Shown here piece after piece: positions 1 to 64,000 of a stretch of 64,000 nt of DNA. Origin of the DNA: Kofleriaceae bacterium (GTDB lineage: Bacteria; Myxococcota_A; Polyangia; Haliangiales; Haliangiaceae); contig JAWKQX010000006.1 in assembly GCA_041389925.1 (NCBI GenBank), forward strand, positions 471,837 to 535,836, read 5' to 3'. How positions within the stretch are numbered: the stretch's first letter is position 1; the number at the start of each line of letters is the position of its first letter. Under the pieces are notes generated by a model. That model made no database searches, was not told where the DNA came from, and was given only the letters and a program-made list of their open reading frames with translations. Position numbers and translations under genes: made by a program.

Positions 1-14329: not shown

Positions 14330-14768
14330 TTAGCCTCCGGGCCCGGGCTCCGCCAGCGCAGCGCCGAACGCCTTCCGGATCTCCTCGGGGATGCGCTGCG
14401 GCCGGCCGTCCTCGAAGCTGACGAACGCCCACAGCGTCTTGCCTCGACACACGACCTGTGAGTCGCGCTCGCGCACGATCTCGGTGCGGCGAACGCACGA
14501 CGCGGCCTTGAGTGACTCGACCCAGGTCTCCAGGCGAACAACCTCACCCAGCAGGACCGGCGCGACATAGTCCAGCTCGTGGCGGCGCACGACGAAGATC
14601 GCCCCATGTGCTCGGTAACGTGAGAACGGCCACCCCAGCTCCGCGGAGTGAGCTACCGCGATGTCCTGCACCCAGCGCAGGTACACCAGGTTGGAGACGT
14701 GGTTGACCTCATCAATGTCGTCGGCCTTGGTCGTGACCTGTAGGCTGAAGCGCGAGGGCATGAGCATG
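14330..14768 (-). CDS. Acyl-CoA thioesterase, hotdog/4HBT (YbgC-like)
   Basis: Start MLMPSRF at 14768. The hotdog-fold pattern includes the conserved Asp (DIDEVNHVSN). About 146 aa. Convergent with the MenH-like hydrolase. Confidence 0.7.
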
Positions 14769-14872
14769 TCACGATAGCGGCTCTCGGAACGGCCACGAAA
14801 GAAAAAGAGGGTCCCTTTCGGGACCCTCTTTTCTTCCAGCAACGAGGCTAGAACGAACGTACGTTCTTCAGA

Positions 14873-17800
14873 CTAGAACTGCTGCGACAACCGGGCATAC
14901 ACGAAGCGGCCCAAGAAGTCGTAGTCGGGGTCCGAGTCCGCGTAGAAGCCGTCGTAGATCAGCGGCGGATCCTGGTCGAGGACGTTGTTCATACCAACGG
15001 ACAGCGAGGTGACGCCAGCCGGGCTCTTGATCTGGTAGCCCGCGAAGATGTCCGTCGTGATGTTGGAAGGCACCTTGCGCGTGTTCTCGGCACGCGTCGC
15101 AGCATCTTCCTCGGCGAGGCCGTTGCAGTCGAGATCCTTGCACTCATCATAGCCGGAGATGAACCGGATGTTGAGGCCAGCGCTGAGGCCGTCCTTCGCC
15201 CACGAGGTGGTGAAGTTGGTCTTCAGGTCGGGGAAGACACCGAAGTCGTAGTTCCCCTTCGCCGAGAAGGTCTGGATCGTGTTGTCGATGTCGTACGAGT
15301 TCAGGTAGGTGCCCTCGAACGAGTGGCGTAGACGACCGAACGAGTACGTGTGATCGTACGAGATCGAGAAGTCGATACCCGAGGTCGCGTTGCCACCGAC
15401 GTTGTCAATCGCGTTATCGATGAAGTCGATGCGGTAGCCCTGCGCCGCGTTCCGGTGGATCTTGTCGCAGAACTGATCGAGGTCGCGGCTGTAGCAGTTC
15501 GAGAGGATCACGCCCGCGCCCAGCGCCTGGATGGCCTTCTGGATGTCGACGTTGAAGTAGTCGATGGTGAGCGCGAGTCCCTTGACCATCGGGGGCTCGA
15601 ACACCACGCCGGCGGTGAGAACGTTCGCCGTCTCCTCGCTCAGGTTGGGATTGCCACCGACGATCGCGCGCTGCTGCGAGGTGCGGAAGGCCGCGTTGGT
15701 CGGAACACCCTGCTCCGCGCAGCGCCTGGCGGCGATGGGGTCAAGGACGACAGGCGGCGAGCCAGCCGGACGGCCGGGCGGGGTCGTGTCACAGGGGTCC
15801 TTGACGCCGGGGAAGCTGTCCGACAGACCGCCGTACAGCGCGGCGACGCTCGGCGCGCGGAAGGCAGTGGAGTAGGTTCCACGGAAACCAAGCCCCGCGA
15901 CGGTGCGGAACAGACCGCCGACCTTCCAGGTCGCGCCAGAGCCGAAGGTGTCGTAGTCGAACGCGCGAGCCGCGACGTTGACCTCGAGCCACTTGACTGC
16001 GCCCATGCCGACCACCGGGACGGCAGACAGCTCAGCGTAGCCCTCCTTGACGCTGTACGAGCCATCGGTCGGCGCGCTCGCGTTACCCGTGGTGTCGCCA
16101 GTGGCGGTCAGCGGGTCAGGCGTGAAGCCGCCACCCTCTTCGCGGTAGTCCGCGCCGACGGCCAGCGCGATGTCGCCACCCCACGGGGTCTTGGCCAAGC
16201 GACCATGCATGCTCGCCAGCACCGTCTGCTGACGGTTGTAGCCGCTGGAGATGCCGGTGTACGTCGTGTAGTCGATCATCTCCTGGGTGACCGCCTTCGC
16301 ATCGGCGCCCGCGAGAAGGTTCAGCGGCACGCAGCCACGGATGGTCGCTTCGGGCGTACCACAGCGGGCGACGCCGTTCGCGTCGAAGTAGCTCGGGCCC
16401 AGGGCGTTGGCGACGCGGCTGTTGATCAGGTTGCCGCGGTTCTCCGTGGTGGCCTGGGTCCGACCGAAGTTGTAGGACAGCTCCCACTTCCAGTCGGCAA
16501 TGCCGGGGATACTCTCGGGGACCGAGCCGTCGAAACCAGCGACCATCCGGAACGTGTCGACGTTCTCAAGCGAACGGCGCGGTCCGAACTCGATCAGACG
16601 GCGGTTGTAGCCCTGCAGAGTATAGCCAGTCGGGTTGTACACGCTCGCCGCCGAGATCGGGGCGCGGTTGGCGCTGAACGGCTCAGGCGCCAGACGCTGG
16701 TCCGACTTGCGGTTGATGTAGCTTCCCTCGAAGAAGGCCCGCACGTTGTTGGTCAGCTTGTACGCGCCGGTGCTGAACACGTTGTAGCGCTCCGACGGCG
16801 TGAGCAGGTAGTTCTCCGGCTGGTAGTTGTAGAAGTCATCCGGGAACGAGAACGGAATGAACTCGTTCGGGCCGCCGCGGCGGCAGTACTGAATGGGCGT
16901 GCCGTCGTCCTCCAGACCGCACAGGTTGACGCCGTCATCCTCGGGCATGCCGTCGCCGTCGGTGTCGATCCGGTAGGCGTCGATGAAGCCGTAGGGCGCG
17001 GACACGGAGCCGCTGTTCGAGCTCTCCTTGAGCTCGTAATCGAACTCCTTGTCGTGATCCGAGAAGCTGCGGTCACCGGCGAACACGGGCTCCTGGCTCT
17101 GGTAGCCGGCGGAGAAGAGAATGTTGCCCTTCTTGCTGGTGGTGCCGGAGACCAGGCTCAGGTCGTAGCCGAAGCCATCGCCGCGGGTGGTGCTACCCGT
17201 GTAGATGGTCGCCTCGCTGCCGTTGAGGTCGGTGCGCGTGATGATGTTCACCACGCCGCCGATCGCATCGGAGCCGTAGATCGCCGAGGCGCCGTCCTTG
17301 AGGACCTCGACGCGCTCGATCACGGCCAGCGGGATGGCGTTGATGTCCACCGACGAGTCGGCGCCCGTTCCACCCGGGACCACGCGGCGGCCGTTGACCA
17401 GCGTCAGGGTACGCGCGCTGCCAAGGCCGCGCAGGTTGATGCGCGTCGAGCCGTCGCCGCCGTTGTTGGCCTGGGCGTTGATGCCGTTCGACTGCGCGGG
17501 GAGGTTCTGGAGAATGTCACCGACCGTCGAGAGGCCCGAGGCCTCGAGGTCCGCCTTGTCAACGACGGACACCGGCGCGGCGGTGGTGAGCTCGCGGCGC
17601 TCGATGGCGGAGCCGGTCACGACGATGACCTCGTCGCTGGCCTCGGCCTCGGCCTCGGCGAGCGCGGCGAGCTCCTCATCGGTGAGCTGCGGCGCCGGGG
17701 CCGGCGCCGGGGTCTCCGGAACCGGAGCGGGCGCGACCGAGGAGGTCAGCGCGACCTTGGCCGAGCCGTCCGCGGAAGTCACCGTCACGGACGACGGGTT

Positions 17801-18316
17801 GTGACCCTCGGCCTCGATGTCGAGGACCAGGTCCTCCATGCCGACGTCCTTGAGGACGAAGAGCCCATCCGGATCCGTCTGCGCGACGATCTCCGTGCCC
17901 TGCACGCGGATCGTGGCGTTGGCGAGACCGAGCCCGGAGGCGCTGTCTCGGACGAGGACGGTGATGGCGCGAGTGGGAGGAGGCGGAGGCGGGAGCTGCT
18001 TCGAGAGGGTGGCGGCGAAGATCGTGTTTCCGCGGCCGGCCTTCACCGGGATCTCGACGGAGACATAACCCTCGGCGCTTACCTGAACCACGACCTCGCC
18101 AGCCGGCACCTTCGCGAGCGTGAAGGTCCCGTCCTCACCCGTCGTGACGGTGAGGGTCTTGTCCTTGATCTGGATCGTCGCTCCGGCTACGCCACCCCCG
18201 CCGTCGGCGGTGATGATTACACCGGTCAAGGTGCGCGTGGCCTGAGCCATCGCGGCTCCGCTCCACGCTAATAGCAGTGAGATCACTGCAAACGAACAAG
18301 CCAATCTCAATCTCAT
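14873..18316 (-). CDS. TonB-dependent outer-membrane receptor with N-terminal carboxypeptidase-regulatory-like domains (Oar-like)
   Basis: Start MRLRLACSF at 18316 with a signal peptide. Two CarbopepD_reg-like Ig-fold segments precede a plug region (DEVIVVTGSAIERRE...VEVLKDGASAIYGSDAIGGVVNI). A long beta-barrel follows and the protein ends ...ARLSQQF with a terminal Phe. Confidence 0.85.
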   Translation of the reverse strand: MRLRLACSFAVISLLLAWSGAAMAQATRTLTGVIITADGGGGVAGATIQIKDKTLTVTTGEDGTFTLAKVPAGEVVVQVSAEGYVSVEIPVKAGRGNTIFAATLSKQLPPPPPPTRAITVLVRDSASGLGLANATIRVQGTEIVAQTDPDGLFVLKDVGMEDLVLDIEAEGHNPSSVTVTSADGSAKVALTSSVAPAPVPETPAPAPAPQLTDEELAALAEAEAEASDEVIVVTGSAIERRELTTAAPVSVVDKADLEASGLSTVGDILQNLPAQSNGINAQANNGGDGSTRINLRGLGSARTLTLVNGRRVVPGGTGADSSVDINAIPLAVIERVEVLKDGASAIYGSDAIGGVVNIITRTDLNGSEATIYTGSTTRGDGFGYDLSLVSGTTSKKGNILFSAGYQSQEPVFAGDRSFSDHDKEFDYELKESSNSGSVSAPYGFIDAYRIDTDGDGMPEDDGVNLCGLEDDGTPIQYCRRGGPNEFIPFSFPDDFYNYQPENYLLTPSERYNVFSTGAYKLTNNVRAFFEGSYINRKSDQRLAPEPFSANRAPISAASVYNPTGYTLQGYNRRLIEFGPRRSLENVDTFRMVAGFDGSVPESIPGIADWKWELSYNFGRTQATTENRGNLINSRVANALGPSYFDANGVARCGTPEATIRGCVPLNLLAGADAKAVTQEMIDYTTYTGISSGYNRQQTVLASMHGRLAKTPWGGDIALAVGADYREEGGGFTPDPLTATGDTTGNASAPTDGSYSVKEGYAELSAVPVVGMGAVKWLEVNVAARAFDYDTFGSGATWKVGGLFRTVAGLGFRGTYSTAFRAPSVAALYGGLSDSFPGVKDPCDTTPPGRPAGSPPVVLDPIAARRCAEQGVPTNAAFRTSQQRAIVGGNPNLSEETANVLTAGVVFEPPMVKGLALTIDYFNVDIQKAIQALGAGVILSNCYSRDLDQFCDKIHRNAAQGYRIDFIDNAIDNVGGNATSGIDFSISYDHTYSFGRLRHSFEGTYLNSYDIDNTIQTFSAKGNYDFGVFPDLKTNFTTSWAKDGLSAGLNIRFISGYDECKDLDCNGLAEEDAATRAENTRKVPSNITTDIFAGYQIKSPAGVTSLSVGMNNVLDQDPPLIYDGFYADSDPDYDFLGRFVYARLSQQF

Positions 18317-18570
18317 GTGGGCCTCCCTCTTAGTCCGGTCTGCATTGTTCCACCAGCTCGTGAAGATGAGCAAGGTGACTGGGCATTGCTTCGCGCGCTG
18401 CTTGGAGGTGGCGCAGACCGCGCCAACTGCCAAAACCTCCCGAGCGGCGGAGCATTCATACGCTAGAACACTTCGCACTCTGGATGCCTCGACGCGACAG
18501 CCAGCGGCTGACCCCTGATGGCAATTTGTTAGGACCTGCGGGGCCCGGGACACAGCGAAATGTCGCAGGT

Positions 18571-18589
18571 AGCCCCGTTTTTCGGGGCT
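18571..18589. other. Perfect hairpin AGCCCCG-TTTTT-CGGGGCT in the 5' region of the Oar-like TBDR gene
   Basis: Read directly from the sequence. A 7-bp GC-rich stem with a 5-nt loop. It is followed by cttattttg on the + strand. Confidence 0.4.
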
Positions 18590-18759
18590 CGCATGTGCTT
18601 ATTTTGCCTTGAATAGTTAACTGTTTAACCCGTTTTGTGTAACTTATGTGACGTTGTTGAAACGCGTGAGGCAGCGCACTGATGCGTGGACGCATCGGTG
18701 TGGTCAACAGATCTCTTCATGACCGCTGCGAGCGAAAAAAAGCTCAAGTTCGCGTCACC

Positions 18760-20112
18760 CTAGCGCCTTGGCCCAGGTAGCACGACCTCGCCGCTTGCGG
18801 GCAGCGCGACCTCACCTTCCGCGGCGACGCCTGCGACAGTAGGCAGCGCGCCGACGTCCCCTGTAATGAGGCGCGCGCCGCGTTGAAACGTGATCCACGA
18901 CCACGCCCAATGAAACATCACGAGTAGTCGACTGCGAAACCCGACGAGAAACGCGATGTGCACGGCCCACCACATCACGTAGGCGAGGACGCCCGAGCCG
19001 GCGTATCGGCCGCTCGCGACGACCGCGGAAGAGCGGCCGATCGTCGCCATAGAGCCCTTGTCGCGGTAGCGAAACGGAGGTCTCACGGGCGCTCGTTCGG
19101 CGGTCGATCGGAGCTCGCGAGATAGGATCGACGCGACGTGTCGCCCGCTCTGGATCGCGCCTTGGGCCACGCCCGGGACGTCCTGACCGGCGCTGACCAT
19201 TCGCGCCAGATCGCCGATCACGAAGACCTCAGGGTGTCCCGGGATTGAGAGATCTTCCAGCACCTCGATCCGCCCGCTGCGGTCCCGCGGCGCGGGCAGC
19301 GAAGCCGCGAGCGGCGCGGCCTGGACTCCCGCCGCCCAGAGCACGGTGCGCGCCTCCAGTCTCTCGAGCGTCCCATCCAGACGGCGCAGCGTGATGCACT
19401 GTGGGTTGATGGAGACCACCTGGCTATCCAGTCGCACCTCCACGCGTCGCTTCTCCAGCGATCGTTGCGCCGCCGCCGAGAGCTTCGCGGGGTACGCGCC
19501 GAGCACGCGGTCTCGCCCTTCGATCAGCAGCACGCGCACCTTCGTGGGATCGATGCTCCGGAAGTCGCGCGCGAGGGTATGGAGGCCGATCTCGCCGAGC
19601 GCCCCCGCGAGCTCCACGCCGGTGGGGCCCGCGCCGACCACCGCGAAGGTCAGCCACGCGCGCTGCTCGCGCGGATCGACCTCGCGCTCGGCGGCCTCGT
19701 ACGCCAGGAAGATGCGGCGGCGGATCTCCAGCGCGTCCTCGATCGACTTGAGTCCCGGCGCGACGGCGGCCCAGTCCTGGCCGAAGTACGAGTGAGTGGC
19801 GCCGGCCGCGACGACGAGGTAGTCGTAGCGCAGCTCCCCCGCGTCCAGCAACACGCGCCGCCCGGCGACGTCGATCGAGCGAGCCTCGGCGAGCAGCACC
19901 CGCGCGTTCTGCTGGTCGCGGAGGACCGCGCGGATCGGGTAGGCGATGTCGCTGGGGTTGAGCGCCGCCGTCGCCACCTGGTAGAGCAGAGGCTGGAACA
20001 GGTGGTGGTTGCGGCGGTCGACGAGCGTGATCGCCACGTCGCTGCGCGCGAGGCGCCGCGCGACCTCGAGGCCGCCAAATCCTCCGCCGATGATGACCAG
20101 GTGCTTGGACAT
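18760..20112 (-). CDS. ndh: Type II NADH:quinone oxidoreductase (NDH-2)
   Basis: LVIIGGGFGGLE and VVGAGPTGVELAG are the two dinucleotide-binding motifs. There are C-terminal amphipathic/membrane helices. ATG confirmed at 20110-20112. Confidence 0.9.
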   Translation of the reverse strand: MSKHLVIIGGGFGGLEVARRLARSDVAITLVDRRNHHLFQPLLYQVATAALNPSDIAYPIRAVLRDQQNARVLLAEARSIDVAGRRVLLDAGELRYDYLVVAAGATHSYFGQDWAAVAPGLKSIEDALEIRRRIFLAYEAAEREVDPREQRAWLTFAVVGAGPTGVELAGALGEIGLHTLARDFRSIDPTKVRVLLIEGRDRVLGAYPAKLSAAAQRSLEKRRVEVRLDSQVVSINPQCITLRRLDGTLERLEARTVLWAAGVQAAPLAASLPAPRDRSGRIEVLEDLSIPGHPEVFVIGDLARMVSAGQDVPGVAQGAIQSGRHVASILSRELRSTAERAPVRPPFRYRDKGSMATIGRSSAVVASGRYAGSGVLAYVMWWAVHIAFLVGFRSRLLVMFHWAWSWITFQRGARLITGDVGALPTVAGVAAEGEVALPASGEVVLPGPRR

Positions 20113-20275
20113 GCGCGTCCTCCCGGGGGTGCCAGAGCCACCTCGGTCGTCACCGGATTCGATGCCGCGCTCACGCGCGGCGTCGTCCGTGGGGCTCTGT
20201 ATTCAAGGATGCCCGATCGGCGCCAATCGTCGCAATCGGCGGCAGGGGCCTTGATCGCCGCTGGCTCACTCGATC

Positions 20276-20950
20276 ATGATGGCGGCGCTTTGTCGGTCTT
20301 CCCCGACGGCGCCCCTCCGAGTGCATCCGTCCGTGACTCCACCAGCTTTTGATCGCAGCGCGAAGGCCGCGCTGCGCGCGCAGATCCTGTCACGCCGCGA
20401 CCAGCTCTCCGAGGGGTTTCGCGGCCGCGCGCAGCTCGCGATCCACGACCGGGCGGCGGAGGCCCTGGACGGACTCGCCGGTCTGGCCGGTCTGGCCGGT
20501 CTGGCCGCGGCGGACGTGGTCGCGCTCTACTCCGCGAAGGGCTCGGAGGTCGACGTCGGCGCTCTGGAGGCCCACGCGCGGCGCCTCGGCTTTCGCGTGG
20601 CGTATCCGCGCGTGGTGCGCGGGCAGCGCTGGCTGGCGTTTCACCTGGTGGACGGTGCGGCGCTGCGCCCAGGCCGCTTCGGGCTGCGCGAGCCCGCGCC
20701 GAGCGAGCCGGCGGCAGAGCCCGGGGCGATCGCCGCGTTCCTCGTGCCGGGCATCGCCTTCGACGAGGAAGGCGGGCGCTTGGGCTGGGGCCGAGGCTAC
20801 TACGACAGCACGTTTGCGCGCGCGCCCCAAGCCCGACGGCTGGGCGTCGCCTTCGAGTGTCAGGTCGCGGCGCGCGTGCCGCAGACCGAGCACGACATCT
20901 CCCTCCACGCCCTCTTCACGGAAGCCCGGGTTCGCCGCTTCGGCTCCTAG
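20276..20950 (+). CDS. 5-formyltetrahydrofolate cyclo-ligase (MTHFS family) with in-frame GLAGLAGLAGLA insertion
   Basis: KAALRAQILSRR, LVPGIAFDEEGGRLGWGRGYYD and the overall MTHFS layout. The start is uncertain because an alternative start codon is possible. Confidence 0.75.
   Translation: MMAALCRSSPTAPLRVHPSVTPPAFDRSAKAALRAQILSRRDQLSEGFRGRAQLAIHDRAAEALDGLAGLAGLAGLAAADVVALYSAKGSEVDVGALEAHARRLGFRVAYPRVVRGQRWLAFHLVDGAALRPGRFGLREPAPSEPAAEPGAIAAFLVPGIAFDEEGGRLGWGRGYYDSTFARAPQARRLGVAFECQVAARVPQTEHDISLHALFTEARVRRFGS
20477..20508. repeat. 9-bp tandem repeat (gccggtctg, 3.5 copies) inside the MTHFS-family gene
   Basis: Seen directly in the sequence. It encodes GLAGLAGLAGLA. Confidence 0.85.
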
Positions 20951-20965
20951 GCGCTGACCTACATC

Positions 20966-22549
20966 ATGCTTTTATTGTACATCGCGCTGGGAATTGTCGT
21001 CGGAGTCCTCGTCGGCGTGTTCGTGGGGCGGACCATGGCCAGGGGCGCGCGAGGCGCGCTCACCCAGGAGCTGGCCGAGGCGGAGGCGACCAAGATCCGC
21101 AGCGCGGCCGCCGCGGAGATCGCGGCGCTGCGCCAGGCCGCCGAGGTCGATGGCAAGGAGGTCGCGCTGCGCCTCAAGAACGAGGCCGATGAGGAGCTGC
21201 GGGCGCGGCGCGCGGAGCTGACCAAGCGCGAGGAGGCCCTCACGCAGCGCGATCGCGAGCTCGAGCGCGGCCGGCGCGACGCGGAGCGCCGCGCGGCGGA
21301 CCTGGAGAAGAAGGAGCGCAGCGTCGACGGCAAGCTCAAGCAGGCGGACAGCGCGGTGGAGAAGGCCGAGAGCGCGCAGGCCGCCGCCAAGCAGAAGCTC
21401 GAGGAGATCGCCGGGCTGACCTCGGAGGAGGCGCGGCGGCGGCTCGAGGCGGAGGTGCGCGAGCAGGCCATGGCCGACGCGGCCGCGGACATCAAGAAGA
21501 TCCAGGAGGACGCGGAGAAGGAGGCGGCCGGGCGCGCCAAGACCATCGTCGCCACCGCCATCCAGCGCTACGCGAGCGAGTTTGTCCACGAGCGCACCGT
21601 CGCGGTGATCCCGCTGCCATCGGATGATCTCAAGGGGCGGCTGATCGGGCGCGAGGGCCGCAACATCCGCGCACTCGAGGCGGCCACCGGGATCGACCTC
21701 ATCATCGACGACACCTCCGAGGCGATCACCATCTCGTGCTTCAACCCGGTGCGCCGGGAGGTCGCGCGGCTGGCGATCTCCGCGCTCGTCGCCGACGGCC
21801 GCATCCATCCGACGCGCATCGAGGAGCTGGTGCGCAAGGCCGAGAAGGACGTCGACAAGGTCTGCAAGGAGGCGGGGGAGCGCGCGGTGTTCGATCTCGG
21901 ACTCCATCGCGTGCACCCGGAGCTGGTGAAGCTGCTCGGGCGGCTCAAGTTCCGCCAGTCCTACGCGCAGAACGTGCTCCTGCACTCCGTCGAGGTCGGC
22001 TACCTCGCGGGGCTGATGGCCAGCGAGCTGGGCGCCAACGTCAAGCTGGCGCGTCGCGCGGGGCTGCTCCACGACCTCGGCAAGGCGGTGGACCACGAGC
22101 AAGAGGGGCCGCACGGGGAGGTCGGCGCGGCGGTGGCGCGCAAGTACGGCGAGTCGCCCAAGGTGTGCCAGGCCATCGCGTCCCATCACGGCGATCAAGC
22201 CGACGTGGCCGATCCGGCGCCGACCGCGGTGCTCGATCACATCGTCGCCGCCGCCAACGCGCTGTCCGCGGCGCGCCCGGGCGCGCGGCGCGAGCAGCTG
22301 GCGTCGTACGTCAAGCGCCTCGAGGATCTGGAGGCCATCTGCAAGCGCCACGGCGGCGTGGAGCGCGTGTTCGCGCTGCAGGCCGGGCGCGAGGTCCGGG
22401 TGATGGTCATGAACGACCAGATCGATGACGCCAAGGCGCTGCTCCTGTCCCGGCAGATCGCACACACGATCGAGAACGAGGCGAGCTACCCCGGCCAGGT
22501 CAAGGTCGTCGTCGTTCGTGAGACGCGCGCCTCGGATTACGCGCGCTGA
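20966..22549 (+). CDS. rny: Ribonuclease Y (TM anchor, coiled coil, KH and HD domains)
   Basis: The N-terminal TM helix is followed by a long Glu/Arg/Ala coiled coil. A KH domain (LIGREGRNIRALEAATGIDLIIDD) and an HD domain (LLHDLGKAVDHE...ASHHGD) follow. Confidence 0.92.
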   Translation: MLLLYIALGIVVGVLVGVFVGRTMARGARGALTQELAEAEATKIRSAAAAEIAALRQAAEVDGKEVALRLKNEADEELRARRAELTKREEALTQRDRELERGRRDAERRAADLEKKERSVDGKLKQADSAVEKAESAQAAAKQKLEEIAGLTSEEARRRLEAEVREQAMADAAADIKKIQEDAEKEAAGRAKTIVATAIQRYASEFVHERTVAVIPLPSDDLKGRLIGREGRNIRALEAATGIDLIIDDTSEAITISCFNPVRREVARLAISALVADGRIHPTRIEELVRKAEKDVDKVCKEAGERAVFDLGLHRVHPELVKLLGRLKFRQSYAQNVLLHSVEVGYLAGLMASELGANVKLARRAGLLHDLGKAVDHEQEGPHGEVGAAVARKYGESPKVCQAIASHHGDQADVADPAPTAVLDHIVAAANALSAARPGARREQLASYVKRLEDLEAICKRHGGVERVFALQAGREVRVMVMNDQIDDAKALLLSRQIAHTIENEASYPGQVKVVVVRETRASDYAR

Positions 22550-22944
22550 ACGAGCTTCAGCCGGCGATGCTGACAGCGCCAGTCGCGCGGCCGGCGCGGG
22601 CGCCGGCGCAGGGCTCCCCAGCGGGAGCGTCCGGAGCACGCGGATCGTCAAGGCCTCGCACGATCGGCTGGGCGTCTGTGTCTCGTCGAACCTCATCCAC
22701 GCGAAGTTCGCGCCGAGCGTCCGAGGCGCCTCGGCGCACAAGGACTACGCGTTTCACTAAACCCCAGGGCACACCTGGGGTGCCCCGCCGCGCACAGCCT
22801 GGTGGCAGCTACAACCAGGTGAGCTCGTGGGCCTCACCCAGGCCGCCGCCGTCGGCTGGCTGCGCCGCTCGGGGCGCCGGACCGCGACGGCGACTCGCGC
22901 ACGCTTGCGACGCCGTGCATGATCCGGGCTAGAGTACCGCCGCC

Positions 22945-24219
22945 ATGCACATCCTCGACGAGCTTCCCCTGCGCGGCCTCCTCGCCGACGTCACCGATCT
23001 ACCCGGGCTCAAGGATCTCCTCTCCCGCGAGGTGGTCTCGCTCTACGCCGGCTACGATCCCACGTCGTCGAGCCTCCACGTCGGCAACCTCGTCCCGGTC
23101 GTCTTGCAGATGCGCCTCCAGCGCGCCGGGCACCGCCCGATCGTCGTCGTGGGCGGCGCGACCGGCGTCGTCGGCGATCCCTCGGGGAAGAGCGCCGAGC
23201 GGGTGCTCCTCGACGACGACACCCTGGCGGTCAACGTCGCCGGCGTGCGCGCGCAGCTCGCGCGCTTCCTGGAGTTCGGCGACGGCCCGCGCGACGCCGT
23301 CATGGTCAACAACGCCGACTGGCTGCGCAGCTACGGCTACCTGGACTTCCTGCGCGACATCGGCAAGCACCTGACCATCAACTACATGATGGCGAAGGAC
23401 TCGGTGAAGAGCCGGCTCGAGGGCGAGCAGGGCATCAGCTACACCGAGTTCTCGTACATGCTCTTGCAGGCCTACGACTTCGTGCAGCTGTCGCGCAGCC
23501 ACGGGTGTCGCCTGCAGGTGGGCGGCTCCGATCAGTACGGCAACATCACCGCCGGGTGCGAGCTATCGCGCAAGCTCGGCGGGCCGCAGCTCTTCGGCCT
23601 CACCGCGCCGCTCTTGCTGGACTCGACCGGCCAGAAGATGGGCAAGACCTCCACGGGTGAGCGCGTCTGGCTCGACGCCGAGCGCACCACGCCGTACGCC
23701 TTCTACCAGTACTTCCTCAACACCACCGACGAGGAGGCGCCGCGGCTCCTGCGCCTGTTCTCGCTGCGGCCGCTCACCGAGCTCGAGGAGCTGACGCGCG
23801 CGCACGACGTCGATCGCGGCAAGCGCCTGGCGCAGCGCGAGCTGGCCGACTGCATGACGCGGTGGGTGCACGGCGCCGAGGCCGCCGGCCAGGTCGAGGC
23901 CGCGAGCCGCGTGATGTTCGGCGGCTCGCTGGAGGGCCTCACCGAGGGCGACTGGCGCATGCTCGCGACCATCATGCCGGTGGTCGAGCTGCCCGCCGCG
24001 GAGCTCGCCGCGGGCATCGGCATCGTCGACTTGCTGGCGCGCACCGTCGCGGACTCCAAGGGCGCGGCGCGCCGGCTCGTCCAGCAGGGCGGCGCCTACG
24101 TCAACAACGTCCGGGTCGCGGACCTCGAGCACAAGGTCACCGCCGAGCACCTCACGTCGCCGACGATGCTCGTGGTGCGCGGCGGCCGCAAGGACTATCG
24201 GCTGGTGCGCGTGCGGTGA
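22945..24219 (+). CDS. tyrS: Tyrosyl-tRNA synthetase
   Basis: HIGH-type motif (LHVGNL), KMSKS-type motif (KMGKTS), and a C-terminal S4-like domain. Confidence 0.95.
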   Translation: MHILDELPLRGLLADVTDLPGLKDLLSREVVSLYAGYDPTSSSLHVGNLVPVVLQMRLQRAGHRPIVVVGGATGVVGDPSGKSAERVLLDDDTLAVNVAGVRAQLARFLEFGDGPRDAVMVNNADWLRSYGYLDFLRDIGKHLTINYMMAKDSVKSRLEGEQGISYTEFSYMLLQAYDFVQLSRSHGCRLQVGGSDQYGNITAGCELSRKLGGPQLFGLTAPLLLDSTGQKMGKTSTGERVWLDAERTTPYAFYQYFLNTTDEEAPRLLRLFSLRPLTELEELTRAHDVDRGKRLAQRELADCMTRWVHGAEAAGQVEAASRVMFGGSLEGLTEGDWRMLATIMPVVELPAAELAAGIGIVDLLARTVADSKGAARRLVQQGGAYVNNVRVADLEHKVTAEHLTSPTMLVVRGGRKDYRLVRVR

Positions 24220-24237
24220 TCGGTGGTATGCGAGGGC

Positions 24238-25332
24238 ATGCGCGCTTCGCTTCGCTCCCTCGCAGCGTCCCCTCGCATCCTCGGTGCCGCGCGGCGGCTC
24301 GCCGTCCTCGGCGTGGCGCTGCTCGCGCTAGGCGCCAGCGCGTGCGGCGCGCCAGCGGCCGGCGGCGGCTCGCTGGCGACCTACTTCGCGCCGGAGCCCG
24401 GCGTGCAGACCGCCGGGGTCCGGATGATCCCCATCACCACGCCCGCGGGCACGTTCAAGGTCTGGACCAAGCGCTTCGGCCACAACCCGCGCGTCCGCCT
24501 GCTCTTGCTGCACGGCGGCCCCGGCGCCTCGCACGAGTACTTCGAGGCGCTGGAGACGCCGCTCGCCGCCGAGGGGATCGAGCTCATCTATTACGATCAG
24601 CTCGGCTCGGCGTACTCCGAGCAGCCCACCGATCCGGCGCTCTGGACGATCGATCGTTTCGTCGACGAGGTCGAGCAGGTGCGGGTGGCGCTCGGGCTCG
24701 ACGCGTCGAACTTCTACCTGCTCGGGCACTCGTGGGGCGGGATCCTCGCGACCGAGTACGCGCTCAAGTACCCTCAGCACCTCAAGGGGCTCATCATCTC
24801 GAACATGATGATGAGCATCCCCGACTACAACCAGTACGCGGCGACCGTGCTGGCCAAGGGGATGGACCCGGCGGTCGTCGCCGAGATCAAGGCGATCGAG
24901 GCGCGCGGTGAGTACGAGAGCCCGCGCTACATGGAGCTGCTCATCCCGAACTTCTACGCCAAGCACATCTGCCGCTTGCCGGAGTGGCCCGACGCGGTCA
25001 ACCGCTCGTTCGCGCGCCTCAACAAGCAGATCTACGTCTCCATGCAGGGCCCGAGCGAGTTCGGCGCCTCCGGGCTCCTGGAGAAGTGGGATCGCAAGGC
25101 GGACCTGCCCAAGCTGACCATGCCGACGCTCGTCATCGGCGCGGCCCACGACACGATGGATCCGGAGCACATGCGCTGGATGTCGACGCAGCTCCCGCGC
25201 GGCCAGTTCCTGCTGTGCCCCGAGGGCAGCCACATGGCGATGTGGGATGACCAAGCGGTTTACGTCCGAGGCCTCCTCGAGTTCCTCCGCTCCGTCGATG
25301 AAGGCGCCGCGCGCGGCCCCGCCGCGCGCTGA
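24238..25332 (+). CDS. pip: Proline iminopeptidase (S33 alpha/beta hydrolase), secreted or lipoprotein
   Basis: The internal ATG (MRASLRS) is preceded by GAGGG, while the track starts at a GTG at 24223. Signal and lipobox LGASAC. The nucleophile elbow is GHSWGG, and the sequence resembles Pip proteins ([10 protein letters not shown]). Confidence 0.85.
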
Positions 25333-25391
25333 CCGAGAGTCCACCCTGGGCCTTTCCTTGGCCCGAGCGCGGGGGTAGAGTCCGACCCCGC

Positions 25392-26150
25392 ATGGCGGAA
25401 CCAAGTCCGAGCGGGAAGCCCGCGTACAAGCGGGTGCTACTCAAGATCTCGGGTGAGGCGCTGATGGGCGAGCGCGCCTACGGCGTCAACCCGGAGGTGC
25501 TGGCGCTCGTCGCCGATCAGATCGTGGAGACCGCGCGGCTCGGCGTCGAGCTCGCGGTGGTGGTCGGCGGCGGCAACATCTTTCGCGGCGTCTCGGAGTC
25601 GGCCAAGGGCATGGACCGAGCGTCCGCCGACTACGTCGGCATGCTGGCGACGGTGATGAACGCGGTCAGCCTGCAAGAGGCCATCGAGAAGCGCGGCATG
25701 CCGACGCGCGTGCAGTCGGCGATCGACATCCAGCAGCTCGCCGAGCCGTACATCCGGCGTCGCGCGATCCGCCACCTGGAGAAGGGCCGCGTGGTGATCT
25801 TCGCGGCCGGCACCGGCAACCCGTTCTTCACCACCGACACCGCCGCGGCGCTGCGGTCCATGGAGATCGGCGCCGAGATCCTGCTCAAGGCGACCAAGGT
25901 CGACGGCGTCTACGACAAGGACCCGCGCAAGCACGCCGACGCCCGACGCTATCGGCAGGTCACGTTCACCGACGCGTTGCGCCAGGATCTCAAGGTCATG
26001 GACGCGACCGCGTTCGCGCTCTGTCGCGACAACGAGATGGGCATCATCGTGTTCGACATGACGACTCGTGGCAATATCCAGCGAGTGGTCTGCGGTGAGC
26101 CGGTCGGCACGACGATCGTGAAAGACCAGCTCACCACCACCTTTGCCTGA
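25392..26150 (+). CDS. pyrH: Uridylate kinase
   Basis: [12 protein letters not shown]...[10 protein letters not shown] is the canonical UMP kinase sequence. Confidence 0.95.
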
Positions 26151-26190
26151 CATCGCGGCGCGGCCGCAACCGAGGACCCCCGAGGACCCT

Positions 26191-26748
26191 ATGATCAACG
26201 ACATCAGCAAGGATGCCGAAGAAGGCATGACCAAGGCCATCGACTCGTTCAAGCGCGACCTCACCAAGGTGCGCACCGGGCGAGCCAACACCGCGATGCT
26301 CGACGGGATCAAGGTCGACTACTACGGCACGCCGACGCCGGTGAACCAGGTCGCGACGGTGCAGGTCGTGGACGCTCGGATGATCACGGTCAAGCCGTGG
26401 GAGAAGGCGATGATCCCGATCATCGACAAGGCGATCCGCGCGAGCGACCTCGGCATCAACCCGGTGCCCGACACCGATCTGGTGCGCCTGCCCATCCCCC
26501 CGCTCACGCAGGAGCGCCGCAAGGAGCTGGCGAAGGTGGTCAAGAAGCAGAGCGAGGTCGCGAGGGTGGCGGTGCGGCAGGCTCGCAAGGACGCCATGGA
26601 CATGCTCAAGGACGCCGAGAAAGAGAAGAGCATCTCCGAGGACGAGCGGAAGGTCGGGGAGAAAAAAGTGCAGGACCTTACCGACAAATACGTGGCTATC
26701 ATTGACGACATCTCGGGCAGCAAAGAGAAAGAGATCATGGAGCTGTGA
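26191..26748 (+). CDS. frr: Ribosome recycling factor
   Basis: Start MINDISKD at 26191. An RRF-family sequence of 185 aa that follows pyrH as in most bacteria. Confidence 0.95.
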   Translation: MINDISKDAEEGMTKAIDSFKRDLTKVRTGRANTAMLDGIKVDYYGTPTPVNQVATVQVVDARMITVKPWEKAMIPIIDKAIRASDLGINPVPDTDLVRLPIPPLTQERRKELAKVVKKQSEVARVAVRQARKDAMDMLKDAEKEKSISEDERKVGEKKVQDLTDKYVAIIDDISGSKEKEIMEL

Positions 26749-26828
26749 AGCCGCCGACCGCCGCGTAGCGCGGCGACGTTGGCGCGCGGCGCGCTTCCAA
26801 ACCCCTTGAAATCGCGTATGCTAGCGCG

Positions 26829-28904
26829 ATGGCCGGCATCCCAGCGGGTGCTGGGGCGCTGCTCGGGAAGCGTCTCGGTAAGTACGAAATCCTTGCGCTC
26901 CTCGCGCTCGGCGGCACCGCCGAGATCTACTTGGCGCGCATCGGTGGGGCGGCCGGCTTCGAGAAGTACGTGGTGGTCAAGTGCCTCCACGATCACCTGG
27001 TAGACGACCCCGAGTTCGTCCGCATGTTCCTCGACGAGGCGCGCCTCGCCGCGCTGCTCGATCACTCCAACATCGTCCAGACGTTCGAGCTCGGGGAGCA
27101 CGAGGGTCGCTACTACATGGTCATGGAGTTCCTCGCGGGGCTCTCGCTGGCGATGGTGGTGCGGCGGGCCGCGGAGCGACTCCCCGGCGGACGCCTGCCG
27201 GTTCCGCTCGTGCTCAACGCCTGCGCCCAGGCGTGCGCCGGCCTGCAGTACGCGCACGAGCGCAATAACGGCGGTCGCGTGCTCAACATCGTCCACCGCG
27301 ACATGTCTCCCCAGAACCTGGTGGTGACCTTCGAGGGCGTGGTGAAGGTCGTCGACTTCGGCATCGCCAAGGCGGAGATGCGCGAGACCCGCACGCGCTC
27401 GGGCACCATCAAGGGCAAGTTCGCCTATATGTCGCCCGAGCAGTGCGTGGCGAACAACGTCGATCGCCGGACGGACGTGTTCGCGCTCGGCGTCATCCTG
27501 CACGAGCTCCTGACCGGGCGGCGGCTGTTCAAGCGCCCGTCGCCATATGACACGTATCAAGCGGTGATCGAGTGCAACGTGGTGCCGCCGTCGCAGCTCA
27601 ACCACGAGCTGGATCCATCGCTCGATCCGATCGTCCTGCGCGCGCTTGCGAAGGACAAGGACCAGCGCTACGAGACGGCCGAGCTCTTCGGCGACGCGCT
27701 GATGGGGTACCTGCACCACCGCGGCAAGGGCTCGGGGCCCGGCGAGCTCGCGCGCTTCTTCGACACGCACTTCACCCAGGAGCTGGAGGAGCACTCTTCG
27801 CGCATGCGCGACCTCATCTCCGGCCGGGAAGTGCCCGTGGACGGAGGCGCGAGCTGGGACGAAGAGCTCGACGCGGCGGTGGAGGCGGCGCGCGACGCCG
27901 ACCTCCGCGCCGAGCAGGCGGAGGCGCTCGACGCCGGGCCGGCGGCGTCGGCCAGCGGCGAGATCCTGGCCGCGTCGGCGCGTCCTCTGAGCGCCGGCCA
28001 GGGCGTCCATGAGGACGACGAGCTCGCCGCGGATCGCACGCGCATCGAGGAGAACCCGCTCGACCTGGCGCCGACGGTGCGGCCCGGCACGCTCGACATC
28101 GCCGATCTGGGGGATTGGGTCGGGGACCTCTCGAGCAGCCCCGATGCCGCGCCTCACGTCGAGGCTGCAGCACAGGGTGCCTCCGGCGTGAGCGTCGATC
28201 TGCACGCCGCCGCGCCGACGGTGCTCGCGGAGCCGATCGCGGCGAGCGGCCCGGCGGGGGACTTGGAGCACGCGACGGTGGTGGCGCCAGGAATCACCCC
28301 GACCCCGCCGCCGTTGCCCCGGGCGGGCGCGGGGGGCGCGGCGGGCGTCGAGGCGCCGACGCTGCTCGCGGCGCCGGTGACTCCCGAGCGGCCCCCGCTA
28401 CCGCCGCACTTCGCGCCGCCGTCGGCGGCCACGCCGCCACCTCCCCCGAGCGCCGTAGCCCGACCGGCGGGGCCCGACGCATCGGCGCCGGTCCCTGCGT
28501 TTGTCCCCTCCGCGGGCGGCTCTGGCGCGGCGGCGGCGGCTCCGCCTCCGGGGACGCCCCCGTTGGACCCCGGCTCGCCCGGCGCAGGTGCGCCGCCCGG
28601 CCCGCGCGGGGCTGGCCCTGGGCCCGCGCCCGGCGGTCCTGGCCTGGGGCCGGACGCCGGGTATCCTCCTCGACCGGGAGGGCCCGGCCCCGACGTCAAC
28701 GGGCGGCCCGGCGGCTTTCCTCCGGGGCCGGGCGGCCCCCCGCACCTCATGAGCCCCGTCGGGCCGGGGATGCCGAACGTCAACTGGGACGAGATGGCGG
28801 CGCGCCGAGCGAAGTCCTTGCCCTGGTGGGGACTCGCGCTCATGTTCGTGGCGGTCGTGGGCTTCGCGCTCGGGCTGACGTTCATCGTCGCGCAGGCCTT
28901 CTGA
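26829..28904 (+). CDS. Hanks-type Ser/Thr protein kinase with long Pro/Gly-rich disordered region and C-terminal TM tail anchor
   Basis: GGTAEIYLA, VVVKCL, HRDMSPQNLV, DFGIAK and SPEQ. The C-terminal 25 residues are hydrophobic (WWGLALMFVAVVGFALGLTFIVAQAF). Confidence 0.85.
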   Translation: MAGIPAGAGALLGKRLGKYEILALLALGGTAEIYLARIGGAAGFEKYVVVKCLHDHLVDDPEFVRMFLDEARLAALLDHSNIVQTFELGEHEGRYYMVMEFLAGLSLAMVVRRAAERLPGGRLPVPLVLNACAQACAGLQYAHERNNGGRVLNIVHRDMSPQNLVVTFEGVVKVVDFGIAKAEMRETRTRSGTIKGKFAYMSPEQCVANNVDRRTDVFALGVILHELLTGRRLFKRPSPYDTYQAVIECNVVPPSQLNHELDPSLDPIVLRALAKDKDQRYETAELFGDALMGYLHHRGKGSGPGELARFFDTHFTQELEEHSSRMRDLISGREVPVDGGASWDEELDAAVEAARDADLRAEQAEALDAGPAASASGEILAASARPLSAGQGVHEDDELAADRTRIEENPLDLAPTVRPGTLDIADLGDWVGDLSSSPDAAPHVEAAAQGASGVSVDLHAAAPTVLAEPIAASGPAGDLEHATVVAPGITPTPPPLPRAGAGGAAGVEAPTLLAAPVTPERPPLPPHFAPPSAATPPPPPSAVARPAGPDASAPVPAFVPSAGGSGAAAAAPPPGTPPLDPGSPGAGAPPGPRGAGPGPAPGGPGLGPDAGYPPRPGGPGPDVNGRPGGFPPGPGGPPHLMSPVGPGMPNVNWDEMAARRAKSLPWWGLALMFVAVVGFALGLTFIVAQAF

Positions 28905-28959
28905 GCACGCCGCGCCTCGAGCGCGTCGCACCGCCGAGGCCTGCCCCCGTCGGCGCTCG

Positions 28960-30372
28960 TCAGCTCCGCGGCCGTGGGATGCGGTAGATCTGGATGCGGT
29001 TGACCAGCGTCGTGCGCGAGACGCCGAGCTGCTTGGCCGCGCGCGTCTGGTTTCCGGCGCACGCCTCGAGCGCCGCGATGACCTGCTCGCGGTCGCGGCG
29101 CTGCTCCGCGGTGAGGCCGACGAGCGCGGCGTCGTCGGGGTCGCCGTCGCGCGGCGCGTCCATCGCGGCGGCGACGATGTGCGCGCCGCTCGGCGGCGCG
29201 GCCACGCCCGGTGCCGGCGCCGGCGCCGCGCTCGCCGGGGTCGCCGCGGGCTCCACGCTCGGTGTGAAGGCGAGGTGCCGCCGCCGGACCTCGTCTCCGC
29301 GCGTGAGCAAGAGGCTGCGCTCGAGCACCGCGCGCAGCTCGCGCACGTTCCCGGGCCAGTCGTAAGCGCCGAGGGCCTCGAGCGCATCGGGCGTCAGGTG
29401 CGCCTTGCGGTTGGCGCGCGCGCACGCCTGGGCGAACAGCTCCACGGCCAGCACGCCGATGCGATCGCGGCGCTCGCGCAGCGGCGGGATGATCAGCGTG
29501 ATCCCGTCGAGACGGAAGTACAGATCGTGGCGGAACCGCTTCTCCGCGACCTCGGTGGGCAGGTCGCGGTTGGTGGCGGCGACGAAGCGGACGTCGATCT
29601 TCACCGGCCGGGTCGAGCCCAGGCGCAGGATCTCCCGAGACTCGACGGCGCGCAGCAGCTTGGCCTGGATGCCCAGCGGGAGCTCGCCGATCTCGTCGAG
29701 GAACACCGTGCCGCCCTGGGCCGACTCGAGCAGGCCGATCTTGGTCGCCAGCGCGCCGGTGAACGCGCCGCGCTCGTGACCGAACAGCTCGCTCTCGAGC
29801 AGCGGCTCCGCGAGCGCCGCGCAGTTGATGCGCGCGAGCTCGCCGGCGCGCTTGGAGAGCTTGTGGATCGTGTCCGCGAGCACCTCCTTGCCCACGCCGG
29901 AGGCCCCGAGGATCAGCACGCTGATGTCGCTCGCCGCGACCTCCCGGACGAAGGTGGGCACGCCGTCGACGACGGGGTTGGTGACGCGCAGGCGCTCCCC
30001 GCCGGAGCGGCGAGAGGTGGTGTCCGTCTCTCGCGCGCGCTGGACGAACACGAACGAGAAGGGGCCGATGTGGAAGCTCTCCCCCGGGCGCAGCGTCACC
30101 GGCGCGCCGCCGCGGTAGCTCTCGCCGGACACGCGCAGCCCGTTGGTCGAGCCCAGGTCCTCGATGGTGATCGGCGGGCCGAGGCTCAGCCGGGCGTGGC
30201 GGCGGGAGAGCGTTCGGTGATTGACGACGATGTCGCACTGCGGATCGCGACCGATGATGATCGTTGGCTGATCCAGCGGGAACGTCAGGAGCTGTCCCGG
30301 CCCCGCGACCAGCAAGAGATCGCCGGAGATCGGCTCCCCGCGTGGCTCGCGAATGGTGATGTGAGTGCTCAT
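28960..30372 (-). CDS. Sigma-54-dependent transcriptional activator with N-terminal FHA domain (FHA-AAA+-HTH)
   Basis: FHA motif ([24 protein letters not shown]...GSTNGLRV). Sigma54 AAA+ signatures ([35 protein letters not shown]). C-terminal Fis-type HTH. Confidence 0.9.
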
Positions 30373-30436
30373 AGAGAGGGCGGCAAGAGGCAGGTATCGC
30401 TAGGGGCGAGGTGGCAGGAGCGCCCCTTTCGTCGGA

Positions 30437-30841
30437 TCAGTTACGCATGAGGCCGAGGAGCTTGGACATGGATTTCTCATCGGCCGGAGGGAAATCATAG
30501 TCAAGAAAGTCGCGCGACGTCACCCACCGGAGATCTGCCACGTTGGCCGGATAGGGCCGGGCCTCCTCGGGTAGGCTGCACGCAAACATCGTCAGGTGAA
30601 CCTCGTAGTCGCTGTACTCGTGGTGTTGCTCGCCGAGCTTGGCGCCCACCACGATGTCGACGCCGATGCGCCCGCGCACCTCGCGGCGCAGCGTCGTGGT
30701 CTCGTCCTCGTCCGCCTCGATGCGGCCGCCGGGGAACTCCCAGAGCAGCGGCAGCACGGCGTTGGCGTTGCGCTGGGTGATGAGGTAGCGACCCTGGTGT
30801 TCGATCACCGCCGCGACCACGCGGATCACCTGCTTGGTCAT
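30437..30841 (-). CDS. NUDIX hydrolase (MutT-like)
   Basis: Nudix box GGRIEADEDETTTLRREVRGRIGVD matches GX5EX7REUXEEXGU. 134 aa. Confidence 0.85.
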   Translation of the reverse strand: MTKQVIRVVAAVIEHQGRYLITQRNANAVLPLLWEFPGGRIEADEDETTTLRREVRGRIGVDIVVGAKLGEQHHEYSDYEVHLTMFACSLPEEARPYPANVADLRWVTSRDFLDYDFPPADEKSMSKLLGLMRN

Positions 30842-30908
30842 CGCTCGCGATTATCAATGCTTTCACGCGGATTGCAACGACGCAGGCACGCCGCTATCCT
30901 GCGCCGCC

Positions 30909-31310
30909 ATGGCCATCCGCTTCGTCGAGATTCACCCTAGCCCCGATCCCGAAAAGCTGAACCACGAGTGGGTCATCCTCGAGAATGACGGGAAAGTTCC
31001 CTTCCATACCCGCGGCTGCGGGATGACGGTGGGGCGCCGCGGGTCGAACAAGAAATCCCTGTTGGGGGTGATCGATCCCGGCTTCGTGCTCGCGCCCGGT
31101 GAGCGCATGCGCATGTGCACCGGGAACCCGGGCACCGAGGCCCACGGCCCGCCGCCCGAGGACGACGTGAAGAACTACTACCTCTTCTTGCCCAAGACGT
31201 ACCTCAAGGGCGCGGCGACGGTCCTGACCTTGACGCTGCGCGGTCTGCCGGTGGCCAAGGCGGAGCACGACCCGGCGACCGAGCGCGGGCTCGCGGCTGC
31301 GACGAAATAG
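30909..31310 (+). CDS. Hypothetical small protein, possible lamin-tail-domain-like fold
   Basis: Start MAIRFVEIHP at 30909. The HEWVILENDG pattern resembles the LTD EFVEL.N motif. No other recognisable features. Confidence 0.4.
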   Translation: MAIRFVEIHPSPDPEKLNHEWVILENDGKVPFHTRGCGMTVGRRGSNKKSLLGVIDPGFVLAPGERMRMCTGNPGTEAHGPPPEDDVKNYYLFLPKTYLKGAATVLTLTLRGLPVAKAEHDPATERGLAAATK

Positions 31311-31331
31311 CGCGCCTCGGCTGGCCGGCTC

Positions 31332-32102
31332 TCAGAAAGATCTGGACTGGCAGCCATCCACCACCACGCACGCGCCGTTGACCCAGCGCGCGCGCGGCGA
31401 GGCGAGGAACGCGACGACGTCGGCGACCTCCTCCGCGGCGCCGAAGCGACCGCCGGGGATCTCGCGCTTGACCCACTCCGCCATCTCCTGGGGGTTCGCG
31501 TCCCGGCGGCGCTCCCAGCCGCCGCCGGGGAAGAGGATCGATCCGGGCGCGACGCTGTTGACGCGGATCCCCTCGGACGCGTAGTCGCGTGCCATCGCCT
31601 TGGCCAGCGCGATCACCGCGGCCTTGGCGGTGTTGTAGCCGGGCGAGCCTCCGCCCTCGCGGCCCCAGATCGACGAGATCATCGTGATCGAGCCGCCGCC
31701 GCGCGCGCGCAGGAGGGGCACCGCGTGCCGGGCGACGCGCGCGGCCGTCCACAGGTTTGCGTCCAGCGAGCGTTGGAGATCTTCGTCGTCCATCTCGTCG
31801 CAGGTGCGCGCGAACGCCTGGCCGACGTTGGCGACCACGACGTCGAGGCCGCCGAGGTCCCGCGCGGCGGCCTCGACGGCGGCGGCGGCCCCTGCGGCGG
31901 TGGCGACGTCGGCGAGCACGCTCGCGTGCGGCCCTCCACCGGCGGCCGCGAGCGCTTCCTTCGCCGCGGCGAGGTCGGCCTCTCCGCGCGCCACGGCGAG
32001 CACGCGCGCGCCCTCGGCGGCGAGCGTCAGCGCGATCGCGCGGCCGATGCCGCGGCTCGCGCCGGTGACGAGGCACAGCTTGTCTCGAAGTCCCAGATCC
32101 AT
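31332..32102 (-). CDS. Short-chain dehydrogenase/reductase (SDR) family oxidoreductase
   Basis: TGASRGIGRAIA glycine-rich motif, NAG-like motif (VVANVG), and catalytic YNTAKAAV (YxxxK). Confidence 0.85.
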   Translation of the reverse strand: MDLGLRDKLCLVTGASRGIGRAIALTLAAEGARVLAVARGEADLAAAKEALAAAGGGPHASVLADVATAAGAAAAVEAAARDLGGLDVVVANVGQAFARTCDEMDDEDLQRSLDANLWTAARVARHAVPLLRARGGGSITMISSIWGREGGGSPGYNTAKAAVIALAKAMARDYASEGIRVNSVAPGSILFPGGGWERRRDANPQEMAEWVKREIPGGRFGAAEEVADVVAFLASPRARWVNGACVVVDGCQSRSF

Positions 32103-32157
32103 GGCGCGAGGATGGTCGCCGCCGCCAGGAGCGTCAAGGGGCGCCGCCGCGCGAAGG

Positions 32158-33324
32158 TCAGCGCGGGCCGAGCAGGAACTGCAGCGCGCCGGGGAGCCGC
32201 TGCCGCCAGTACACCTCGCTGTGGCTCGCGCCCGCCTGCACCAGCGACTTGACGGTCACACCCGGCTTCTGGCGCCACACGTCCGCCAGGGCCGCGGTGT
32301 TGACCTTGTCGTCGCTCGACGGCCCGGCGTCGCCGGAGTCGAGGTAGATCTTCGCCGGCAGGGGCCCGGTCGCCGCGCTGCTCTGCCCGAGGATCCAGGT
32401 GTTGGCCCACCACGTCGACGGCGAGAGCGCCCCGACGTTGCGGAACACGTCCGGTCGCTGCAGGCCGGCCCACACCGACACCAGGCCGCCGAGCGACGAG
32501 CCGAGGATCGCGGTGTGGTCGGCGTCCGGCTGGGTGCGGAGCTGGAGGTCCATCTGCGGCTTGAGCTCCTCGATGAGGAACCGCAGGTACTGGGACGCGT
32601 TGCCGCCGCCGTAGCTGGGATCCGGAACCGGCGTGTACTCGGCGATGCGATCGACGTCGTTGTCGACGCCGATGATGATGGCCTCGTGGATGAGCCCGTC
32701 GCGCGCGCCCTGGTCCATCGCCGCGGCGACCGCCCACGAGACCCCGCCAAACGCGTACGAGTCGAGGAAGAGGTTCTGCCCGTCGTGCATGTACACCACC
32801 GGGTAGCGCTCCGCCGGGTTCTCGTCATACGAGGGCGGCGTGTACGTCCAGATCGCGCGCTGGTCGTTGAGGATGTTGGAGCGCCAGTTCGGCGTGCGGG
32901 TGAGCCGCCCGGAGCTGTGAAAGAAGAACGGCCACAGCTCGACCGACTGACCGGGGGCGAAGCGCCAGTTCGGCCCGATCGCCCAGGTGACATTGTCGAA
33001 CATCGGCTTGCACTCGAACGCCCCCTGCGCGGTCAGGGTCACGCGCCAGACATCTCCGGTGGTCCACGTCGTCTCGATCGCGTTGTTCCAGCTCCGACCA
33101 TCGCCGCCGCAGCGGAGCGTGATCCGGTGGCCCCAGCCCGTCGGGTAGTGCACCGCGATCGCGACCGCGCCCGCCGCGGTCTGCGCGATGGGGTCGTCCG
33201 TGCTCTCCGCCGGCTCGACGAACGTGCTCGCGCAGGCCTCGAGCGCGAGCGAGGTGGCGAGGAGGAGGAGGAGCGCCGCGCCGCGAGCGAGGCGGCGGGA
33301 GCGCGCGGAGGACGACGTCATCAT
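32158..33324 (-). CDS. Secreted esterase (PF00756-like putative esterase / enterochelin-esterase-like) lipoprotein with N-terminal beta-sandwich domain
   Basis: Lipoprotein signal (LALEACAS). The C-terminal half has a GSSLGG nucleophile elbow and VYMHDGQNLF, typical of esterase D/Fes-like alpha/beta hydrolases. Confidence 0.8.
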   Translation of the reverse strand: MMTSSSARSRRLARGAALLLLLATSLALEACASTFVEPAESTDDPIAQTAAGAVAIAVHYPTGWGHRITLRCGGDGRSWNNAIETTWTTGDVWRVTLTAQGAFECKPMFDNVTWAIGPNWRFAPGQSVELWPFFFHSSGRLTRTPNWRSNILNDQRAIWTYTPPSYDENPAERYPVVYMHDGQNLFLDSYAFGGVSWAVAAAMDQGARDGLIHEAIIIGVDNDVDRIAEYTPVPDPSYGGGNASQYLRFLIEELKPQMDLQLRTQPDADHTAILGSSLGGLVSVWAGLQRPDVFRNVGALSPSTWWANTWILGQSSAATGPLPAKIYLDSGDAGPSSDDKVNTAALADVWRQKPGVTVKSLVQAGASHSEVYWRQRLPGALQFLLGPR

Positions 33325-33515
33325 GCGGGGACACCTACCGTGTCACGCCCCGCGGTTGCAAGCGCCAATCGCGTCGCGGCGCGCGGCGGGGAGCGCGCCG
33401 CGACGGAGGCGAGGCGAGGAGTGTAGCGGCTCCTACGCGACCCGCGCGCGTCGGACCTGTGGTCCGTGGCCCGACGCGCTACGGGTCACATCCCGCGCGT
33501 CGCGCGTGGTCTGCG

Positions 33516-33998
33516 CTACGCGCGCTCGTCCTCGACGCCCGGCAGGTCGAGCTGCGGCAGCTCGCCGGGGCGCGCAGCCTCACCTTCGAGCCGGAGGTCG
33601 CCGTGCTCATCCTGGTAGTTCGCGGCGAGCCGCCGCGCCGCCACACGATCGATGGAATCGAGGCGGTGCAGCGCGGCCCGCACGATGTCGCTCCACGCGA
33701 CCGAGCGCTGGCCCGCGTCGACCAGGGTGGCCTCGATGTCGCGCGCCACCCGGCGCAGCACCTCGTCCTTGACGCCGCGCCACCCGCTCACTCGCAGCAA
33801 CGAGCGGACGAGCTTGTCGCCGTCGAACGGCTCGACGGAGCCGTCGCGCTTCTCCACCCTCAGGCTCGGCTGGCCGACGCGCTCATACGTGGTGAAGCGA
33901 CGGCGGCACGAGTTACACACGCGCCGCCGCCGCAGGCCGTCGGGGACGACGCGGGTCTCGGTGACGTTGGAGTCCTCGCCGCAGTACGGGCATTGCAC
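33516..33998 (-). CDS. nrdR: Transcriptional repressor NrdR
   Basis: GTG start. N-terminal zinc ribbon CPYCG...CNSCRRRF followed by an ATP-cone. NrdR-typical MQCPYC...VIDSR-like layout. Confidence 0.9.
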   Translation of the reverse strand: MQCPYCGEDSNVTETRVVPDGLRRRRVCNSCRRRFTTYERVGQPSLRVEKRDGSVEPFDGDKLVRSLLRVSGWRGVKDEVLRRVARDIEATLVDAGQRSVAWSDIVRAALHRLDSIDRVAARRLAANYQDEHGDLRLEGEAARPGELPQLDLPGVEDERA

Positions 33999-34051
33999 GG
34001 CCCGCGCAGCTTACCTCAAGTCGTGCGCCCACCGGTCGCGGCGGGCGCGAC

Positions 34052-35071
34052 CTACTTGGTCGATGGGGCGCAGCGCAGCTTGGCCGCCAGGCTCGGGGCG
34101 CCCTGCGTGTCGGAGAAGCGGTAGAGGACGTCGCCAGAGACCGCCATCGCCTCGCTGAAGCCGACCCCGAGCGGTCCGAGCGAGACCACCTCCGCGTCGG
34201 CGGGGCTGCGCCAGCGCTCCACCCGCCACACGCGGTTGAGATCGAAGAGGTTGGCGCCAGCCCACAGCGTCTCGCCGTCGATGTAGCAGTCCGCAAGCGC
34301 GTTGGGCCTGGTCACCGCGATCGAGCGCGCGAGATCGAGCTGCAGGTGGCCGCCGCGCTCGACGAGGCAGTAGAGCTTTCCCTCGGCCTTGCTGGCCGCC
34401 ATGCCAACGCAGGCGTCGGCCGACGCGGCGCCCCGCGCGGGATCGGGCCGCAGGCAGAGCCCCTCGAAGTTCTTCCCGCAGTTGACGCGCTCGGGGGCGC
34501 ACACGACGGCGTCGGGGGAGGGCGGCGCGGGCCCGAGCGGGCTCGGCCCCTCGACGAGCTCGAAGCCGGGGCGCGCGCCGCCGCGTCGCTTCCACGCGCG
34601 CAGCCAGCCGGCGGAGGTCAGCGCCCAGATCCGGTCGCCGCGCACCGCGAGACCCTCGAGATCGTCGCCGGGGCCGCCGAGCGGGAGCTGTCCGCGCTCG
34701 CGCACCGCGCCGGTCTGCGGATCGAGCAGGAGGTAGGCGCCGTGGTGCCCGCTGTCGGCGATGACCATCACGGTGGCGACGCCGTCGAGCGTCGTCGCGA
34801 TGGCGCCGGAGGCCTCGGCGATCGGCACGTCCGACGCGAACGGCTCCGCGGTGCAGGTCAGGGCGCTCGCGGCCTCGCCGGCGGGCGGCGCCCCGGCGGT
34901 GGGCGGCGTCGACGCGGGCGCTGCCTCAGGCGCCGCGGCGGCCGGCGGCGCGGGCTCGCTCGTCCGTCGCTGCTCCGCGCCAGCGCGGCAGCCGCCCAGC
35001 GCCAGCGCGAGGAGCAGCGCGGCCCGGCCGGCTCGGATTCGGTCGGTAGAGCCGATGACGCGAGTGCGCAT
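34052..35071 (-). CDS. Hypothetical lipoprotein (beta-rich, possibly beta-propeller)
   Basis: Start MRTRVIG at 35071. Lipobox LALGGC. Pro/Ala-rich linker. No catalytic motifs recognised. Confidence 0.55.
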   Translation of the reverse strand: MRTRVIGSTDRIRAGRAALLLALALGGCRAGAEQRRTSEPAPPAAAAPEAAPASTPPTAGAPPAGEAASALTCTAEPFASDVPIAEASGAIATTLDGVATVMVIADSGHHGAYLLLDPQTGAVRERGQLPLGGPGDDLEGLAVRGDRIWALTSAGWLRAWKRRGGARPGFELVEGPSPLGPAPPSPDAVVCAPERVNCGKNFEGLCLRPDPARGAASADACVGMAASKAEGKLYCLVERGGHLQLDLARSIAVTRPNALADCYIDGETLWAGANLFDLNRVWRVERWRSPADAEVVSLGPLGVGFSEAMAVSGDVLYRFSDTQGAPSLAAKLRCAPSTK

Positions 35072-35095
35072 GCGAGCTAGCCTACTGCCACCGCG

Positions 35096-35719
35096 ATGGC
35101 CGAGCCACGGCGTTACCTCGTAAAGGAGCTCTTCGGCCCGACGTTGCAAGGCGAGGGGGCGCACGCCGGGCGCGCCTGCGTGTTCCTGCGCTTCGCCGCG
35201 TGCAACCTCGCCTGCACCTGGTGTGACACCGACTTCGACGCCGCCGACGCGCGCAAGCTGACGGCGTCGGAGATCGTGGCGCGCCTCGAGGAGCTCGACG
35301 CGCACGGGAGCCGGGTGGTCATCGTCACCGGTGGGGAGCCGAGCCTGCAGTGGGACGTGGAGCTGGCGGACGCGCTGCGCGCCGCCGGGTTTCGCGCGCA
35401 CATGGAGTCCAACGGCACGCACGCCCTGGCGGCGCCGGTCGACTGGCTGACCCTCTCTCCCAAGCCGCAGTTCCACCAGGGCCGCTTCGCGCTTCAGCCC
35501 GCGCTTGAGCCCTCGGAGGTCAAGGTCGTCCTCGATGAGACCGTGGACGAGGACGCGCTCGAGGCGTATGAGCGCCGCTACGGCGACGCAGCGTTCTTTC
35601 TGCAGCCCTGCATGGGGAGCGCCTACGCGGCCTCGCTCGCGCGCGCGATCGAGCTCGTCGGTCGGCGGCCGCGCTGGAGGCTCTCCCTCCAGCTCCACAA
35701 GGTCATCGGCGTGCCTTGA
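35096..35719 (+). CDS. queE: 7-carboxy-7-deazaguanine synthase (radical SAM)
   Basis: The QueE-type CxxxCxxC variant is CNLACTWCDT, with LQGEG and GGEP motifs. 207 aa. Confidence 0.85.
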   Translation: MAEPRRYLVKELFGPTLQGEGAHAGRACVFLRFAACNLACTWCDTDFDAADARKLTASEIVARLEELDAHGSRVVIVTGGEPSLQWDVELADALRAAGFRAHMESNGTHALAAPVDWLTLSPKPQFHQGRFALQPALEPSEVKVVLDETVDEDALEAYERRYGDAAFFLQPCMGSAYAASLARAIELVGRRPRWRLSLQLHKVIGVP

Positions 35720-36269
35720 CGCCTTCTTGGTAGTCCCCGCTGAGCATGCCCAGGCCGACGCTGGCCGCGCCGAGCAGGCCAGGGATCATCAGGGCGATCC
35801 ACATGCTGACGCCAAAGTTGGCGCGTATCTTGGGGGCGCCGAACAGCGTGCACACCGCCATCACCACGAGGAGCGAGAGCAGGAACGCCCACGCGGCGCG
35901 CTTGCGGTGGTAGGACAGCGGGGTCAACACCAGCGCGAGCACGCCGCACGCCGCCAGGAACAGTGGCACCAAGACGAGGTCAGACTGGGACCGCAGCAGA
36001 TACGCTCCGATCGGAGCGCAGATGCCATACGCGAGCGCCAGCCCGTGACCGACATACCGCGGCCACTGGGTGGCGGCGATGACCGCGGCCGTGATGAGCA
36101 CCGCGGCCAGCAAGAACGGTACGGTCGCCTCGGCGCGGTACGCTGGCGTCGACGCCAGGTAGAACAGCGCGAACAGCATCGCCACGACGATGGCCCCGGC
36201 GATGGCGGTGGCGCCGATGGAGCTCTCGGCGGACGCGGGAGCGGAGGGCGGTGAGTCGGTGGTGGACAC
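35703..36269 (-). CDS. Hypothetical integral membrane protein (5-6 TM helices)
   Basis: Hydrophobic helices run throughout. There are no motifs. Convergent with queE and overlaps it slightly. Confidence 0.55.
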   Translation of the reverse strand: MSTTDSPPSAPASAESSIGATAIAGAIVVAMLFALFYLASTPAYRAEATVPFLLAAVLITAAVIAATQWPRYVGHGLALAYGICAPIGAYLLRSQSDLVLVPLFLAACGVLALVLTPLSYHRKRAAWAFLLSLLVVMAVCTLFGAPKIRANFGVSMWIALMIPGLLGAASVGLGMLSGDYQEGVKARR

Positions 36270-36341
36270 GCCCGCACCCTAGCGTGAAACCCCGGCGGCG
36301 TCGACGGCCGAGTGGGTGGCGCGGGCCGGGGCGGGGCGCGC

Positions 36342-37586
36342 CTATTCGGGCTTCTTGAACCAGGACGTGACCCGGCCCCAGACGCCCTTGGGCTTGTCGG
36401 CCGCGCCGCTCGGCGTCTCCACCGCGGGCGCCTTCGCGGGCGCCTCGCCCTCCGCGCGCGGCTCGCCGCTCGACTCGGCGGCGGCCGCGGTCGGGACGGC
36501 GGGCGCGTTGCCGAGGGACGGCGTCGGCGTGAGCGTCGACATGCGCGCGGTCGTGGTGAGCGGCGGGGCCTGCGGCGTCCGCTGCAACGACACCTCGCGA
36601 TCCTCGATCTCCTTGGCGTACTCGGACCGGAAGAGCTGGCGCACGAACTGGCGCAGCTCGTTGGGGGCGAAGCGATAGCCGGCGAGGAGGTTGTCCAGGT
36701 CGGCGGAGAGCTCCGCCGCGGTCTGGTAGCGGTCGCCGACGTCACGGGCCAGCGCGCGCAGGGTGATGGCGTCGAGCTCGGCGATGACCCGGCGGTTGAT
36801 GCCGGAGGGCGCCGGCACCTCGGCCTTGCGCACCTTCTCCATCAACGCGAACTCGGTGTCGCCGCGGAAGAGCTTCTGCGTGGTGAGCATCTCGTGGAGG
36901 ATGATGCCGGCGGAGAACACGTCGGTGCGCGCGTCGACGGGCATGCCGCGGATCTGCTCCGGCGACATATAGCTGAACTTGCCCTTGAGGATGCCGATCT
37001 CGCTGGTGAAGGTCATCAAGGCCTGCGCGATGCCGAAGTCGAGCAGCTTGACGTCGCCGTCGTAGCCGAGGCGGACGTTGGACGGCGAGACGTCGCGGTT
37101 GACGATGTTGAGCGGGCGACCGTCTTGATCCAGCAGCGTGTGCGCGAAGTGCAGGCCCTCGGCGATCCGCGCGGCGATGTAGATCGCGTGCGGGATGGGG
37201 ATGCGCTGGTTGGTCTCCTGGCAGCGGCGCAGCACCTGGGTGAGGTCCCGGCCGGCGAGGTACTCCATCGCGATGTAGTGGCGGCCGTCGATCTCGCCGA
37301 CGTCGAGCGTGTCGACGATGCAGCGGTTGCGGAGCATGGCCGCGAGCTTGCCTTCGCGGTGGAACATGTCGATGAAGCGCGCCTCGCGCGCGAGCTGTTG
37401 GCGCATCACCTTGATGGCCAGGAGCTGCTTGGGCGGCGTCTCGTCGGTGCGGCGGCCGCGGTAGACCTCCGCCATCCCGCCGCGCGCGATCATCCCGAGG
37501 AGCTGGTACGGACCGAACGGCGCCGGAGCGTTGGGGGCTCCTGGAGCGAGCCTGCCAGTCTGCGACGGGCGGTCCGAGTCAGCCAT
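36342..37586 (-). CDS. Hanks-type Ser/Thr protein kinase
   Basis: GGMAEVYRG, AIKVM, NRDVSPSNV, DFGIAQ and SPEQ. Co-transcribed downstream of a TPR-like secreted protein with a 12-bp gap. Confidence 0.85.
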   Translation of the reverse strand: MADSDRPSQTGRLAPGAPNAPAPFGPYQLLGMIARGGMAEVYRGRRTDETPPKQLLAIKVMRQQLAREARFIDMFHREGKLAAMLRNRCIVDTLDVGEIDGRHYIAMEYLAGRDLTQVLRRCQETNQRIPIPHAIYIAARIAEGLHFAHTLLDQDGRPLNIVNRDVSPSNVRLGYDGDVKLLDFGIAQALMTFTSEIGILKGKFSYMSPEQIRGMPVDARTDVFSAGIILHEMLTTQKLFRGDTEFALMEKVRKAEVPAPSGINRRVIAELDAITLRALARDVGDRYQTAAELSADLDNLLAGYRFAPNELRQFVRQLFRSEYAKEIEDREVSLQRTPQAPPLTTTARMSTLTPTPSLGNAPAVPTAAAAESSGEPRAEGEAPAKAPAVETPSGAADKPKGVWGRVTSWFKKPE

Positions 37587-37598
37587 CGACGCCGCAGT

Positions 37599-38885
37599 CT
37601 ACCACTGAACGACGTGACGCTGGCCAGGGGTGAGCTGGATCAATCTCTCTTCCTTTCGCGTGCCGCTGTCGTCTCGGAGGCGCACGCGCAGCTTGCGATT
37701 GTTCGCGGGCAGCGCGACCCCGACCTCGGGCGAGGAGACCCCCAGATCCATGAACATGTCGGGCGCGTTGGCGTTCTCGATCGCGATCCGCCCGAGCGGA
37801 TGCTCGAGCTTGTTGACGATCACCGCCCATCGGAACGTGAGCTCCGCGCTCGCGCCCGCGGAGACGGTCGCGTACTCGAACAGCGCCATCTCGTACTTGG
37901 GCGCGAAGCAGAGGCCCTTGTACACGCCGGGCGCGACCGCGACGCCGCCCTGCGGGAGTCCGCCGGACACCTTCTGGCGGTTGATCCACAGCTCGGTGCA
38001 CGGCAGGCTCGAGCTGACGATCAAGGTGCCGAGCTCGGCGTTGCTCTTGCGGAGATCCTTGCGAACGAGATCTGCGTTCGCGCCGAACGGGCGCTGCCGC
38101 AAGTATCGTTGGTAGAACTCGCGCTTGCGATCGGCTGCGCCGAGCTTGTCGTACGTGGCGCCGAGCTCGCGCAGGAACCCCGGGAGATCGGGCGCCAGCA
38201 CCTGGCCCATGTGGAAGTAGAGGAGCGCGTCGCCCCAGCGCTTCGCGCCGAACGCGGCGCGGCCCAGGGCGAAGCTGCGGTTCGCCTCGGGCGTCACCGG
38301 CAGTAGCACCAGCTTGTCCGCGAACGGATCGCTGCGCGCAGACAGCCGCGTGATCTCCGCGTTCGCGCGCTCGCGCTGCGCGTCGTCGGAGGTGGCCGCG
38401 GCGATCGCGCGCCACACCGCGACCGCCTCCTCGTTCTGCCCGGCGAGCGTCCACGTCTTGGCCAGCTTCTCGGCCTCTGCGCTCGCCGGGCCGCGCGCGA
38501 TCACCAGCGCCTGAAGCAGCGGGATCGCCCGCGCCCACGCGCGCGCGCGTCGGTGCTTCTCGGCGGCGGCGACCAGATACTGCGAGAGCTTGGTCCGCGA
38601 CATCGACGTCGCGACCGTGTCGATCAGCTCAGGCGCTTCGTCCTGCGCGGGCGAAGTCGGAGTTGGAGCCGTGGGAGACGTTGGAGCGGGACTAGAGGTC
38701 TTGGTGGGAGCAACGCTTACTTGTGAGGCGGAGTCCGTGGTTCGTTTCATGGGCTCTGCGATCGCTGAAACCCATGGAAGCGCAGCCACCATGTGGGTGG
38801 CGCCGACGACGAGGACGAGGAGCCGGCCGGCCCCTGGTCGGCTCGATTCCCTTCGTTGCTTGGTATGGCGCGCCAACATCGCCAT
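37599..38885 (-). CDS. Hypothetical exported protein with TPR-like helical N-terminal half, partner of the downstream kinase
   Basis: Signal-like N-terminus (LLVLVVGATHMVAALPWVSAIA). Helical repeats (ALLYFHMGQVLAPD... and YQRYL). Beta-rich C-terminal half. Confidence 0.55.
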   Translation of the reverse strand: MAMLARHTKQRRESSRPGAGRLLVLVVGATHMVAALPWVSAIAEPMKRTTDSASQVSVAPTKTSSPAPTSPTAPTPTSPAQDEAPELIDTVATSMSRTKLSQYLVAAAEKHRRARAWARAIPLLQALVIARGPASAEAEKLAKTWTLAGQNEEAVAVWRAIAAATSDDAQRERANAEITRLSARSDPFADKLVLLPVTPEANRSFALGRAAFGAKRWGDALLYFHMGQVLAPDLPGFLRELGATYDKLGAADRKREFYQRYLRQRPFGANADLVRKDLRKSNAELGTLIVSSSLPCTELWINRQKVSGGLPQGGVAVAPGVYKGLCFAPKYEMALFEYATVSAGASAELTFRWAVIVNKLEHPLGRIAIENANAPDMFMDLGVSSPEVGVALPANNRKLRVRLRDDSGTRKEERLIQLTPGQRHVVQW

Positions 38886-38919
38886 CAGAGTATCACGGGT
38901 GATAGTCTTGGCCAGCCAG

Positions 38920-39846
38920 ATGCATGTAGTGGTGTTTGAGCGAAATCGCGCAGTGGCTCGTCGAGTCGCTCGTCAACTCCTGGTGCTCGGGGCCGAGGTT
39001 GTCCTGATCGAGGAACCGCCGCAGCTGGCGGCCGCGCTGCCCGGCGCGCGCCTGCTGTGCGCCGACTCCTTCGACGGCGACGCGGTCGTCGAGGCGATCC
39101 GCGCGTATCCAGGGCTACGCGGCTTGCTCTGGACCGCGGAGCCCGCGCGTCGCTCCATGCGCCTGCTCACGCAGTCCGCCGGGCTCGCGAACTTGTGTGG
39201 CAGAAGGGACTTCGAATCGGCGCCGCGTCCCTGGGAGCTGCTCATGGTGCTGCGCCGACTGCTCAGCCCGGAGCAGGTCGCGGTCGGCAAAGAGGCGTTC
39301 GTCGACTGGGGCCACGGCGAGCTCTCCCAGGTGATCGCCAGCTCCGCGGAGCGCGACGCGGCGGTGGTGAAGATTCAGGACCGCATCGCCCACTTGCAGG
39401 TACCACGTCGCGTCGCCGAGATGTTCGGCGAGCTCGCGCACGAGCTGCTCATGAACGCGATGTATGACGCACCGGTCGACGTCCATGGCCGCCCGAAGTA
39501 CGCCGCGGATCGAAAGGCCGAGCTTCACCTGGAGGCTCACGAGAAGCCATCCGTATGGTTCGGCACGGATGGGAGTCGCTTGGTACTCCAAGTTGCCGAT
39601 AACTTCGGTCGGCTAGAGCGCCGACATGTCATGGAGGGGCTAGCGCGTGGCCTCGCAGGCGGCGAGATGGATCAAAGTCATGGCGGCGCGGGCCTAGGCA
39701 TGATGATGTGTCACAACTCCGCAGCGATCCTGATCTTTGATGTCTGTCGCGGGAAGCGGACCGAGGTCACCGCGATCTTCGAGCTAGACCTCAACCTCCG
39801 CGAATTTCGGAACCAAGCTCGCTCGATTCATTATTTCGAGTCATAA
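38920..39846 (+). CDS. Atypical receiver-like domain fused to GHKL (HATPase_c, RsbW/SpoIIAB-like) ATPase
   Basis: Start MHVVVFERN at 38920. The REC-like N-terminus retains the beta3 Asp (LLCADSFDGD) but lacks the acidic pair. The C-terminal GHKL boxes are a G1-like VADNFGRL and a G2-like GGAGLGMMM. There is no DHp/His box. Confidence 0.6.
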   Translation: MHVVVFERNRAVARRVARQLLVLGAEVVLIEEPPQLAAALPGARLLCADSFDGDAVVEAIRAYPGLRGLLWTAEPARRSMRLLTQSAGLANLCGRRDFESAPRPWELLMVLRRLLSPEQVAVGKEAFVDWGHGELSQVIASSAERDAAVVKIQDRIAHLQVPRRVAEMFGELAHELLMNAMYDAPVDVHGRPKYAADRKAELHLEAHEKPSVWFGTDGSRLVLQVADNFGRLERRHVMEGLARGLAGGEMDQSHGGAGLGMMMCHNSAAILIFDVCRGKRTEVTAIFELDLNLREFRNQARSIHYFES

Positions 39847-39858
39847 GATAGGCGCCGT

Positions 39859-42087
39859 ATGCAGTCTTCCTCGCTCGCTACCAATCTCGACGTCGGGGCT
39901 GACGACGCGAAGTTGACGTTGGAGAAGTTCGCCGACGGCGGAATCGCCTGTCTCCGGTTCACCGGGACCATCGACGAGAGCTTCGAAGGCAAGAAGCTAG
40001 CGGACACGGTCCGCTGCGAGACGCTGCTGCTCGATCTCGGGGGAGTGAAGAAGATCTCGTCCTTCGGGATCCGCGAGTGGGTGGACTTCATCACCGCAGC
40101 GTGCAAGCAGGCGGGCGCGGTGGTCCTCATCGAGTGTGGACCCAAGGTCGTCGACCAGCTCAACATGGTGGCGAACTTCGCCGGCAGCGGCCGGGTCTAC
40201 AGCTTCTACGCTCCGTATCGCTGCGACTACTGCGACGCCGAGCACCGCGTCCTGATGACGGCGGATCGCGATCACGAGACGGTGCGCTCGATGAAGCCGC
40301 CGACGCGTCCATGTCCGACGTGCAAGGACGCGATGTACTTCGACGAGGATCCGACCTCGTACTTCTCGTACCTGCTCTCGCAGGAGCGCTTCGAGCTCTC
40401 CGCCGAGATGGAGTTCTTCCTGGCGTCTCGGCTGAACTACTCGGTCAGCGACGTCGCGCGCAAGCTGCGCGTGGACAAGCTCATCGAGGGGCGGCTGACG
40501 TACGTGCGGCTCGCCGGTGATCTCGACTCGGGGTTTCCGCGCGAGAAGCTCGCCGACGGACTGGAGGGCCCGGTGCTGGTCGACGTCTCCGCGATCGGCC
40601 GGATCGAGCCCGCCGGCGCGGCGGAGTGGCGGGGCTTCGTTCAGATGATCACGCCGATGATCGAGCAGCTCTACCTCGTCGGCGTCGGGCCGGCGTTCCT
40701 CGAGAAGCTCACGCGGCGCGACGATCTCGGCGCCAAGGGGCTGGTGCTCACCATCGCGCTGCCGTATCAGTGCCAGGCCTGCGAGACGCACAGCACGTTC
40801 GCGATCGACGTGGAGCTCGCGTACGACGTGCTCAAGCTGGCGCAGGCGCCGGGGTACCGCTGCGGCCACTGCAAGGCGCCGCTCACCTGCGCGGCGAGCG
40901 AGGCGGTCCTCGCCGCGCTGCCAGGGCTGCCGAGGCCCACCGTCGGCGCCGAGCTCAAGCGCGTCGCCGCGGAGCTGACGACCCGCAAGCTCGAGAAGAA
41001 GAAAAACGCACCCGCTGCGGCCGCGCTCGCGGCGCTCGCCGCCGGGCCGCCGCAGGCCGCGCGCGGCGGCGGGCTCGCGACCGGCGTCGTGTCCGCGTTG
41101 GTCGCGCTCGTCCTCGTCGGCGGCGGGTTCGCCGGCTACCGCCTCTGGATGGAGCGACGCGCGCCGGACCTGGGCAAGATCACCGCGACGAGCGAGCCGA
41201 CGCGGCCGAGCTGGGTCGTCATTGGCGCCGCGGGCGCGGGCTCGTGCGCGGAGGCCGAGGCGGGCCTCTCCTGCGTCGGCGCCTCGGCGTTCTCGCCGGT
41301 GCAGGACGACGCGATCGAAGAGGCGCGGGACGTCGCGCTGGAGGCGATCGCCGGCGCGGTCGCGCAGCGGATCGACTCGCCGACGTGGCGCGCCGCCGCG
41401 CCGCTGTGGGAGGCCGCCCGCGTCGCCAAGCTGGGGGCGCTGGAGAGCAACCCGACCAGCAGCCAGGCGCGGCGCGAGGTGCGCCAGTCCCGGCAGGCGG
41501 TCGCGCGGATGCTGCTGGCGACCAGCGCCGGCGCGATCTCGCCTTCACCGACCAACCGCTACTGGGAAGAACGGACGTCCAGGGACGGCAAGCAATACGT
41601 CGCGTACGCGCGTTTCACGGTGCCGCGCGCGGCGCTCGACCGCATGATCGCCGAGTACGCCAAGGAGGCCAAGGCGCTCGGCGCCACGGTCGTCGGCGTG
41701 TTCCCGCTGCTGGGCTGGCGCTATCCAGAGGTGAAGGACGGCGCCATCGTGGTCGCGCTCGAGGGCGGACGCCTCAAGGAGCTCGGCGTCGCCGGGCAGT
41801 TCGTGATGCTCGAGGTCGGCGGGCGAAAGATCACCGGGCCAGAGAGCTTCGCGTCGCTGTTGCCGGAGGAGATCTCTCGGCTCCAGAGCAGCGGCGGGAC
41901 GCTCGAGCTCATGGTGCAAGCCGGGGACGGCGCGCCGCGCGCGTTCAAGGATCAGATCGTCCGCAAGGCCGCACCCGGGAGCGCCGCGCGTCCGGGGCAG
42001 GGCCGCAAGCCGGTCAACAACATCAACATCAACGTGTGGGACAAGACCGCCGGCCGCGGTGCCGGACGGGACGATCCCACGCAGTAG
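39859..42087 (+). CDS. Membrane protein with two cytoplasmic STAS-like domains, each followed by a CxxC...CxxC zinc ribbon, one TM helix, and a periplasmic domain ending in a PDZ-like fold
   Basis: STAS-like blocks are [24 protein letters not shown] and [24 protein letters not shown]. Zinc ribbons are CDYCD...CPTCKD and CQACE...CGHCKA. The TM helix is [18 protein letters not shown]. The PDZ-like segment is [31 protein letters not shown]. It starts 13 bp after the GHKL gene. Confidence 0.6.
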
Positions 42088-42157
42088 CGCTCACCGCGAA
42101 GCGCGAAGCGCGCTCGACCGTCGTGACATTCGGCGGCGGCCGCGCTACGCCAGCTCC

Positions 42158-42733
42158 ATGCCGACCACGCCGCGGCTCGTGCGCGCGACCTTGCGCGTCC
42201 CGTCGGAGGCACGCTGCCTCGCGGTGGTTGCGGACACACACTCGAGCCCTCACCCGCGCGCGCTCCCGGAGCTACGCACGATGGCGCCCACGGCGATCCT
42301 GCACGCCGGGGACATCGGAGATCTGCGCGTGCTGGAGGAGCTCGCGACGGTCGCGCAGGTGTTCGCGGTACGCGGCAACATCGACGCGCGCACGTCCGAG
42401 CTCCCCGACGTGCTCGTGCTCGACGTGCTCCGAGAAGGCTCCGCGGCGTCGCTCCGCGTCTTGCTCGTCCACATCGCGGTCGCCGGCCCGCGGCTCCGGC
42501 GCGAGATCGCCCAGCTCGTCGGGGCGGAGCACGCGAACCTCGTGGTCTGCGGGCATTCTCATGTTCCTTTCATCGGGCGTGACCGCGGCATCGCGGTGTT
42601 CAATCCAGGCTCGATCGGACCGCGCCGGTTCGGGCTTCCCATCGTGATGGGGTCGATCAACCTACATATGGACCGGGTACAGCTCGCGCACCTCGACTGC
42701 GAGACCGGCCAGCGTTGGGAGCCTCCGCGGTAG
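42158..42733 (+). CDS. Metallophosphoesterase (YfcE/MPP family)
   Basis: Start MPTTPRL at 42158. MPP motifs VVADTHS, HAGDIGD, GNID, GHSHV and GS. Confidence 0.75.
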
Positions 42734-42909
42734 TTGTGGTTGAACCCGATCCCGGAAGCGCTTGGATCCTCGAGGAACCCGCGCGAACGCAAGGAGTTGA
42801 GGGGCGTGTGCCGCGGCGCGTCGGCGCGGTGATCTTCAGTGGTCACGCCGAACGCTTTTTCTCACGAAGGATCACGCGCTCGCTCGATCGCTGCGGTACC
42901 GTCCCGCAG

Positions 42910-43755
42910 ATGTCCTCGTATCGCACTTGCGCCACGGGGCTCCTCGTCGGAGTCCTCGGCGTTGGCACCGCGATGGCCCAACCTGCGAAGCTCCAGCGCG
43001 AGTTTCAGGAGGGAGTGGACGCCTATCGCCTCGGGGAGTACGACGACGCGCGCAAGCACCTGGAGAACGCGCGCGCGATCGACCCATCGCTGCCGGGGCC
43101 TCATCGCTTCTTGGCTGCGGTGGCGCTCGCGGAGCATCGCTACAGCGAGTGTGTCGAGTCCGCTACGCGCGCCCTGCGCGCGGCGCCGACCTCCTCGGAG
43201 AGCGCCGACACGCGGCGGCTCCACGAGGAGTGCCGCGTCGCCGATGGGCGGCCCCGGTTCCTCGGCGCGTATGGCGGCGGAGGGGCGATCTCGCTCCGCG
43301 CGATCTTCGACGGAGAGCCCTGCGCCGCGGCGGTGACGATCGATCGCCACGCGGCGGGCAGCACGCCGGTGTTTCCGCGCGCGATCCCGAGCGGCACGCA
43401 CGAGCTCGTCTTCACGCTCGCCGGCGCGAAGCCGGCGCGCACGCAGGTCCATGTGCTCCGCGGCGTCGTCACCGACGTCGAGGTCACGCTGACCTCCGCC
43501 ACCGCGCCCGCCGCGGGCTGGCTCGTCCTCCCCAAGGAGCTGCTCAAGCGCGCGGACGTCGTCCTGCTCATCGACGGTGAGGTCGCGAAGCGCGCGCCGA
43601 GGATCGAGCTGGCGCCGGGCGCCTATCAAGTGGAGGTGCGCCGGGGACGGGAGCGTTGGGCCGGCTCGCTGGAGATCGAGAGCGGCGCGCCCACCTCCGT
43701 GCGCCCGGTCTTTCGCGCCAAGTCCTCCAACCAGGCGAAGAAGCCGAAGCGCTAG
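42910..43755 (+). CDS. Secreted TPR/PEGA-domain protein
   Basis: Start MSSYRTC at 42910 with a signal peptide (LLVGVLGVGTAMAQP). It has a TPR-like helix pair and two PEGA-like segments (AAVTIDRHAAGSTP and IDGEVAKRAPRIELAPGAYQV). Confidence 0.55.
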   Translation: MSSYRTCATGLLVGVLGVGTAMAQPAKLQREFQEGVDAYRLGEYDDARKHLENARAIDPSLPGPHRFLAAVALAEHRYSECVESATRALRAAPTSSESADTRRLHEECRVADGRPRFLGAYGGGGAISLRAIFDGEPCAAAVTIDRHAAGSTPVFPRAIPSGTHELVFTLAGAKPARTQVHVLRGVVTDVEVTLTSATAPAAGWLVLPKELLKRADVVLLIDGEVAKRAPRIELAPGAYQVEVRRGRERWAGSLEIESGAPTSVRPVFRAKSSNQAKKPKR

Positions 43756-43843
43756 GCCTGCCGCTTCTGTACCCGCCCTTGCTCCTTCCCTTCGCTCCTT
43801 GAACACCTCGCCACACACACATCCTAACCCGCCGAGCGAAGAA

Positions 43844-43873
43844 TTGACCCCTTTGCAAAACGTGGACTACAAT
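43844..43873 (+). promoter_or_regulatory. Sigma70-like promoter candidate (TTGACC-18 nt-TACAAT) upstream of lipoprotein gene
   Basis: TTGACC at 43844-43849 and TACAAT at 43868-43873, 35 nt upstream of the ATG at 43908. Confidence 0.4.
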
Positions 43874-43907
43874 TTTCGCCGAAGAGGGACGCGGTGCAAC
43901 GCGCTGC

Positions 43908-45001
43908 GAAATACTATGCACAAGCTGTCAGTAAGACTCCATCTGGCCCTCCCCTTGGTTGGCGCAGTCCTCATCTCGGGGTGCGTCGACGAGTTCAACG
44001 GCTCCAATATCCAGCTTGATTTTGGGCCGACGGTGCCGGCCCAAGTGCTGCAAGGGGTCACGCCGCCGCCTGGGCCGTTTCTGCTCCCGGCGAACACGCA
44101 CTACTCGCTGTACGGAGTCAAGGAGACTCGCGACGCCTCCGGAGCAGTGGTGTCCGCCGAGTACACGGAGATCCAGCGCTTCGAGATCCACCAGATCGTC
44201 GAGTATCAATCGCCCTGCTACATCGATCCGGTAGGCTCGCGGTTTCCGGGGCTGCACGCGACGCAGTTCGAGGCGCGGATGCGCGCGCAGACCGGTATCG
44301 CCGATCTCGCGAACCCTCCCGCGGGCGCGACGGAGGAGGACCTCATCGACGTCGCGACCGCGCTGCAGCGCAGCATGAACATCAGCGAGGTCAGCGGGCT
44401 GGGGCGGCCGCCGCGGGTCATCCCACGGCCCAACCTGCCGCCCAGACTTGATCCCGGTGGGCTCAAGGCGATCACGTCAGCGTCCACGGCCCTCTATCCC
44501 GGCGTGGCGACCGCCTGCGTCGAAGACGACGCGACCGTCGACCGGACGCTCATTCCACCGCCTCAGTGCATCCAGGACGAGTCGAACAAGCTCCGGCTGG
44601 AGCTGTGTTCGGCCGTGTGGAAGTCCAACCCGACGTTGTACGCCGGCACCGATCGCGTCCTCACCGAGCCGCTCGCCGGCGAGTACTTCGGCATCGTGAC
44701 CGGCCTCAACCCGATCAACGGCGCGGTGCTCGGCGGGTCCCAGTTCGTCGTCAAGAACATGTACGCGGACTATTCGCTCTACACCGTCAACTGGCAGTTT
44801 GATGACGCGAATGGAGACGGCGTGCCGGACTACCCACCGGGCGCGACCCCTAGCGAGTACGGCACGCCGGTGGCTACGGGACGGCCCTCCACCCCGACCC
44901 GCGGTGTCACGCGCGTGGTGATGGCGGGGATCGCATTGGCCGAAAACACGATTCAGATGTCGATCTTCTCCGACATTGGAGACGATGATGTTCACTTCTA
45001 G
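43908..45001 (+). CDS. Hypothetical lipoprotein
   Basis: Start MHKLSVRLHLALPLVGAVLISGC is a lipobox. No recognisable catalytic motifs. It lies upstream of the TSP3-OmpA/TBDR pair. Confidence 0.55.
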
Positions 45002-46952
45002 GGGTCATCGACACGTAGGCTTCTCGCCGCGCCGGCGCGCGGGCGCGGCGGCGCTCCTGGCCGCGGCGCTCGTCGCTGGCGGCGCCAGCGCGGCGCGCGC
45101 CAACCCGACCGCAGGCGTCGACGCCGCGCTGTTTCGCTCGTCGTACGACACCGGCGGGATCTTCTCGCTCGAGGGCGCCCGCCTCATGCCGCGGCGAGAC
45201 ATCTCGTGGAAGGTCCTGGTCTCCTACGCCAAGTCGCCGATCGATGTCGCGGTGCCGGGCATCGGCAACACCGAGGCGGACCCCATCCTCGACTACCTGG
45301 CGGTGATCGACATGGCGTTCGGCATGTCGATCAGCGAGCGCTTCGCGATCGGCATCGACGTCGCCGCCTACCGAACCGCCACCGGGGCCGGGTATGGCAC
45401 GCGCGGTCTGTACAACAACATGCCCGACCTCGTCGGCGCCTCCACCGGGCTCGTCGCGTTGCGGCGGTTCTCCAACATCGATCAGGCCGGCGGCCTGTTG
45501 GACGATGGCCTCGCCGGCCCGCTCGATGTCCGCCTCGCCGGCAAGCTCGCGCTGTTCCGCGGCGCGCGCGCGGCGGCGACCTTCGTCGGGACGTTCACGC
45601 TGCCGTTCGGCGATGAAGAGATGCTGCTCGGCGACGCCGCGCCCACGTTCGAGCCGAAGCTCGCCCTCGACTTTCGCCTGGACCGCCTCCGCGAGACGAG
45701 GTTCGTGGTCAACCTCGGCGCGCGGTTGCGCAAGCGCACGGCGCTGCAGAGCTATGACGCCGCCACCATGGAGGACCCCGCGGCCGCCAAGGTCTTCCTC
45801 GACGTCGGCTCGGAGGCCAGCGTTGGAGCCGGCTTCCTCTGGGAGCTGACGCCGCGCTTCATCTTCGGCGCCGAGGCCTCCGCGCTCATGCCGCTGCCCG
45901 ACGCGTTCTCCGTGGGCCGCTGTCGTATCAACAGCGGCCGCCCCTGCGACGACCTGCAGGACGCGGACTACTTCGCCGACGCCAAGCGCGGCGACCTCAC
46001 CGCCATGGCGACCGCTGGCCTCCAGGTGCGCATCAACGGGCAGGTGACCGGCACGGTGCTCGGCGGGGTCGGCCGGGTCGGCGCTCGCGCCGACGACCTG
46101 CGGGTGACCACCGGTATCATCTGGTCGCCGCAGCCCGGGGGCGGGACGGGGATCAGCCGCGCCGACCAGGACGATGACGGGGTCCCGGACAGCTCCGATG
46201 CGTGTCCGTCCGAAGCGGAGGATCGCGACGGCTACCAGGACGAGGACGGTTGTCCCGAGGCAGACAACGACGCCGACGGCATTGACGACGCGGACGACAA
46301 GTGCCCGGAGGAGGCCGAGGACCGCGACAACTACCAGGACGACGACGGCTGCCCCGAGCCCGACAACGACAGCGACGGGATCCCGGACGCGTCGGATCGC
46401 TGCCCTGATCAGAAGGAAGACGTGGACGGCTTCGATGACACCGACGGTTGCCCGGACGATGACAACGATCTCGACGGCTTCGCCGACACCAACGACAAGT
46501 GCCCCAACGATCCCGAGACGGTCAACGGCATCGAGGACGACGACGGGTGCCCCGACTCGCGCGGCAGCAGCATGGAAGACGCTGGGGATCGCCTCGACCT
46601 CAAGGGTGGGCGCGTCACCTTCCGCGGCGCTTCCCTCACGCCCGTGGGCAAGCAGGTGCTCCGCGAGGTCGCGCAGCTCATGAGCGATCGGAGCCTGGTG
46701 GTCCGCGTCGAGGTCCATGTTCCGCTCGGCACCCGGTCGCGGCGGACGCGCGACATCAACCGCCAGAAGGCGGCGGACAAGCTGCTCACCATCAAGCGCG
46801 CAACCGCGGTGATTGAGTTCCTGGCCAGCCAGGGCGTGCCGCTGTCCCAGATCCAGGCCGCTGGCCTCGGCTCGGAGCGGCCGCTGGGCAACAACGTCCC
46901 GACGGATCCCGCCAACGAGCGCATCGACTTCATCAAGGCGCAGCAGAGGTAA
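44976..46952 (+). CDS. OmpA-family outer-membrane protein with thrombospondin type-3 (calcium-binding) repeats
   Basis: Signal peptide, an N-terminal beta-rich domain, at least seven DxDxDGxxDxxDxCP TSP3 repeats, and a C-terminal OmpA domain (VEVHVPLGTRSRRTRDINRQKAADKLLTIKRATAV...). Confidence 0.8.
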   Translation: METMMFTSRGHRHVGFSPRRRAGAAALLAAALVAGGASAARANPTAGVDAALFRSSYDTGGIFSLEGARLMPRRDISWKVLVSYAKSPIDVAVPGIGNTEADPILDYLAVIDMAFGMSISERFAIGIDVAAYRTATGAGYGTRGLYNNMPDLVGASTGLVALRRFSNIDQAGGLLDDGLAGPLDVRLAGKLALFRGARAAATFVGTFTLPFGDEEMLLGDAAPTFEPKLALDFRLDRLRETRFVVNLGARLRKRTALQSYDAATMEDPAAAKVFLDVGSEASVGAGFLWELTPRFIFGAEASALMPLPDAFSVGRCRINSGRPCDDLQDADYFADAKRGDLTAMATAGLQVRINGQVTGTVLGGVGRVGARADDLRVTTGIIWSPQPGGGTGISRADQDDDGVPDSSDACPSEAEDRDGYQDEDGCPEADNDADGIDDADDKCPEEAEDRDNYQDDDGCPEPDNDSDGIPDASDRCPDQKEDVDGFDDTDGCPDDDNDLDGFADTNDKCPNDPETVNGIEDDDGCPDSRGSSMEDAGDRLDLKGGRVTFRGASLTPVGKQVLREVAQLMSDRSLVVRVEVHVPLGTRSRRTRDINRQKAADKLLTIKRATAVIEFLASQGVPLSQIQAAGLGSERPLGNNVPTDPANERIDFIKAQQR

Positions 46953-46954
46953 CC

Positions 46955-49402
46955 ATGAAGACCAAGATGAAGAACCTCGCACAACGGTTCGGCGCCTCGC
47001 GCTGGGCGTGGGTGTGCTTGTTCGCGCTGGTGGCGCCCCGGATCGCGGTGGCGCAGTCCGAGATCGGCTTCGTCGCCGACGTCGAGGTGCCGACCGTCGT
47101 GCTCGACTCGGCGGTGGACCTCAACAGCACCACGTCGGAGGACTCGGAGCTCGATCTCTCCAACATCGTCTTGGCGGCCGCCAAGGGCATCACCACGGTG
47201 CAGGAGGCGCCCGCGATCGTCACGGTCGTCACCGCCGATGAGATCGCCGAGCGGCAGTTCAGCGGCATCGAGTCGATCATGGACATCGTGCCGGGCTGGT
47301 ACCGCACGAGCGTGTTCCACAGCCAGTTCCCCATGGCGCTGGTGCGCGGTCAGGCGCAGGCGTCGCAGTTCTTGCACGACTCGATCTCGCTCTTCGATCC
47401 CTTCGTGAACGCGCCCACGACGTCCCGCGTGCTGCCGGTGGAGATCATCAAGCGCGTCGAGGCGATCACCGGCCCGGGCGGCGTGCTCTGGGGCTCCAAC
47501 TCGCTGATGGGGATCCTCAACGTCATCACCAAGGACGCCGAGGACGTGGATGGCACCGAGGTGGGCGTCACGGTGGGCGGCGGCGATGGCGATCGCCGCA
47601 TGCTGCACGCGTACGCGATGACCGGCATCACCGATCTCCTCGGCGGTGCGGTGAAGGTGTTCGCGCACGGCTCGTTCGAGACCTATCAGGGCGCCAACCA
47701 CCAGTTCCCGATGCTGATCCTGCACCAGCCGCTGCCGCAGCCGGAGTCGCCGAACCTGTATGGCCCGCTGCTCAGCTCGCAGCCGCTGCAGTCGTACGTG
47801 TTCAACTTCAACGGCAAGCTGAGCCTGGGCAAGCTCCAGCTCCGCTTCTCGTATCCGCTCGGTGAGCGGCACAACCCGGTCGGGCTCTCCGGCAACCCGA
47901 TCCAGTCGACCCTGCCCAACGACAGCATGTGCACCGGAGACAATCCGGATCCCATGATGTGTCTCGATCCCGAGAAGCGCGGGCGCGACGTGCAGGTGAA
48001 CTACTGGGACCGCTACGCGGTCGGCGAGTACCGCACGCGCTTCGCCGAAGATCGCGCCGGCCTGTCCGTCAAGGGCTACCTGGTGCAGTTCGTGCGCGAG
48101 TTCGCGCCGCTGCAGATCCTCGCGCCCTCGCAGTTCACCAACCCGGTGACGATGAACTCGGTGGAGCTCCAGGGTGGCCTCGGCTTCGCGGTGGACAACA
48201 CCAGCTACCGCGCCGGCGGGGCCATCGACGGTGACGCCGAGCTCTCGCGCAACCTGCGGCTGCTCTACGGCGCGGAGGGCTTCTCGGAGTGGAAGCCGAT
48301 CAACACCACCCGCTCTCGTCAAGGCGAGGGCACCGAGGCGACCTTCTCGACTCCGTATGAGCTGTCGGCGGCGCTGCCGCTGCTCTGTCCGCGTCGCTAT
48401 GTCGATGGCAGGCTGGAGCTCCTCCCCGGCTGCCCGGTGACCTTCGCGTTTCCGGCCACCCGGACCGTGCTCGGCGCCTATCTCAACCCGCAGTATCGGC
48501 CGAACAAGAAGTTCATCTTCGACCTCGGCGCTCGTGTGCAGGTCGCGCCGGAGCAGCTCGGCAAGCTGTCCTACCCGGTCAACACCACCTTCGCCGGCAC
48601 GGTGGTGTGGAACTTCATCCCGAACTGGCACTTGAAGTTGAACGTGGCGCAGGGCTTCCGTCCGCCCGCGTTCAACAACACGACCTCCAACGGGACCGCG
48701 GTGCAGATCGGTGGAAACCCGGACCTGAAGGTCGAGACCTCGGACGCCGCACAGGCGGAGGTCAACGCGCGAATCTTCAAGGGCGATCGCCGCATCCGCG
48801 AGCTGTCGTTCCGCGTCGACGGCTCGTACACGCGTCTCCAGAACCTGATCCAGATCAACACCGGCCGCTACCAGAACACCGGCGAGCGCGCGCTGACCAG
48901 CGGCGAGTTCCTCGGCAAGCTCTACATCCAGGGCGGCCACCGGTTCGAGCTCGGGTACACGTACCTGCTCGGCACCACCTCGGATCGCGGACGCCTGCGC
49001 TCGCTCCCGGAGCACTGGTTCAACCTGGGCGCGGTGTTCAACATCGTGGATGACAAGCTCACCGGCACCACCAACCTGCGGATCGCCGGCGCCGCCGAGG
49101 ATCCGAACCGCATCGTCGAGTACCGCGATCTGGTGCTCGACGAGCGCGGCGGGGTCGCGGTCCCGCGCGTGGTGGGGGCGAGCGAGCTGGTGCTCGACCG
49201 CCTGCCGCCGAGCGCGGAGCTGACGCTGGGCCTGACGTGGAACCTGTCGCGCAAGTTCGCGGTGCGGGGCACCGTGTACAACGCGCTCGACGGCCACTAC
49301 TACCAGCCCGACGCCTTCTTCGACTACGAGCCGCGGCTGGAGTACCTGCCGAACCCGTACGAGCGGATCCGCGCGTACGTGTCCGCGGCGTACAAGTACT
49401 GA
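46955..49402 (+). CDS. TonB-dependent receptor-like outer-membrane beta-barrel protein
   Basis: Signal peptide. Plug-like region (TTVQEAPAIVTVVTADEIAERQFSGIESIMDIVPG...GPGGVLWGSNSLMGILNVITK). Long barrel that ends ...AYKY. It starts 2 bp after the TSP3-OmpA gene. Confidence 0.75.
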   Translation: MKTKMKNLAQRFGASRWAWVCLFALVAPRIAVAQSEIGFVADVEVPTVVLDSAVDLNSTTSEDSELDLSNIVLAAAKGITTVQEAPAIVTVVTADEIAERQFSGIESIMDIVPGWYRTSVFHSQFPMALVRGQAQASQFLHDSISLFDPFVNAPTTSRVLPVEIIKRVEAITGPGGVLWGSNSLMGILNVITKDAEDVDGTEVGVTVGGGDGDRRMLHAYAMTGITDLLGGAVKVFAHGSFETYQGANHQFPMLILHQPLPQPESPNLYGPLLSSQPLQSYVFNFNGKLSLGKLQLRFSYPLGERHNPVGLSGNPIQSTLPNDSMCTGDNPDPMMCLDPEKRGRDVQVNYWDRYAVGEYRTRFAEDRAGLSVKGYLVQFVREFAPLQILAPSQFTNPVTMNSVELQGGLGFAVDNTSYRAGGAIDGDAELSRNLRLLYGAEGFSEWKPINTTRSRQGEGTEATFSTPYELSAALPLLCPRRYVDGRLELLPGCPVTFAFPATRTVLGAYLNPQYRPNKKFIFDLGARVQVAPEQLGKLSYPVNTTFAGTVVWNFIPNWHLKLNVAQGFRPPAFNNTTSNGTAVQIGGNPDLKVETSDAAQAEVNARIFKGDRRIRELSFRVDGSYTRLQNLIQINTGRYQNTGERALTSGEFLGKLYIQGGHRFELGYTYLLGTTSDRGRLRSLPEHWFNLGAVFNIVDDKLTGTTNLRIAGAAEDPNRIVEYRDLVLDERGGVAVPRVVGASELVLDRLPPSAELTLGLTWNLSRKFAVRGTVYNALDGHYYQPDAFFDYEPRLEYLPNPYERIRAYVSAAYKY

Positions 49403-49439
49403 TCGGGCGGCGGCGCGCCGCGCGATCGCCGAGGTCGGG

Positions 49440-51911
49440 CTAGCGCTCGCGCGTCGGCGCTTCTTCCTCGAGCCCCTCGAACGCCCGCGGGATCGGTGTG
49501 AGGATCGGCCGGAGTTCTCCCAGCGCCGGGGAGAACAGCGTGAGCTGATCCGGATCCGTGAAGATCTCGGCGAAGTCCTCAGGGCGCAGGCCCGCGGCGA
49601 GGCGCGAAGCGAACGTGGTGCGCAGCAGCCGCTCGTAGTACTCGATGTCGTAGTCGCGAGGGTCCTCGGCGGGGCCGCCCTCTGGCGCGGTCTCCCCGTC
49701 GGGGCGAGCGGGCGGACCGGGGAGCACCGCGGGTCGATCGTTCGCGGCGCGGTAGATCCGCACCACCGCGCCGCGCCGCCAGGTGGTGAGGCCGCTCTGG
49801 AGCATCGCCTCGTAGGAGGCCTCGCGCCGCTGTCCGCGCCCTCCCTGGTACTCCTCGGCGGTCTTGTTCAGCCGCACGCGGGCGGTGACGTCGAACGTGG
49901 GGAGCGCGCGTCGGCGCAGCGCCGCGATCGTCTCGAGATACGCCGCCTGCACGCCGGGCAGGTCCGCGCGGAGCAGCCGCGCGAGCGCTCGCCGGAGGAA
50001 GGCCTCTCCGAACGGCTCGGCGCGGCTGGAGCGAAACGCGACGCCGCGCAGGACGAGCTCGCCGTCGTAGCCCAGCAAGGCGTAGTTTTTCGGCTCGTGG
50101 GAGAGCATGGCGGCGTAGCGCCCGTCGAACTGGAGCTGGACCAAGGGCGGTAGGAGCGCGTCCACCTCCGCGACGACGCGTCGCTCGTCGGCCTCGGTCC
50201 AGGACTCCGGGACCGCGAAGTAGACGCCGTCGGTGTCGGCCTCGAGCAGGGTCGCGCCGCGCGCGGCGAGCTCGCGACAGAGCAGCGAGAGCACCAGCCG
50301 GCCTCGCCGCGTCACCTCGTTCGCGGCGTGCACATCGGAGAAGCGGGTGAGCGTGCCCGCCGCCAGGTAGCCGTACGCGGAGTTCACGACCAGCTTCATC
50401 GCCGCGGAGCTGGCCTCTTCCTGATGGCGCGCCGCGGAGCCCTCTTCGGATGCGCGCGCGCGCGCCTTCGCCGCGAGCCGACGCTCCACCAGGTCGTCCA
50501 CCAGCGCGAGCAGCGCGCCGAGATGATCTCGCGCTGGGCCGATCCGATAGGCGCGCATGAGCGAGGGATAGAGGCTCGCGACGTCGGCCTTGACCACTCG
50601 CGACGCGACCCCGGCGGCGAACAAGTGCAGCGCGGCTCCTTGGTGCGGGGTGCCGTCGCTCGGCTGGTGCGCCGGCAACGCCGTACCGGCGCGCAGGTAC
50701 GCGCGCACGAGCAGCGGCTCGAGGATGCCGGTCGCCGCGCCGGCGTCGCCGAGGCGCTCGTAGCGACGGGGCACGAGCTTGGCCAGCGCGAAGGCGGCAC
50801 CGCCGAGCGTGCGCGCGACCGCCGCGGCCTCCTCGACGTCGTCCCGCGCGTAGCGCCGGACCCGTTCGGGGTCGCGGCGGAAGACGGCGTGCACCTCGGC
50901 CCCGGGGACATACTCGCGGCTCGCGGTCGCCAGGCCGAGGTGGCGGGCCACCGCCTTGAGCCCGTGGCCCGGCAGCTCGCGGGTCGCGAAGTCGAAGCGG
51001 CGCACGGCGTCGAGGCTGTCGAGGAGCTCGCGCCCCGGCACGGTGTAGCGCGCGCGCCGGGGTCGCCAGGCGCGCCCGGCCGAGGCCGCCGCGGCGTCCG
51101 CGTCGTCGCCGGTGGAGGTCGACGCGGAGCCGTCCTCGAACGACGCGCCACGCGCGGCGGGGCGGAGCCGCGGCCCCGGACCTCCGCCGCGACCGAGCAC
51201 GAGCGGCACGCCGAGACGCTCGGCGCGCGCGACCAGAAACGGCAGATCGAACCCGTGCAGGTTGTGGTTCTCGATCACGTCGGGATCGCACGCCTGGATC
51301 GCCTGCGCGAAGGCGCGCAGGAGCCGCGCCTCCGCCTCGTCGGTGTCGCCGTCGGTCTCCAGGATCTGTACGCCGCCGCTTGGGTCGCGCACGGCGATGA
51401 GGAAGATCCGGCTGCGCTCCGGAGACAGCCCGGTGGTCTCCAGATCGAACTGCGCGCGGTGAACCTCGTCGTACGAGAGATCGCGGAAGTAGGTGCGGCC
51501 GGACGCGACCAGGTACTGTTCCTCGGGAGGCAGCGCGATCACTTCCTGATCTTCGACCTGCCGCAGCGAGGAGAGCTGCCGGCCCAGCCGTCGCCCGGCG
51601 CCGCGCAGCACCGCCTGCTCCAGCGCGCGTCCATCGCGCGCGCGCACCAGGTAGCGCAGCTCGCCCGGGCCCTCCAGGACCTGGTGGGTCACCGCGTCGT
51701 CGGCGACCACCGGCGCCTCGCGCACCAGCCGCTCGCCCAGGTGTGCGAGATCGTCGAGGGAAGAGAGCACGATCCACGGGCGAAAGCTGGCGCGCTCGCG
51801 CACCAGGTGCCCATCACAGCGGCGCCAGATCCACGCTCTGCCGTCAGGCTCCGCCCACACCGAGACGATGCCCGGGGTCGGATCCCATCCCCAGAGCCGC
51901 TCGTCTCGCAT
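49440..51911 (-). CDS. polB: Family B DNA polymerase (Pol II-like) with 3'-5' exonuclease domain
   Basis: Exo I FDLETTGL, motif A DVASLYPSLM, motif B KLVVNSAYGY, motif C LLEADTDGVYF. Start MRDERLW at 51911. The Ser/Pro-rich upstream extension in the track is antisense to the greA-like repeat region. Confidence 0.85.
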   Translation of the reverse strand: MRDERLWGWDPTPGIVSVWAEPDGRAWIWRRCDGHLVRERASFRPWIVLSSLDDLAHLGERLVREAPVVADDAVTHQVLEGPGELRYLVRARDGRALEQAVLRGAGRRLGRQLSSLRQVEDQEVIALPPEEQYLVASGRTYFRDLSYDEVHRAQFDLETTGLSPERSRIFLIAVRDPSGGVQILETDGDTDEAEARLLRAFAQAIQACDPDVIENHNLHGFDLPFLVARAERLGVPLVLGRGGGPGPRLRPAARGASFEDGSASTSTGDDADAAAASAGRAWRPRRARYTVPGRELLDSLDAVRRFDFATRELPGHGLKAVARHLGLATASREYVPGAEVHAVFRRDPERVRRYARDDVEEAAAVARTLGGAAFALAKLVPRRYERLGDAGAATGILEPLLVRAYLRAGTALPAHQPSDGTPHQGAALHLFAAGVASRVVKADVASLYPSLMRAYRIGPARDHLGALLALVDDLVERRLAAKARARASEEGSAARHQEEASSAAMKLVVNSAYGYLAAGTLTRFSDVHAANEVTRRGRLVLSLLCRELAARGATLLEADTDGVYFAVPESWTEADERRVVAEVDALLPPLVQLQFDGRYAAMLSHEPKNYALLGYDGELVLRGVAFRSSRAEPFGEAFLRRALARLLRADLPGVQAAYLETIAALRRRALPTFDVTARVRLNKTAEEYQGGRGQRREASYEAMLQSGLTTWRRGAVVRIYRAANDRPAVLPGPPARPDGETAPEGGPAEDPRDYDIEYYERLLRTTFASRLAAGLRPEDFAEIFTDPDQLTLFSPALGELRPILTPIPRAFEGLEEEAPTRER

Positions 51912-51958
51912 CGCCCGTACTGTATCCCGTTCGGGCGAACCGGCTATGCTACGTGCTG

Positions 51959-52777
51959 ATGGGTCCATCGAAACCGGTCGGCAAGAGGGCCAGGGCGACG
52001 GCCGGGGGGAAGGCGAAGCCTGCGGTCGGGGGGAAGGCGAAGCCCGTAGCTCGCGCGAAGGCGAAGGCGAAGCCTGCGGTCGGGGGGAAGGCGAAGCCCG
52101 TAGCTCGCGCGAAGGCGAAGGCGAAGCCTGCAGCCGGGGCGAAGGCGACGTCGGTCGCCGGGGCGAAGGCGAAGCCCACGGCCGGCGCGAAGGCGAAGCC
52201 CGCGGTCGGGGGGAAGGCGACGGCTGCGTCGACGAGACCGGCCGAGGCCGTGCCCGCGAGGCCTGCGGCACCGCACCCGGCGCGCGCGGCCGACCCGCCG
52301 ACCTCGTCGCGCAAGGCGGCGCTGCGGCTGGAGCTGCTGCGCGCGCTCGAGCACGCCCTGGAGATCGCCCGCCTCGCGCACCACGCCGCAGTGGAGGGCG
52401 CCACCCACGAAGACGCTCGAGCCGAGAACGACAAGGACACGCGCGGCCTGGAGCAGTCGTACCTGGCGCGCGGCCACGCGCGCCGGGTCGCGGAGCTGGA
52501 GGCGGGAGTCGCGGCGCTGGAGGCGATGGAGTGGCTCGCGCTCGAGCCCGACACGCCGATCTCGCTTGGCGCGCTCGTCTCCGTCGAGGAAGGCGACCAC
52601 CTCCGCACGGTGCTGCTCGCGGCGCACGGCGGGGGCCTGACGCTGGCGGGCGGCGTCACGGTGGTGACCCCAGGGTCTCCGATGGGGCGCGCGCTCCTGG
52701 GCCGCGTCGCGGGGGACGAGTGCGAGGTGCAGATCGGCGCGCAGCCCCACGACCTGACGATCCTCACCGTGGAGTAG
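51959..52777 (+). CDS. GreA/GreB-family transcription factor homolog with N-terminal Lys/Ala/Pro-rich histone-H1-like repeat tail
   Basis: Start MGPSKPV at 51959. About 95 aa of AKAKPAVGGKAKPVARAK repeats, then a coiled coil, then a GreA C-terminal FKBP-like block (SPMGRALLGRVAGDECEVQIGAQPHDLTILTVE). Confidence 0.7.
   Translation: MGPSKPVGKRARATAGGKAKPAVGGKAKPVARAKAKAKPAVGGKAKPVARAKAKAKPAAGAKATSVAGAKAKPTAGAKAKPAVGGKATAASTRPAEAVPARPAAPHPARAADPPTSSRKAALRLELLRALEHALEIARLAHHAAVEGATHEDARAENDKDTRGLEQSYLARGHARRVAELEAGVAALEAMEWLALEPDTPISLGALVSVEEGDHLRTVLLAAHGGGLTLAGGVTVVTPGSPMGRALLGRVAGDECEVQIGAQPHDLTILTVE
52000..52240. repeat. Tandem ~54-bp coding repeats (AKAKPAVGGKAKPVARAK units)
   Basis: Near-identical direct repeats, gaaggcgaagcctgcggtcggggggaaggcgaagcccgtagctcgcgcgaaggc, occur at least twice, plus degenerate copies. 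Confidence 0.8.
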
Positions 52778-52834
52778 CGCACGTCGGCGCGGCGCGGCGC
52801 CTCGCGTTCAAGCCGACCGCGCGCACCGTGGACG

Positions 52835-53905
52835 TCACGGGGCGCGGCGCGCGATCAGCGCCCGCAGCGGCTCGAGCGTCGCCGCGGACAGCGGCCCTCT
52901 CGCCGCCGCCGCTGCGTTCGCTTGGAGGTGCGCGGCGCTGCTCGTGCCGATGACCGCGGTGGTGACCGCCGGCGCTGACAGCGCGAAGCGCACCGCGAGC
53001 TCGGCCACCGTCTCGCACTCTGGCTCGCGCTCACGCCGCTGGACTCGCTCGAGGATCTCGCGCGCGCCGTTGGACGACCGCGCCGCCGGCGGCGCGGACT
53101 TGGTGAACTCGCAGAGCTCGGCGACGCGCCGCGAGAGCTCCTCCAGGCCTTCCGGCGCTCCGAAGCGCAGGTGGCGCACGTCGTCGTGGCGAAACGTGGA
53201 GGTAGCCAGGATCTCCCCGGAGAGGCCGCCCTGACCCATCACCAACGACGCGAAGAACGCCAGCTCGCGCTCCGCCGCGGCCGCCGCGAGCCGCTCCGCC
53301 GCGAGGGACCACAGGCAGTGAGGCGCCGCGATCGCGGCGAACACCGGCTGATCGAGCGCGCGCTCCGCCGCGGTCGTCGCCAGCCCGGGCAGACATAGCC
53401 CCCAGCTCAGCACCTTGCCCTTGCGCCGCAGCGCCTCCATGATCCCGAGGAGCTCGGGCCACGCCGTCGACTCTAGCCAGCTATCGTGCCACGCCGTGAG
53501 CATCACCAGAGGGAGCACCTCGAGCTTCGTCGCTCGCAGCGAACGCTCCACGCGCTCTTCCACATAGGCCGGAGGGAACACGCGCGGTAGCGGATCCCGA
53601 AACGCCAGCCCCTCATCGTCCTTGAGCAGCTCAAGCGCCGTCGGCGCGGCGAGCGGCGGCGGCACCTTCGTCGTCAGCAGGACCCGCTCCCACGCCCGGA
53701 GCGCCCGGAGCGCCTCGCCGCAGATGTTCTCCGACTCGCCCCACCACGGCGCGGTGTCCACCACGTCGACGCCGAGATCGAGGGCGAGCCCGAGCGTGCG
53801 CTTGAGCTCGGCCGGCGACACGTCGGGACGGCGGTATGCTCCGGTCACCGCAACTCCGAGCCGCCCGACTTCACGTCGCAGCCGTCCGACGTGTCTTCGC
53901 TCCAT
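52835..53905 (-). CDS. Aldo/keto reductase family oxidoreductase
   Basis: AKR-like (beta/alpha)8 blocks (DTAPWWGESE, LGLCLPG). ATG confirmed at 53903-53905. Confidence 0.75.
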   Translation of the reverse strand: MERRHVGRLRREVGRLGVAVTGAYRRPDVSPAELKRTLGLALDLGVDVVDTAPWWGESENICGEALRALRAWERVLLTTKVPPPLAAPTALELLKDDEGLAFRDPLPRVFPPAYVEERVERSLRATKLEVLPLVMLTAWHDSWLESTAWPELLGIMEALRRKGKVLSWGLCLPGLATTAAERALDQPVFAAIAAPHCLWSLAAERLAAAAAERELAFFASLVMGQGGLSGEILATSTFRHDDVRHLRFGAPEGLEELSRRVAELCEFTKSAPPAARSSNGAREILERVQRREREPECETVAELAVRFALSAPAVTTAVIGTSSAAHLQANAAAAARGPLSAATLEPLRALIARRAP

Positions 53906-54109
53906 CCTGTACCGACATACCCCAGGGTGCGCCGTCGGGACAGGGCCCGGGCAGGCAATCCCTCGTCGATGGGGATCCTACCCCTGGGGCCAGGGGCCCC
54001 ACCTGGTGGGGGTGCCGTCCCGGCGGCGGAGCGAGGCCGGAGGATGGTGCGCTCAAGTATGGGAAGTAGCGGCCACGACAGTGGATCCCTCCTTGCATCC
54101 AGTCGGCGC

Positions 54110-54847
54110 ATGAAGTCTAGCTTGGCTCTCACCCTGATCATCCTCGCCGCGCCGATCTCCGCCTCCGCGCACATCCACATGATCAAGCCGACCCCTCGGG
54201 TCGACTCCATCGGCGGCGACGCCAACGCGCAGAAGAGCAAGTACTGCGGCTCGCCGGGCTACTCGCGCGCCGCGCACCCCGAGCGCGTGACGCAGTTCAA
54301 GCCGGGCGCCACCATCCGCGTCATGTGGGAAGAGACGATCTCTCATCCCGGCTGGTACCGGATCTCGTTTCAGCCCAACGGCGAGGCGTTCACGGTGCCG
54401 CCGCCCGTAGGCAACGGCGGCTTCCCGACCGCGGACGAGACCGGCGTCACTGACCCGGCGACCGGCTCGACGATCCTCCTCGACCGGATCACCGACGGCG
54501 TGCCGGGGGCGATGCAGATGGCCGACATCACCCTGCCCAATATCGAGTGCGACAATTGCACTTTGCAGTTCACGCAGTTCATGACGGATAAGGCTCCCTA
54601 CACGAACGACGCGTTGAGCGACGATATCTACTTCAACTGCGCCGATCTCACGCTGAGCAACACCGCGCCTGATCCTGCTCCCGATGCCGGTCCCGTCGAC
54701 GCTGGCCCCGACGCGGGCAACCCGGCGCAGGACGACGGCACGCTCCGCGGCGGCTGCAGCGCGGGTGGCTCCACGGCGCTCGGCGGTTTCGCGGCGTTCG
54801 CGTTGCTCGGCCTCGTCGGGTTCTTGCGTCGGCGAGCGACGCGCTAG
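54110..54847 (+). CDS. Secreted protein with MYXO-CTERM-type C-terminal sorting tail; His-rich mature N-terminus (possible metal site)
   Basis: Signal peptide MKSSLALTLIILAAPISASA, then HIHMIKP. The C-terminus GGCSAGGSTALGGFAAFALLGLVGFLRRRATR fits Cys-TM-basic MYXO-CTERM. An alternative start is at 54044. Confidence 0.6.
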   Translation: MKSSLALTLIILAAPISASAHIHMIKPTPRVDSIGGDANAQKSKYCGSPGYSRAAHPERVTQFKPGATIRVMWEETISHPGWYRISFQPNGEAFTVPPPVGNGGFPTADETGVTDPATGSTILLDRITDGVPGAMQMADITLPNIECDNCTLQFTQFMTDKAPYTNDALSDDIYFNCADLTLSNTAPDPAPDAGPVDAGPDAGNPAQDDGTLRGGCSAGGSTALGGFAAFALLGLVGFLRRRATR

Positions 54848-55351
54848 GGCGCTCGCGATCTCGTCGCGTGAGACCACGCGGGCTCTTGGAGCGCCCGCCG
54901 CGGCGACGATGTAGGCGTTGCCCAGCGACGTGAGCGTTCGCCCTCAGCGACTCAAACTACCGCTGATGTGATCTGGAGAAGTGACGCGCGCGATGTGAGC
55001 GTTGTGCGCGAGTTCTCGACGACGCTCGCGCGCCTTTGTGTCGGCGGATGTGCGCGCGCGCGGCATGGTTCACGACGGTACGGCCGTTGTGTGCATCAAG
55101 CGAAGTTTATTCGAGATTCTCGTAAGAGGAGTGTTGCGGTGGTAGGTGTCTTCTGCGAGTCTTGCGGTACCAAATTGGGTCGTTGTGAAGAGCCGTAGAA
55201 CCTATCCCTTCTGCGTCGCTGTTCGTCGGGGCGGGCGTTCCGAGGAGCAGAGGCACCTTTGCGTCGGGCACGCCGCCGCGCTCGAGGGTAGCGCGGCGAG
55301 AGTTCAGGTCTTCACGAGCGCGGGGTGGCACCACAACGTTCTGGCGAGGGC

Positions 55352-56188
55352 ATGATGGAAGGAGATTTGAGTCTGTTGTCGATTCCTGATCTGCTTCAGA
55401 TGATCTGTCTGGGTGGATATAGTCGAGACATCCATCTCTTCGATGGCCAGACTCAACTCGGCGTGATCGCGATTCGCAACGGCCGCGTGGATCGATGCTT
55501 CGGCTACGGCACCTGGGGCGAGGGCGCGTTCTTCAAGCTCGTGACGCTCCGACGGGGTCGCTACAAGGTCAACGATGCGCAGGACATGTCGGCCTCCGAC
55601 GCGACGCTCACGGCGTACTCCTGGCAAGAGCTCCTCATGGAGGCGGCCCGCCAGCAAGACGAGGCCGCCCGGGTCGCGCAGGTGTCCGCGGCGAACGCGG
55701 GGCGCGTCATCCCCTTTCCGACGCCGACGTCGCACGGTGGCGGCGGTGGCGCCGAGGTGATGCGGAGCGACACCGGCTCCCTCTCGATGCGCGACGCCTC
55801 GTCCGGCTCCGCGGAGACGCACTTCGATTTCCCCGCGATCTTCGATGCGCCGGGTCCGACGTCGACCTCGAGCAGTGTGGCGCCGACGGTGATCGCGCGC
55901 AGCGACTCACCTCGACCCGCGTCCGACACCGCGCGTCAGATCCCGATCATCGCCGCGGTGGCGACGGCGCAGCCGATCGCGCTGGCGGCGCAGCCCGCGC
56001 CGCAGCCCGAGCCAGTCGACCGCGGCTCGGAGGACGTGACGAACCTCTTGCAGGAAGCGACGGCCTGCTATCTGCGCAGAGACCTGGACCGCGCGGAGTC
56101 GTTGCTCCTTCGGTGCCTTGAGCTCCGACCTGGAGACCGGCGAGCGACCCAGAACCTGGATCGAATCCGACGAAAGAAGTCCCCATGA
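55352..56188 (+). CDS. PATAN/DUF4388-domain protein with C-terminal TPR-like helix
   Basis: GDLSLLSIPDLLQMICLGGYSRDIHLFDGQTQLGVIAIRNGRVDRCFGYGTWGEGAFFKLVTLRRGRYKV matches the DUF4388 consensus. It is the first gene of the coupled operon. Confidence 0.7.
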   Translation: MMEGDLSLLSIPDLLQMICLGGYSRDIHLFDGQTQLGVIAIRNGRVDRCFGYGTWGEGAFFKLVTLRRGRYKVNDAQDMSASDATLTAYSWQELLMEAARQQDEAARVAQVSAANAGRVIPFPTPTSHGGGGGAEVMRSDTGSLSMRDASSGSAETHFDFPAIFDAPGPTSTSSSVAPTVIARSDSPRPASDTARQIPIIAAVATAQPIALAAQPAPQPEPVDRGSEDVTNLLQEATACYLRRDLDRAESLLLRCLELRPGDRRATQNLDRIRRKKSP

Positions 56189-56988
56189 TCTCGCTCGCGA
56201 TCGTGAGTCCGAAGGGTGGTGTCGGCAAGACCACCCTCTGCTTGAACCTCGCGTACGCCTTCGCGCAGCTCGGCAAGAAGACGCTGCTCATCGACACCGA
56301 TCCGCAAGGCGGCATCGGGCACTCCCTGATGGGCAAGACCAAGGACGCGATCGGCCTGGTGGACCTCCTCGAGGGTGAGCCCGCGAGTCGCGTGGTGATC
56401 CAGACCCGCAATCGCAACCTTTCGATCCTCCCGGTGGGACAGCCCCCGTGGGAGCGGCTGTCCGAGTGGTCCGCGGACATGGCGCGCCCTGGGTTCCTCG
56501 CCGCTCACCTGGAGTCGCTGGAAGGCGAGCACGACCTCGCGATCATCGACACCCCCGCCGGGCTCTCTGGGCCGACCTACGGGGTCATGGCCTACGCCAG
56601 TGATCTCCTGTCGCCGATCCAGACCGAGCCGTTGGCGATCCGCGTCGTCGGGCAGCTCATGGAGGTGCTGGGCCACCTGAAAGCGCAAGGCGCGCGCGCG
56701 AACCTGTGCGGCGTCGTGCTCACCATGGCGAGGATGCGCGACGAGACCTCGCTGTCGATCTCGCAGGAGGCGTGGTCGCTGTTTCCCGAGCGCATGGTGC
56801 TCGACACCGTCGTGCCGCGGGACTCCGAGCTGCTGAAGGCCAGCGCGCAGGGGGTGCCGGTCGGGCTCCTGCGCAAGCGTCCTCCACCCGTCACCGCCGT
56901 GTTCGATCGGATCGCCGCGGAGCTGGAACCTCGTCTTGGAATGACGGAGATCAACGATGACGAACAGCCGATCCCTCTCTTGGATTGA
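56185..56988 (+). CDS. MinD/ParA-family (SIMIBI) P-loop ATPase
   Basis: Deviant Walker A SPKGGVGKTT, Walker A' IDTDPQG, Walker B LAIIDTPAG. ATGA overlap with the upstream gene. Confidence 0.85.
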   Translation: MISLAIVSPKGGVGKTTLCLNLAYAFAQLGKKTLLIDTDPQGGIGHSLMGKTKDAIGLVDLLEGEPASRVVIQTRNRNLSILPVGQPPWERLSEWSADMARPGFLAAHLESLEGEHDLAIIDTPAGLSGPTYGVMAYASDLLSPIQTEPLAIRVVGQLMEVLGHLKAQGARANLCGVVLTMARMRDETSLSISQEAWSLFPERMVLDTVVPRDSELLKASAQGVPVGLLRKRPPPVTAVFDRIAAELEPRLGMTEINDDEQPIPLLD

Positions 56989-57592
56989 CCGCGGGCGCTG
57001 GAACACGCTGCTCGCGGCCGCGACCCAAGGTGGGCCGGCGCTCGCGCCGCGCGGGCCAACGCCAGCCCGGCCTGCTCCGGCGCGTCCCGCACCGGCGGCC
57101 CCTTCCCCTGCGCGGGAGACCCCGGCGCCCGAGCCTGCGGCTGCGGCTGCGGCTCCGGCGGCGCCGGCCGCCGTCGCCACTCCGCGGAGCTACGCCACGT
57201 ACGAGTGTACGTCGACGCTGCTCGATGACCGCCTGCAGGCCCTGATGGCGTGGATCGAGGCGAGCGTGCCTTGTCAGGCGGCCTTCATCGCCGATGACAA
57301 CGGACTCCCCGTAGTGGAGCACATCGGCGCGGAGCAGGGCCACGTCGCCGCCGCGTCCTCGATCCTCTTGATGCTCGCGTCGGTGCGTTCGCTGGTGCGG
57401 GAGAGCGGTGGGTGGCTCTCGCTCAAGTTGAGCTCAAGCGTGTTGAACGTCGTCGAGCTCACGACGCAGTGGGGGCGCTTCGGGATCGGCGTCGTCACGG
57501 ACGACCTCTTGTCCCAGGAGTTCTTCGCCGCGCTGAGCGCGGCGGTCGAGCGCGCATTTCATGGAGATTCGCCTGAAGGAGAGACAACTTGA
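56957..57592 (+). CDS. Roadblock/LC7 (MglB-like) domain protein with Pro/Ala-rich N-terminal region
   Basis: QAAFIADDNGLPVVEHIGAEQGHVAAASSILLMLASVRSLVRESGGWLSLKLSSSVLNVVELTTQWGRFGIGVVTD fits Robl_LC7. It overlaps the ParA gene by 32 nt. Confidence 0.65.
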   Translation: MTNSRSLSWIDRGRWNTLLAAATQGGPALAPRGPTPARPAPARPAPAAPSPARETPAPEPAAAAAAPAAPAAVATPRSYATYECTSTLLDDRLQALMAWIEASVPCQAAFIADDNGLPVVEHIGAEQGHVAAASSILLMLASVRSLVRESGGWLSLKLSSSVLNVVELTTQWGRFGIGVVTDDLLSQEFFAALSAAVERAFHGDSPEGETT

Positions 57593-58167
57593 TGGATCGC
57601 TACCTCGAACAGGCCGTCGTTGAGGTCCCGCAGCTCATCGGGATCTTCGTGACCGCAATGCCTGACAGCTTGCTGTTCTCGTCCTGGGTGCGCGACGGGA
57701 CCGAGTGGAGCGCGGAAGACGTGGCCTCGTATTTCGGAGACCTCGTGCGCTCGAACCGGCAAGGGCTCAAGGCGCTCGGCTCCTGGTCGAGCGAGATGCA
57801 GGTCACCATCGAGTCCGCGGAGTCGTTGGTCGTCCTCCGCGAGATCTCCGCAGACTTCGTGTGCGGCTGCGTGTTCGAGCGCAACGCGCCGCTCGGGATG
57901 GTGCGCCTCCACCTCAAGCGGCTGCTGGAGCGCGTCGCGCAGGCGCTGCCCAAGGTGCAGGCCGAGGATCGCCCGCGCGGCACGCGGATCATGGAGTTCC
58001 TGGATCGGTATGCGCCAGATCCGCACGCGGTCACGCTCCGCGTGTCGCTGCGCTCCGGCATCCCAGTCGACGATCTGAAGTCACCTGCCTCCCTCAGCGC
58101 GGATCAGATCAAGCGGCTGGAAGAGACCGCCTGCAAGATCCTTGGCGTTCATCAGCTGAGCCTCTGA
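57592..58167 (+). CDS. Roadblock/LC7-like domain protein
   Basis: ATG at 57592 overlaps the upstream stop (ATGA). VPQLIGIFVTAMPDSLLFSSWVRDG...VTIESAESLVVLREISADFVCGCVFERNAPLGMVRL fits the Robl fold pattern. Confidence 0.55.
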   Translation: MDRYLEQAVVEVPQLIGIFVTAMPDSLLFSSWVRDGTEWSAEDVASYFGDLVRSNRQGLKALGSWSSEMQVTIESAESLVVLREISADFVCGCVFERNAPLGMVRLHLKRLLERVAQALPKVQAEDRPRGTRIMEFLDRYAPDPHAVTLRVSLRSGIPVDDLKSPASLSADQIKRLEETACKILGVHQLSL

Positions 58168-58179
58168 AAGGAACATGAC

Positions 58180-59433
58180 ATGGCTATCGGAGACCTGAGA
58201 GGGCTATTCGCTGAACAGAGCCTCACGTTCCTCGCTGAGATTCCCTATATCTACCACTGTCATCACTACAACCTCTTCCACGACCAGACCATCGACGACG
58301 CGCTCGGCGAAGATGAAGGGGCGCGCGTGCGCACCACCGCCGCGCATAACTCGTTCCGCGATCTGTTGTCCGCGGTGTTCGAGAAGGCCGGCGCCTCGAC
58401 GCCCGTCGAGCGGATCGCGCTCGCGTCGGAGCTGTTCTCCTGGATGGGCCAGGGCAAGCTCGCGCTGGACGTCAGCGCCGCCGGAGGCCGGGCGAGGTCG
58501 CCTTCGCTGCACTACGGCTACGCGTGGCGCGAGAAGTACGGCTCGCGCGTCAAGCGCGTGGAGCCCGCGGACGCCGTCGCCGCGGGCTTTGCCGGCGCGG
58601 CGACGGAGCTGGCGTTCGGCCTGCCGTCGGAGGCCATCGCCGTCACGGAGCGCAAGTGCGTCGCCGCGCGCGACCCGGAGTGTGAGTTCGAGCTGACGCC
58701 GACGACCGGCCACCCGCCGCTGCCGCCCGTCGATGAGATGACCGTGCGCCGCTACGTCGTCCCCGCGGTGGGGGGCGTCGACGAGGCGAGGATCGTCGCG
58801 ATCTCTCAGGGCCTCCTGGAGTTCATGCGCGCGGTGCAGGGCGACGAGCGGGGCCTGGTCGCCGCGTTCAATGTCTTCGTCACCGCGCACCTGCCGGGCT
58901 ACTACAACGAGACCGTGTACGAGACCGTGCACCGCGCCGAGCGCACCGCGCCGTCCAGCGTGCCCGCGATCGAGGCGCTCATGCAGCAGGCCGGACAGGC
59001 CTGCGTGTTCTTCACGTTCGGCAACGTGCTCTTGTCACCCGAGTGGGATGGCATGGTCGGCGCCCCGACCGGAGATCCGTCGGACGTCGTGTCGTTCTGC
59101 GCCGCGATCGCGCGCGGCCTCGGCTTCGGCCACTGGCTGGTGAACGAGTACGCTCCGCGTAAGCGCCTGGTGCTCCAGTGCACCAGCAACTACGAGGTGC
59201 CGTTCTATCGGAGCCGCTACGGCGTCGCCAAGAAGCCTCGCTCGTACTTCATCCAGGGCGCGGCGCAGGCGATGATGGTCCTCGCTGAGGTCGTCAAGTG
59301 GAAGGAGCGCCCGCAGCTCACGAACGACTACTACGTCGATCTGTTTCGCGCCAAGCCGCGGTATCGGGTGGAGCAGACGAAGTGCTTGATGCGGGGCGAC
59401 ACGATCTCCGAGTACGTGGTCGAGGCGATGTAG
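58180..59433 (+). CDS. Tandem V4R (4-vinyl reductase / Bet3-TRAPP-like) domain protein
   Basis: Two V4R C-terminal signatures are present: VTERKCVAARDPECEFEL and VEQTKCLMRGDTISEYVV. The consensus is E.kC...Gd..CeFe. There is a strong RBS (aaaggaacatgac). Confidence 0.6.
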   Translation: MAIGDLRGLFAEQSLTFLAEIPYIYHCHHYNLFHDQTIDDALGEDEGARVRTTAAHNSFRDLLSAVFEKAGASTPVERIALASELFSWMGQGKLALDVSAAGGRARSPSLHYGYAWREKYGSRVKRVEPADAVAAGFAGAATELAFGLPSEAIAVTERKCVAARDPECEFELTPTTGHPPLPPVDEMTVRRYVVPAVGGVDEARIVAISQGLLEFMRAVQGDERGLVAAFNVFVTAHLPGYYNETVYETVHRAERTAPSSVPAIEALMQQAGQACVFFTFGNVLLSPEWDGMVGAPTGDPSDVVSFCAAIARGLGFGHWLVNEYAPRKRLVLQCTSNYEVPFYRSRYGVAKKPRSYFIQGAAQAMMVLAEVVKWKERPQLTNDYYVDLFRAKPRYRVEQTKCLMRGDTISEYVVEAM

Positions 59434-59442
59434 CAGGAACCC

Positions 59443-59802
59443 ATGTCCAACGCGTCCGCGCAGCCAGCTGCCACCGCCGACTTGGTTCAGGGCCCCCAGC
59501 GCCTGAGCTTGTCCCTGACGCGTGAGGTCACGTGCCTGCGCTCGCTGGCGTGGCGCTGTGATCTCCCACCGGCCTTGCACTGGGACGGGCTCGTCGAGCA
59601 GCTCCTGCAGGCGGGCCTCTCGCCGGTGGCGACCGTGGCGGGGCTGGTGCGGCTCTCGGCGGTGAGCGGAGACGAGATCGTGCTCGTGCCGCGCAGCGGA
59701 CGCGTGCAGCTTCGCGTTCACTATACGGTTCCAGAGCACGAGCGGCGGTTCGCGGCGGAGAGGCTCTTTCAGCTCCTCGTATCTGCGTTGCGCCTCCTAT
59801 GA
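59443..59802 (+). CDS. Hypothetical small protein (operon member)
   Basis: 119 aa with no motifs and mixed alpha/beta character. Its stop overlaps the next start (ATGA). Confidence 0.45.
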   Translation: MSNASAQPAATADLVQGPQRLSLSLTREVTCLRSLAWRCDLPPALHWDGLVEQLLQAGLSPVATVAGLVRLSAVSGDEIVLVPRSGRVQLRVHYTVPEHERRFAAERLFQLLVSALRLL

Positions 59803-60137
59803 GCGTGCCCCCAGAGCTCGATCAGCTTCGCGGCGCGACGCCACAATGCGCGGGCGTCGCGCTCTTTCAAGGGGCACCGCTGACGGTGATCGCCAGCAGC
59901 GGCGAGGCGGCCCTCGCGGGCTGGTCCTCGTGGGAGGACGTCGCCGAGATCGCGCCCTCCTTGCTCGAGGAGGGACCGTCCGCGGTCTCGGAGGTCTTGC
60001 TGCGGCTGCCCGAGGCGATGCTGCTCTTGTCCGCGCAGCCGGGCGGCGTGGTCGCCGTGGTCATGGCGCTCACCAAGGCGGGCGCCGGCGTGGCGCTCGT
60101 CCAGGCGCGCGTGACCGCGTCGAAGGTGAGCGGATGA
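59799..60137 (+). CDS. Roadblock/LC7-like small protein
   Basis: GVALFQGAPLTVIASSGEAALAGW...VLLRLPEAMLLLSAQPGGVVAVVMALTKAGAGVALVQARV is a Robl-like beta-alpha-beta pattern. 112 aa. Confidence 0.5.
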   Translation: MSVPPELDQLRGATPQCAGVALFQGAPLTVIASSGEAALAGWSSWEDVAEIAPSLLEEGPSAVSEVLLRLPEAMLLLSAQPGGVVAVVMALTKAGAGVALVQARVTASKVSG

Positions 60138-60934
60138 GGATGGGGCTGTTCACGCTGTTCGCGCGGCTGGCGGAGCCGCCGAGGCCGGGCACCGGCGGCT
60201 GGAAGATCCGGACGGGGGACGGTCACCAGGGTGTCGTGTTGATGGAGGGCGGGCGGATCTGTTGGGCCAACCATGATCAGGGCGGCCGACTCAGCGACGA
60301 GATCGAGCGCCGTTTCGGCGTCGACCGCAGCACCATCGAGCAGGTCATCCGGCTGTGCAAGGAGCGCAACAAGCCCTTCGGCGCGTCCCTCGTCGAGGAA
60401 GGCTGCATCACGCAGGCCGAGCTGGCGTCCGCGCTGCGCGAGCACACCTGCCGTAGCATCCTCTCGCTGGTCAAGGCGGGCGTCTACCAGTGCGAGTGGG
60501 TCCATCATCAAGGCGGCGGCTACGCTGCCGAGACGACGATCACCCTCGCGCAGACCGTGAGCAGCTGCGTCGCGCTGCTCAAGGGCCTGAACCCTGAGGG
60601 GCTGGAGGCTTCGCTGGAGACGATCGTCGCCGGCGAGGCCGCGGGGCTCCTCGTCCACGCGGCGGCGCGCCTCCCCATCTCCGCGTCGGTCAACCCGGTG
60701 GCGTGGTCCGAGCTGCGGAGCTGGTTCACGTGGGCGCTGCACGTCGACGGCGCGTGTCACCTGGCCTCGCAGGCGTTCCTCGCGGGACGCGGGCCGAAGG
60801 GCGGGTGGGTGCTCTGGCGCGTCGGCTCGATCATCGGGCTCGCGGTGAGTCGCAGCGAGGAGGTGCAGCGCCGCGTCCTGCTCCGGGTGTCGTCGGCGCT
60901 CCCGGACTGGGCCGTGGAGCAGCCCAGGCCCTGA
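60134..60934 (+). CDS. DUF4388-like protein carrying an MshEN/GspE-N-like motif (possible c-di-GMP-binding)
   Basis: GWKIRTGDGHQGVVLMEGGRICWA is a DUF4388-like core. KPFGASLVEEGCITQAELASALREH fits the MshEN pattern RLGxxLLxxGLLxxxxLxxxLxxQ. ATGA coupling to the upstream gene. Confidence 0.5.
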   Translation: MRMGLFTLFARLAEPPRPGTGGWKIRTGDGHQGVVLMEGGRICWANHDQGGRLSDEIERRFGVDRSTIEQVIRLCKERNKPFGASLVEEGCITQAELASALREHTCRSILSLVKAGVYQCEWVHHQGGGYAAETTITLAQTVSSCVALLKGLNPEGLEASLETIVAGEAAGLLVHAAARLPISASVNPVAWSELRSWFTWALHVDGACHLASQAFLAGRGPKGGWVLWRVGSIIGLAVSRSEEVQRRVLLRVSSALPDWAVEQPRP

Positions 60935-60953
60935 ACGGCGCCCGATGGCAGCG

Positions 60954-61718
60954 TCAGCGCGCGGTGAGCCCGCCGTCGACGACCAGCTCCGCGCCGGTGA
61001 CGAAGGTGGACTCGTCCGAGGCGAGGAACACGATGAGATGCGCGACCTCCTCGACGCGCCCGAGCCGGCCGACGGGCGCGGCGTGCGCGAGCCGATCGCG
61101 GACCCGCTGCGAGCCCCCGAACTCCTGCGCGAGCGTCTCCACCATCGGCGTGTCGATGAACGACGGATGCACGGAGTTGCTCCGCACGCCGTGCTTCGCG
61201 CCCGAGAGCGCGATCGACTTGGAGAGCATGCGCACCGCGCCCTTGGTGGCGCAATACCCCAAGAGCTCCGCGTCTCCGACGAGCCCGGCCACCGAGGAGA
61301 GGTGGATGAGCGAGCCCCGTCCCGCCGCCTTCATCGAGGGAAACGCGGCGCGGCTGCCGAGGAACACGCTCTCCACGTTGACCGCCCACATCGTGCGCAG
61401 ATCCGTGAGGGTCGCGTGCTCCAGGTCGCCGCGGAGCCCCATCCCGGCGGCGTTGACCAGCACGTCCAGCCGTCCCGAGGTGTCCAGCGTCTGCGCGACG
61501 AGCGCACCCCAGCCCGCCTCATCGGTGACGTCGAGCGCGGCGAAGCTGTGCGGCGGCCCCAGCGCGCTCGCGGCGGCCTCCCCCCGCGCGACGTCTCGGT
61601 CGACGAGGGTGACCCGGGCGCCTTCACGCGCGAGGTGCTCGGCGCACGCCTTGCCGATGCCGGAGGCGGCGCCTGTGACGATGACGACCTTGTCTTGAAC
61701 TCTACCGGGGCGCTCCAT
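60954..61718 (-). CDS. SDR-family oxidoreductase (3-oxoacyl-ACP reductase-like)
   Basis: Start MERPGRV at 61718. TGAASGIGKA, NAAG and YCATKGAV (YxxxK). Confidence 0.85.
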   Translation of the reverse strand: MERPGRVQDKVVIVTGAASGIGKACAEHLAREGARVTLVDRDVARGEAAASALGPPHSFAALDVTDEAGWGALVAQTLDTSGRLDVLVNAAGMGLRGDLEHATLTDLRTMWAVNVESVFLGSRAAFPSMKAAGRGSLIHLSSVAGLVGDAELLGYCATKGAVRMLSKSIALSGAKHGVRSNSVHPSFIDTPMVETLAQEFGGSQRVRDRLAHAAPVGRLGRVEEVAHLIVFLASDESTFVTGAELVVDGGLTAR

Positions 61719-61845
61719 GGAGGGCGAGGATACCCCGGCCGCTCGACGCGCACACCCACGCGCGCCCGAAGCAGCGCATCCTCGACCGGGGTCTCCCCCA
61801 GGGCTCACCGGGGCGTAGGGGCCTCACCTCCGCGCGAGGTGAGGC

Positions 61846-64000: not shown

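Follow-up and report, generated by a model that had tools for sequence, protein, structure and literature searches.

Gre-family factors are usually bare proteins of about 160 residues that reach RNA polymerase (RNAP) by diffusion and compete for one site. GreA and GreB of Escherichia coli (PDB entries 1grj and 2p4v) and Gfh1 of Thermus (2etn, 2f23, and 3aoi), an anti-cleavage Gre homologue, are the described systems closest in fold to the protein analyzed here, and the Rnk-type short Gre homologues (3bmb and 2pn0) have the Gre C-terminal domain in common with it. Low-complexity, H1-like proteins rich in Lys, Ala, and Pro (K/A/P) form another bacterial group, with AlgP of Pseudomonas, Hc1, and the C-terminal tail of HupB as examples. 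In GreA, the coiled-coil tip acids D41 and E44 act on the catalytic Mg2+, and D41 is required for transcript cleavage (PMC7527559). An RNAP-binding domain and a K/A/P-rich, H1-like DNA-binding domain are combined in CarD of Anaeromyxobacter dehalogenans and Vulgatibacter incomptus, a protein confined to the Cystobacterineae (PMC9304148). The literature searched contained no Gre factor extended by an H1-like or lysine-rich segment.

The window, which is the whole 64-kb stretch of Kofleriaceae (myxobacterial) DNA that was analyzed, contains a long-form gre-like gene at 51959..52777 on the plus strand (ATG start, 272 codons plus stop). Its product is very probably a paralogous Gre-family RNAP factor that is translated as an N-terminal fusion to a disordered polycationic tail, as indicated by the ORF, a start column aligned with orthologue starts, Pfam and NCBIfam matches, and a fold match to Gfh1, GreA, and GreB. 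From the N to the C terminus, the protein consists of a K/A/G/P-rich basic tail (residues 1 to 95; 51959..52243), an uncharged, compositionally defined Ala/Pro-rich linker (residues 96 to 117; 52244..52309), a coiled-coil N-terminal domain (52301..52525), and a globular Gre C-terminal domain (residues 190 to 272; 52526..52774), all on the plus strand. The sequence-only reading had placed the gene start at 51911, which is in fact the first base of the ATG of the divergent polB gene on the minus strand; the supported start is 51959, and the distance of about 47 bp proposed between the two start codons is exact (51912 to 51958).

The core, residues 115 to 272 (~158 amino acids), has the full two-domain Gre fold and the GreA/GreB/Gfh1 architecture according to Foldseek, the AF2 model, and profile alignment. 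In the AF2 model, helices span residues 115 to 149, 151 to 159, and 162 to 189 (pLDDT 80 to 98), and the beta strands of the C-terminal domain lie between residues 206 and 271 (pLDDT above 90). Foldseek searches of the PDB matched Gfh1 (3aoi_X, 5.4e-8), a GreA model (9a7t_B, 3.9e-7), GreB (2p4v_A, 5e-6), and GreA (1grj, 5.5e-4), each over 152 to 165 columns with a probability of 1.00. Rnk-type factors aligned over ~98 columns only, because their coiled coil is short, whereas that of the gre-like protein is full-length. With a family profile, E. coli GreA (1grj; E 3.3e-6) and Gfh1 (1e-5) were retrieved, and in the HMM alignment to 1grj the core is colinear with GreA, the offset in residue numbers staying at 112. 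PF01272, the GreA_GreB C-terminal domain, matched residues 235 to 272 (E 6.8e-6, 26.4 bits); the single-sequence score is 0.5 bit below the gathering score of 26.9, and a precomputed match is present in most homologues. Sequence, profile, and fold thus uphold both the GreA-like C-terminal block and the preceding, GreA-length coiled coil (helices 115 to 189) that had been read from the sequence. The Pfam N-terminal Gre domain, PF03449, gave no match in the protein at E <= 1.

The protein is nonetheless distant from canonical GreA and GreB, with ~20% identity to them and a 117-residue N-terminal extension made up of the basic tail and the linker. It misses the equivalog cutoffs widely: TIGR01462 (greA) covers residues 174 to 272 at 26.4 bits versus a cutoff of 139, NF001261 scores 21.8 versus 167 bits, and the GreB model NF002506 scores 12.3 versus 188 bits. 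Family members, which are mostly 152 to 165 amino acids long and tail-less, were found by tblastn at 1e-5 with an E. coli GreA sequence as the query. The same program found no canonical greA in 88 loci plus the window, a result that pertains to these loci and not to whole genomes.

Whether the core promotes cleavage of the transcript or, like Gfh1, does no more than sit in the channel is, judged from the sequence, an evenly balanced question that centers on the coiled-coil tip. The family signature EGATHEDARAENDKDTRGLEQSYLARG (residues 146 to 172; 52394..52474, plus strand) lies at and after this tip and was defined by invariant columns in two family alignments and by alignment to 1grj. E156 and N157, which are invariant in the family, align with E44 and N45 of GreA, and the C-terminal motif SP.GRALLG...D.. 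is also kept; in contrast, the position of D41 is taken by Ala153, and Ala is found there in at least 90% of members. Since one of GreA's two catalytic tip acids is missing, "GreA-like" refers here to the fold and a probable binding site, not to a demonstrated cleavage activity. A non-cleaving secondary-channel regulator or inhibitor, acting like Gfh1 or DksA, is an explanation that we place just under even: the D41 counterpart is a nearly invariant Ala, the invariant tip motif of the family, ENDKDTRGLEQSYLARG, is its own and differs from that of GreA, the greA model TIGR01462 reaches 26 bits against 139, and Gfh1, itself a Gre paralogue that sits in the secondary channel and whose acidic tip is altered, is among the best fold and sequence matches, being the best in Foldseek and in single-sequence PDB searches. 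However, the E44/N45 counterparts are invariant, the nearby acids E151, D152 (D/E in the family), D158, and D160 could substitute for the missing one, and model confidence within the core is lowest at the tip, so that a one-residue register shift is possible. Gfh1 also lacks a tail and has a different tip sequence, and inhibition is a property of Gfh1.

The tail was delimited by composition, pLDDT, GC content by codon position, and Lys content. Its 95 residues comprise 33% A, 21% K, 14% G, 11% P, and 5% R, with a net charge of +25 and a pI of 12, in agreement with the ~95-residue AKP-type repeat tail proposed earlier; compared with orthologue tails, it contains more Gly and less Pro. It is predicted to be disordered (pLDDT about 46 to 63, without secondary structure in the AF2 model). 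Most of it is encoded by a degenerate tandem array of 24- and 30-nt sub-units forming a 54-nt super-unit (51999..52220, plus strand), in which TRF and repeat searches detected periods of 24, 30, 54, and 78 nt, the 54-nt period with 3.7 copies and 86% matches. The near identity ascribed to these repeats holds for two units, 52009 to 52062 and 52063 to 52116, which are 100% identical (exact match of 69 nt at offset 54), but not for the others, as the third is 81% identical and the remainder are degenerate. Likewise, the likeness to H1, AlgP, and CarD holds by composition but not as demonstrable homology, since Pfam searches of four tails at E <= 10 gave no meaningful match. With AlgP-type proteins the tail shares low-complexity AKP-type repeats, an extreme pI, predicted disorder, and probably changes in length driven by the repeats; unlike it, they are nucleoid or polyphosphate-granule proteins without a Gre domain. 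CarD, from the same phylum, has the same design of an RNAP-binding module plus a K/A/P-rich polycationic region, although its module (CarD_CdnL_TRCF, which binds the beta subunit) is unrelated, its tail is C-terminal, and it belongs to Cystobacterineae rather than Kofleriaceae. A secreted protein or a TolA/TonB-like spacer was rejected, as the N terminus shows neither a hydrophobic segment nor a signal peptide and the core has the fold of a cytoplasmic protein.

Variation in repeat copy number, considered likely by the sequence-only reading, was seen in a sister lineage only. Within the pair L002 and L085 of that lineage, the cores are 95% and the tails 87% identical, and the tails differ by 20 residues through five indels (3, 6, 33, 27, and 9 nt), all in frame. 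In-frame repeat slippage may lengthen and shorten the tail in this way. The repeat units are multiples of 3, and in-frame indels are expected of them even without selection.

The NCBI annotation (P0001, 175 amino acids, MPARPAAPH...) starts at GTG 52250, inside the linker, and lacks the tail. If it were right, the factor would be a tail-less protein of 175 (or ~155) residues and the array an untranslated leader or intergenic repeat open by chance. The family is mostly tail-less, long chance reading frames are common at 70% GC, and an antisense frame has an equally high GC3 (0.865). We nevertheless regard this annotation as very unlikely to be correct and the tail as most probably translated, because of its GC3, its Lys enrichment, an ATG 8 nt after a conserved TATGCT, a polB-linked clade with basic N termini, and in-frame indels. 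GC by codon position in the tail frame is 0.67/0.70/0.87, and Lys makes up 21% of the tail versus 0.8 to 2.6% of polB, an aldo-keto reductase, and a TonB receptor in this 70% GC genome. Orthologue tails that cannot be aligned again show the 3-base periodicity and the Lys enrichment (in-frame GC3 of 0.88 to 0.94 in L001, L002, L084, L085, and L088), indels between close relatives are without exception in frame, and the N-terminal motif MTK.K..RK is kept in the sister lineage. Across 10 loci the start codons align, directly after an invariant -10-like TAT..T, whereas GTG 52250 has no Shine-Dalgarno sequence at a useful spacing (GAGG is 2 nt away). No excess of RNA structure was detected over the tail region (z = +0.55). 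In an unbootstrapped NJ tree, the tail-bearing proteins linked to polB group as a single clade; their basic N termini range from 16 to 233 amino acids and are K/A/P-rich, with 95 to 233 residues, in the sub-clade of the window. Other pipelines called long forms of 311 to 393 amino acids (P0072 and P0121 to P0125).

The divergent partner encodes a family-B DNA polymerase of 823 amino acids (49440..51911, minus strand) with Pfam DNA_pol_B, DNA_pol_B_exo1, and RNase_H_2 matches and a GC3 of 0.90; NCBIfam DNA polymerase II scored 83 bits, far below its cutoff. An ORF at 49440 to 52271 on the minus strand would add 120 Ser/Pro/Arg-rich residues antisense to the tail (51912..52271). This extension is spurious, as the sequence-only reading had it: its GC3 is 0.675, versus 0.90, and orthologous polB N termini map to 51911. 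The head-to-head pairing of gre and polB is conserved in related genomes, and the recurring gene order is OmpA, TonB receptor, polB (minus), gre (plus), and aldo-keto reductase (minus). The last of these is a convergent downstream neighbor (52835..53905, minus strand; PF00248, E 1.6e-27) that is also found in L084, L085, and L087.

Promoter space shared by the two genes, as had been suggested, is supported by conserved promoter-like elements in the 47-bp control region between the two ATGs (51912..51958). Alignment of 10 orthologous spacers (47 to 49 bp) revealed two invariant -10-like boxes. ACTGTA at 51919..51924, which reads TACAGT on the minus (polB) strand, is invariant in all six bases, and its spacing of 7 nt to the polB ATG is kept in 7 of the 10 loci (8 of 11 when L003, a near-duplicate of L002, is included). 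TATGCT at 51945..51950 on the plus strand, with TAT..T invariant, lies 8 nt upstream of ATG 51959 and 7 to 10 nt upstream of the orthologous starts; the ATG within it is out of frame in the window and in L001, so that its conservation does not stem from coding. A sigma-70 consensus scan found no promoter and no terminator. Neither box has a recognizable -35 element, which explains the outcome of the promoter scan, and the promoter and leaderless reading accordingly draws on conservation and spacing. The composite spacer motif is confined to polB-gre loci, with no further copy in the window even when 1 mismatch is allowed. A canonical LexA/SOS operator was rejected: the spacer contains TACTGTAT, which corresponds to the left half-site of the SOS box of E. 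coli, but the right half (ACAG) is absent in 10 of 10 loci, and GTTCAG, required in an M. xanthus-type LexA box, is not conserved. No Rfam families or tRNAs were found in the 64 kb.

By analogy with GreA, the globular domain would dock on the beta-prime rim helices with the coiled coil inserted into the secondary channel of RNAP. The tail would leave the coiled coil at the mouth of the channel and bind nucleic acid irrespective of sequence, either DNA or RNA that is nascent or extruded. It could thereby hold the factor on the nucleoid or the elongation complex and aid its competition with other secondary-channel factors. polB and gre would each be transcribed from their own -10 box into leaderless or nearly leaderless mRNAs, and the overlap of the two promoters implies that the genes may be co-regulated. 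We give DNA tethering through the tail about an even chance, and the whole picture of Gre core, tail, nucleic-acid tethering, and co-regulation with polB somewhat more than that. A translated tail with a ligand other than DNA appears rather unlikely. Polycationic K/A/P tails bind any polyanion, AlgP offers a precedent for polyphosphate granules (PMC9239181), and colinearity with GreA suggests that the tail emerges at the mouth of the channel, beside the coiled coil's N-terminal end. The tail could then bind polyphosphate, promote association with condensates or granules as AlgP does, or bind RNA; the RNA version, covered by the same estimate, envisages long backtracked 3' ends extruded via the secondary channel and an enlarged version of the GreB basic patch. 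Sequence does not discriminate among polyanions; however, DNA is what CarD binds with its H1-like domain, the nearest functional precedent from the same phylum (PMC9304148), and ppk or polyphosphate genes were not noticed beside the locus.

The pairing with polB suggests a role for the tethered factor where transcription meets DNA repair or replication, and the locus hints that transcription rescue and DNA repair synthesis may be connected. A further reading, unlikely to be correct, is a dedicated two-gene module with one bidirectional leaderless promoter, in which a nucleoid-tethered factor clears or restrains RNAP at sites of repair or restart synthesis by the polymerase; such a module would hard-wire a secondary-channel factor to one particular DNA polymerase, a connection not described before. 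The lineage with a basic N terminus and a head-to-head polB provides a natural test of the effect of tethering on secondary-channel competition.

The locus is also a recurring annotation trap. Gene callers truncate the gre-like gene (175 amino acids at NCBI; 189 in P0002; 255 in P0004), and on the other strand they extend polB through the tail antisense, to 1014 and 1068 amino acids in L002 and L088. Most other family representatives with long N termini can be attributed to miscalled starts, their composition being ordinary; P0196, with its KKPVEKK repeats, is the exception.

The gre-like gene encodes a Gre paralogue with a histone H1-like tail, for which no prior description was found in the literature searched. 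The sequence-only reading of it was essentially correct in both observation and interpretation; added here are a corrected start, the absence of the tail from public annotation, a clade of orthologues whose tails reach 233 aa, in-frame differences in tail length that separate close relatives, conserved synteny with polB, conserved spacer motifs, and the lack of an equivalent of GreA D41. The open reading frame occupies 51959 to 52777 on the forward strand, with a supported ATG at 51959 and 272 residues. Position 51911, previously taken as its start, is the first base (in forward coordinates) of the ATG of polB, the divergent family-B DNA polymerase gene (49440 to 51911, reverse strand), and the distance between the start codons, estimated earlier at about 47 bp, is exactly that. 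Residues 1 to 95 form the basic K/A/P-rich tail that had been described at about this length (A 33%, K 21%, G 14%, P 11%, R 5%; net charge +25; pI 12), followed by an uncharged Ala/Pro linker (residues 96 to 117), while the last 155 residues are acidic (pI 5.2). In all six frames of the 64-kb window (69.7% G+C), the only Lys/Ala-rich stretches are the tail and a short coiled-coil-like segment at 21272 to 21391.

Several comparisons agree with the proposed C-terminal GreA/GreB domain preceded by a coiled coil. Pfam PF01272 matches residues 235 to 272 (E 6.8e-6, 0.5 bit under the gathering score), and TIGR01462 (greA) aligns over residues 174 to 272, scoring 26 bits where the cut-off is 139. An AlphaFold2 model built from 27 homologues contains helices at 115 to 149, 151 to 159, and 162 to 189 and a beta domain at 206 to 271, mostly with pLDDT above 90, while the tail has no structure (pLDDT ~50). 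Foldseek searches of the PDB retrieved the Thermus anti-cleavage homologue Gfh1 (5.4e-8), a GreA model (3.9e-7), GreB (5e-6), and E. coli GreA 1grj (5.5e-4) over 152 to 165 columns; Rnk-type proteins with a short coiled coil aligned over only ~98. A family profile of 32 tail-less members likewise matched 1grj (E 3.3e-6) and Gfh1 (1e-5), so the C terminus does align to GreA/Gfh1. The coiled coil of 1grj aligns with the core without gaps (the residue number here being that of GreA plus 112). GreA E44 and N45 correspond to the invariant E156 and N157, whereas D41 is replaced by Ala153, an Ala in at least 90% of family members. Cleavage activation is credited to GreA D41 and E44 (PMC7527559). With E44 retained and D41 replaced, the sequence comparison indicates a GreA-like fold and a probably GreA-like binding mode, with transcript cleavage and a Gfh1-like action without cleavage about equally likely.

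Public annotation omits the tail. In the NCBI record P0001 (“GreA/GreB family elongation factor,” from a Kofleriaceae bacterium MAG), the protein is 175 aa long and 99% identical, with GTG 52250 as its start codon, and the long form is absent from a collection of 5.8 billion protein clusters. Nevertheless, several features together make translation of the tail highly probable. G+C by codon position is 0.67/0.70/0.87 in the tail and 0.84/0.47/0.94 in the core, a test in which one antisense frame is necessarily equally high. The frame extending polB antisense to the tail, a Ser/Pro-rich extension already suspected to be spurious, has a GC3 of 0.675 versus 0.87 in the tail frame. Lys makes up 21% of the tail, contrary to the genome's mutational bias, but 0.8 to 2.6% of three neighboring proteins in which Arg takes its place (polB, the aldo-keto reductase, and the TonB receptor). 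The N termini of the polB-linked orthologues are also basic, and the start codon is aligned across 10 loci, 7 to 10 nt 3' of an invariant TAT..T. Between the close relatives L002 and L085 (core 95%, tail 87% identical), all five indels (3, 6, 33, 27, and 9 nt) are in frame, an outcome that repeat units with lengths divisible by three would favor anyway. The tail region has no excess RNA structure (z = +0.55) and no Rfam match. The annotation trap of the window recurs in public calls for L002 and L088, in which polB is lengthened through the tail antisense (2952 to 5996, 1014 aa, and 1217 to 4423, 1068 aa) and the gre-like gene is cut short (6001 to 6768, 255 aa, and 4428 to 4997, 189 aa); measured from the conserved ATG, the gre-like frames encode 377 and 358 aa.

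Underlying the tail at the DNA level is a degenerate tandem array (51999 to 52220, forward strand) with 24- and 30-nt subunits within a 54-nt superunit. Units 52009 to 52062 and 52063 to 52116 are identical, the exact match extending over 69 nt, while a third is 81% identical and the remainder have diverged. The earlier description of near-identical 54-bp repeats therefore holds for two units and not for the others, and the array is best read as an older one containing a single recent duplication.

The core family comprises more than 1,000 clusters at 90% identity and 274 representatives at 50% identity (E <= 1e-30). Among species-representative genomes it is nearly confined to Kofleriaceae, Haliangiales, and other Myxococcota MAGs, some with two copies, and its members are typically 152 to 165 aa with the invariant motif EGATH..AR.ENDKDTRGLEQSYLARG. 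In a neighbor-joining tree of cores, computed without bootstrap, the tail-bearing proteins of polB-linked genes group in a single clade. The order OmpA-family gene, TonB-dependent receptor gene, polB (reverse), gre-like gene (forward), and aldo-keto reductase gene (reverse) is shared by the window, L001, L002, L084, L085, and L086/L087; the locus is chromosomal and orthologous, not a mobile element. Proteins encoded head to head with polB all have basic N termini that cannot be aligned with each other and yet are alike in composition, with an in-frame GC3 of 0.88 to 0.94. Their lengths are 156 aa in L001 (P0072), 202 to 233 aa in L002, L085, L088, and L084 (K 15 to 22%, net charge +29 to +39), 60 aa in L069, 51 aa in L026 and L086, and 16 aa in L016.

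A sister lineage (P0121 to P0125; L084 1126 to 2307, L085 4227 to 5315, and L088) has two further elements between the basic tail and the Gre core: a conserved short motif, SSQL(T/A)L(A/P)L, followed by an acidic patch rich in Ser, Asp, and Glu (e.g., DDSDSSDEAESSDEESE); this basic-plus-acidic layout recalls an HMGA/CarD-type organization, and the window protein lacks both elements. Long N termini in other family representatives are mostly miscalled starts. The exception, the distant 236-aa member P0196, has mixed Lys/Glu repeats, (KKPVEKKAVE)n, unlike the other tails, suggesting that repeat tails were gained independently within the family. L049 (~3960 to 4020) and L068 (~3990 to 4050), which branch beside the tail-bearing clade, begin with short basic N termini (MTKSTSTPKVKRSK... 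and MKKARPSASKK..., respectively), and polB was not detected upstream in the locus DNA examined. Thus, the basic N terminus may predate polB linkage or repeat expansion.

Alignment of 10 orthologous spacers revealed two invariant blocks, CACTGTA.C..G and C.G.TAT..T, and the composite motif is restricted to polB-gre loci. The first reads TACAGT on the polB strand, and in 7 of the 10 loci (8 of 11 if L003, a near-duplicate of L002, is counted) 7 nt separate it from the polB ATG; the second, TATGCT in the window, keeps its distance of 7 to 10 nt from the gre-like start across loci. In some loci the ATG within GGCTATGCT falls in the reading frame, but in the window and L001 it does not, so this block is conserved as DNA rather than as codons. 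Both blocks match TAnnnT, and we infer back-to-back putative -10 elements whose mRNAs would have little or no leader. A Shine-Dalgarno sequence precedes neither start codon, and the spacer contains no recognizable -35 element, no match in a consensus promoter scan, and no canonical LexA site.

By homology, the coiled coil would insert into the RNA polymerase secondary channel with the globular domain on the beta-prime rim helices, so that the N-terminal end of the coiled coil would lie at the channel mouth, and the tail with it. From there, a disordered tail of charge +25 could reach downstream DNA or RNA and would enrich the factor locally at the nucleoid or at elongation complexes; polyphosphate or RNA may instead be the ligand of the tail. 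The closest precedent, from the same phylum, is CarD of Anaeromyxobacter and Vulgatibacter, which combines an RNA polymerase-binding domain with a K/A/P-rich H1-like region (PMC9304148), although the modules are unrelated and their order is reversed. More speculatively, the consistent pairing of the gre-like gene with that of a family-B polymerase hints that the two genes are expressed together and that the factor acts at the junction of transcription and repair synthesis.

The polB product is itself a divergent member of family B that matches the Pfam DNA_pol_B and exonuclease families with only 33 to 39 bits, its best NCBIfam match being DNA polymerase II (83 bits versus a cut-off of 570). 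The 64-kb window yielded neither tRNA genes nor Rfam families at the gathering score. Downstream on the forward strand, 55325 to 56988 encodes a DUF4388 protein whose middle region is rich in Pro and Ala and of low complexity, overlapping a ParA/MinD-like ATPase gene (AAA_31/CbiA), and 53891 to 54847 encodes an SCE4755-family polysaccharide-monooxygenase-like protein (NF043005, E 2e-32). At its C terminus, the latter shows a weak match to the MYXO-CTERM sorting domain (TIGR03901; 18.8 bits versus a cut-off of 20), consistent with a Myxococcota origin.

What the first reader, a model, noticed from the sequence alone, without database searches (positions are those of the whole stretch)
58180..59433. 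Bacterial protein with two V4R (Bet3/TRAPP-like) domains next to Roadblock proteins
Two copies of the V4R C-terminal signature (ERKCVAARDPECEFEL and EQTKCLMRGDTISEYVV) sit in one 417-aa protein. V4R is mostly known from archaeal proteins and from XylR/DmpR-type sensor N-termini. A standalone tandem-V4R protein co-operonic with Roadblock domains and an NTPase recalls the Bet3-Roadblock-GTPase logic of eukaryotic TRAPP/Ragulator-like assemblies.
Basis: partly seen in the sequence, partly recalled or inferred. Interest (0 to 1): 0.6.

Follow-up and report, generated by a model that had tools for sequence, protein, structure and literature searches.

The report
Tandem V4R sensor in Roadblock–ATPase operon
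A Kofleriaceae (myxobacterial) gene encodes a protein made of two fused V4R/Bet3-like ligand-sensor domains, always found beside an MglB-like Roadblock protein and usually beside a ParA/MinD-type ATPase, which defines an unstudied bacterial signalling module that only loosely resembles eukaryotic TRAPP.

Summary

Pfam V4R is below threshold for the window protein (23 vs 31 bits) and misses its second copy. Even so, 41/47 orthologs and 9/10 isolated C-halves hit V4R.

"Next to Roadblock proteins" is partly right:
- D (192 aa) is MglB-like.
- C and G are only weakly Roadblock-like.
- F (119 aa) is not.
- The NTPase is a ParA/MinD-type ATPase, not a GTPase.

The order ParA–C–D–E–F is conserved: D and F flank E in 82/83 loci, mostly Myxococcota and Acidobacteriota MAGs, usually with PATAN proteins.

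The family is rare (472 hits among 1.84 billion representatives), and I found no paper on it.

Most likely role (inferred): a covalent pseudo-dimeric ligand/redox sensor feeding a Roadblock-regulated ATPase switch. The TRAPP analogy remains speculative.

The parts
58180..59433 (+). Protein E: 417-aa standalone tandem V4R-fold protein (the finding)
58180..58734 (+). V4R-like domain 1 (residues ~1-185): three N-terminal strands, three helices, beta-hairpin, two helices, beta-hairpin
   Evidence: DSSP of the model. Pfam V4R hit at residues 138-174, E=8.3e-5, sub-threshold. 41/47 orthologs hit V4R, best E 6.7e-10.
58252..58287 (+). Invariant YHCHHYNLFHDQ motif (residues 25-36) at the strand-3/helix-1 junction of domain 1; candidate metal, cofactor or ligand site
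   Evidence: H26, C27, H29, N31, L32, D35 and Q36 are invariant, and H28 and H34 are at least 90% conserved, in 47 sequences from several phyla. The peptide pattern HCHH[YF]NLF was specific enough to retrieve the family from 185,579 genomes. Its function is not tested.
58648..58695 (+). V4R C-terminal signature 1, ERKCVAARDPECEFEL (E157-x2-C160-x7-C168): probable Zn-binding or redox-sensitive beta-hairpin
   Evidence: Invariant E157, C160, C168. Same C-x7-C spacing as the DmpR Zn ligands C177/C185 (PMC7264223) and MsvR C232/C240 (PMC3729527). Metal binding is inferred, not shown.
58765..59430 (+). V4R-like domain 2 (residues ~196-417), a diverged duplicate of domain 1 with two insertions (~275-297 including invariant C275 and SPEW; ~374-394)
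   Evidence: hhalign N-half vs C-half: 89.8%, E=1.8e-6, 155 columns. Repeated secondary-structure order. 9/10 isolated orthologous C-halves hit Pfam V4R. Standalone ~205-225-aa relatives of this domain end in a canonical KC.AKGDP.CEF signature.
59371..59421 (+). V4R C-terminal signature 2, EQTKCLMRGDTISEYVV: degenerate in this lineage (Q399, C402, S410)
   Evidence: Aligns column for column with signature 1. Orthologs in Acidobacteriota and Polyangia keep E-x2-C-x7-C, e.g. EETRCRSKGDEICEVVV.
57589..58167 (+). Protein D (192 aa): MglB-like Roadblock/LC7 domain (~1-127) plus a conserved C-terminal extension (invariant Y141, D144, H146 in the motif RYAPDPH)
   Evidence: The ortholog profile hits eight MglB PDB sequences first (best E=0.0012), and MglC at E=1.2. 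26/46 orthologs hit NCBIfam MglB NF052242, best E=1.7e-5. Present immediately upstream of E in 82/83 loci. No Pfam Robl_LC7 hit.
56957..57592 (+). Protein C (211 aa): Pro/Ala-rich N-terminal linker plus a C-terminal ~120-aa domain that may be Roadblock-like
   Evidence: Weak. 7/40 orthologs hit Pfam LAMTOR5 and 1 hits Robl_LC7, all E>=0.004. hhalign vs D is in register, E=0.059. No PDB or NCBIfam hit. Found in 73/83 loci by jackhmmer.
56185..56988 (+). Protein B (267 aa): ParA/MinD-superfamily ATPase with deviant Walker A (SPKGGVGKTT) and Walker B (DLAIIDTP)
   Evidence: Pfam AAA_31 88.6 bits and CbiA 76.3 bits, both above threshold. NCBIfam MinD/ParA models match far below equivalog cut-offs. 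Present in 64/83 loci. Motifs read from the translation.
55325..56188 (+). Protein A (287 aa): PATAN (PatA_N/DUF4388) domain plus a C-terminal TPR-like repeat
   Evidence: Pfam DUF4388 44.5 bits, above the 25-bit threshold, residues 12-114; TPR hits are sub-threshold. A-like hits in 49/83 loci by phmmer and 73/83 by jackhmmer, where TPR cross-hits are possible. PatA_N is annotated at the same position in L003.
59443..59802 (+). Protein F (119 aa): small alpha+beta protein of unassigned fold, an obligate partner of E
59799..60137 (+). Protein G (112 aa): possible Roadblock-like protein, restricted to the Kofleriaceae/Haliangiales relatives
   Evidence: Best PDB hit is a Robl_LC7-domain protein, 7f8m, at a non-significant E=0.83. 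hhalign vs D E=0.0045 over 107 columns. Found in only 9 loci.
60134..60934 (+). Protein H (266 aa): possible second PATAN-like protein with an MshEN/GspE_N-like motif; lineage-specific
   Evidence: Pfam DUF4388 E=0.016, 15.7 bits, below threshold. NCBIfam MshE-related c-di-GMP-binding motif E=5e-4, 19.8 bits, below the 38-bit cut-off. Found in only 9 loci.

Best explanation
Protein E is two V4R-fold sensor modules of the XylR_N+V4R (DmpR/PoxR/MopR) type fused head to tail in one chain. In the phenol sensors this module works as an interlocked homodimer, so E is in effect a covalent pseudo-dimer in which the two halves have diverged. Domain 1 keeps an invariant E-x2-C-x7-C hairpin and a unique invariant HCHH motif. 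Domain 2 has insertions, and in this lineage it has lost one Cys of the hairpin.

Shown here: the fold, the internal duplication, the conservation pattern, and the gene linkage.

Inferred:
1. E binds a small hydrophobic ligand, or senses redox state or a metal, through the Cys/His sites, as other V4R domains do.
2. E has no DNA-binding, kinase or AAA+ output of its own. It would pass the signal on by protein-protein contact with its obligate neighbours, D (MglB-like Roadblock with a conserved C-terminal extension) and F.
3. D, probably paired with the weakly Roadblock-like C, forms the kind of Roadblock-dimer platform that regulates an NTPase. Here that NTPase is the co-encoded ParA/MinD-type ATPase B, whose ATP-dependent dimer cycle would be the switch.
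4. The PATAN-domain proteins (A, and H in this lineage) couple the switch to a cellular target such as the type IV pilus or polarity machinery.

The whole would be a sensor -> Roadblock -> NTPase module, analogous in logic to MglA/MglB and to the Streptomyces conservon.

The confidence given (0.42) is for the whole mechanistic chain. The domain-level part (tandem V4R fold, D as MglB-like Roadblock, B as ParA/MinD ATPase, conserved operon) I put at about 0.95.
For: Fold and duplication:
- AlphaFold pLDDT 93.7, pTM 0.92, with the secondary-structure order repeated twice.
- N-half vs C-half hhalign 89.8%, E=1.8e-6.
- V4R is the Pfam family matched by most orthologs (41/47) and by 9/10 isolated C-halves.

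Sensor logic:
- DmpR's sensory domain binds phenol and Zn (C151, E172, C177, C185), and its N-terminal residues 18-45 intertwine into a homodimer (PMC7264223).
- Conserved cysteines in MsvR's V4R domain (C206, C232, C240; the last two with C-x7-C spacing) were implicated in its redox-dependent DNA binding, most clearly C206 (PMC3729527).
- E157, C160, C168 and the HCHH motif are invariant.

No output domain: Pfam and NCBIfam find nothing else in E.

Linkage:
- Eight same-strand genes with 4-nt overlaps or 9-12-nt gaps.
- D and F flank E in 82/83 loci, and the order B-C-D-E-F recurs in Myxococcota, Acidobacteriota and Methylococcaceae, while the outer flanks differ.

Partner identities:
- D is MglB-like.
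- B is a ParA/MinD ATPase with intact Walker motifs.
- Roadblock/longin dimers as NTPase platforms: PMC3747258.
- PATAN as an output domain binding PilB1/PilC, and PATAN-MglB gene neighbourhoods.
Against: - No ligand, metal, interaction or phenotype has been tested. All functional steps are inferred from homology and gene order.
- Pfam V4R is below its gathering score for the window protein, and its second copy is undetected in that sequence.
- The equivalent of DmpR's first Zn ligand (C151) is not evident in the sequence, so the metal site may differ or be absent.
- The Roadblock assignment is solid only for D. C and G are weak, and F is not Roadblock.
- Among the studies read here, Roadblock regulation was described for GTPases only, so this step lacks precedent.
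- Some loci (e.g. L001/L002) carry D-E-F without an adjacent ParA gene, so the ATPase may not be the obligatory target.
- The only D-E fusion differs from a normal stop codon by one base and may be an error.
Confidence: 0.42

Rival explanations
1. Bacterial TRAPP-like assembly. The tandem V4R protein plays the part of a Bet3-family heterodimer. Together with a Roadblock pair (standing in for the longin pair) it forms a nucleotide-state regulator (GEF- or GAP-like) or tether for the co-encoded NTPase, possibly at a membrane.
For: - V4R-Bet3 homology was proposed by Podar et al. (PMC2253512).
- In TRAPP a longin dimer is the Rab platform, and the Bet3 C-terminus provides GEF activity (PMC3747258).
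- Here a V4R pseudo-dimer is operonic with one supported and one or two possible Roadblock proteins and an NTPase.
Against: - The NTPase is a ParA/MinD ATPase, not a Ras-like GTPase.
- There is no Pfam TRAPP_Bet3 hit.
- No membrane anchor, lipidation site or vesicle-related gene was seen.
- F, the most tightly linked partner, has no TRAPP counterpart.
- No interaction data exist.
Confidence: 0.15
2. Redox, metal or gas sensor rather than a hydrophobic-ligand sensor. The invariant HCHH motif and the E/C/C hairpin bind a metal (Zn, Fe or Cu) or a cofactor, or form reversible disulfides, so that E reports oxidative or metal stress to its partners.
For: - Exceptional conservation of H26, C27, H28, H29, E157, C160, C168 and C275.
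- Conserved V4R-domain cysteines of MsvR were implicated in its redox-dependent DNA binding (PMC3729527).
- The Zn site is a common feature of V4R, PoxR and Asgard TRAPPC3 (PMC10933270).
Against: - In DmpR and PoxR the Zn site is structural while the ligand pocket senses phenol. The conserved Cys/Glu here could likewise be purely structural.
- Haem, Fe or Cu binding was not tested here in any way.
- Domain 2's site is degenerate in this lineage.
Confidence: 0.25
3. Carrier or chaperone for a hydrophobic metabolite (BchJ-like or BcsD-like accessory protein), unrelated to signalling. The conserved neighbours would be co-factors of a biosynthetic or export process.
For: - V4R is named after BchJ.
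- B weakly resembles BcsQ (Pfam CBP_BcsQ 43 bits).
Against: - No biosynthetic, transport or polysaccharide genes are conserved around the cluster, and the outer flanks differ between genomes.
- The neighbours belong to regulatory families: Roadblock, PATAN, ParA/MinD.
Confidence: 0.08
4. Component of an anti-phage or conflict system built around an NTPase with Roadblock regulators.
For: B gives weak generic P-loop matches to PADLOC candidate models (PDC-M28B E=6e-7; mad8 E=1.4e-4).
Against: - Seven of the eight operon proteins, including E, have no PADLOC hit.
- No nuclease, protease, TIR or other effector domain was found.
- The cluster shows stable vertical-looking synteny across Myxococcota and Acidobacteriota rather than an island-like context.
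Confidence: 0.03

Closest known systems
Sensory (A) domains of the sigma54 activators DmpR, PoxR, MopR and XylR (XylR_N + V4R)
   Different: - Here the two modules are fused in one chain instead of forming a homodimer.
- There is no AAA+ or HTH output.
- Sequence identity is only 10-16%.
- Pfam XylR_N is not detected.
- The DmpR C151-equivalent ligand is not apparent.
- The unique invariant HCHH motif is absent from the descriptions of those sensors that I read.
Standalone archaeal V4R proteins (e.g. MJ1460, PDB 2oso/2osd); Pfam PF02830
   Different: MJ1460 is a single ~150-aa domain, whereas E is a 417-aa tandem with N-terminal extensions and insertions. The Pfam score is sub-threshold for the window protein.
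Bet3-family TRAPP subunits (TRAPPC3/C5/C6) and Asgard TRAPPC3
   Different: - No sequence-level hit to TRAPP_Bet3.
- The partner NTPase is a ParA/MinD ATPase, not a Rab.
- No evidence of lipid attachment, membrane association or GEF activity.
- In Asgard archaea these genes are generally not in operons, whereas here they are.
MglA/MglB(/MglC) polarity module and the Streptomyces conservon (CvnA-D)
   Same: A Roadblock protein (D is MglB-like) is encoded beside an NTPase. The conservon adds a sensor protein and a small protein of unknown function, giving the same four-part logic: sensor, Roadblock, unknown, NTPase. A PATAN-MglB neighbourhood has been described before.
   Different: - The NTPase is ParA/MinD-type rather than Ras-like.
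- The sensor is a tandem V4R rather than a histidine kinase.
- D scores far below the NCBIfam MglB equivalog cut-off (14 vs 200 bits) and carries an extra C-terminal domain.

Membership tests
V4R domain (Pfam PF02830) | Match to the Pfam HMM at or above the gathering score (31 bits) | tested here: not met
   Window protein: 23 bits, E=8.3e-5, residues 138-174 only. Its C-half alone gives no hit. At family level, 41/47 orthologs hit V4R (best E 6.7e-10), and several carry a precomputed PF02830 annotation. So it is a divergent branch rather than a non-member.
V4R domain (Pfam PF02830) | V4R/Bet3 alpha/beta fold (helical layer packed on a four-stranded antiparallel sheet) | tested here: met
V4R domain (Pfam PF02830) | C-terminal Cys-containing hairpin signature (C-x7-C with upstream Glu) that binds Zn in solved members | tested here: met
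   Domain 1: E157-x2-C160-x7-C168, invariant. Domain 2: intact in many orthologs but Q/C/S in the window protein. Actual metal binding is not testable with these tools.
V4R domain (Pfam PF02830) | Binding of a small hydrophobic ligand in an internal cavity | not testable with these tools
XylR/DmpR-type aromatic sensor domain (XylR_N + V4R on a bacterial enhancer-binding protein) | Fusion to an AAA+ sigma54-interaction domain and an HTH | tested here: not met
   No AAA+, sigma54 or HTH domain in E. The protein ends right after the second V4R signature.
XylR/DmpR-type aromatic sensor domain (XylR_N + V4R on a bacterial enhancer-binding protein) | Pfam XylR_N match and the DmpR-type four-ligand Zn site (C151, E172, C177, C185) | tested here: not met
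   No XylR_N hit. The C-x7-C pair and a Glu are present, but no Cys lies about 26 residues upstream of C160 (sequence; ligands from PMC7264223).
TRAPP Bet3 family (Pfam PF04051) | Sequence match to the TRAPP_Bet3 model | tested here: not met
   No such hit at E<=1 for the window protein or among the families matched by 47 orthologs.
TRAPP Bet3 family (Pfam PF04051) | Assembly with longin/Roadblock-fold subunits into a GEF for a Rab-type GTPase | tested here: not met
   Gene neighbourhood does include Roadblock-like D, but the only NTPase is ParA/MinD-type. Physical assembly and GEF activity are not testable here.
Roadblock/LC7 (MglB-like), for neighbour D | Detectable homology to Roadblock/MglB proteins | tested here: met
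   The top eight PDB profile hits are all MglB (E 0.0012-0.28), and MglC at 1.2. 26/46 orthologs hit NCBIfam MglB (best 1.7e-5). No Pfam Robl_LC7 hit, and scores lie far below the equivalog cut-off, so D is a distant relative and not an MglB ortholog.
Roadblock/LC7, for neighbours C and G | Detectable homology to Roadblock proteins | tested here: inconclusive
   C: 7/40 orthologs hit LAMTOR5 and 1/40 hits Robl_LC7, all weak; hhalign vs D E=0.059; no PDB or NCBIfam hit. G: Robl_LC7 protein 7f8m at E=0.83; hhalign vs D E=0.0045.
Roadblock/LC7, for neighbour F | Roadblock fold (a-b-b-a-b-b-b-a) | tested here: not met
ParA/MinD superfamily ATPase, for neighbour B | Deviant Walker A (xKGGxGK[ST]), Walker B, and a family HMM above threshold | tested here: met
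   SPKGGVGKTT and DLAIIDTP in the translation. Pfam AAA_31 88.6 bits (threshold 27) and CbiA 76.3 bits (threshold 25.4). No specific NCBIfam equivalog is reached.
PATAN (PatA_N / DUF4388), for neighbours A and H | Pfam PF14332 above the gathering score (25 bits) | tested here: met
   A: 44.5 bits (met). H: 15.7 bits (not met, a possible divergent copy).

The most novel reading that the evidence does not exclude
The cluster encodes a bacterial complex built on the same structural principle as the TRAPP core or Ragulator. A V4R/Bet3-fold pseudo-heterodimer (E) docks on a Roadblock heterodimer (C-D) that serves as the platform controlling the nucleotide state of an NTPase. Here that NTPase is a ParA/MinD ATPase. 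This would extend Roadblock-platform regulation beyond GTPases. It would also be the first operon-level link between Bet3-fold and Roadblock-fold proteins in prokaryotes, found in Myxococcota.
Probability: 0.15. Interest if true: 0.85.

Novelty: new variant of a known kind. Interest (0 to 1): 0.58.

Why it matters
V4R domains are widespread, but they are poorly understood outside the phenol-sensing enhancer-binding proteins. In this family the sensor is duplicated within one chain, has no output domain, and is locked by gene order to an MglB-like Roadblock protein, a small unknown protein and, in most genomes, a ParA/MinD ATPase and PATAN proteins. That defines a discrete multi-protein signalling module that can be tested experimentally and that I did not find described in the searchable literature.

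If the Roadblock proteins regulate the ParA/MinD ATPase, the Roadblock 'NTPase platform' principle would extend to a different NTPase class.

Bet3-fold and Roadblock/longin-fold subunits together make up the TRAPP core. A study of Asgard archaea found that such genes are generally not in operons there. A conserved bacterial operon joining the two folds therefore gives a concrete system for asking whether they have an intrinsic tendency to work together.

The practical limit is that every genome found so far is a MAG, so the work would need heterologous expression.

Tried and rejected
- Sequence searches of E and of the family profile against PDB found nothing. Only fold comparison revealed the relatives.
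- The first hhalign of the two halves, with 47 sequences, was weak (E=0.005, probability 6.7%). It became convincing only with 130 sequences plus the single-domain relatives.
I rebuilt the alignment from permitted homologs.
- F as Roadblock: rejected.
- C as Roadblock: could not be firmed up.
- Promoter and terminator scans were uninformative.
- One literature query was swamped by unrelated uses of 'mind' and 'Patan'. Later queries found no paper on this operon.
- Defence-system hypothesis: rejected.
- The D-E fusion protein P0057 looked like Rosetta-stone evidence. It rests on one base (TTA vs TGA) in one 4.5-kb contig, with the ribosome-binding site still in the 'linker', so I do not rely on it.
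- I did not identify a cultured organism carrying the cluster. All 80 loci returned are MAGs.
Full report
**1. The observation**

The ORF at 58180..59433 on the + strand exists as described: ATG start, 417 aa. Both quoted peptides are present, ERKCVAARDPECEFEL at residues 157-172 and EQTKCLMRGDTISEYVV at residues 398-414. The window has about 70% G+C. The downstream 119-aa protein is 100% identical to a protein of a Kofleriaceae bacterium MAG (locus tag R3B48_25400, 544-kb contig). The closest genomic loci (90% identity) are Haliangiales/Kofleriaceae MAGs. The source is therefore an uncultured myxobacterium.

**2. Is it V4R, and is it V4R twice?**

Sequence evidence for the window protein alone is thin:
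- Pfam V4R matches only residues 138-174, at 23 bits and E=8.3e-5, below the 31-bit gathering score. NCBIfam finds nothing.
- PDB sequence searches, with the single protein or with the family profile, find nothing.

The family-level picture is much clearer:
- More than 200 homologs were found, and the 120 listed are nearly all 416-425 aa.
- 41 of 47 aligned members hit V4R, with a best E of 6.7e-10.
- An AlphaFold model built on this alignment is very confident (pLDDT 93.7, pTM 0.92). It shows the same succession of elements twice: strands, three helices, hairpin, two helices, hairpin.
- Foldseek agrees: MopR/PoxR at E~7e-5 and TM 0.73.

The tools do not report which half was aligned, so I tested the second half independently in three ways:
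- Nine of ten isolated orthologous C-halves hit V4R at the expected register, with E down to 1e-6. For eight of them it was the only family reported. The window's own C-half does not hit.
- An exhaustive profile search of 1.84 billion representatives recovered standalone proteins of about 205-225 aa that match only domain 2. They end in a textbook V4R signature such as KCIAKGDPHCEF, and V4R is again their only Pfam hit.
- With 130 family members plus those single-domain relatives, the N-half versus C-half profile comparison reaches 89.8% probability and E=1.8e-6 over 155 columns (residues 12-175 against 223-417). That is essentially domain against domain.

The tandem-V4R description is therefore confirmed.

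Domain 2 carries two insertions: about 275-297, with invariant C275 and SPEW, and about 374-394. Its E-x2-C-x7-C hairpin is intact in many Acidobacteriota and Polyangia orthologs but degenerate (Q399/C402/S410) in the window's lineage. Domain 1 keeps E157, C160 and C168 invariant. It also carries a strikingly invariant YHCHHYNLFHDQ motif.

**3. The neighbours**

Eight genes lie on the same strand from 55325 to 60934, with 4-nt overlaps or 9-12-nt gaps and a 32-nt overlap between B and C.

| Gene | Coordinates | Size | Assignment | Calls |
|---|---|---|---|---|
| A | 55325-56188 | 287 aa | PATAN/DUF4388 above threshold, plus a TPR-like repeat | 3 |
| B | 56185-56988 | 267 aa | ParA/MinD ATPase with deviant Walker A | 1, 3, 4 |
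| C | 56957-57592 | 211 aa | No significant family; weak LAMTOR5/Robl_LC7 hits in 8/40 orthologs; in-register but weak alignment to D | 36, 37, 39, 87 |
| D | 57589-58167 | 192 aa | MglB-like Roadblock, plus a conserved C-terminal extension (RYAPDPH) | 31, 34, 86 |
| E | 58180-59433 | 417 aa | Tandem V4R (the finding) | see section 2 |
| F | 59443-59802 | 119 aa | Unassigned alpha+beta fold, not Roadblock | 3, 35, 55, 60 |
| G | 59799-60137 | 112 aa | Weakly Roadblock-like; only in close relatives | 29, 54, 62, 63 |
| H | 60134-60934 | 266 aa | Possible second PATAN protein with an MshEN-like motif, both sub-threshold; only in close relatives | 3, 4, 29 |

Details for D: its ortholog profile's eight best PDB hits are all MglB (best E=0.0012). 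In addition, 26 of 46 orthologs hit NCBIfam's MglB model (best 1.7e-5).

The statement 'next to Roadblock proteins and an NTPase' is thus right in outline, but it needs correcting. There is one solid Roadblock and one or two possible ones. One obligate partner is something else. The NTPase is a SIMIBI-class ATPase, not a GTPase.

**4. Conservation**

A pattern scan of one genome per species (185,579 species) found relatives in 142 genomes. The 80 loci returned are all MAGs:
- mostly Myxococcota (Kofleriaceae/Haliangiales, Polyangiaceae, Sandaracinaceae, Nannocystaceae);
- ten Acidobacteriota (mainly Thermoanaerobaculia);
- two Methylococcaceae and one labelled Bdellovibrionales.

Across 83 loci, D is found in 82, F in 82, C in 73, B in 64 and A-like proteins in 49-73. 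The dominant order is (A)n-B-C-D-E-F. Outer flanks differ between genomes, so this is a self-contained module. One Acidobacteriota MAG carries two copies (L028 and L034).

The family is rare: 472 of 1.84 billion cluster representatives at E<=1e-3, and 146 at E<=1e-30.

**5. Mechanism: shown versus inferred**

*Shown:* the fold, the duplication, the conserved Cys/His/Glu positions, the absence of any output domain, and the tight, conserved gene linkage.

*From the literature:*
- DmpR's sensory domain binds phenol in a hydrophobic cavity next to a Zn site (C151, E172, C177, C185). Its N-terminal residues 18-45 intertwine with the partner domain to form an interlocked homodimer (PMC7264223).
- Conserved cysteines in MsvR's V4R domain (C206, C232, C240; the last two with C-x7-C spacing) were implicated in redox-dependent DNA binding, most clearly C206 (PMC3729527).
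- Roadblock/longin dimers act as platforms for NTPases, and in TRAPP the Bet3 C-terminus contributes GEF activity (PMC3747258).
- PATAN is an output domain that binds the type IV pilus motor, and PATAN genes neighbour mglB-like genes.
- The Streptomyces conservon combines a sensor kinase, a Roadblock protein, an unknown protein and a small GTPase.

*My inference:* E is a covalent pseudo-dimer of PoxR-type sensor modules. It perceives a hydrophobic ligand and/or a redox or metal signal. It relays the signal through D and F to a Roadblock platform (D, probably with C) that tunes the ATP cycle of B. The PATAN proteins connect the switch to polarity or pilus machinery.

I put the domain-level part at about 0.95 and the full mechanistic chain at about 0.4.

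**6. Rivals**

- A TRAPP-like regulatory or tethering complex (0.15). It is attractive because both TRAPP-core folds are present in one operon. It is weakened by the ATPase class, by E's closer similarity to bacterial sensors, and by the absence of any membrane or GEF evidence.
- A redox, metal or gas input rather than an organic ligand (0.25). This is compatible with the main model and differs only in the signal.
- A metabolite carrier (0.08).
- A defence system (0.03; PADLOC negative).

**7. Novelty**

V4R, Roadblock, ParA/MinD and PATAN are all known, and V4R-Bet3 homology has been known since 2008. What I did not find in the literature is a standalone tandem-V4R family or its conserved operon with Roadblock and ParA/MinD genes. 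Tran et al. note that in Asgard archaea the GTPase genes are generally not in operons with Roadblock, longin or TRAPPC3 genes.

I classify this as a new variant of a known kind, with moderate-to-good interest (0.58). It is a clean, conserved, experimentally approachable module. Every functional statement remains inferential, and no cultured host was identified.

Noticed in passing
L084:1681-3522 (protein P0057); compare window 58165-58182: One metagenomic contig encodes an in-frame D-E fusion of 613 aa. The D stop codon reads TTA instead of TGA, and the 21-nt spacer still contains a GGAGA ribosome-binding site. This is either a very recent fusion or a sequencing error.
   Followed up: yes
Proteins P0367, P0381, P0315, P0372, P0382, P0339: Standalone proteins of about 205-225 aa are homologous only to domain 2 of the tandem protein (E 1e-30 to 1e-52). 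They have a fully canonical V4R C-terminal signature. They may represent the single-domain ancestor or a split version. Their genomic context could not be looked up.
   Followed up: partly
window 60134-60934 (+), protein H residues ~67-103: The sequence PFGASLVEEGCITQAELASALREH resembles the MshEN/GspE_N c-di-GMP-binding motif (NCBIfam NF053729, E=5e-4, below cut-off). It follows a weak PATAN-like region. PATAN proteins fused to GspE_N-type domains have been noted in the literature.
   Followed up: partly
L028 and L034 (both from Acidobacteriota MAG P01_B01_bin.53): Two separate contigs of the same MAG each carry a copy of the tandem-V4R gene with C/D/F neighbours, which suggests paralogous modules in one genome.
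   Followed up: no
window 57589-58167 (+), protein D residues ~128-192: The Roadblock-like protein D has a conserved C-terminal extension of about 65 aa (invariant Y141, D144, H146, R151; motif RYAPDPHAV..RV.LR.G) with no Pfam, NCBIfam or PDB match. It is a candidate docking element for E or F.
   Followed up: partly
window 49440-52271 (-): A 943-aa ORF has a family-B DNA-polymerase-like C-terminal sequence (my reading of the translation; no search was run). It is preceded by a Pro/Ser/Ala-rich N-terminal region with repeated 'ASPSPRPQ/SRELR' units. On the opposite strand, 51743-52777 (+) encodes a protein with KAKPAVGGKAKPVARAKA repeats.
   Followed up: no
window 53891-54847 (+): A 318-aa ORF has an apparent signal/anchor segment and a C-terminal hydrophobic tail followed by RRR (…GFAAFALLGLVGFLRRRATR), resembling a sorting signal (my reading of the translation; no search was run). 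It lies just upstream of the operon and is not conserved with it in other loci.
   Followed up: no
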